This document shows positions 1 to 38,439 of a stretch of 38,439 nucleotides of DNA, in pieces. Below the pieces are notes generated by a model. It was not told the origin of the DNA. It saw only the letters and a list, made by a program, of their open reading frames with translations, and searched no databases. The stretch covers positions 1-38,439 of the forward strand of contig JAZDCY010000055.1 in NCBI GenBank assembly GCA_036679645.1. The letters run 5' to 3'. Source of the DNA: Gemmatimonadota bacterium (lineage in GTDB: Bacteria; Gemmatimonadota; Gemmatimonadetes; Gemmatimonadales; GWC2-71-9). Position 1 is the first letter of the stretch. The number at the start of each line of letters is the position of its first letter. The position numbers and the translations under genes were made by a program.

Positions 1-116
1 TGATCGCTGCGTTAACAGCGGTCGGAGTTCGGGTTCACCTGCACCCGAGGAGCTTCCTCTTTTTTCTCCCTCCTGTCGAGGGTCAGCAATTACACAAAGA
101 TAGGGACACTACCCTC

Positions 117-290
117 GTGAAGGCCGGAGAAATTACCAATGTGGGACGGCCTGGTGGGCGACCACTTGTGCGGCGGAAGGATCTGCCGATGAAGGCCGGT
201 CACTTGCCACAACGAAGTGACTCTTTGTACCCTACGACGTCCAAAACTCAGGTAGTGCGCTCGGTCATCGACGGCTTGAAAGGAGCCTAG
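117..290 (+). pseudogene. Excisionase-like HTH protein, C-terminal part (5' end apparently degenerate)
   Basis: Open frame GTG117-TAG290 (VKAGEITNVGRPGGRPLVRRKDLPMKAG...VVRSVIDGLKGA) ends 3 nt before the integrase ATG; pattern resembles the wing of Xis/MerR-like HTH proteins; below the ORF track size cutoff. Confidence 0.45.
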
Positions 291-293
291 ACG

Positions 294-1562
294 ATGGCTG
301 CTACCTCGACTTGGAGCTACAGCACTGGCGAACGGGGTCGTAATCGTGTTCGCGTATTCGTGACTCGCCATGGAAGCTTGGCAGTCGAGTACTACGAACC
401 CCACAACGGGGGCACACGACCTCGTCGCATCTCCCTCGGGCACCGAGACGAAGATCGGGCCAAACGGGAGGCCGATCACATCGCGGCCCGGCTGGGTGAC
501 CAGCCTCGGCAGCCACGTGACCTCCTCACCGTCGGGCACCGAAATGAAGCTCGAGCCAAACGCGCGGCCGATCACATCGCGGCCCAGCTGGGCGACCAGC
601 AGCCTCCGCAACGACGTGACAGCCTTACGTTGGGAGAGCTCTTTGACAATTATCTTGCGAGTGAAGCTGCTCGGGGCAAGGCGGCGAACACCCGATCGCA
701 TGATCGGCTCGTTGCTCGGTTGGTGAAGGAGTTGTTTGGCCCTCATACTCTCGTACAATCGCTGGGACTGAAGAAGTGGGATCGATTCATCGCAGCGAGG
801 CGGCGTGGATCAATGAAAGGCGTCTCTCCGGTCGGAAACCGGCAGATCGAGTATGATCTGAAGACCCTTCGCGCAGCAGTGAATTGGGCCGTGGCTGCGG
901 AGCTTATCGAGCGGAACCCGCTGGAAAAACTGTCCCTACCTCAGGCGGGGACTGATCCGCACCGACCCGTGCTGGGGCAGCAACAGTATGAATCGCTATT
1001 ACAGGTTGCGCCCACGATTGGTTGGCGCTTCGAACTGGCGTTGCTGCTGGCCCACGAAACCGGCCGCCGCATCAACTCGATTCGGAATCTGCGGTGGGAG
1101 GACATCGATCCTAAGCAGCGGCGAGTCCGGTGGCGCGCCGCACATGACAAGAAGAAGCGGGCATCGGTAACACCATTGACCCCGGTCGCAGTTGCGACGC
1201 TCAAGCGGGTTCGTGCTGATCAGAAGGTGATCAGTGGCTGGGTCTTTCCGTCCCCGCTAGGGTTGACACAGCCAACGAGCCGTGGGTCATTCACAAAGTG
1301 GTTTCGCAGGGCTCTGGAGGCAGTGGGGATGGGCGATCTCCGAGGGGTCGGATACCACAGTTTGCGGCGGAAGTTCGCCACGGAGTATCGGGGGATTCCT
1401 TTGAAGGACCTGATGAACTTGGGCGGATGGAAAGACTCGAGGACTCTCATTGATTGCTACGAGCTGCCGGACCTTGAGGCCTTGGAGGAGGGATTACGGT
1501 GCCGAATCCACTCCCTCGAATCCACTCCCCCAGCTGATGATTCTGATACGGCAAGTCTGTAA
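294..1562 (+). CDS. Tyrosine recombinase / site-specific integrase
   Basis: Catalytic motifs ETGRR (R), DKK (K), HSLRR (HxxR), GGW, DCY (Y); AAAGGAG RBS; adjacent to a tRNA. Confidence 0.93.
   Translation: MAATSTWSYSTGERGRNRVRVFVTRHGSLAVEYYEPHNGGTRPRRISLGHRDEDRAKREADHIAARLGDQPRQPRDLLTVGHRNEARAKRAADHIAAQLGDQQPPQRRDSLTLGELFDNYLASEAARGKAANTRSHDRLVARLVKELFGPHTLVQSLGLKKWDRFIAARRRGSMKGVSPVGNRQIEYDLKTLRAAVNWAVAAELIERNPLEKLSLPQAGTDPHRPVLGQQQYESLLQVAPTIGWRFELALLLAHETGRRINSIRNLRWEDIDPKQRRVRWRAAHDKKKRASVTPLTPVAVATLKRVRADQKVISGWVFPSPLGLTQPTSRGSFTKWFRRALEAVGMGDLRGVGYHSLRRKFATEYRGIPLKDLMNLGGWKDSRTLIDCYELPDLEALEEGLRCRIHSLESTPPADDSDTASL
436..620 (+). repeat. Tandem ~96-99 bp in-frame duplication inside the integrase N-terminus
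   Basis: LGHRDEDRAKREADHIAARLGDQPRQPRD followed by VGHRNEARAKRAADHIAAQLGDQQPPQRRD; TCGGGCACCGA at 436 and 532. Confidence 0.9.
1503..1529 (+). repeat. Two perfect 13-bp direct repeats CGAATCCACTCCC (candidate integrase arm-type sites)
   Basis: Copies at 1503-1515 and 1517-1529, in the integrase 3' end just upstream of the tRNA. Confidence 0.6.
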
Positions 1563-1593
1563 CTCACAGGTAGAACAGCACTTAGCTTAGCTG

Positions 1594-1679
1594 GGACAGG
1601 TACTCAAGTGGCTTACGAGGCGCGCCTGGAGAGCGTGTAGCCGGTCTCCGGTTCGTGGGTTCGAATCCCACCCTGTCCG
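1594..1679 (+). tRNA. tRNA-Ser(GGA)
   Basis: Acceptor stem GGACAGG/CCTGTCC, discriminator G, anticodon arm CGCGC-CT-GGA-GA-GCGTG, long variable arm, T arm GTGGG-TTCGAAT-CCCAC; CCA not encoded. Confidence 0.97.
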
Positions 1680-1784
1680 TTACACACCACCGCTGGTGCA
1701 GCGCCAACCATCCGTGCCGAATCCCCGCTTCGACTCCAGGCCTCGGTGTGTGGACGTGGAGCGATCGTTGCACCTCCTACGCTG

Positions 1785-1826
1785 ATGATGCGTTGACATC
1801 ATAGTATTGGTGCATTAGCATCAAAC
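1785..1826 (+). promoter_or_regulatory. Sigma70 promoter with operator for vapBC-1 (likely leaderless)
   Basis: TTGACA(1793-1798)-17 nt-TAGCAT(1816-1821), ATG 5 nt later; inverted repeat ATGATG-N6-CATCAT over the -35. Confidence 0.75.
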
Positions 1827-2093
1827 ATGCGCACCACTGTTGACATCGATGATCACCTCCTCAAGCGCCTGCGCCGCGCCGCGTATCGCAGCAGGGTGCC
1901 GTTCAAGCAGATCCTGAACCGGGTGCTGCGCCGAGGCCTGGACGACGGCGAGGGTGTGCCGTCCGTGACCTACGAGTGCCCGACCTTCTCGATGGGGCAG
2001 GCCGCCCCGCAGATCGATCTCGACAAGGCGCTCCGGTTGGCCGCTACGCTAGAGGACGAAGAAACCGCCGGCGAACTCGAGCGACGTAGGTAG
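1827..2093 (+). CDS. VapB-type antitoxin (RHH/CopG-like)
   Basis: MRTTVDIDDHLL N-terminus, acidic C-terminus, directly upstream of a PIN gene. Confidence 0.88.
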   Translation: MRTTVDIDDHLLKRLRRAAYRSRVPFKQILNRVLRRGLDDGEGVPSVTYECPTFSMGQAAPQIDLDKALRLAATLEDEETAGELERRR

Positions 2094-2099
2094 CAGCCG

Positions 2100-2534
2100 G
2101 TGAAGCTCGTTGACCTGAACCTGCTGCTGTATGCCGTCAACGTGGATGCCGTACAGCATGCACGCGCCAAGGCGTGGCTGGAACGCACGCTCTCTTCCGG
2201 CGAGTCCGTCGCGCTCCCGTGGGTGGTGCTCCTGGGCTTTCTCAGAGTCACGACCCATCCACGTGTCTTCCGGAATCCTCTGTCGGCGGATCAAGCGGTG
2301 GCAACAGTTGATGGATGGCTGGCGCTGCCGCCGGTGGTCGTGCTACAAGAGGGCGCCGAGCACTGGCGTATCCTACGCGACTTACTAGCGGTCTCCGGGA
2401 CAGCCGGGAATCTCACGACCGACGCGCATCTCGCGGCACTCGCCATTGAGAGCGGATCGGAACTCTGTTCCACCGACAGTGATTTTGCTCGCTTCCGTCA
2501 TGTACGGTGGGTGAACCCCCTGACTGCCGCGTAG
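2100..2534 (+). CDS. VapC PIN-domain ribonuclease toxin
   Basis: LVDLNLLLYA ... GNLTTDAHLAALAIE ... STDSDF PIN motifs. Confidence 0.93.
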   Translation: MKLVDLNLLLYAVNVDAVQHARAKAWLERTLSSGESVALPWVVLLGFLRVTTHPRVFRNPLSADQAVATVDGWLALPPVVVLQEGAEHWRILRDLLAVSGTAGNLTTDAHLAALAIESGSELCSTDSDFARFRHVRWVNPLTAA

Positions 2535-2594
2535 ACCCAGCCGAGCTGTCTCAAATGCCTCGAGTCGGCCCGACGTGCGCGCGGCACCTCAGCC

Positions 2595-3227
2595 TCACGG
2601 CGCCACCGCCGGCGGACCGGTTACGCTAGCGCGGGGAAACCGCGCGAGGATCTTCTCCACCGCCTCCTCGACAAACTCGCGCACGTCTTGAGGTTTGGGA
2701 TTGCGGCCCAGCTTCTCCGACCCCCAACCACGCCAGATAAGCTCGTTGGTTCGGGCGTCGGTCACATCCAACACCAACGTGGCCTCGACGTACCGCGTCA
2801 CTCCGCCTCCGCCCCCGCCATAGTACGAGCCGTAGCCGAAGGGACTGTAGGGATACCCGAAGTACGGGTTGCCGAAGTATCCGTAGCTCGCGAAACCGTA
2901 GCTGTTGTACCCATAGCCCGGATCCACCCGAGTCTTCTCGTCCGTGTCGATGCGGTAGGTCACCGTGAAATCGGGCGTGCTGTCTACTACCTGCTGATAG
3001 CCCATGTGTTGAAGAGTGCTGTCGACCGCGTGCCGAACGCGCGCAGCCACCAACGCGCTGTGCACCGCGGGGTGTCCGTCGGTAACATCCGCCTGCGTCC
3101 CCCAACGGTACGTTCCCAATTGCGCTATCGGCGCCTGCGGGTTGTAGTCTGTCTGCACCTGCAGCGACGCGCAGCCGGCGACGGCAAGCACCGCTGCCGA
3201 TCTCAGGGCCAATCGAATGGCTAGCAT
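2595..3227 (-). CDS. DUF4136-family lipoprotein
   Basis: Lipobox VAGC, VQTDY, Tyr/Gly-rich loop, TLVLDVTDARTNELIWRG, KILARFP; GGAGG RBS. Confidence 0.85.
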   Translation of the reverse strand: MLAIRLALRSAAVLAVAGCASLQVQTDYNPQAPIAQLGTYRWGTQADVTDGHPAVHSALVAARVRHAVDSTLQHMGYQQVVDSTPDFTVTYRIDTDEKTRVDPGYGYNSYGFASYGYFGNPYFGYPYSPFGYGSYYGGGGGGVTRYVEATLVLDVTDARTNELIWRGWGSEKLGRNPKPQDVREFVEEAVEKILARFPRASVTGPPAVAP

Positions 3228-3278
3228 CGTTTCCTCCTTATTGCTACGACATCTCGTGTGTCGTTTTCGTGTATGATG

Positions 3279-4436
<1,158 letters not shown>

Positions 4437-4560
4437 GTGGCCTCCTCGAGCAAGAGAGTGAGCCGTGTTCCGGAACCGAACCGGTGTCTCCGGCCGTTTC
4501 CTTCTATAGGTGAGTGGCACAAGCACCCAATTTCTTACACACGAGTTTGTGGGGTCTGTA

Positions 4561-5181
4561 GTGGCTGACGTACTAACGAGTTACGACGGAGCGTTCGGGG
4601 CGGGGGCGGCCACACGGTCCGGATTCGCCGCATTGATCAGGCGACGCGATCCCAGCGCCGTGAACGCGGTAGTGCGCCGCTATATGTCCCAGGTGTTTCG
4701 AGCCGCGCGGGGCGCCGGGCTCGATGCCGATGCCGCTGAGGACGTGATGCAATCGACCTTCGGCGCGTTCATCGCCGCCGCGCCGCGGTTCGAGGGCCGA
4801 TCACATGTGCGGACGTGGCTGTTCGGGATCCTCTATCGCAAGATCGCCGCGGTGCGCCGCCGCTTCCGGCGCCAGCAGCGCGTGGACCATATCGATGACG
4901 TGCGGGAGGATCGGCTTCGCGCGACGGGAAGCTGGACCCGTCCGGCGCCACCGGCGGATGTCAATATCGACGGCGCCGAGGTACGGGATGAGATCGACGA
5001 GTGCCTGAGCGCGGTGCCGGAACAGCAACGCGCGGCATTCGTGCTGCGCGAGGTCGAACAGCGCAGCACAGAGGAGATTGCCGCAGCGTTGGGTGTTACG
5101 CCGAACAACCTGGGCGTGCTCGTGCATCGAGCGCGCAAGCGTCTGCGTGCCTGCTTGGTGGCAAAAGGGATCGAGCGCTAG
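4561..5181 (+). CDS. ECF-type sigma-70 factor
   Basis: AEDVMQSTF, FEGRSHVRTWLFGI (region 2), AFVLREVE...EIAAALGVT...LVHRARKRLR (region 4); start uncertain (GTG4561 or 4510). Confidence 0.9.
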   Translation: MADVLTSYDGAFGAGAATRSGFAALIRRRDPSAVNAVVRRYMSQVFRAARGAGLDADAAEDVMQSTFGAFIAAAPRFEGRSHVRTWLFGILYRKIAAVRRRFRRQQRVDHIDDVREDRLRATGSWTRPAPPADVNIDGAEVRDEIDECLSAVPEQQRAAFVLREVEQRSTEEIAAALGVTPNNLGVLVHRARKRLRACLVAKGIER

Positions 5182-5314
5182 CGGTCGGCGAGTCCGCGGT
5201 CGATTCGCGCGAAGAGTGAGACGGTCACCACCGGGTTGTTGTTGACTCATGTAATCAGTTGTTATGCAAGGTGTTAGATGGCCTGCGCACCGTTAGAGTT
5301 GCTGCACGATCGAG

Positions 5315-5352
5315 TTGACATATTAATGTCGTATCGATATGCTTTGACATAT
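5315..5352 (+). promoter_or_regulatory. Sigma70 promoter with operators for vapBC-2 (likely leaderless)
   Basis: TTGACA(5315-5320)-17 nt-TATGCT(5338-5343), ATG 7 nt later; inverted repeats GACAT-ATTA-ATGTC and ATATG-N6-CATAT. Confidence 0.75.
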
Positions 5353-5602
5353 GCGTACCACGATTCGCATGGACGATGGGCTTCTGCGGCAAGCCAAGGA
5401 GCACGCCGCGCGTACCGGCACAACCTTGACGCGCGTCATCGAGAACGCCGTCCGGGAGCTGTTGGCGCGGCGCAAACCGCTCCGCGTTCGTGAGCCGGTT
5501 TGCCTTCCCACGTTTGACGGCGAGGGCCTGCAGGCCGGCGTGGATCTGGACGATGCGGCATCACTGATAGACCTCATGGACGCGGGCGATGCGCCTGGTT
5601 GA
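5351..5602 (+). CDS. VapB-type antitoxin
   Basis: MRTTIRMDDGLL...GVDLDD; overlaps downstream PIN gene by 14 nt. Confidence 0.88.
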   Translation: MRTTIRMDDGLLRQAKEHAARTGTTLTRVIENAVRELLARRKPLRVREPVCLPTFDGEGLQAGVDLDDAASLIDLMDAGDAPG

Positions 5603-6017
5603 CGTCAACGTTCTCGTCTACGCGTTCCGCACCGACGCCCCGGATCACAAGGCGTACGCGACGTGGCTTGAGGCGCTCGTCAACTCGGACGAGGCCTACG
5701 CCGTCTTCGATCTGATCCTATCTGGTTTTCTCCGGGTCGTGACCCACCCGCGCGTCTTTGCTCCGCCGACCCCGGTGCCGGCCGCGCTGACGTTCGTCGA
5801 GATGTTCCGGTCGCACCCCACGGCCGTTCCCCTGCATCCGGGCCCACGTCACTGGCAGATCTTCACTCGGCTATGCCGCCATGTGGCGGCCCGCGGCAAC
5901 CTAGTGCCTGATGCTTTTCTCGCGGCGCTCGCGATCGAATCCGGCAGTGAGTTCCTTACGACGGACCGAGACTATGCGCGGTTTCCCGATCTGCGGTGGC
6001 GCCACCCACTCCAGTAG
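5589..6017 (+). CDS. VapC PIN-domain ribonuclease toxin
   Basis: LVDVNVLVYA ... GNLVPDAFLAALAIE ... TTDRDY; paralog of 2100-2534. Confidence 0.93.
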   Translation: MRLVDVNVLVYAFRTDAPDHKAYATWLEALVNSDEAYAVFDLILSGFLRVVTHPRVFAPPTPVPAALTFVEMFRSHPTAVPLHPGPRHWQIFTRLCRHVAARGNLVPDAFLAALAIESGSEFLTTDRDYARFPDLRWRHPLQ

Positions 6018-6035
6018 CGCTGTTCTCCCGTCATT

Positions 6036-6336
6036 GCGCTCATGAGGTGTCATAAAGCCGGGCATGGCCGAACGCCCGGCGCGGATATCGGTGATACGGG
6101 AACGGGTCACGCCGGAACTCGAGGCCGCGCTCGACATCGCCATGGCCAAAACTCCGGCCGATCGATACCAGACGGCTGCCGCCTTTCGCACGGATCTGGA
6201 ACCGGGTGCGAGGCCGGTCACGCTGGAGCGGGAAGCGATGCGGGCTAGCGGTGGTAAAAGGGGAATACTGACGTGGGTTCGCCGGCTGCTCGGCGCTCCT
6301 AAGACAGCTCGCACCCCCCCCCACACGTCGCTTTAG
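6036..6336 (+). pseudogene. Remnant of a Ser/Thr kinase (end of C-lobe only)
   Basis: ERPARISVIRERVTPELEAALDIAMAKTPADRYQTAAAF resembles Hanks kinase subdomains X-XI; no upstream kinase motifs. Confidence 0.65.
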
Positions 6337-6428
6337 CGACAAACAGTCGATGATTCGTGGCTGCTGCCGAGTCGAGGCCTAAGCCGCGAAATACCGCGGA
6401 TGCCGTGAGATCCTGTGCGCTCGGCGTG

Positions 6429-6617
6429 CTAGAGCTTCACCAAGGCGATGATGGCCCCGATGAACGTGACGGTGGTGCCGGCCCACAGTCCCACCATCCA
6501 CCGGATCATCCGTCCTTCGAGGCCTTCCACTCCCACGCGCAGGTCACTAATACTCTCCTGCAGCTCGTTTTGGACTTGCCCCAGGCGTCGTTCCATATTG
6601 CCCAGCCGTCGTTCCAT
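6429..6617 (-). CDS. Small coiled-coil protein with C-terminal TM helix (DUF1640-like)
   Basis: MERRLGN-MERRLGQ heptads followed by IRWMVGLWAGTTVTFIGAIIALVKL. Confidence 0.55.
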   Translation of the reverse strand: MERRLGNMERRLGQVQNELQESISDLRVGVEGLEGRMIRWMVGLWAGTTVTFIGAIIALVKL

Positions 6618-6656
6618 CCGAGGCTCTATCGGCCGAGCAGGATTTTCGGCGCCCGA

Positions 6657-7079
6657 CTATTGCGGAGCAGGGAGCCGCTCGAACCCCGCGATACTGAAAT
6701 GATTGTCCAACGCCAACGCCGTCGTGATCCGCAACTCGCGCATCACCTCGAAACTCGTCGCGTCGGTCAGTGAAAACGCGTGGTCGCCAAACGGGCGCAG
6801 CCATCGGTTGACAGCGTTGTCCTGGAGCGCGGGGGCTACAAAGCGCACCTCGTGTGCGGTGTCTTGCTTCAACGCATCCAGAAACGCGAGTGCCGCATCG
6901 GCTCCGCGGTTGCGTGTAAGCAATGCGTGCATCTCTGCGATCACCAGGTTCGTCGTCACGAACCCTCGCCGGGCTTCAAGCACGTCGCGGTACGCCCGCA
7001 CCGAGTCCGCGTGCAGCGCCTCGCGCGATGACAGAACCGCGAGCCACCCCGACGTGTCGAGAAAAACGCGTCGGCTCAC
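6657..7079 (-). CDS. VapC PIN-domain toxin
   Basis: VFLDTSGW, TTNLVIAE, FSLTDATSF, LDNHF...GF; GTGA overlap with upstream antitoxin. Confidence 0.92.
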   Translation of the reverse strand: MSRRVFLDTSGWLAVLSSREALHADSVRAYRDVLEARRGFVTTNLVIAEMHALLTRNRGADAALAFLDALKQDTAHEVRFVAPALQDNAVNRWLRPFGDHAFSLTDATSFEVMRELRITTALALDNHFSIAGFERLPAPQ

Positions 7080-7354
7080 TGTGCGCCATACGCGTCTGTC
7101 AGGTGCTCATCGTGATGAGCGGCAACGTCGTCCGGCCAATCGTCGCCCGCCAGTGACGACAGCAGGGTGAGTACGGGACTTCCGGTCCCGTCTCCCTCCT
7201 CCAGTGCAAAGGCGCGGATTCCGCGCCGCAGCACCTCGGCACGCGAAATCCCGTGAGACTCTGCGAGACGGTCGAGCAGAGCGCGCTCGTCCGCCGCCAG
7301 ATACACCTGCAAAGGCTCGCGCACTTCGCCTCTAGGACGACGTTTCTTGCTCAT
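7076..7354 (-). CDS. RHH/CopG-type antitoxin
   Basis: LQVYL...LLDRLA...ISRAEVLRRGI RHH pattern and acidic DVAAHHDEHL tail. Confidence 0.87.
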   Translation of the reverse strand: MSKKRRPRGEVREPLQVYLAADERALLDRLAESHGISRAEVLRRGIRAFALEEGDGTGSPVLTLLSSLAGDDWPDDVAAHHDEHLTDAYGAQ

Positions 7355-7388
7355 GAATTAATCTATATAATTTAGTTGATGATGACAA
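7355..7388 (-). promoter_or_regulatory. Sigma70 promoter for vapBC-3 (likely leaderless)
   Basis: Minus strand TTGTCA(7388-7383)-17 nt-TAGATT(7365-7360), ATG 5 nt later. Confidence 0.7.
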
Positions 7389-7398
7389 TATAATGCAC

Positions 7399-7431
7399 AA
7401 AAACCCCGCCGCCGGCACACCGACGACGGGG
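7399..7431 (-). terminator. Rho-independent terminator after the DUF2911 gene
   Basis: Minus strand CCCCGTCGTCGG-TGTG-CCGGCGGCGGGG then TTTTT. Confidence 0.8.
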
Positions 7432-7481
7432 ACGTAACTATATGTGGCGCTGCCGACTACGCTCTATCACGCCTTCACGCC

Positions 7482-8360
7482 CTACCGCCTTTCCCCGTGC
7501 CCCCACAGCGCATCGCCCAACACGCGCAGGTCGAACGCCGTCGCACGTCCCTCGTACGGGCTGAACTCGAAAATCACGTCCATTACGATGTCGAACAGCT
7601 CGCCGTCGTCCAATTCCCCCGCGGCGAACATGCCCTCGCCCAGACTGATGAGCCAGAACTCGCCCAGACGAGGGCTCGGCGGGTTCTCCCAGTGGCCCAC
7701 GAGACGGTCGTTCTCATGCACGAGGTCGAAGCTAACCTGCCCGTCGCCGAACGGTCCCATCAGCTGCAACGTGTAGGAACCGACATACCTGCTCGCGAGA
7801 TCGGCAGAGACCGTGAGATCGCGCGACGGTTGCACGCGGATGTCGAACGTGACCGCGCGCGGCCCCCACGCCATGCGGAGTGTGGTGCCCGTAGGCCGGA
7901 CTTCGTGGAACGACCACGTGAGGATCTCGGTGTGGGGTGCCGCCTGGGGGGAGACGGCGAAGCGCACCTGCTCATCGGACGGCGGCGGTCCCATTAAATG
8001 AAAACGGCGTGGCTCGGGATCGAAGATGGCGGTCCAGTCGCCTTCCCCGACCTGGAGCCATACGGAGTACTTCCCTTCGGGAAGCGCATGTCCGTTGATC
8101 GTGATGTCCTTGTTGATTTCGATTGTCGTGGCCCAGTTGGCGCCCGGTGTCCAGATCTTGCCGTACGGAATCTCGCCTCCGTACAGTTCCGAGCGCCCGC
8201 GCGCCTGGGGCCGCGCGTAGTCGATCGCGATCGTCGTGCCGTCGATTGTTTGCGAGACGCCGCCTCGTTCGCTCGCGCGAATCTGTGCATGCGTGCTGCA
8301 AGGAACGAGTGCAACGGTGCCGGCGAACGCGACGAGTGTGAGAGCGAGACGTCGAGTCAT
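7482..8360 (-). CDS. DUF2911 domain-containing secreted protein with C-terminal extension
   Basis: Signal peptide; RAS..VSQTIDGTTIAIDYARP..RGR..YG..IPYGKIWTPGANWAT. Confidence 0.85.
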   Translation of the reverse strand: MTRRLALTLVAFAGTVALVPCSTHAQIRASERGGVSQTIDGTTIAIDYARPQARGRSELYGGEIPYGKIWTPGANWATTIEINKDITINGHALPEGKYSVWLQVGEGDWTAIFDPEPRRFHLMGPPPSDEQVRFAVSPQAAPHTEILTWSFHEVRPTGTTLRMAWGPRAVTFDIRVQPSRDLTVSADLASRYVGSYTLQLMGPFGDGQVSFDLVHENDRLVGHWENPPSPRLGEFWLISLGEGMFAAGELDDGELFDIVMDVIFEFSPYEGRATAFDLRVLGDALWGHGERR

Positions 8361-8404
8361 GTTCTGGTCATCCTTGGTGAGAATAAGGAGAGAACGGGAA
8401 ACAA

Positions 8405-8857
8405 TTACCCGTTGCCGAACCGCGCGTCGATGGCAGCCCGGATCTGATCGAGTGTGCGACCCGCCTTGTGTAGTCGCACGACCACGCGGCCTTCGGTCTG
8501 GCAGATCTGGCAGGTTCGGGCCATCCCACCGCCCTCAAAGCAGGTGAGCAGCGAACGATAGTCCGGGAGGTCGGCGCAGCCACACTTGCAACGGATCCCG
8601 TCGGCGATGTGCGGTATGGCGCGAATCCCATCGTATAGGTCGATCACGTGCGAGTAGCGCTCGAGCTGTTCCGTGGTGAGTACGTTCGATGCGTCGACAT
8701 CCGGTCGCGGATCGGGGTGGGGGCCCGGCGTCGCTCTGGACACGGGCGAACACCATTCCATGGCCATCTTGGAACGCGGCACGCCGAGCATGCCGGTCAC
8801 GCCGGCAGCGAGCGATGCTACGAAGCCTCGACGCGAGGTACTAGCGAGATCCAGCAC
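8405..8857 (-). CDS. PCYCGC-like Cys-rich protein with twin-arginine signal
   Basis: SRRGFVA Tat motif; IRCKCGC, SLLTCF, CQIC; start approximated at GTG8857 behind GGAGGA. Confidence 0.7.
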   Translation of the reverse strand: MLDLASTSRRGFVASLAAGVTGMLGVPRSKMAMEWCSPVSRATPGPHPDPRPDVDASNVLTTEQLERYSHVIDLYDGIRAIPHIADGIRCKCGCADLPDYRSLLTCFEGGGMARTCQICQTEGRVVVRLHKAGRTLDQIRAAIDARFGNG

Positions 8858-9120
8858 GACTCCTCCCGACGGTCCCTGGGAACTGAATTCTAGTAATATG
8901 GGCCCCATTGAGGGAGGCGCCAATGGTGATCGAATGGGTGTAGCCCACGATGCCGCACCATTCGCGTCAGTGCACGTCCCCTGTCAGATTACCGGTGCCA
9001 CGACCGTGCGACGGATGGTGAGTACGTCTTCAGAGAATCCTCAGGCCGTGGTTACGGGCCTTGGTACAGGCTGTCTCTCATAGCCGCCCGCGTCCGGCGG
9101 TTCAACCACGGAGAATCAGC

Positions 9121-10320
9121 ATGCGCTTGCATTACTGGTCGTTAGGGCTCGTCGTATTGGCGTTGCCCCATTCTGTCGCTGCCCAGGACATGACGTTCGG
9201 CGGCCAGATCCGGCCGCGTGCCGAGTTCCGCGATCCGGCAGGTAGTGGCAACGACGGCTTTTCGTCCATGCGAGTGCGCGCGAGCGTCACGGCGTTGTTG
9301 CCGCGACACGTCCGCGCGTTCATCCAGGTACAGGACGTGCGGTTGTTGGGCGAGGAAAACAACACGCTGTCAGATTTTCGGGCCGACAACTTCGACTTGC
9401 ACCAGGGATACCTCGAGGCTTGGAATGCCGACGAGGGCACCGTGGGCGCGCGCATCGGTCGCCAGGCGGTGAACTTCGGCGGGCAGCGTCTCGTAGGCGC
9501 GGTCGAGTGGACGCAACAGGGCCGCTCCTTCGACGGGGTGCGCGCCATGGTGCGCCCGTCATGGGGCAGTCTGGACCTCATCGGGTTCAAACTCGGCGAG
9601 GCCACCTCACCCTCGGTCGACCTGGACGCGGAGTTGATCGGTGCGTACGCGTCCGTAGCAGACGTGGCGGGTGGGACGCTCGATGTGTACGGCCTCTACA
9701 ACCACGTCACCAGCGATCCGACCGGCGATCCGTCGACCAAGCAGCTCTCCGTAGGTGCCCGGCTGGTCGGAAGTGCGTCGGGTGTCACGTATAGGCTGGA
9801 GGGGACGTACCAGCTCGGCGAGCGGGCCGGGGTGGACGTGGCCGCGTTCCTCATTGGGGCGCGTGTCGCTGTGGCGGTGGCGGATGGGGCGAGAGTCACC
9901 CTATGGTACGACTACCTCTCGGGTGACGACGACCCAACCGACGGCAAGATCAGGGTGTTCGATACGCTCTTCGCGACGAACCACAAGTACTACGGCTTTG
10001 CCGATCTCTTCCTGAACATCCCGGCGCACACGGCGGGACTCGGGTTGCAGGACATAGCGCTCAAGGGATCGGTCGCGGTGCGTGACGATCTCACGTTGCG
10101 GCTGGACGTCCATGAGTTCCTGCTCGCGCGCGAGGAGCCCACGAGCGCGTCACGCCGTCTCGGCGAGGAGATCGATGTGACCGCCGTTTACCGGTACACT
10201 CGGAATCTCACGGTTACCGGTGGTGTCTCGCAGGTGCTGCAGCAGGACGCGTTCGCGGCGATCGGGCGGCTCAGCGAGAACATGACCTGGGCCTACGTGA
10301 TGATCGACGTCGGCTTCTAG
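9121..10320 (+). CDS. Alginate-export-family outer-membrane beta-barrel
   Basis: Signal peptide; GQIRPRAE, DLHQGY, RIGRQ, SFDG, YDYLSGDD, TNHKYYGFAD; C-terminal Phe. Confidence 0.85.
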   Translation: MRLHYWSLGLVVLALPHSVAAQDMTFGGQIRPRAEFRDPAGSGNDGFSSMRVRASVTALLPRHVRAFIQVQDVRLLGEENNTLSDFRADNFDLHQGYLEAWNADEGTVGARIGRQAVNFGGQRLVGAVEWTQQGRSFDGVRAMVRPSWGSLDLIGFKLGEATSPSVDLDAELIGAYASVADVAGGTLDVYGLYNHVTSDPTGDPSTKQLSVGARLVGSASGVTYRLEGTYQLGERAGVDVAAFLIGARVAVAVADGARVTLWYDYLSGDDDPTDGKIRVFDTLFATNHKYYGFADLFLNIPAHTAGLGLQDIALKGSVAVRDDLTLRLDVHEFLLAREEPTSASRRLGEEIDVTAVYRYTRNLTVTGGVSQVLQQDAFAAIGRLSENMTWAYVMIDVGF

Positions 10321-10382
10321 CGGGAACGCGGGTTGGGTTTGATGGCAGCGGGCGCGACGACGAGCGTCGCGCCCACAGTGCG

Positions 10383-13300
10383 TCATCGTGCACGGCCTTG
10401 GATGATGACGAATTTTCCCCGCGCCCGTAGCGCGCGGCTGGCCGTGTTGCCCGGTTCGACCGACGTCGTCACCACCCACACATAGAGCCCGGACGCCATT
10501 TGGAGCTGCTCCCGCGTGATGAGCGGCACGTGCAGGTCGCCTGCTCCCTGAAGGTCGTCGGGCCCCCACACGACCTGTGACGCGAACTGGCCGCTCACCG
10601 TGTAGATGCGCAGCGTCCCCGCAGGCGGCATGTTCGTGAAGACCACCTGCGGATTGTTAAAGCTTGCTTGATACTGGGAGAACAGTACGAACGGGTTCGG
10701 TACGACACGGATGTTGTGTAGGGCGGAATCGGTGACTGCGGTAATCGCGGCGCCACGTGCCGGTCCGACGATCTCGAACCGATACTGCGCATCCGGTGTG
10801 AATCCCGTCTCGTATTCCCACAGCAGCCGGTCTCCGGTGGAAGACGGGAGATAGCCCGTGGCGCCGCGCGACCCGAACGCAACGGGGTTGCATGCCGGCG
10901 AGCGGGGGCGCGCACATCCCAGCACCGCTTGCTCAAACGTCATGCGCCGCCGCGTGACCCGGGCGGGTTGACCATTCGCGTCAAGCACGATGTATCCGTT
11001 GGCGTCGACGGAGTCCTCGAGCACGGGCTCGATGAAGGTCAGCCGGTCACCGGCGACCCACGCGTCACGTGGAATGGAGACGGTCATCGTGTCGCCGCCG
11101 GTGCCCAACATGTATGTGTTGCTGAGCCGAGGAAGCATGGCGATCTCGACACGCCGATTGAAACTGATGTTGCGGATCCGGAAGGGCGCCGTTATCGGAA
11201 TCAACAGGCTCGGTTCCACGTCCAGCGTGGCCGCGGTGGCCCTGTCGGTCGCGCCGACTGTCGTGCGCGGTCTGGCCGCGAGCGCTGCCTGGAACTCGGC
11301 CGCGGTGGCCGCTGGGTTGGTCATGTTCAGGACGATCCCGTTGGGCAACCCAAACGGATCACTCGTCCACGTCAATTGGTACCGGCCGAGCGGCGTCTGT
11401 GTAGCTGATGCAATCAGACTCAACTGTGGCTGCCACCTGACCAGCAACGAATCGGCGGTGGCGCGGCTCACGGTGTCGCGTGTTGTGCCGAGCCGCTGCT
11501 TCGTGATATCCCCGCGCAGGCTGACGTGGGCGTCGGGGTTGAACGCGCCGGCGTCGTTGTTGTCCGCAATGACGAAAAATCCGGGGTCGATTTCAGCGCC
11601 GAGCAGTTCGTCTGGCGTAGCCGCCAGTCCGGCGAGTTCCACGCTGGCGAACACTGGTGCACCCGCCCCATCCACGATCACGAAGCCGAGTCGGTCGTTG
11701 TACTCGTCGATCAACTGGATGCCTATCCCCACGCTCTTGGCGCCCGATGTCGATGGCGAGCCCGCGACCGGGACGAGCATTCCGCTGAGGCGCGTAAACT
11801 GCTCCCGGCGAAGAGCGACCGGTGCGCCAAACGGCGATGCATCTACGACATGCTCGATCGTCACGGTTGTGCGGACGGCCGCTGCCTGGTTGGGGAGACT
11901 GTCACGGGTCACAATCAGATGGTTGCCGAAGACGGCGCGATACCGGCCGGGGATCACCCGGTCGGTGAGTTCGATGTCGAACGGTGCGGTGACGTTGGGC
12001 GGTCGGGCCAGAAACTCGACTCGCGCAGCCGTTCCACCAGCCTCGCGGCTGATAGGGACGTACACGGTGGCAGCGTAGCCGGCGTTGGCCGTTGCGGCCA
12101 GCCGCGACCGCATCGCGGGGGCAAATGTCCTGACTTCTGGTCCGGTTGCGGTTTCCACCAGGAACTCGGCGCCGCGCGTCTTTGCTACCAGGACGTACGT
12201 GTAGCTCCGGCCCGGCAGGACGTTGGGATCGGTGAATCGATTCGGCAGATTCGTCTCCACCGAATCCGCAAAGAAGCTGCCGTAGGCCCGCCACCCGGTG
12301 CCCACGGTTTCGCCGTAGGTGCCAACGGTACGATCACCGTTGCAATCTGAGTCTCCCGTATAGGTTCGCCCGCCGTCGCAAGATTTGTAGATCTCGATGA
12401 CCTCGATATTGTCACGGGCGCGGTCGCGCAGGGAATCTGGTAGCCATGTGTTGAGCGCGACGAGATCTCCCAAGGGCCCGGGCGGTGCCGGATCCATGTC
12501 GTCTGCCAGCCCGAGCAGGAATTCGTCCTCCCAGTTCTCCGTCCGGGCGTCGAACAGCAGCGTGACGCTCGGCTCTCCCGGGCTTGACGTGAGGTTGGCG
12601 ATGATGCGTGGCGCAGGCGGCACCCGCGGGCGCGGGAAGAACTTGAGGTACGTACCGATAGCGGACGCAATCGCGGACCATGTGGAAACGGAATCCCGCT
12701 GACCCACGAACGCTACGAACCAGCTCGTCGTATCCCCCGCCGCCAGCGCGAACGGGCCTGCGGCGAGTACGCCGCCCACGTTTCCGTACACATTCACCTG
12801 CCCGCCGGGCAACGTGTCCCAGTCCGTCGTGACGCATCCGTTGACGTGACACGTGTCGTACCAAAGCGTGTCCGGGAAGCCGTCGTGGTTGAAGTCCCAT
12901 TCGGCGGCCGGGGGACCTGTGCCGTCGCGGCCGGGAACCCAATGATTGAACACGCCGGTCTCGGCGGGATAGCCAAAATTGCGAAAGGTGCGAAATGCCT
13001 CCGAGCCGCTCAAGGAGCCCGGATCCCTTCCGTCCATTACGATATTCGCTTGCGAGGCGATCATCCCGAAACTGCGTTTGTCGCTTACGTTGTGGGTGCT
13101 GGCCCAGCATCCGCCGAACCCACACATGTGCCCGTGGTTGAACGTGATCGTATCACCCGCCGGCGGATGGGACGGGTCGCAGAAGGGGTCCACAACCATC
13201 TGGCACGGTTGGCCGTCGGCCCTGCGGGTGAGCAGCTTGTTGCGCAGATCACCGATTGGGCTCTTCAGGACGATGATGGCGTTGCCACCGTTTCCGTACC

Positions 13301-14471
13301 CGCGCCCGCCGCCGCCGCCCGGGGTGCAGGCAGTTGCACCGGCCGGAATGCGAAAACTGTCAGAGCAGGGGCCGCCCAGGCCCTGCGTGTTGCTTTGATG
13401 GAAGAGGGCCGTTGAAACGTGAGGCAGGTAATAGTTGGAAAAGCGCGACCCACCGCCCACACCGGAGCCACCGGTTCCCTCCATGAATCCCAGATACAAC
13501 GAGTCGTAATCAATACCCGTCCCGTATACGTCCTCAGATCGGTTGATGACGGTCGCGCGCCAAAACACTACACCCAGGAGGGATGGGTCGAGAAAACTGA
13601 ACACCTCGAAGCGCCACACCAAACCCAGAGGGTAGCCGCCCCACTTCGGCGCTCCATCCCCACCAGGAATGACGGCGCCGTATTCCGCGAGGATAAGCGT
13701 GCCGAGGTAGGGATCGTCTACTTTGAGCGAATCAGGAATGCGCCAGAAATCGAAGGCGAACCCCGGTCCCATGGAGGTGAACTCGCGGAGGTAAGCGTCG
13801 CGAGGTGCGGCCCGGTCTCCGCGCCATTCACCTCCTCCCCAGGTCTCGATGCACTCGGCGAGTGCGAGGAGGGGCAGGCCGACCGGATAGAACCCCAGAT
13901 CGAAACCCGTGTTGTCGAGGCAAGTCCCATCATTCGTGGAGACGACGCCGGAAAACAGACTACCCAACGTCCCGTCCCGGGGCCCCCACTCGTGCTGCGG
14001 TCGAAACAGGGCGAAGTTCGTGAGGGTCGTGTACCCGCCACCCACCGCGTTGGCTACGCTCGGCGCGACCTCCCGGATCTTCAACCATTCACTCGGAGGT
14101 GCTCCCGCGTAGTACAGAACCTCGAAGAACTGAAACGTTACGGCGAGCGGATTCCGCGAGGGGTGCAGGTTCCAAGAGCAAAAGCCGGTGAGGGGCGCGT
14201 CACAGGGGCTGTAGTTGTCGACACTGTAGGACAGGTCACCGGTGCCCATGCCTGCGCCGGCTGCATCGGCATTCGCGAATAGCCTGAAGCCGCGTGCGAG
14301 ACGGGCCTGCGTGACGTTGTAGTCCGGCGTCTCGGGGTCGCCGGCCGACTCGAGAATTACGTCGCGGCCATCTTCTCGATACTGCGCGGTGGCGACCTGG
14401 GCGGTGCACGCCAATGCAACGAGGGTGAGCACCGCAGCGGACGAGTAACGCCTCTGACAGTCAGGGTCCAT
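10383..14471 (-). CDS. Large secreted protein with T9SS-sorting-like C-terminal domain
   Basis: Signal peptide; paired Cys; DFNHDG Ca-loop; Asp-box SCDGGRTY; FN3-like segment; tail IRVVPNPF..FTNMP..LRIYTVSG..ASGLYVW..GKFVII. Confidence 0.75.
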   Translation of the reverse strand: MDPDCQRRYSSAAVLTLVALACTAQVATAQYREDGRDVILESAGDPETPDYNVTQARLARGFRLFANADAAGAGMGTGDLSYSVDNYSPCDAPLTGFCSWNLHPSRNPLAVTFQFFEVLYYAGAPPSEWLKIREVAPSVANAVGGGYTTLTNFALFRPQHEWGPRDGTLGSLFSGVVSTNDGTCLDNTGFDLGFYPVGLPLLALAECIETWGGGEWRGDRAAPRDAYLREFTSMGPGFAFDFWRIPDSLKVDDPYLGTLILAEYGAVIPGGDGAPKWGGYPLGLVWRFEVFSFLDPSLLGVVFWRATVINRSEDVYGTGIDYDSLYLGFMEGTGGSGVGGGSRFSNYYLPHVSTALFHQSNTQGLGGPCSDSFRIPAGATACTPGGGGGRGYGNGGNAIIVLKSPIGDLRNKLLTRRADGQPCQMVVDPFCDPSHPPAGDTITFNHGHMCGFGGCWASTHNVSDKRSFGMIASQANIVMDGRDPGSLSGSEAFRTFRNFGYPAETGVFNHWVPGRDGTGPPAAEWDFNHDGFPDTLWYDTCHVNGCVTTDWDTLPGGQVNVYGNVGGVLAAGPFALAAGDTTSWFVAFVGQRDSVSTWSAIASAIGTYLKFFPRPRVPPAPRIIANLTSSPGEPSVTLLFDARTENWEDEFLLGLADDMDPAPPGPLGDLVALNTWLPDSLRDRARDNIEVIEIYKSCDGGRTYTGDSDCNGDRTVGTYGETVGTGWRAYGSFFADSVETNLPNRFTDPNVLPGRSYTYVLVAKTRGAEFLVETATGPEVRTFAPAMRSRLAATANAGYAATVYVPISREAGGTAARVEFLARPPNVTAPFDIELTDRVIPGRYRAVFGNHLIVTRDSLPNQAAAVRTTVTIEHVVDASPFGAPVALRREQFTRLSGMLVPVAGSPSTSGAKSVGIGIQLIDEYNDRLGFVIVDGAGAPVFASVELAGLAATPDELLGAEIDPGFFVIADNNDAGAFNPDAHVSLRGDITKQRLGTTRDTVSRATADSLLVRWQPQLSLIASATQTPLGRYQLTWTSDPFGLPNGIVLNMTNPAATAAEFQAALAARPRTTVGATDRATAATLDVEPSLLIPITAPFRIRNISFNRRVEIAMLPRLSNTYMLGTGGDTMTVSIPRDAWVAGDRLTFIEPVLEDSVDANGYIVLDANGQPARVTRRRMTFEQAVLGCARPRSPACNPVAFGSRGATGYLPSSTGDRLLWEYETGFTPDAQYRFEIVGPARGAAITAVTDSALHNIRVVPNPFVLFSQYQASFNNPQVVFTNMPPAGTLRIYTVSGQFASQVVWGPDDLQGAGDLHVPLITREQLQMASGLYVWVVTTSVEPGNTASRALRARGKFVIIQGRAR

Positions 14472-14573
14472 TCGACCCCCTTTCCAAGTTGATCAGTCGT
14501 AATTCGTGTCATCGCTACCTGAAATCCTCCCAACGGAATGTCCTTGTGTCTGTCGCCAATATGTGCGTTGCCG

Positions 14574-17390
14574 TTACGGAACGCGAGTCTGGCCGATCAG
14601 GCTGCGCAGCTGTTGAAGCAGCTCCCCAACGCGTCGCATTTCGTCACCATACCGCGCCCAATCTCCACGTTGCTGCGCGGCAATCGCCGCGTCGTACCTC
14701 GACGATGCTTCATCGATCAACGCCTGCGCGCGTGCGCTTGCGTCGCCACCACCGCTCGGTACCGCGGCTGCGGCGGCTACAGGTGCCACATCGGATGATG
14801 GAGCGTCCATGTTGATCGTGCCGCCGAACAGCAGGGCCATCCCCTGCGCGAGCGTCTCCTCCATCACCACCTGATTTTGATACGCGACGATCACACGTTT
14901 TAACTCGGGAATGCGCCCGCCCTCGGCGCGAAGATAGATGGCCTGTATGAATATCAGTGATTCCTCGATGGGAATTACGAGCAGGTTGCCGCGGATCACC
15001 TCCGAGCCGCGCTGATCCCACAACGAGATCTGACGTGAGATCTCCGTGTCCTGATTGATCCGGTTCACGATCTGTGTGGGCCCAAAGACGAGACTCTGCC
15101 GCGGGAACCGGTACGCGATGAGCTGGCCATAGTGCTCGCCATCGCTGCGCGCCACAATCCACGCCGCCAGGTTGTCCTTCTGCCGCGGCGTGAAAGGCGT
15201 CATCGTGATGTATTCCTCTTGCGTCTCGCCGGGAAGTCGCATGACGATGTGCCGCAGGAACGCGTCTCCGCTAGCTGCCGCGTCGCTCTGGGTGAGGTTC
15301 GGGATCTGCCACTGATCTTCGCGCGCGTAAAAGTTGTCCGGCTCGTCCATGTGGTACGTCGTGTAGAGTCCCGTCTGTATGCGGAACAGGTCGGACGGTA
15401 CGCGCACGTGTGCGCGCAGGTCCGCCGGCATGTCGTCGATGGGTCGGAACAGGCCCTCGAAGATCCTGGCGTACGTCTCGATGATCGGGTCGTTCGGATC
15501 CACGATATACGCCTCTACGTTCCCGTCATACGCGTCGATGACGACCTTGACGCTGTTGCGCATGTAGTTCGTGCCGCGGCCAACCGGAAGCGAGTACGGA
15601 TACCGGCCGCTTGCCGTATACGCGTCGAGGATCCACTTGAGGTGACCGTCGTCGGTCACGACGATGTACGGGTCGGCGTCCCAGCGCAGGAAGGGCAGGG
15701 CCTTGCTCGCGCGCTCGGTGATGTTGCGGTGATAGAGCACGCGGCTGTCCCTCGTGATCAGGTCCGTGAGGAACACATCGAGTGACCCAAACCGAAGACT
15801 CATGATCAGCTTGCGCAGGAACGAGTTGACGGGGACACCGCCGCTCCCGTCGTAGACCGTGAACACGCTCGGGGGATAATCGAATTCCGGCTGTTGTGTG
15901 TTGACGAAGACGTAGTCACCCGGTGTCTCGCCGTAATAGATCCCCGGGCGCGTCACGTTGAGGGACACCGTGGACGCGGGTGGGAGGTCTTTGATGAAGA
16001 GCACCGGTAGCCCCTCCGGCGAGACCTCGTTCACGGGACTGAGCGTGATTCCCATCCCGTGCGTGAACTGCAGGTGCTCGTTGATGAAGTTTCGGTTCGG
16101 AAGCGATGCGGAATTCAGCTCGCGAGGCGACAACAAGACTTGACGGTACTCGCCGTCGATCCAGTAGCGGTCGTCGTCCACCGAGCGGAAGTCGTAGTAC
16201 GTACGGATCTCCTGAATCTGACGGAACGTCTGTGCCAGTGGATCGCGATCCCACAGTCGCACATTGCGGATGGTACCGGCGTTGGCCTCGATGTCGGCCA
16301 GCGTAAGTGTTGCCTCGCCGGTGAGATCGCGCGTGGTCACGGCGTCGAGGCCCCACGCGCGCTGTGTGGCGGCAATGTGGTGCTCGAGTTGTGGCGTCTC
16401 CTTAACAAGCTCGTTGGGCTTCACGATGAAGCTCTGCATCATCGCGGTGGCGATGGCACCAAGAATCGACACGCCTATATACGTACCAGCCGCAATAGCG
16501 GTACTGCGGACGAGCTTGCCGCCGCGCGACCCGACGAGGACCAGCACCGCGCCCACGATCGCAACTACTCCCAGGATGAGAAACAGCGGCTTGCGCACCG
16601 CGAGGTCGGTATAGCTGGCGCCGAATAACGGGCCCGTCGTGGAATACACCAGGGACGGCAACCGAACGAGGAACGCGTTGGCGGCGATACTGGCGAACAG
16701 GATGGCCAGCAGGACGGCGAGATGTCGTTCGGCAGATGGCTCGATCGTCACGCGCCGCTGTTGCAGGAGGATGTCCTTGCGCAGGACGTACAGCGGTACG
16801 GTGATGAGCAGGGCGAGCACCGTGAGGCCCACTACGAGCTGTAACACGGAGGCTACCGCCGGCAACGTGAACACGTAATAGCCAATGTCACGCCCAAACA
16901 CCGGATCGACGGCACCGAACGGGGTGCGATGTAGATAGCGGAGCAGGAGGAGCCAGTTGCTCGCTCCCGAGAGGGCCATGAGGAGGCCGAGGATGGCCGC
17001 CGTCGGCAACGAAAGCCGCCGTAGGATATTGGTGATATCAATCTTCTGAGTGCCCGAACTCGTGCTTAGAATGATGACGTCCGGCACGACACCACGCTGG
17101 GCGAGACGCAGGTTCACGTAGAAGAACGCAAAGGCGATGACACCGATCCCCGATCCCAACCCGATCCGTGTACCGATCGATTGCAGGAACACCGTCTCGA
17201 AGCCAATGGCGGTAAACCAGTACCAATCGGCCGCGAGCTTGGCCAGGGCGGGCGCGCTCGCCAGCGCTAGAATGACGGCGCCTGCCAGCACGATGATGAT
17301 GAGACTTCTACGTCTCACCTTATTCCTCTCTGCGTCCCGAGCCGGGTTCTTGTCGCGGCCGCCAGAGCCGATGTGGGGGGCTGCATTCAT
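14574..17390 (-). CDS. UPF0182 family membrane protein
   Basis: DWYWF, DPVFGRDIGYYVF, NVRLWD, QEIRTYYDF, VDDDRY, NYMRNSVKVVIDAYDG, GNLLVIP, PELKRVI; ATG17390 overlaps the upstream TGA. Confidence 0.93.
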   Translation of the reverse strand: MNAAPHIGSGGRDKNPARDAERNKVRRRSLIIIVLAGAVILALASAPALAKLAADWYWFTAIGFETVFLQSIGTRIGLGSGIGVIAFAFFYVNLRLAQRGVVPDVIILSTSSGTQKIDITNILRRLSLPTAAILGLLMALSGASNWLLLLRYLHRTPFGAVDPVFGRDIGYYVFTLPAVASVLQLVVGLTVLALLITVPLYVLRKDILLQQRRVTIEPSAERHLAVLLAILFASIAANAFLVRLPSLVYSTTGPLFGASYTDLAVRKPLFLILGVVAIVGAVLVLVGSRGGKLVRSTAIAAGTYIGVSILGAIATAMMQSFIVKPNELVKETPQLEHHIAATQRAWGLDAVTTRDLTGEATLTLADIEANAGTIRNVRLWDRDPLAQTFRQIQEIRTYYDFRSVDDDRYWIDGEYRQVLLSPRELNSASLPNRNFINEHLQFTHGMGITLSPVNEVSPEGLPVLFIKDLPPASTVSLNVTRPGIYYGETPGDYVFVNTQQPEFDYPPSVFTVYDGSGGVPVNSFLRKLIMSLRFGSLDVFLTDLITRDSRVLYHRNITERASKALPFLRWDADPYIVVTDDGHLKWILDAYTASGRYPYSLPVGRGTNYMRNSVKVVIDAYDGNVEAYIVDPNDPIIETYARIFEGLFRPIDDMPADLRAHVRVPSDLFRIQTGLYTTYHMDEPDNFYAREDQWQIPNLTQSDAAASGDAFLRHIVMRLPGETQEEYITMTPFTPRQKDNLAAWIVARSDGEHYGQLIAYRFPRQSLVFGPTQIVNRINQDTEISRQISLWDQRGSEVIRGNLLVIPIEESLIFIQAIYLRAEGGRIPELKRVIVAYQNQVVMEETLAQGMALLFGGTINMDAPSSDVAPVAAAAAVPSGGGDASARAQALIDEASSRYDAAIAAQQRGDWARYGDEMRRVGELLQQLRSLIGQTRVP

Positions 17391-17860
17391 AGGGCAATTT
17401 GGTATTCGGTAGGTGTGGTTTCGCCCGCGACCGCGACGATCCCGTCGCACCGCGCGCAGCGTGTTCCCGTTTGGTCGTACAGCTCTGCGGTCGCGAAGAC
17501 CAGCGTGCGGCCCGCCCGGACCAGCCGGCCCAGGACCTCGACACGGTCGCCGAGCACCGGCTTGATGAAGCTGATGCTGAGCTGAGCGGTCCCGACCCGT
17601 CGGCCCAGTGCGCTCAGGTGCCCCACGAGGCCGATCGTCAGATCGAACACGCCGGACATGACGACGCCGTTTACCGCCTCGGTGCCCAATCCGCCGCGAT
17701 GAAACGGTTGGATGGGGTCGATGTACGCGCGCACGACATCAGGTTGTGAGAGATCGACGCGCACCCCCATGTGCCGCATGCCCGGATGGTCGTTCCATGC
17801 CTGTGTGAGCCGGTCGCGGTCGGCATCGGAAAGGTCGGGAGCTATGGGTATCGAGGTCAT
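17387..17860 (-). CDS. PaaI-family hotdog-fold thioesterase
   Basis: HRGGLGTEAVNGVV, TAQLSISFIKP, LVRAGRTLVF. Confidence 0.85.
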   Translation of the reverse strand: MTSIPIAPDLSDADRDRLTQAWNDHPGMRHMGVRVDLSQPDVVRAYIDPIQPFHRGGLGTEAVNGVVMSGVFDLTIGLVGHLSALGRRVGTAQLSISFIKPVLGDRVEVLGRLVRAGRTLVFATAELYDQTGTRCARCDGIVAVAGETTPTEYQIAL

Positions 17861-17994
17861 GGGATCTCTATGCCTAGTCTGCAAGTATACCCCGACGGAC
17901 CCATCTCGACATGTTCCGGCGGTTTCCCTTGAAATGGCCGCCGTGGGCACATTACCCTTACGACGCGGGTTAAAGGGGATAAAGGGAGAATGAC

Positions 17995-18357
17995 ATGGTG
18001 ACGAAGGTCGTTGTCGGTGCGCTGGTGGCTGGGTTGACCCTTGTCGGCGCTATGCACCTGCATCTTACGGACAGTTTCCCGAAGGCGGATACCGCGCTCA
18101 GCGAGTCGCCGGGCGAGATTCGGGTCTGGTTCAATGAAGAGCCGCAGCTCTCCGTGAGCCGTCTCGGCCTCGAGGGGCCCGCCGGCGAGATCGAGTTGGG
18201 GCGCGCCGAGGACGCCGAAGGGATGTCGTTCAAGAGCGCGGTGCACGACACGCTGAGTGCAGGCGAATACACGGTATCCTGGCGCACGGCGGCCGACGAT
18301 GGACACGTCGGGCGCGGCACCTTCACGTTCACGGTGAGCGCGGGGGAGGGTCACTAA
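17995..18357 (+). CDS. copC: Periplasmic copper-binding protein CopC
   Basis: Signal peptide then HLHLTDSFP, WFNE, YTVSWRTAADDGH, GTFTF. Confidence 0.9.
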   Translation: MVTKVVVGALVAGLTLVGAMHLHLTDSFPKADTALSESPGEIRVWFNEEPQLSVSRLGLEGPAGEIELGRAEDAEGMSFKSAVHDTLSAGEYTVSWRTAADDGHVGRGTFTFTVSAGEGH

Positions 18358-18358
18358 G

Positions 18359-19273
18359 ACGGCAGAGATCTTCGCGTTCGGCCAACAGGCGGTTGGCCGG
18401 TTTGCCGCATACGTCGGTGTCTTCCTGGTGGTCGGCGCGTGCGGTTTTCGCTTTGCCGTACTGCGGCGAATAGGGACGGCCGGAAGTGACGGCTGGGTGC
18501 CCGCGCACGAACGCCGCGTGGCACGGCTGGGAGCGGGGGCTGCACTCGCATTGGTCGTCGTCGCCTTCTGGCGCCTGTGGGCGCAGGCCTACGCGATCTT
18601 CGGCGTCGACGAAGGCGTCTCCTTCGAATCCTTGAAGACCGTCGCTTTCGATACATCCTGGGGCACGGGCTGGATGCTCCAACTCGCCGGTGCCGTGGCC
18701 GCCGTGGCGAGCTTCTGGTGGGCCGCTACGCGGCCGCGCGTGGGCTGGTGGGTCGCAGCCGCCGTTGCGGCGTACGTCGGAGCGTCGCTGGCGTTCACCG
18801 GGCACGCCATGTCGCAGGGTCCGCGCGGGTTGAGCCTGACACTGCAGGTCGCCCATGTGCTGGGAGCGGGCCTGTGGATCGGCAGCTTGTTCTCGATGGT
18901 GGTGTTCGGTCTGATGACGGCGCAGGTGGAGGACCGCCCCTCCGTGGCAGCGGCAATTGTCGACGCCTTCTCACCGCTTGCGCTGGTGGGTGTTGGCGTC
19001 CTAGCGCTGAGCGGCCTCGCGACCGCGGTCGTGTATATCGATGCGACCAACCAATTATGGACGACGCCGTACGGCAGGACACTGCTGTTGAAGCTGATGG
19101 CGTTCGGATCCGTCGCAGCCTTCGGTGCCTACAACTGGCGGCGTCTCCGTCCCCGGCTCGGCACCGATCCCGACGCCACGCGGGAACTCGTCACGAGTGC
19201 CAGCATTGAGCTACTCATCGCGGTGCTGGTGCTTGCGATAACCTCCGTCTTGGTGGCGTTACCGTTGGAATGA
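18359..19273 (+). CDS. copD: Copper resistance/uptake membrane protein CopD (start codon unclear)
   Basis: Multiple TM helices, TGHA, HVLGAGLWIG, TPYGRTLLLKL, GAYNW; frame is open upstream of GTG18428 to the copC stop. Confidence 0.85.
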   Translation, partial: TAEIFAFGQQAVGRFAAYVGVFLVVGACGFRFAVLRRIGTAGSDGWVPAHERRVARLGAGAALALVVVAFWRLWAQAYAIFGVDEGVSFESLKTVAFDTSWGTGWMLQLAGAVAAVASFWWAATRPRVGWWVAAAVAAYVGASLAFTGHAMSQGPRGLSLTLQVAHVLGAGLWIGSLFSMVVFGLMTAQVEDRPSVAAAIVDAFSPLALVGVGVLALSGLATAVVYIDATNQLWTTPYGRTLLLKLMAFGSVAAFGAYNWRRLRPRLGTDPDATRELVTSASIELLIAVLVLAITSVLVALPLE

Positions 19274-19290
19274 GCGTGCGCGCATCCCGC

Positions 19291-19424
19291 GACCCCGGGG
19301 GACCCCGGGGGACCCCGGGCTTACGCCCGGCCCGCCATGGCCGCGAACCCCGGGCTGACGCCCGGGGTTTGGTCGTGTGACGAGGCCATGGCATTGCTGG
19401 GACCCCGGGCTGACGCCCGGGGTT
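19291..19424. repeat. REP-like palindrome cluster between convergent genes
   Basis: ACCCCGGGCT(G/T)ACGCCCGG(GGT) at ~19312, ~19347 and ~19402; 10-bp tandem GACCCCGGGG at 19291-19319. Confidence 0.8.
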
Positions 19425-19454
19425 GGGGGCCCGCTCCTGCGCACCGCGCACACG

Positions 19455-20672
19455 CTACCCCCACGCTGCGCTCATCACCCGCACCGCATTCCCCCCCATT
19501 ACCTTGGCGATGTCGTCGTCACCGTATCCGTGCTTCACTAGCCAGCGAATGATGTTGGTCGAGCCTTCGGTAGGATTCTCCAGTCCCTCCACGTACGCAA
19601 CCTTCTCGTGCCGGGGTTTCGCAGCGCCGCCCGAGGACTGTGCTTGCTCGATCGACAGCGCCGATGCGTAGACGTTGTGGAGACCCACGTGATCACCGTA
19701 TAGCGTATCGGGTCCGAACCCGACGTGGTCTATCCCTACGAGATCCTTGATGTACTCGAAGTGTTCCATGACAGAGTCGAGGGAATGGCGCGGCCACTGG
19801 TGCGTTATGGTGGTATGTGGTGCCGCCTCGATCCCAATCACACCTCCTCTGGCCGCGCAGGCTTCGAGCACGTCGTCGGGTGCAAGGCGGTTCGAGTCCC
19901 ACAGCGCCCGTGCGCCAATGTGGCTCAACACAATCGGCTGTTCGCTCGCGGCGATGACGTCCAATGTTGTCTGATCTCCGCAATGAGAGCAGTCGATCAA
20001 CATCCCCACCTTGTTCATGCGCTCGACGGCGCGGCGGCCGAACACGGTGAGCCCACCGTCGCGCGGTTCCCGCAGACCCGATCCGAGAGCGTTGGATTCG
20101 CTGTACGTGATCCCCATGGCGCGAATACCCAGCCCGTAGAGGATCTCGATCCTGTCCAGCTCGTTCTCGATCATCGCCGACCCCTCGACGGAGGCAAACC
20201 ACGCCACGCGTCCATCGTCATGTGCGCGCTGGATATCGCCCACGGAGGTGGCGTGGAAGACGAAGTCCTGATGTGCCAGGTCGCACAGACGCATCCCCAG
20301 GTCGTGAACGACTTCGGTCCATTTCCAGCCGCTCTTCGATTCGATGTTGAGGATGCCGTCCATGAGGTTGTCGATGACCGCGTCCCACTGCGACGCCGCG
20401 AGCCCGGCAAAGGCGGTGGCTGCTCGGCCCTCATGCGTGTAATCGGGCGACTCGCGAATGTCCGCCGGAACAGCGTACGCGTGCTCGTGCAGTGACACGA
20501 GTACGTTTTCGTCGACGAGGCCACGCACGCGCCGCTCGCCCGGCTCGTCCAAGGCCACCGTATGCGCCGGTACGCGGTCGATCTCGGGCGCCAGGTCGAA
20601 CGCCTCGTAGTCGCGATTCGGTGCTAGATACGCAAAGGACGTGTAGCTCGTTCCGCGTTTGGTGCGGCTCAT
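19455..20672 (-). CDS. Membrane dipeptidase (peptidase M19, amidohydrolase fold)
   Basis: SLHEH, SVEG, ITYSESN, GLTVFG..AVERMNKVGMLIDCSH, VLSH, GIDHVGFGPD, KVMGGN; ATG20672 overlaps SSS stop. Confidence 0.92.
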   Translation of the reverse strand: MSRTKRGTSYTSFAYLAPNRDYEAFDLAPEIDRVPAHTVALDEPGERRVRGLVDENVLVSLHEHAYAVPADIRESPDYTHEGRAATAFAGLAASQWDAVIDNLMDGILNIESKSGWKWTEVVHDLGMRLCDLAHQDFVFHATSVGDIQRAHDDGRVAWFASVEGSAMIENELDRIEILYGLGIRAMGITYSESNALGSGLREPRDGGLTVFGRRAVERMNKVGMLIDCSHCGDQTTLDVIAASEQPIVLSHIGARALWDSNRLAPDDVLEACAARGGVIGIEAAPHTTITHQWPRHSLDSVMEHFEYIKDLVGIDHVGFGPDTLYGDHVGLHNVYASALSIEQAQSSGGAAKPRHEKVAYVEGLENPTEGSTNIIRWLVKHGYGDDDIAKVMGGNAVRVMSAAWG

Positions 20673-22102
20673 GGCTTGGACTCCGGGAAGAAGATCCGAA
20701 GGTTCTCCGGCGATACGTGCTTGGAGAATCGAGAGACCGTGAGGAAGAGGACCAGGCTGGTCGCGACGCCGACCTCCACCGCGTCGATCCCGTGCGTCGC
20801 GAATCCGCGTTGGCCGGTGAGTTCCCAGACGAGACACGCCAGGAATCCTCCCAGCATGGCGGTGACGGCACCAGCGGCCGTGCCGCGCCGCCAGTTTAGA
20901 CCAATCACGACCGGTACGAAGAAGAAGCTGGCTATGAACTTCGTCTGCTCGATGACGATCGCCTGGACGTCCCCGTACTTCTGTAGCGCAAAGAACATTG
21001 GAATCACGGCGAGTACCACGATGCTGATCCTATTGACCAAGACCAGGCGGGCCTGCGTGGCGGCCGGCCGGATGAACTTGCCGTAGATGTCGTGCGCCAC
21101 GGCCGCACCGGTCACGAGCAAGACGGAATTGACCGTCGACATGATTGCCGAGAGCATCCCGACGATGAGCAACGAGCCCACGATGGGCGGCAGCACCTCG
21201 AACGCCATGACCGAGCTGGCTTGATCCTCGCTCGCGAGCGCGGGGAAGAGCACGCGCGTCTGGAGGCCGATCACCATGACCGCAAGCCCGATGATCAGTT
21301 GAAACCCAATCGAGACGCCGATTGCCTGTCTCACGGTGCGCTCGTCGCGCATCGAATAGAATCGGGTCATCTCGTACGGTGCCGCAGCAATCGACAAGCC
21401 GAACGCGGCGCCGAAGGCCACGATCTCCTTGGGCCCGTAGTACCAGCCAATCAATCGGTCGTCGAGTGATTCGAGAAAGGCGACGGACTGTCCCAACCCT
21501 CCGGTCAGGTCCAGCAACACGGGCACGGCGACCACCAGCCCCGCGACCATGACGAGTGTCTGGAGGAACTCGATGTAACTGCTGCTGCGCACGCCACCCA
21601 ACACCGTATAGAACACCGTGCTGGCCATCACTATCAGCATTGCGGTGAGGGGCTTGATCCCGAACACGGTAAGCGCGATCTCGCCGCTCGCCTGGAACTG
21701 TGCCACGAGATACACCGTGTACGACACGATGATGAGCACTGCCGCCAGAGCGCGGGCCAACTCGCTGCCGTAGCGGGCGGCGATGTAGTCGGGAACGGTG
21801 AGCGCGCCGAACCGTCGCAGTTTGGGCGCCACGAAGAACGCCGAAACGAGCCAGCCGGCCCACACGCCGAACCAGATCCACCAGAACGACACACCGGTCA
21901 GGTAGTGCCTGCCGAGCGTGCCGACGACCGTGCCGGCGCTGATCTGGGTCGCGGCGAGCACGGCGCCCCCGACGAACGGTCCAATGGAGCGGCCGGCGGC
22001 GAGGAAGTCCTCCTCGGTCTTCGTGCGGAACGCGCTCCAGATACCGATCCCGATCACGAGACCAAAGTAGAGCACGAGCACGACCGGAAGAGTGGCGCCC
22101 AT
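20669..22102 (-). CDS. Sodium:solute symporter family transporter
   Basis: DFLAAGRSIG, TVPDYIAARYGS, YTVLGG, SAIMSTVNS, GLNWRR; many TM helices. Confidence 0.93.
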   Translation of the reverse strand: MGATLPVVLVLYFGLVIGIGIWSAFRTKTEEDFLAAGRSIGPFVGGAVLAATQISAGTVVGTLGRHYLTGVSFWWIWFGVWAGWLVSAFFVAPKLRRFGALTVPDYIAARYGSELARALAAVLIIVSYTVYLVAQFQASGEIALTVFGIKPLTAMLIVMASTVFYTVLGGVRSSSYIEFLQTLVMVAGLVVAVPVLLDLTGGLGQSVAFLESLDDRLIGWYYGPKEIVAFGAAFGLSIAAAPYEMTRFYSMRDERTVRQAIGVSIGFQLIIGLAVMVIGLQTRVLFPALASEDQASSVMAFEVLPPIVGSLLIVGMLSAIMSTVNSVLLVTGAAVAHDIYGKFIRPAATQARLVLVNRISIVVLAVIPMFFALQKYGDVQAIVIEQTKFIASFFFVPVVIGLNWRRGTAAGAVTAMLGGFLACLVWELTGQRGFATHGIDAVEVGVATSLVLFLTVSRFSKHVSPENLRIFFPESKP

Positions 22103-22103
22103 G

Positions 22104-22667
22104 CTAGAGCGGTCCGGCGCGGCGACGATAGAGGTGCACGGCCCACGCAATGCTCGAGCACGTGACGAGCACGATCACGAACATCTGCGACGCGGTGTGC
22201 ATCGACCAGGTCCCGGCTGCCGGGGGTAAGCGCACGAAGCTCGGCACGTGCGCGACATCTGCCACCGCCGCGGAACCTGCCTCACTCGTCAGGCGCGGGA
22301 ATGCCTCGCTCAGGCGCACGTTCTGCTCCAGCCCGTGCACGTGTATGCGAACCGAACTCCGCCGCGACGGCTCCAACGCGCGGTCTGGAACAGGGAGGGG
22401 AACACGGTCGAGTCGCCCCGTGACGACGTAGCGGAGCGATGTGACGCCGGAGACGCGCAGCAGGCCGGCGCGGAACTCTCCACGCGCCAGGCTCGGCAGG
22501 TGGATGTTCTGGTCGCGCAGACGGATGATCGTTACGTCCGGCGCGGCGGCGCTGTCGCGCAGCGTGTAGTGTGCCTCGACAATGGCTGAATCGGCACCCA
22601 CGTCGATTGTGATATCCGCCGCGACGATCTGCAGGCTCGCGGCTGCGCCCGCCAGGGCCAGGAGCAC
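22104..22667 (-). CDS. Hypothetical exported protein with C-terminal TM anchor
   Basis: Hydrophobic N-terminus and C-terminal helix; stop 1 nt before the SSS ATG; first gene of the operon. Confidence 0.6.
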   Translation of the reverse strand: MLLALAGAAASLQIVAADITIDVGADSAIVEAHYTLRDSAAAPDVTIIRLRDQNIHLPSLARGEFRAGLLRVSGVTSLRYVVTGRLDRVPLPVPDRALEPSRRSSVRIHVHGLEQNVRLSEAFPRLTSEAGSAAVADVAHVPSFVRLPPAAGTWSMHTASQMFVIVLVTCSSIAWAVHLYRRRAGPL

Positions 22668-22698
22668 GGGGCTTTCTTCTCCGGTTCAGAGAGAGGAG

Positions 22699-22739
22699 AG
22701 CCTATCCCCCGATCTCGTGTGGTGTCAACATGCGTTGAC
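22699..22739 (-). promoter_or_regulatory. Sigma70 promoter with palindromic operator for the SSS/dipeptidase operon
   Basis: Minus strand TTGACA(22728-22723)-18 nt-TAGGCT(22704-22699); GTCAAC-ATGC-GTTGAC (22724-22739) overlaps the -35. Confidence 0.6.
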
Positions 22740-22760
22740 TAACGTGTGTGCAGCGTGCCC

Positions 22761-23909
22761 TTACCGCTCGAACATTTCCAACCACTGCAGGTCGTCCTCG
22801 TCGACGTTGACCAGGTAGACCTTGCCCGGCCCGAACCCGACGAGACGACGGCCTTCGGGAAGGGTGACCTGCCGCACGCGGACACCGCGTTCCCCGAAGA
22901 CGTCATAGGCGCGCTGGTCGCCATACGGCACGTGACGCTGTACCCAGATCGTCCCTTCAGGCGTGGCGGACGCGGCTTGTCGTGGAAACGGTGGTTTGAA
23001 CTCGGGCCAATCCTGGTCATCCGGATCTGGACGCGGCATCTGCATCGACCGGCCGCCGCCACCACCCATCCCGCCGATACCCACCATGACGGCGCCACCG
23101 CCGCCGAGCCGGTCTGCCCAGGCCTCCTTGTCAGCGTCGGTGACACGTACCGGGTCGTACGACACGATTGGCCCCGTGACCTTGGTGCCGTCAGGCGAGA
23201 CCCAGTCCACGCGATACGGATCTGCATGCACGATCGCGACACGGCCGTCCGGCGCCACGGCCCACCCTGCGGACATACGGTACGGCGACAGCCCGCCTGC
23301 AATGGAGAAGCTGCCGGATCCGCCAGACATCGACATCGTCTGGGCGCGGCCGTGCGTCACCGGTACGAGCGCCACGGTGTCCATCGTGCCTGCCGTCCGA
23401 TCGAACCGGATGACCGGGGCGCTCGGGTCACGCTCCACTTGTCCGTTTCTGAGTCGGATCCCGCCCTGGTCGAAATAGAGATAACCAGCCTCATCGCTCC
23501 CGGTAGGACGGAGGAAGAGGCTCTCACCCGCGACCATGTTGGTCGACTCGGTGAAGCGGCCGTCCGGTGTGATCACCGAGAGTCGCATGTTGCCCAGATC
23601 GACGAGCAGCGTCGCGTCGTCCGGAAGCGGCAAGAGCCCGGTCGGCATGCGGTACTCTCCCGGTCCACCACCGGCATGTCCGATCTCATCCATCGTTCCG
23701 GCGTGCATGTCCAGTATGCGGACCGCCTGTTCGAGGCGGTCGGCTATCACGACCCGGCCATCACTCAGCTCGCGCAGGCCGGTGACGTTCGAGAAGGGTT
23801 CGGGGAACGTGGTGAGTGGTTGTTCGAGTCGGATGCGTTGTTGCGCCTGCATCGGGATTGTGACGAACATCGAGGCGCAGGCAAGGGCTGCGAGGCGAAT
23901 CGCGGTCAT
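22761..23909 (-). CDS. Secreted six-bladed beta-propeller protein
   Basis: Signal peptide; LRELSDGRVVIAD, IGHAGGGPGEY, WAVAPDGRVA, TPEGTIWV blades. Confidence 0.78.
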   Translation of the reverse strand: MTAIRLAALACASMFVTIPMQAQQRIRLEQPLTTFPEPFSNVTGLRELSDGRVVIADRLEQAVRILDMHAGTMDEIGHAGGGPGEYRMPTGLLPLPDDATLLVDLGNMRLSVITPDGRFTESTNMVAGESLFLRPTGSDEAGYLYFDQGGIRLRNGQVERDPSAPVIRFDRTAGTMDTVALVPVTHGRAQTMSMSGGSGSFSIAGGLSPYRMSAGWAVAPDGRVAIVHADPYRVDWVSPDGTKVTGPIVSYDPVRVTDADKEAWADRLGGGGAVMVGIGGMGGGGGRSMQMPRPDPDDQDWPEFKPPFPRQAASATPEGTIWVQRHVPYGDQRAYDVFGERGVRVRQVTLPEGRRLVGFGPGKVYLVNVDEDDLQWLEMFER

Positions 23910-24218
23910 GAAATGCTCCGTTCAGTGGCGATTTGGTCTTTCAGCCTCTTTGATGCGTGATCCGAGGTGACGGTCGCACGTCCGGGCAACACACTCGGTC
24001 CTTCCTACGTTAAGAAACCTCGCTGTTTGCCGATCACTGGAGTAATTCGCGTGGCGCGGGCTCCGCCACTCCAAAGGGCTCACCGCTCAGGTGGTGCAGC
24101 GAAACAAGACAATCGGCTCGAAGATGATCACGTGGCACAGGCCAGACAGGTCGGCAGGGGCACATGTAAGTTGTTACTGAGCAATCATATAGATCGAATT
24201 AGCCGGGTGTTCTCGCAG

Positions 24219-24234
24219 AGGCACCGGGGTTGCC
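24219..24234 (+). promoter_or_regulatory. Candidate sigma54 (-24/-12) promoter
   Basis: AGGCACCGGGGTTGCC, GG-N10-GC, ~50 nt upstream of ATG24282, with an IHF-like site at 24166-24192. Confidence 0.55.
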
Positions 24235-24281
24235 TTTCCAAGGGGGCAGGCAACAACAGTCACTCTCAATTGGAGCGAACG

Positions 24282-25013
24282 ATGAAATCTAAGTCTCTGA
24301 TCTGGTTAGCCGCCGCGGCCTTCCTTGGTGCCTGTGGCAGCGGCACCGGTCCCGATGGGACCAGCGTGTCTCTCTCGTTGTCGGGTGGCGCAGCTGGCCC
24401 GAACCTCGCCATCGTAGCAGCCGATACCATGCGTGTTGGCCAGGACGAACTGATTCTGTCGAGCGTCGAGATCGTCCTGCGCGAGATCCGGCTCAAACGC
24501 GTCGACGTCCTCGACTGCGATGTCGAGCCGGAGCCCGAAGGGTGTGAGAAGTTCGAGACCGCCGCAATACTGGCGACGATTCCGTTGGACGGCTCCGCCC
24601 AGCAGGTGTTCAGCATCGAGATCGATCCGGGTGAGTACGATCGCGTCGAGTTCAACGTGCACAAGGTGAGCGACGACGTTGAGGACGCGGCGTTCCGGGA
24701 GCAGTATCCGGATCTCGTGGGGACCAGCGTGCGGGTCCGCGGGCTGTACAACGGGAGCGAGTTCACGTTCACGAGCGACCTCAATGACAAGCAGGAGTAC
24801 CAGCTCGTGCCGCCGATCACCGTCACCGACGGGACGGCCACGAACGTGACCCTGCACCTCGACCTTTCCGATTGGTTCACCGATGCCACGGGCGCTTTGG
24901 TGGATCCGGTGAGCGCCAGCAAGGGCGGCGTCAACGAGAACACGGTGAGGGACAATATCCGTACCTCGATCGACGTGTTTGAGGACGGCGACCGGGACGG
25001 TTCACGCGGGTAG
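24282..25013 (+). CDS. Hypothetical lipoprotein (DUF4382-like beta-sandwich)
   Basis: MKSKS...FLGAC lipobox, GGAG RBS, GEYDRVEF, C-terminal DGDRDG loop. Confidence 0.75.
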   Translation: MKSKSLIWLAAAAFLGACGSGTGPDGTSVSLSLSGGAAGPNLAIVAADTMRVGQDELILSSVEIVLREIRLKRVDVLDCDVEPEPEGCEKFETAAILATIPLDGSAQQVFSIEIDPGEYDRVEFNVHKVSDDVEDAAFREQYPDLVGTSVRVRGLYNGSEFTFTSDLNDKQEYQLVPPITVTDGTATNVTLHLDLSDWFTDATGALVDPVSASKGGVNENTVRDNIRTSIDVFEDGDRDGSRG

Positions 25014-25045
25014 TCCACTGCGCGCTGTTTCGTTCGCGAATGCGA

Positions 25046-25086
25046 GAGGGCGGCCTCCGGTAATCCGGGGGCCGTTCTCCTTTGTG
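25046..25086 (+). terminator. Rho-independent terminator
   Basis: GAGGGCGGCCTCCGG-TAAT-CCGGGGGCCGTTCTC then CTTTGT. Confidence 0.7.
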
Positions 25087-25293
25087 ATCGTCTTCCATGA
25101 GGTCATGTCTCTCTCCGAACTTGGTTTGCGGCGTGAGAGGCTTGCGGAGAGGCGCCCAGCCTATGCGCCGGGACCCGGCCTCGCCGGGGCCTGATCCTGT
25201 GGCATCGAGGTCGGGGAATCCACTTGGCACCGGCCCCGTATCCGGCCATGTTGTGATCGGTATGCCACTGCCCCATACAGGCACGATGACCCA

Positions 25294-26975
25294 ATGACCC
25301 CACTCATCGAGTGCGTCCCGAACTTCAGTGAGGGACGCGACCTCAGTGTTATCAAGCAGATCACCGACAGCATCGAGGCAGTCGATGGAGTGAAACTGCT
25401 CGATGTCGATGCCGGACGGGCCACGAATCGCACGGTGGTCACGTTCGTCGGCGCTCCGGACCCCGTGATGGAGGCAGCTTTCCGGGCCGTTGCACAAGCT
25501 GCCACGCTGATCGACATGCGAAACCACACGGGCGAGCATCCTCGCTTTGGGGCTACCGACGTGTGCCCGCTCGTCCCGGTTGCTGGGATCTCGATGGATG
25601 AGGCGGATCGGAGCTGGGGATTCCGGTTTACCTGTATGAGCAGGCGGCGTTGCGTGCCGAGCGCAGCAACCTCGCCGTCGTGCGTGCGGGCGAATACGAA
25701 GGGTTGAGAGACAAGGTCGCGCGTTCGGAGGGAAAGCCAGATTTCGGACCCGGGACCTTCAACGCGAAGAGCGGTGCCACGGCGGTGGGGGCGCGTGACT
25801 TTCTGGTGGCGTACAACATAAACCTCAACACAACCTCCACCCGCCGGGCCAACGCCATTGCGTTCGATGTCCGGGAGAAGGGACGGATTGAGCGTGAGGG
25901 GGATTCGCTCACTGGTGAGATCGTACGTGATGCGGACGGGCAGCCCGTCTGGACGCCCGGATCCCTCGAGAGCGTCAAGGGGATCGGCTGGTACATAGAG
26001 GAATACGGTATTGCGCAGGTTTCCCTGAACCTCACGAACCTATCCGTCACGCCCATACACATCGCATTCGACGAGGTATGTGCCAAGGCGGCGGCGCGCG
26101 GCGTGCGGGTGACCGGGTCCGAACTCGTCGGACTCGTACCGCTTCAGGCTATGCTGGACGCGGGGCGCTACTTCCTGAAGAAGCAGCATCGATCGGTGGG
26201 TATCGCCGATTGGAAGATCATCAAGATTGCGGCGAGATCTCTGGGGCTCGACGATCTCTATCCGTTCAGGACCGATGAAAAGATCATCGAGTACGCCATG
26301 GCGGCCACGGATCGTTCCGAAAGCGAGGCGGCCTCGGAGCCGATCGAGCGCGGATTGGTTGGCAGGACGGTGCGTCGGTTCGTAGAGGAGACCGCGTCGG
26401 AGTCGGTAGCGCCCGGTGGTGGCTCGGTCTCGGCGGCGGTAGGCGCGCTTGGCGCGGCACTTGGCACCATGGTGGCCAACCTATCGTCACACAAACGCGG
26501 GTGGGATGAGCGGTGGGAGGAGTTTTCCAATTGGGCCGAGCGCGGGAAGCGGCTGCACGACGAGCTGCTGCGGCTCATCGATGCGGATACCGAGGCCTTC
26601 AACGAGGTGATGGCGGCTTTCAAGTTGCCCGAGGGGACCGACGAAGAGCGTTCGTCGCGCGCCGCGGCGGTGGAGGCGGCGACCAAGCGGGCGATCGAGG
26701 TGCCGCTCCTGGTGATGGAGGCTGCCCTCGCGTCGATGGAGATCACGGGGCGGATGGCCGATATCGGTTTGCCCAGCTCGGCGTCGGACGCCGGTGTGGG
26801 CGCTCTCTGTGCGCGGGCCGCCGTGCGCGGTGCGTATCTCAACGTGCGCATCAACGCGAAGGATCTCACCGATCGTGCATACGTCGACGATGTGTTGGGA
26901 CGTGGGGGGGAAATGGTCGCCCGCGCCGAAGAACTGGAGCGGGAAACGCTCGCCTTGCTGGACGGAAAGATGTGA
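25294..26975 (+). pseudogene. ftcD: Glutamate formimidoyltransferase / formiminotetrahydrofolate cyclodeaminase, disrupted near 25604
   Basis: LIECVPNFSEGRD, GEHPRFGATDVCP in the first frame; GSELGIPVYLYE, GARDFLVAYN, APGGGS, SDAGVG in a shifted frame. Confidence 0.85.
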
Positions 26976-26981
26976 TTCGAC

Positions 26982-27386
26982 TTATCGAGCGCTCAGAGCA
27001 CCGGCCGCGGCGTCGAGGACCACCCGGATGTTCTCGAACGACAGTCGGTCACGAGCCTCCGCGTAGCGTAGCCACTCACAGGTTCTCCCTTCGGCGTGAT
27101 CTCCCTGGGCCACTGCGCGAATGAGGAAATAGGTGACCTCGATCTCGTCTTCCCCGTGCTCGTAGGTCGCGGTCCCAATCCGGCCCACCAACTCGCCCTC
27201 CACGCCGGCCTCCTCGTGCAGTTCCCGAATGGCAGCGTCCTCGGGATCCTCACCACCGTCGATGTGGCCCTTGGGAAAGAGCCAGTGCTCCGGGTTGTCC
27301 CGTGCGGTGACGATCAGGAATTCCGGGACATCGCCCGCCATCCTGACCGCGATCGCTCCGGCTTCCGGTATCGGCATCGCTCCCAC
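26982..27386 (-). CDS. Nudix hydrolase
   Basis: WLFPKGHIDGGEDPEDAAIRELHEEAGV Nudix box; alternative start ATG27377. Confidence 0.92.
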   Translation of the reverse strand: MGAMPIPEAGAIAVRMAGDVPEFLIVTARDNPEHWLFPKGHIDGGEDPEDAAIRELHEEAGVEGELVGRIGTATYEHGEDEIEVTYFLIRAVAQGDHAEGRTCEWLRYAEARDRLSFENIRVVLDAAAGALSAR

Positions 27387-27660
27387 TGCGAAGAAGCAAC
27401 AAAATGGGCAGAAAATGGTGGTCGCGTTCTTCCGCGGCCAGCCCCGCAGGAAACGTGTTCATCCCGCTTCGGGGCGCATGACCTGAATCGGCCCCGCAGG
27501 TCCAGCGGACTGGAAGTTGCACTCATAAGCGGTAGATTAGCTAGGATTTTCCATACCTCTGGGGCGGGGATAGACAGAATGGACACGGACATCATCTCGG
27601 CGGCGGATCAGAGTCACAAGCGCTGCCGCCCGGTATCGACTACATGATCTCGAGATACGC

Positions 27661-29940
27661 GTGAGTTCCACGGCAAGCTGCGCGGCCTGCGGGTCCGAGG
27701 TCGATGCGGGCGCGAGATTCTGCGCCGGTTGTGGTTCTGACGTCACGGGCCAGCAGGGGGGAGTCGCTACCCAGTACGTCAAGCCGTCGTCCGCCCAGCA
27801 AGCGGAGGACCAGTTGCTCGAGACGTTGCGGAGCGCGACGCTCGGTGATTACGAGGTCCTAACCCAGTTGGGCCAGGGCGGCATGGCGACGGTGTATCTG
27901 GCCCACGACATCTCGCTCGATCGTAAGGTCGCCATCAAGGTCATGAATCCCGCCCTCGTCTCGGGCGAGGGCATGGTCGAGCGTTTCAAGCTCGAAGCCC
28001 GCACCTCCGCAGGCCTGTCTCACGCGCACATCATCCCGATCTATGCGGTAAAGGAGATGGACGATCTCCTCTTCTTCGTCATGAAGTTCATCGACGGGCG
28101 TCCGCTCGACTCGATCATCAAAGAAGCCGCCCCGCTGCCGATCCCCATGGTGCGCGCGGTGATCGCAAAGGTGGCGGAAGCACTCGGGTACGCACACCGG
28201 CGCGGGGTCGTTCATCGCGACATCAAGCCGGCCAACATCATGATCGACGCCGAGGGCGCGCCGATCGTGACGGATTTCGGCATTGCCAAGGTCGCCGACC
28301 AACAAGGGCTCACGATGACGGGTGCCACGATCGGCACGCCCACCTACATGAGTCCAGAGCAGTGCAATGCGCTCGCCATCACCGGTGCGTCAGATCAGTA
28401 CTCGCTGGGCGTGATGGCGTACGAGATGCTCACCGGAAGACCGCTCTTCGACGGCGACTCCGTGATGACCATCATGTTCAAGCACGTGCACGACGAGCCG
28501 CCGGCGCCCGATGAGTTCGGTTCGGAGGTTCCTGCCGACCTCGGCGGCGCCATCACGAAGATGCTGCAGAAGAAGCCCGAAGATCGCTGGGAGACGATGG
28601 AGGCGGCGCTTCCCAGCATCAGCGGCGGGCAGACAGCGTATGACGATTCGGCGCGCACCGCCCTGATTGAGTTTGCCAAGCACAGTGAGAATCGTGACAT
28701 CCTCGCGCGGGTCAGCACACCGCGTAGTCCAATACCGCTTTCCGCGACGGGAGCGCCAATCGATTCGGCCGAGACGGTGCGCTTCAGCTCGGGTGTCGTG
28801 ACCGGTGCCGCGCCTGGCCGGACCGTCGTCACGGCGCCCAAGAAGTCGCGCAAGGGTCTGTGGCTGGGGCTCGGCGGGCTGGTCGTAGTGGGCGCGGTCG
28901 CGGCGGCAGTGGTCCTCGGGCCGATGAGCGGGGGCCAAACCGCGCAGACCACGCAGCCCGTCGCGATCGGTGATCTTCAGCAACCCGCAGCCAATCCGAA
29001 TGCGGCGGCCACTACCGATCCCACATCAGAGCCCGCGTTGCCGACCGGACAGATCGATTCCGCGCCCACGGCCGCGGTCGATAACCAGTCTGTGAGGCCT
29101 GCGGCGGTACAAAGCGTCCGTATCGTGAGTCCCCCGGCATCGATTTTGGCTGGGCAGAGCGTGACGTTGCGTGCGACCGTCACCGATGCGAACGGCGCCG
29201 CCGTGAACCGTCGCGTGAGTTGGCAATCGTCCAACTTGGGCACGGCGCAGATCGGGGCATCCGGCGTCGTGCAGGCGATCGCGCCCGGGACGACGACTAT
29301 CTCGGCCACCGTCGACGGACGCAGTGATGATGTCCTGCTCACGGTGTCGGCCATACCGGTCGCGAGGGTGACCGTGGCACCCACCCGGCGGACGCTCGAG
29401 GTGGGTGATACGGTACAGCTCAACGCCACGCCCGCAGACCAGAGCGGGACAGCGCTCCAGAATCGTCCGGTGAACTGGTCGTCCAGTAGCAATGCGATCG
29501 CCACAGTCAGTGCCACCGGGTTGGTGCGGGCAGTCGCCGCGGGAACCGCCACGATCACGGCGACGAGCGAGGCACGCACGGCCACTGCCTCAGTGACGGT
29601 GAACGCACCGGTAGTGGCCGTGGATCATCACGTGCTCATCGAGCAGACCATTCAAGACTATGCCGATGCTCTCGAGGCCAAGGACATCGACGCGGTTCGG
29701 GTAGTGTATCCCGGACTGCCGTCCGATCGCGAAAAGCAGCTGCGCGACGCGCTGCCCGCAATGAACGATCTGCGGGTCCGCCTGTCGCTCGGAAGCATCG
29801 ATATAGACGGTAATCGCGCTTTCGTGGAAGTGACCGGGCAGTGGCTGTTCAATGCCGGTGGGAACCGGGAGCTGCCCGCCGACAACCAGTATGTGCTCGC
29901 CCGGCGCGGCGCTCGTTGGGTCATCACTGACATCAGGTAA
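27661..29940 (+). CDS. Membrane Ser/Thr protein kinase: zinc ribbon, kinase, TM, two Big_2 Ig domains, NTF2-like tail
   Basis: CAAC/CAGC; GQGGMATVY, VAIK, HRDIKPAN, DFG, GTPTYMSPEQ; TM GLWLGLGGLVVVGAVAAAVVL; VSWQSSN/VNWSSSSNAIATVS repeats. Confidence 0.93.
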   Translation: MSSTASCAACGSEVDAGARFCAGCGSDVTGQQGGVATQYVKPSSAQQAEDQLLETLRSATLGDYEVLTQLGQGGMATVYLAHDISLDRKVAIKVMNPALVSGEGMVERFKLEARTSAGLSHAHIIPIYAVKEMDDLLFFVMKFIDGRPLDSIIKEAAPLPIPMVRAVIAKVAEALGYAHRRGVVHRDIKPANIMIDAEGAPIVTDFGIAKVADQQGLTMTGATIGTPTYMSPEQCNALAITGASDQYSLGVMAYEMLTGRPLFDGDSVMTIMFKHVHDEPPAPDEFGSEVPADLGGAITKMLQKKPEDRWETMEAALPSISGGQTAYDDSARTALIEFAKHSENRDILARVSTPRSPIPLSATGAPIDSAETVRFSSGVVTGAAPGRTVVTAPKKSRKGLWLGLGGLVVVGAVAAAVVLGPMSGGQTAQTTQPVAIGDLQQPAANPNAAATTDPTSEPALPTGQIDSAPTAAVDNQSVRPAAVQSVRIVSPPASILAGQSVTLRATVTDANGAAVNRRVSWQSSNLGTAQIGASGVVQAIAPGTTTISATVDGRSDDVLLTVSAIPVARVTVAPTRRTLEVGDTVQLNATPADQSGTALQNRPVNWSSSSNAIATVSATGLVRAVAAGTATITATSEARTATASVTVNAPVVAVDHHVLIEQTIQDYADALEAKDIDAVRVVYPGLPSDREKQLRDALPAMNDLRVRLSLGSIDIDGNRAFVEVTGQWLFNAGGNRELPADNQYVLARRGARWVITDIR

Positions 29941-29944
29941 GCCT

Positions 29945-32900
29945 ATGGGACGCAAGCTTGCACTCCTGCTCGCCACGGCCACGGGCGCGATTGCCCTGGC
30001 GTCGTGTGGCGATGCACTGAAGATCGGCCCCGGTGGAGTCGTGGCTATCGTGGTCGCGCCCGACAGTGTCGCCCTCGCGGTCGGAAGCTCGATAGAACTC
30101 GACGCGGTCCCCATCGACTCCACCGGAGCGTTCCTGCAGGGCTTTCTGGTTACCTGGACCAGCAGTGCGCCTGGTGTCGCGTCGGTGGACGAGATCGGCA
30201 CCGTCACCGGCCTCGCCAGCGGATCGGCTGTCATCACGGCGACCGTCGAGGGGTTCGACGGCAACGCGAACGTCAGCGTCGACCTTGCGCCGAGTATCAG
30301 CCTCTCGATCGACACAGTCGCGTTCAGCGCCGTAGCTGGAGGGGCCGATCCCCCCTCGGACTCGGTCACTGTCGCCAACGGCGGCGGTTTCACGCTCGAC
30401 GGGATCTCCGTCTCCGCGATCACCTACGCCGATTCGATCAACGGCTGGCTTGCGGCGACCCTCGACTCCACCACAGCGCCGGCCACGCTCGTGTTGAGCG
30501 CGATCTCCACCGGGATCACCGTCGCGGCGACGTACACGGCCTCCGTCGAGATCCTCGCCGCGACCGCGAGCGCGCCAGACACCGTCGCGGTCGCGCTGGC
30601 GCTCGCGGCTGATGTGCCCGATACCGTGAGCATCAGCGCGGGCGACAATCAGGTCGGTGTAGCGGGCGGCGCGGTCACCACGCTTCCCTCCGTGCGGCTC
30701 ATCGACCAATTCGACAACCCGGTACCCGGCATCACCGTAACCTTCTCGGTCACCGGCGGGGGCGGGTCGATCACGGGTAGTGTGCAGGTGACGGACGCGC
30801 AGGGGACTGCGACGGTGGGGAGTTGGACGTTGGGGTCGGGTCTCGGAGCGCACACGCTGCAGGCACTCGTGACCGGTCTTCCGCCCATCACCTTCACCGC
30901 CACGGCGAATCCGGCACCAGCATCGGTCATCGCGGTGATTGCAGGCGACGGACAGTCGACGGTTGCCGGCACGTCGGTGCCAACCTCGCCGCAGGTTCAG
31001 GTCACCGACGCGTTCAGCAACCCGGTTGCCGGTATCGCCGTGACGTTTGCGGTGACTGCGGGCGGCGGGTCTACGGTGGGGCCGAGCCAGACGACCGATG
31101 CGAATGGCCTCGCGACGGTCGGCACATGGACGCTTGGGACGGTTGTGGGAACGAATACGCTGGACGTCACGGCGACGGGAGTTGCGGGTACGGCCACGTT
31201 TACGGCGACCGGTATCGCCGGCGCCGCGGCGCAGATCGCGTCATCCGACGGAGATGCGCAGACCGATACCGTCGCGGCGACGCTAGCCACCGCACCGGCC
31301 GTGCTCGTGACCGACCTGAACGGCAATCCCGTTGCCGGGGTGCAGGTCACCTACGCGGTAGCAACCGGTGGCGGCAGCATCTCGGCCGGTGTGCAAACGA
31401 CGGACGCCGCCGGCACGGCGACGCTCGGGAGCTGGACGCTCGGGGCCGTGGCGGGTGCCCAGTCGCTCACGGCCACCGCAGCGGGTGTCGGGATCACGGG
31501 TAACCCGGTCACCATTAGTGCCACTGCTACAGCGGGGGCCGCGTTCGCGCTTACGGTGGGTGCCGGGGACAATCAGAGTGCCACCGCCGGGACCGCGGTG
31601 GGCATCCCACCAGAAGCCGTCGCCACTGACCAGTTCGGCAATCCCATCGCAGGCGTAGCCGTCACGTTCGCCGTTACGTCGGGTGGAGGCAGCATCACCG
31701 GCCCCGCGCAAACGACCGATGTCACCGGTATGGCGCGCGTGACGAGCTGGACATTGGGCGCAGGTGTCGGCAGCAACACGCTGCAGGCGACCTCAACGCT
31801 TGGTCTGACGGGAGAGCCGGTTGTCTTTACCGCGACGGGCATTTCTGGCACGGCCACGACCATGGCGTTGGTGAGTGGTAACGCGCAGACCGACACGATT
31901 GGCGCGCCGCTGCCCACACCCTACACGGTCAGAATCACCGACACCAACGGCAACGGCGTTCCAGGTGTACCGGTGGCGTGGAACGTCACCGGCGGTGGTG
32001 GGTCGATTCCCGCAACGGCGACGACCGATGCCGCGGGCCTCGCCGTGGCGACGCACACCCTTGGGGACGTGCTCGGGCCACAGACGGTCGATGCGGCGGT
32101 GGGTGGGTTAACCGGTTCTCCCGTGATGCTCTCGTCGACCGCGACCGTTGGGAACCCCGCGACCATGTCGATGATCCCGGGGGGGAACAACCAGACGGCG
32201 GTGGTGAACACCGCAGTCGCGCTTGCCCCAGAGGTGCTGGTGGTAGACCGCGTCGGCAACACCATCTCCGGGGTGTCCGTCACGTTCTCGCCCACCGCCG
32301 GCGGAGGCAACGCCGTGGGCGGTGCGGCCACGACAGGCGTCAACGGGCAGGCCGCCGTTACCAGCTGGACGCTCGGTACTAGCGCGGGGGCGAGCAACAA
32401 CACGCTGCAGGCACTAGTGGCTGGTTCAGGCATCACCAACAATCCGTTGTCATTCCTCGCGTCGGCGACCCCGGGGGCCGTGGACCTCGCGGTGTCAACT
32501 ATTTCCGGGGGCAGTAGCACCATTACGGCGAACGACAATGCGTCCAGCACGTCGGCAGTGACCATCACGATCACCGACCAGTTCGGCAACCCGCTTGTGG
32601 GCGAAACGGTCACGTTCTCGGCGAGCGGAACGAGTAACTTCTTCTCTCCAAACACATCGGGCACGACGGCCGCTAACGGGCAGATCATCCGGGGCTTCTA
32701 TTCGACGCAAGCCGTCGGCAAGACGATCTCAGCCAGCGTGACGGGCAAAGGTGCGCTTCCGAGCACGGCGGCTGTGACCGTCAATCCGGCAGCGGCAAGC
32801 CTCAGCGCCTCGTCGATGGATGCCACAGAGCCGATCACGGCTAGCGCGGGGACTGTTCTGTCGACAGTCAGTATCACGGTTCTGGACGCTTTTCTGAATC

Positions 32901-33730
32901 CGCGCGCTGGTGATGCGGTAACGATCTCGGTCACCGGTTCGGGGAATTCCCTCAATCAACCTGGATCGACGAACGCGAGTGGCCAGACGACGGCTTCCTG
33001 GTCCTCCACGGTCGCGCAAACCAAGACTGTATCTGCGATCATCACCGGGGTAGGAACCATTCAACAGACCGATCTGGTGTTGGTGGATAATGGACCGGCC
33101 GCTTCTATCGTGCTCTCTACCGGCAGCGGTCAGACAGCCGTCGTGGGTAACGCGGTGATTACCGATCCTCGAGTTCTGGTCAGAGATGCCTTCAATAACC
33201 CCGTGGATGGTGTCTCGATAACGTTTACGGTAGCAAGTGGAGGCGGCTCGGCCACGGGCACGAGCAAGACGACGAGCACGAGCGGTTTGGCGTCTGTCAC
33301 GAGCTGGACCCTGGGCGCCTCGACCGGCATGTCGAGCACCGGCACCTTCAGCAACTCATTGCAAGCGACTGCGCCGTCCAACGTATTGTCAGGCGAGCCC
33401 GTGAGCTTTTCTGCGAGCGCAATCTATTCATACGCGACTCATGTTCAGCCCATCTGGACCTCCAACTGCAACGGTTGTCACAACTGGACCAGAGCAACCA
33501 CCCTGGGTGTGAACGCCAGTTGCGACAGCCCCAACAACAACATTTGGGACTATGTCGCGACCGGTGGGGGCACGACCGCCGAAACCCGCAGCGTGATCAT
33601 GCATCGGATGGACGGCAATACGAGTGGTATCCCCGGGTGCAATTCGGTCATGCCCCCGTCAGGCTCGATCTCGGGCACCTTCCTCACTCGGCTCCGAGCC
33701 TGGATTCGGAACGGGGCACCGAATAACTGA
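29945..33730 (+). CDS. Giant Ig-repeat lipoprotein (Big_2, BACON-like, ~9 invasin/intimin-type Big_1-like repeats) with C-terminal c-type cytochrome-like domain
   Basis: MGRK...LASC lipobox; repeats with DxxxN(P)...VTF...GGG...WTLG; tail SYATHVQPIWTSNCNGCH...VMPP...LRAWIRNGA. Confidence 0.85.
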   Translation: MGRKLALLLATATGAIALASCGDALKIGPGGVVAIVVAPDSVALAVGSSIELDAVPIDSTGAFLQGFLVTWTSSAPGVASVDEIGTVTGLASGSAVITATVEGFDGNANVSVDLAPSISLSIDTVAFSAVAGGADPPSDSVTVANGGGFTLDGISVSAITYADSINGWLAATLDSTTAPATLVLSAISTGITVAATYTASVEILAATASAPDTVAVALALAADVPDTVSISAGDNQVGVAGGAVTTLPSVRLIDQFDNPVPGITVTFSVTGGGGSITGSVQVTDAQGTATVGSWTLGSGLGAHTLQALVTGLPPITFTATANPAPASVIAVIAGDGQSTVAGTSVPTSPQVQVTDAFSNPVAGIAVTFAVTAGGGSTVGPSQTTDANGLATVGTWTLGTVVGTNTLDVTATGVAGTATFTATGIAGAAAQIASSDGDAQTDTVAATLATAPAVLVTDLNGNPVAGVQVTYAVATGGGSISAGVQTTDAAGTATLGSWTLGAVAGAQSLTATAAGVGITGNPVTISATATAGAAFALTVGAGDNQSATAGTAVGIPPEAVATDQFGNPIAGVAVTFAVTSGGGSITGPAQTTDVTGMARVTSWTLGAGVGSNTLQATSTLGLTGEPVVFTATGISGTATTMALVSGNAQTDTIGAPLPTPYTVRITDTNGNGVPGVPVAWNVTGGGGSIPATATTDAAGLAVATHTLGDVLGPQTVDAAVGGLTGSPVMLSSTATVGNPATMSMIPGGNNQTAVVNTAVALAPEVLVVDRVGNTISGVSVTFSPTAGGGNAVGGAATTGVNGQAAVTSWTLGTSAGASNNTLQALVAGSGITNNPLSFLASATPGAVDLAVSTISGGSSTITANDNASSTSAVTITITDQFGNPLVGETVTFSASGTSNFFSPNTSGTTAANGQIIRGFYSTQAVGKTISASVTGKGALPSTAAVTVNPAAASLSASSMDATEPITASAGTVLSTVSITVLDAFLNPRAGDAVTISVTGSGNSLNQPGSTNASGQTTASWSSTVAQTKTVSAIITGVGTIQQTDLVLVDNGPAASIVLSTGSGQTAVVGNAVITDPRVLVRDAFNNPVDGVSITFTVASGGGSATGTSKTTSTSGLASVTSWTLGASTGMSSTGTFSNSLQATAPSNVLSGEPVSFSASAIYSYATHVQPIWTSNCNGCHNWTRATTLGVNASCDSPNNNIWDYVATGGGTTAETRSVIMHRMDGNTSGIPGCNSVMPPSGSISGTFLTRLRAWIRNGAPNN

Positions 33731-33731
33731 A

Positions 33732-33801
33732 GAACACTGAACACTGAACACTGAACGCCGAACGTCGAACATCCAACTTCGACGTTCGAGGTTCAACGTT
33801 G
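33732..33801. repeat. Heptamer tandem array with inverted second arm
   Basis: GAACACT x3, GAACGCC, GAACGTC, GAACATC, CAACTTC, then reverse-oriented GACGTTC, GAGGTTC, AACGTTG. Confidence 0.85.
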
Positions 33802-33815
33802 CCCAGTTTCCCCCC

Positions 33816-33831
33816 TGGCACATCCCCTGCT
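33816..33831 (+). promoter_or_regulatory. Candidate sigma54 (-24/-12) promoter
   Basis: TGGCACATCCCCTGCT, GG-N10-GC, upstream of the second giant Ig gene. Confidence 0.6.
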
Positions 33832-33897
33832 TTTTGTGATGGCCTGAGACCTTCATCAGTTAGTTCTACCCCGTAACAGGCTTATTGACAACGACTT

Positions 33898-36800
33898 ATG
33901 ATCGAGCGTGAGGTTCGAAGAATTGTGACACGTCACTATCGTGGACTCGCTGCGACAGTCTTAGCCGCACTGGCGGTGCAGGCGTGCGACGACACCATCC
34001 CGCAGCTTGGCCCTGGGGTGGTCGTCGAGGTGCGGGTGAGTCCTGACACGGTTGCGCTGCGCGTCGGCGCGACGCGCACGCTGCTAGCCGTTCCGCTCGA
34101 CGCGACCGGGTCCTTGCTTCCCGGCAAGAACGTCTCGTGGTCCACCAGCGACGCAAGCATTGCTTCGGTCGACAGTAAAGGCGGCGTCACGGGGGTGAAT
34201 CCGGGCAGGGCCACGATTACGGCGATGATCGATGGCATCGAGGGAGGGGCCGAGACGGTCGTGGATCTGGCGCCGTCGATTGCGTTGTCGCGAGACAGCC
34301 TGGTGCTCACGGCGCAGGCCGGAGAGGCGGACCCACCGCCCGATACCGTCGTCATCACCAACGGCGGTGGGTTCGACCTCATCGGGCTCACCGTGGGTGC
34401 GGTCTCGTACTTCGACAGCGTCACCGGATGGCTCAATGTCACGCTCGATTCCGCCGAGGCGCCCGCCCACCTCGTGCTGAGCGCCATGACGACCTCGTTC
34501 ACCACGCCCATGGATCTGTCCGCGCGCATCGAGATCGAATCGTTCGACGCCATCAACACGCCCTTGGCGCTGATCGTTCGGCTTGCGGTCCAGCCTGGAC
34601 CGGCAGCGGGTGGGGTTGCCGTCAGCGGCAGCAGCCAAGGCGGGACAGCGGGTGGCGCCGCCGGCGATCCTCCGTCAGTGACCGTGACCGACCAATTCGG
34701 CAATGGGGTGCCGGGCATGGACGTCATCTTCACCGTGACCGGGGGTGGTGGCAGCATCACCGACAGCGTGCAGGTGACCGACCCGCAGGGCACGGCCACG
34801 GTGGGCGGTTGGGTACTCGGAAACGTGGTAGGCCCGAACACGCTCGAGGCACATTTCCCCGGCTTGTCCCTCCCGCCGATCGTGTTCAACGCCACGAGTC
34901 AGCCCGGCACGCCAACACAGATAGTCGGCAGCGCGGGAGACGGGCAGACGGCCACGGTCGGATCTGCTGTCCCGGTCGCGCCGGCTGTGACCCTGACCGA
35001 CCAGTTTGGTAACCTCGTGGAAGGGGCTACCGTCGCCTTTACCGTGGTGCAGGGTGGCGGTTCGGTGGCCGGCTCGTCGCCGCTCACCGGGACCGACGGT
35101 ACGGCAACGGTCGGATCGTGGACCCTCGGCCTGCCTGCGGGCCCGAACGGGCTGCGGGCAACGGTCGATGGCGTTGCCGACACGGTCGTGTTCGCGGCCA
35201 CCGGCGTCGCCGGGGCGGCGGACACCGTCTTCGCCTCAGCGGGAGACGGACAGTTCGCCGAGGCGGGGTCGGCGGTTGCCGTGGCACCTGCGGTGACGGT
35301 GACCGACGAGTTCGGCAACCCGGTATCCGGTGTTACGGTCACCTTCTCTATCACGTCGGGCGGTGGGGCCATCACCGACAGCGTCAAGACGACCGGGGCT
35401 GACGGGGTCGCAACGCTCGGTTCCTGGACGCTGGGAACCGCCCCCGGGGTCAATACCATCAACGTATCTGCCCCTGGTCTGCTCGGCAGCCCCGTGCCGT
35501 TCGTGGCCACCGCGACGGTAGGGGCCGCCGCAAACATCGCACTGAATGCGGGAGACAACGAGACGGCGACCGTGGGCACACCTGTGTCGCTTGCCCCGTC
35601 GGTGCTCGTCACCGACCAGTTTGGAAATCCGGCGGCAGGTGTCACGGTCACGTTCGCGGTCGCATCGGGCGGCGGGAACGTGACCGCTGCGTCCCAATCC
35701 ACCGACGCGAGCGGCATTGCGACAGTCGGGGCGTGGACGCTCGGGACGGTACCAGGGACGAACACGCTTACCGCAACCGCGGCCGGAGGCACCGTGGCGG
35801 GGAATCCCGTCACGTTCACGGCTACGGCCACGGTCGGCGCGGCGGCACAGATTGCAGCGAACGATGGAGATGGCCAGAGCAGCACCGTCGGCTCCGCGGT
35901 CGGGACGGCACCGTCGGTTTTGGTCAGCGATCAGTTCGGCAATCCCGTTGCGAGTGTGGCCGTCACCTTCGCCGTGCCGTCCGGCGGAGGGGGGGGGAGC
36001 ATCACCGGCGCGGCGCAAACCACGGACGCGGGCGGCATTGCCCGGGTCGGCACGTGGACTTTGGGTACCGCTGTGGGGACGAACACGCTGGAAGCGACGT
36101 CCACGGGATTGACCGGGAGCCCGGTGACCTTTACCGCAACCGGCACGGTCGATGTCGCGAGTGCGATCACGATGAATGCCGGCAACGGGCAGTCGGCGGA
36201 GGTCGGTACGGCCGTTCCCGTGCCGCCGTCGGTGATCGTTACGGACCAGTTCGGCAATCCCGTTGCGGGGGCGCCGGTGACGTTTGCCGTTACGGTGGGG
36301 GGCGGCGCGGTCGTTCCCACCACACCCGTCAACACCGGTGCTGACGGGGTGGCTTCCGCGACATCGTGGACGCTGGGGAACACGCCGGGCCCAAACACGC
36401 TGCAGGCGACGTCGGGCAGCCTCACGGGCAGCCCAGTGAGCTTCACGGCCACCGGCACTGCCGGTGGGGCGGCACAGGTCGCCGTGAACCAGGGTGACGG
36501 GCAGACCGCCAATGCGGGAACTGCGGTGGCCGTACCGCCGTCGGTGATTGTCACCGATCAGTTCGGCAATCCGGTGCAGGGAGCGAGCGTGACGTTCGCC
36601 GTCGCGTCCGGCGGGGGCAGCGTCAATCCCACGACCCCACTCACGACTGACGCGAGCGGTGTCGCGACCGTGACGTCGTGGACGTTGGGCACGGTCCCGG
36701 TCACGAACACACTTAGCGCCACGGTGGTTGGTGCGGGCATAACGGGCAATCCGGTCACGTTCACAGCCACGGGTATCGTTGGACCGGCGGCGAATATCGC

Positions 36801-38439
36801 GGTCAACGACGGCAACAACCAGAGCGCTCCGGTCACGACCGCCGTGACCATCGCCCCGTCGGTGGTCGTCACCGATCAGTTCGGGAACCCCGTCTCCGGA
36901 ACCGCGGTCACGTTCGGTGTGACCTCCGGGTCGGGAGTGGTCGGTCCCACGACGCCCATCACCACTGACGCGAGCGGCATCGCCCGCGTGACTTCGTGGA
37001 CGCTCGGGCCGTCGGTAGGTACCAACACGCTGCAAGCCACGACCGGCCTCGCGCTCTTTGGCGAACCGGTCACGTTCACCGCGAACGGATCGTCGGGCGC
37101 GCCCGCCACGGTCGTGATGAGTGCCGGCAATAACCAGACAGCAACTGTGGGCACCGCGGTATCCGTGGCACCCGCGGTATTGGTCACCGATGCGACATCC
37201 AATCCCGTGCAGGGCGTGACCGTGACCTTTGCTCCAGCATCGGGTGGCGGGAGCGTCACTGGTGCGGTGCAGACGACGAACGCGTCGGGAATTGCCACCG
37301 TTGCAAGCTGGACGCTGGGAACCGCCGCGGGCGCCAACTCGCTCAGCGCCACCGTCTCTGGGGCGGGCATCACGGGGAATCCGGTCCTCTTCAGTGCGAC
37401 CGCCACGGCGGGCAGCGCCACCACGATCGCGATGAACGCGGGGAACGGGCAGAGTGCTACGGTTGGTACCGCGGTTGCCGTCGCACCGTCGGCGTTCGTG
37501 TCGGATCAGTTCGGTAACCCCGTGGCGGGTGTGTCGGTCAACTTCGCGGTGACCGGCGGAGGCGGCAGCGCGCTGGGAGGGAACCAGACGACGAACGCCG
37601 GCGGTGTTGCTACCGTCACTAGCTGGACTTTGGGAAGCGTCGCGGGCGCGAATACGCTTTCAGCCACGACGGGTATTCCGCTCACCAACGAACCCCTTGC
37701 GTTCACTGCCACCGGTCTGGCTGGTGCGCCCGCCGCGCTTTCGGTGGCCGTCCAACCCTCCGCGGCGGCTCAGAGCGGTGTCAACTTCGTGCAGCAGCCC
37801 TCCGTTCAGCTGGTCGATGGATTTGGCAATGCGGTGAGCCAGGCGAGCGTCACAATCGACGCGGCGCTCGGGTCGGGTTCCGGTGGAGGCCTCGGGGGAA
37901 CCACCGCGGCTACGACTAATGCGTCGGGGCTCGCCACGTTTGTCGATCTCGCGATCACCGGGCCGGTGGGCGACTACACGCTCGACTTCACGTCAACAGG
38001 GCTCGGGGTGACGTCCTCCGGAACGATCACGCTGAGCGCCGGTGCGGCATCCACGATCGCGCTCAATACGGGTGACGGGCAGTCGGCTACCGTCAACAAC
38101 GCGGTCACCCTTGCCCCGTCCGTTTTGGTGACCGACGGTGGCGGGAACCCGGTTTCAGGGGTGAGCGTCACCTTCGGCGTGACCGCGGGTGGTGGTGGCG
38201 TGACCGGCGGGAGTGCGGCGACGACTGCGTCCGGCATTGCCACCGTCGGTAGTTGGACCCTGGGCCAGACGGCCGGCAACAATACGCTGCAAGCCACGAC
38301 CGGACTCACGCTCACGGGCGAGCCCGTGACGTTCACCGCCACCGGTGTGGCGGACGCCGCCGCGACGATTTCCATGAACGCGGGCAACAACCAGACAGCG
38401 ACCGCCGGGGCGGCTGTTGCCGTGCCACCGTCGGTTCTC
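33898..38439 (+). CDS. Second giant Ig-repeat lipoprotein, >1500 aa, truncated by the window end (absent from ORF track)
   Basis: Manual translation: ATG33898 or GTG33925, ...LAALAVQAC lipobox, Big_2, BACON-like, then ~12 repeats of ~104 aa with DQFGNP; same frame at the window end; N-terminus paralogous to 29945-33730. Confidence 0.88.
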   Translation, partial: MIEREVRRIVTRHYRGLAATVLAALAVQACDDTIPQLGPGVVVEVRVSPDTVALRVGATRTLLAVPLDATGSLLPGKNVSWSTSDASIASVDSKGGVTGVNPGRATITAMIDGIEGGAETVVDLAPSIALSRDSLVLTAQAGEADPPPDTVVITNGGGFDLIGLTVGAVSYFDSVTGWLNVTLDSAEAPAHLVLSAMTTSFTTPMDLSARIEIESFDAINTPLALIVRLAVQPGPAAGGVAVSGSSQGGTAGGAAGDPPSVTVTDQFGNGVPGMDVIFTVTGGGGSITDSVQVTDPQGTATVGGWVLGNVVGPNTLEAHFPGLSLPPIVFNATSQPGTPTQIVGSAGDGQTATVGSAVPVAPAVTLTDQFGNLVEGATVAFTVVQGGGSVAGSSPLTGTDGTATVGSWTLGLPAGPNGLRATVDGVADTVVFAATGVAGAADTVFASAGDGQFAEAGSAVAVAPAVTVTDEFGNPVSGVTVTFSITSGGGAITDSVKTTGADGVATLGSWTLGTAPGVNTINVSAPGLLGSPVPFVATATVGAAANIALNAGDNETATVGTPVSLAPSVLVTDQFGNPAAGVTVTFAVASGGGNVTAASQSTDASGIATVGAWTLGTVPGTNTLTATAAGGTVAGNPVTFTATATVGAAAQIAANDGDGQSSTVGSAVGTAPSVLVSDQFGNPVASVAVTFAVPSGGGGGSITGAAQTTDAGGIARVGTWTLGTAVGTNTLEATSTGLTGSPVTFTATGTVDVASAITMNAGNGQSAEVGTAVPVPPSVIVTDQFGNPVAGAPVTFAVTVGGGAVVPTTPVNTGADGVASATSWTLGNTPGPNTLQATSGSLTGSPVSFTATGTAGGAAQVAVNQGDGQTANAGTAVAVPPSVIVTDQFGNPVQGASVTFAVASGGGSVNPTTPLTTDASGVATVTSWTLGTVPVTNTLSATVVGAGITGNPVTFTATGIVGPAANIAVNDGNNQSAPVTTAVTIAPSVVVTDQFGNPVSGTAVTFGVTSGSGVVGPTTPITTDASGIARVTSWTLGPSVGTNTLQATTGLALFGEPVTFTANGSSGAPATVVMSAGNNQTATVGTAVSVAPAVLVTDATSNPVQGVTVTFAPASGGGSVTGAVQTTNASGIATVASWTLGTAAGANSLSATVSGAGITGNPVLFSATATAGSATTIAMNAGNGQSATVGTAVAVAPSAFVSDQFGNPVAGVSVNFAVTGGGGSALGGNQTTNAGGVATVTSWTLGSVAGANTLSATTGIPLTNEPLAFTATGLAGAPAALSVAVQPSAAAQSGVNFVQQPSVQLVDGFGNAVSQASVTIDAALGSGSGGGLGGTTAATTNASGLATFVDLAITGPVGDYTLDFTSTGLGVTSSGTITLSAGAASTIALNTGDGQSATVNNAVTLAPSVLVTDGGGNPVSGVSVTFGVTAGGGGVTGGSAATTASGIATVGSWTLGQTAGNNTLQATTGLTLTGEPVTFTATGVADAAATISMNAGNNQTATAGAAVAVPPSVL

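Follow-up and report, generated by a model that had tools for sequence, protein, structure and literature searches.

The closest solved relatives of the domain described here are cytochromes of one c-type subfamily, as judged by profile comparison: FoxE (PDB 5MAB), PccH (4RLR) and the C-terminal heme domain of hydrazine synthase alpha (5C2V), of which FoxE and PccH also resemble it in fold. All three are stand-alone or enzyme-fused, and they lack both an Ig stalk and an adjacent kinase. FoxE is described as a diheme protein with crossed Met ligation (PMC10654088). The layout QPI..CxxCH..MP..WI..GA is also found in the PSCyt1 domain (PF07635), but canonical PSCyt1 members are N-terminal in PSCyt1-PSCyt2-PSD1 proteins, whereas the Gemmatimonadota domains studied here are C-terminal and, when stalked, have an added Cys pair.

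Tethered monoheme c domains have been described in other proteins. Geobacter PgcA is, like the protein reported here, a lipoprotein with tethered monoheme c and no packed heme chain; its three hemes are joined by flexible (PT)x linkers and span about 18 nm, and it has been demonstrated to act in oxide reduction (PMC11520253). Our protein differs in having one predicted heme on a folded Ig chain and a linkage to a kinase, and it is likened to PgcA by description, not by sequence homology. The X183 domains of Cellvibrio Cbp2D and Teredinibacter TERTU_2913/3803 are tethered monoheme c domains of secreted modular proteins (PMC10916295), which combine carbohydrate-binding and redox modules with flexible linkers and match our domain only weakly in fold (Z 2.1). 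The stalk itself recalls invasin/intimin-type adhesins, with which it has Big_1 and invasin-D3 repeats in common; instead of an autotransporter barrel and a lectin-like tip, however, the protein has a lipid anchor and a heme tip.

Trans-envelope signalling by Hanks kinases is exemplified by the Pseudomonas TagQ/TagR-PpkA-PppA-Fha1 pathway, which combines an outer lipoprotein with a membrane Ser/Thr kinase. Heme, Ig stalks and COG4313 barrels are, to our knowledge, not part of this pathway. In some relatives (L007, L009), genes for PP2C and FHA proteins adjoin the kinase and are reminiscent of it; no T6SS link was seen at the loci studied here. Plugged outer-membrane barrels have been reported for COG4313 channels (PMC4493636) and FapF (PMC6173800). 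The predicted partner barrel of our locus, with a weak match to PF13557, is comparable to COG4313/SphA channels and FapF, but measures about 405 aa when mature against 270-320 aa for COG4313 (PMC4493636), and it has five conserved His and a kinase partner.

Gemmatimonadota encode many uncharacterised secreted proteins (PMC11495043), and the available part of that source does not mention a heme-tipped stalk. We found no description of the stalk-tip architecture with its kinase-barrel module in the literature searched, most subscription journals lying outside it. Here we analyse a 38,439-nt stretch of Gemmatimonadota DNA (contig JAZDCY010000055.1 of assembly GCA_036679645.1), called the window below, in which a c-type cytochrome domain had been predicted from the sequence at the tip of an invasin-like Ig stalk.

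Results

Gene and domain layout

The features of the locus are listed in Table 1. The open frame of lipoprotein 1 extends over 29852/29945-33730, with ATG 29945 as the likely start, and a comparable lipobox was found by simple pattern match in 23 of 27 relatives. Pfam recognises Big_1 in nine stretches and Big_2 once, while the second base domain of about 110 aa, presumably BACON-like, has no Pfam match; together these make 11 domains, the approximate number originally predicted. Only five Cys are present in the 1261 aa, namely Cys21 and four in the 105-aa tip, and a CxxCH motif, expected from composition 8e-5 times in such a protein, occurs once. The stalk is thus free of heme motifs, as had been claimed. 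An invasin/intimin-like type Ve autotransporter was considered for the Big_1 stalk and rejected, as Pfam found no N-terminal barrel in the same chain.

Table 1. Coordinates and predicted features of the heme-tipped stalk locus, with the evidence for each.
Feature	Position	Strand	Basis or remark
Hanks-type Ser/Thr kinase	27661..29940	+	Pfam, hydropathy, cap profile
Kinase C-terminal NTF2/SnoaL-like cap	29599-29937	+	Weak match of the cap profile to NTF2-fold structures
Heme-tipped Ig-stalk lipoprotein 1 (1261 aa)	29945..33730	+	Start 4 nt past kinase stop
Predicted lipoprotein signal peptide, lipobox LASC (Cys21)	29945..30007	+	Sequence
Conserved base: Big_2 and unclassified ~110-aa domain	30035..30610	+	Pfam (Big_2 only)
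Nine Big_1/invasin-D3-type Ig repeats, about 100-110 aa each, without Cys	30611..33412	+	Pfam
Predicted monoheme cytochrome c tip, FoxE/PccH/PSCyt1-like, 105 aa	33413..33727	+	Conservation, profile match, model, structure comparison, hhalign
CxxCH heme c attachment motif (C19, C22, H23)	33467..33481	+	Sequence, conservation
Cys37 (33521-33523) and Cys76 (33638-33640), predicted disulfide, typical of stalked tips	33521..33640	+	
Met80, predicted distal iron ligand (replaced by His in one clade and in another relative)	33650..33652	+	Conservation
Paralogous stalk lipoprotein 2 (about 3,260 aa)	33898..38439, on into contig C77	+	
Predicted COG4313-like outer-membrane barrel, 427 aa	C77:34649-35929	convergent	After lipoprotein 2

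Short GAACACT/GAACG repeats lie just past the stop of lipoprotein 1 (33731-33800) and recur on C77 after the second tip. Elsewhere in the window, a 1362-aa protein with a signal-peptide-like start has no Pfam match (10383-14471, minus strand), and a gene at 25294-26975 (plus strand), which we take to be formiminotransferase-cyclodeaminase-like, is apparently split across two overlapping frames.

The tip is a class I cytochrome c domain

The residues on which the original prediction was built, SYATHVQPIWTSN-CNGCH, VMPP, LRAWIRNGA and two more Cys, all occur in the reading frame at the C-terminal end of the ORF; the domain boundary had been put at 33422, and is moved 9 nt upstream, to about 33413. 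In 198 homologous domains, C19 is conserved in 197, C22 in 196, H23 in 197, M80 in 180 and W97 in 197, although these domains were gathered by similarity to the query and their conservation therefore leans towards the query motif. The relatives of the tip comprise 117 among 50%-identity representatives and 11 further long relatives. All 16 clear matches in named bacterial genome records are from Gemmatimonadota, and the weakest (17th) tip locus is a short protein on a Rickettsiales-labelled contig.

A profile of 54 tip sequences matched FoxE at E 4.7e-12, hydrazine synthase alpha at 1.1e-9 and PccH at 8.1e-6, followed by many class I cytochromes. Using the alignment behind this profile, AlphaFold2 gave a tip model with pLDDT 91.3 and pTM 0.84, in which H7-18 and H88-99 correspond to the N- and C-terminal helices; the single tip sequence gave no usable model (pLDDT 32.7). 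When this model was compared with 48,161 chains by VIA-align, FoxE ranked first (Z 6.7, rmsd 3.0, 86 aligned) and PccH second (Z 5.2, rmsd 3.7, 76 aligned), which we regard as middling structural support from a predicted model. Foldseek with the same pLDDT-91 model returned no match at E 0.001 or better. Pfam and NCBIfam leave the tip alone unnamed, below the Pfam cut-offs. PF07635 at E 0.01 missed both the tip and all 45 Gemmatimonadota tips; 12 of 54 relatives matched PF07635. By hhalign, the tip profile aligned with canonical PSCyt1 domains at 99.05% (E 1.9e-18, 90 columns), the template consisting of nine domains first found with the tip profile, five of them Pfam-confirmed. The cytochrome fold and the planctomycete-like layout foreseen for the last 105 aa are thus borne out by profile and model. 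The tip adds a new member to an established cytochrome subfamily; sequence and model identify it as a conserved domain of the class I cytochrome c type, for which a single bound heme c is predicted.

The heme motif is invariant in the 45 Gemmatimonadota tips when CX3CH and CX4CH variants are included. The distal loop has Met in 38 tips and His in 7, so that every tip has one or the other, and well-supported branches force at least two independent switches between them. Since the swaps occur only between two iron-ligand residues, the distal position is most simply an iron ligand, as expected from this conservation. The proposed His/Met ligation is therefore predicted for this copy, but Met is not an invariant of the family. 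With Met or His as the sixth ligand, a redox heme is more plausible than an open site for gas binding. Of 37 stalked or barrel-linked tips, 30 have the extra Cys pair at both aligned positions, compared with 0 of 8 others; as proposed, both Cys are present, and they would form a Cys37-Cys76 disulfide.

Short lipoproteins whose heme motif is CX4CH form a clade of their own and are mostly not linked to a barrel (L026, L032, L035, L040, L041, L054). In other proteins, the same heme domain is repeated like beads on a string, with eight copies in P0021 (1830 aa, also carrying fn3 domains), four in P0015 (487 aa) and five in P0081 (925 aa). These would be closer analogues of PgcA. A PgcA-type protein, with several monoheme domains on (PT)x linkers, was discarded for lipoprotein 1, which has one CxxCH and Ig repeats. 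The c-heme PAS sensors GSU0582/GSU0935 and DcrA were also set aside: they are PAS-chemoreceptor fusions, and the tip is a helical cytochrome fold on a separate lipoprotein.

Neighbouring genes and further tips in the host genome

Lipoproteins 1 and 2 lie as a pair between an NTF2-capped membrane kinase and a barrel gene. The kinase is built from an N-terminal zinc ribbon, the kinase domain, one TM helix (about residues 400-420), two Big_2 domains and the cap, whose profile weakly resembles ketosteroid-isomerase-like folds. Lipoprotein 2 runs past the end of the window, which has an exact 114-nt overlap with contig C77, and one 9,912-nt contig of run X1, possibly the sample of origin, spans 33634-38439 and reaches the second tip. 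The tips of the two lipoproteins are 87% identical, while their stalks are divergent.

The barrel protein, predicted from sequence, ends in Phe and retains its five His in 33-34 of 34 sequences. PF13557 matched weakly in two of eight scanned relatives, Atlas clusters are 25-42% PF13557, and no PDB sequence match was found.

The host genome has about 110 Pkinase matches in 4.05 Mb, many of them in tandem arrays (e.g., on C8 and C7), but the NTF2-like cap is found on only two, each at one of the two barrel genes. The second capped kinase-barrel pair (C7:15053-18943, L060) is of the Cys-less barrel subtype and has no adjoining lipoprotein; it is a natural control for the window locus. A third tip, 41% identical, is encoded on contig C15, upstream of a PEGA-type kinase, a FlgD-Ig protein and a small barrel-like gene. 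On contig C54 (3-19591, minus strand), a lipoprotein start 45% identical to the start of the heme-tip protein P0003 is followed by a frame change and a 6,170-aa open-ended ORF. The repeats of this ORF match those of the 5'-open ORF C15:9486-12041 (minus strand, L002), which ends in the third tip. C54 and C15 may thus encode a single heme-tipped protein longer than 7,000 aa; a search for an exact 80-nt overlap between them found none.

Maturation appears provided for, as CcmF, CcmC and CcmE are encoded in the host genome, and Ccm attaches heme c in the periplasm. Export options comprise three secretins and one SprA match, which could carry folded proteins out, and no dedicated export signal was found for the stalk lipoprotein. 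An Ig domain measures about 4 nm, so that about 30 domains would span over 100 nm. Because stalks of up to about 30 Ig domains are too long for a periplasm, we infer that the protein is displayed on the surface.

Linkage across Gemmatimonadota

The linkage was surveyed in 301 sampled Gemmatimonadota genomes, with a neighbour distance of 4 kb. The barrel was found in 103 of these genomes (120 loci), and the heme-domain profile in 115, a tally that includes short lipoproteins, PSCyt1 proteins and the unpublished genome G157. A search with alignment A2 was swamped by Ig repeats (277/301 genomes), and only rows reaching the tip were used. Heme-domain ORFs of at least 600 aa made up 33 of 149 listed rows; 23 were in barrel-bearing genomes, and 19 of these were less than 4 kb from the barrel. 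Among the 72 rows with ORFs below 300 aa, 34 were in barrel-bearing genomes and five of these lay within 4 kb of a barrel. As the linked loci are largely orthologous, the counts represent conserved synteny and not independent events.

The 14 long ORFs away from a barrel consist of two from the host genome, 11 that were examined and one of 906 aa in genome G224 that was left out. Nine of the 11 have the heme domain in an N-terminal or internal position and were rejected as counter-examples on account of this different architecture; all five that were scanned are PSCyt1-PSCyt2-PSD1 proteins. Another stops at a contig edge behind a capped kinase. L090, which encodes a long protein with a C-terminal tip and has neither barrel nor kinase nearby, is a true exception.

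In the reverse direction, 32 of the 120 barrel loci were picked as being without a known tip. Within 4 kb, a capped kinase was found in 27 and absent from five, and a tip was found in five. Tips adjoined 4 of 16 barrels of the subtype with an N-terminal Cys pair and 0 of 15 of the Cys-less subtype, one locus being unreadable; these subtypes were read from motifs, automatic calls being noisy. A heme-domain ORF lies within 4 kb of only 31 of the 120 barrel loci, and the tip is therefore dispensable. Kinase and barrel thus form the core, with the heme lipoprotein as an accessory at these 31 loci. Most barrel loci lack an adjoining lipoprotein, and the barrel was accordingly set aside as a dedicated exporter of the lipoprotein.

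The tip proteins range from about 200 to 3,260 aa and always have the heme domain at the C-terminus or a few residues from it, while their stalks vary (Big_1, Big_2, repeats of the unnamed base domain, Flg_new_2, Big_3_5). Short versions of about 200-230 aa stand beside the kinase-barrel pair at L044 and L073. At two loci, base-only lipoproteins of about 240 aa with neither stalk nor heme are encoded between kinase and barrel (L042:10744-11475, L047:8666-9373), which suggests that the base may engage the core without heme. The base, and not the heme, may hence be the working contact.

Immediately upstream of the kinase, at L007:1577-3971 and L009:2661-5145, are genes for an FHA-adenylate cyclase, a PP2C phosphatase and a globin (labels at L007 and for the L009 globin from Pfam), hinting at oxygen or redox signalling. 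No ORF with at least three CxxCH motifs was found in 44 tip-bearing loci, some of which cover only 3 kb or repeat one site, and there were no porin-cytochrome or quinol-oxidase genes among the neighbours in tip loci. MtrB/PioB (PF11854) was not found in the host genome, which is 92.7% complete. A porin-cytochrome electron conduit was rejected on these grounds.

Discussion

By its conserved linkage to kinase and barrel, the stalk protein is a candidate trans-envelope input module of the kinase. The idea of a sensor, raised in the original prediction, gains support from this linkage to a dedicated kinase-barrel pair. In our preferred reading, the tip is an optional, surface-displayed redox probe for an envelope-spanning kinase-barrel signalling device, with heme binding, location and partner all predicted; we give this reading a probability of roughly 45%. 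Heme would be attached by Ccm in the periplasm, with ligation by His23 and Met80 and closure of the Cys37-Cys76 disulfide, and the lipoprotein would then be moved to the outer surface. There, the heme would adopt the redox state of a contacted mineral, humic matter, oxygen or another cell. The jointed stalk would bring either its tip or its base into contact with the partner barrel. The plug of the barrel, together with the five conserved His, would relay the state inwards, and the periplasmic NTF2-like cap would read the barrel and switch phosphorylation. Redox pick-up, barrel docking and kinase switching are all steps that we infer. A difficulty for the probe reading is the distance, since a tip 40-120 nm away would somehow have to get back to its own barrel. 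More tentatively, the system may be a receptor-kinase whose heme c, borne by an exchangeable stalk at 40 to over 100 nm from the cell, senses the redox state of the surfaces or cells that it contacts and signals through the His-lined outer-membrane barrel to the Hanks kinase, with Met/His swaps tuning the response.

The Big_1/invasin-D3-type stalk is also what would be expected of an invasin-like adhesin capped by a repurposed cytochrome fold. The heme would then be structural, and the kinase-barrel pair, merely co-regulated, would sense something else, for example a hydrophobic molecule entering through the barrel and bound by the NTF2-like cap. COG4313 channels are reported to import hydrophobic molecules (PMC4493636), the cap is similar to ketosteroid-isomerase-like folds, TfcP is described as a cytochrome c unlikely to carry electrons (PMC8833165), and base-only lipoproteins occur. 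However, a structural role does not readily account for the distal Met or His in 45 of 45 tips, nor for the same heme domain on unrelated stalks and in 200-230-aa proteins, which are too short for adhesins. We therefore consider an adhesin unlikely, although it fares best among the alternatives.

That the tip is conserved while long stalks vary, and that tandem paralogues combine 87%-identical tips with divergent stalks, could also reflect contact-dependent signalling between cells. The tip would be a ligand for the barrel of a neighbouring cell, or two tips would form a FoxE-like diheme across cells, and the receiving kinase would fire. In FoxE, the distal Met of one heme is reported to come from the far C-terminal part (PMC10654088), and the tip model aligns over FoxE 37-259 in VIA-align. 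The tip is absent from most barrel loci, though, and such signalling is quite unlikely.

The location of the protein bears on a further alternative, in which the lipoprotein is a tether that stays in the periplasm and the tip reports periplasmic redox to the kinase cap or the inner face of the barrel. Heme c attachment takes place there, no dedicated export signal was found, and 200-230-aa versions stand beside the kinase-barrel pair at L044 and L073. Periplasmic c-heme sensors with redox-linked Met release are also known (PMC8396549), but they have a PAS fold fused to a receptor, unlike the tip domain. With mature lengths of up to 3,100-3,260 aa, and possibly more than 7,000 aa for the probable third member, a periplasmic location is improbable.

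We rate as equally improbable a PgcA-like tethered shuttle for respiration or iron oxidation, in which the tip would pass electrons from a solid or partner cell to the barrel, or back, in the manner of a split porin-cytochrome. The closest solved relatives of the tip are FoxE, a putative iron oxidase, and PccH; the His of the barrel are nearly invariant; and PgcA itself is described as working by tethered diffusion with mixed His/Met and His/His domains (PMC11520253). The claim that the protein cannot act as a wire stands insofar as the stalk contains no heme wire, while tethered electron shuttling of the PgcA kind is compatible with it (PMC11520253). Against a shuttle, there is one heme motif per 1,260-3,260 aa, no gene of the multiheme, porin-cytochrome or quinol-oxidase kind was found in the 44 tip loci, the host genome yielded no MtrB/PioB, and the constant partner is a kinase. 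Finally, it is very improbable that the CxxCH is a relic or a site for a metal other than heme: the tip alone falls below Pfam cut-offs and the presence of heme is predicted from sequence and model, but CxxCH (or CX3-4CH) in 45 of 45 tips, the predicted cytochrome c fold and the Ccm genes argue against it.

Surface cytochromes are usually viewed as respiratory wiring, and c-heme sensors as periplasmic receptor domains. If the probe reading is true, one heme at the end of a long stalk and connected to a Ser/Thr kinase would represent a different use, i.e., sensing outside the cell, and these bacteria would have a form of extracellular redox touch sensing by phosphorylation. The system also offers a testable handle on three little-understood subjects, namely PSCyt1-like domains, the approximately 100 Hanks kinases of one Gemmatimonadota genome, and a barrel family present in 103 of 301 sampled genomes, and both the 105-aa tip and its natural counterparts of 200-230 aa are easily expressed.
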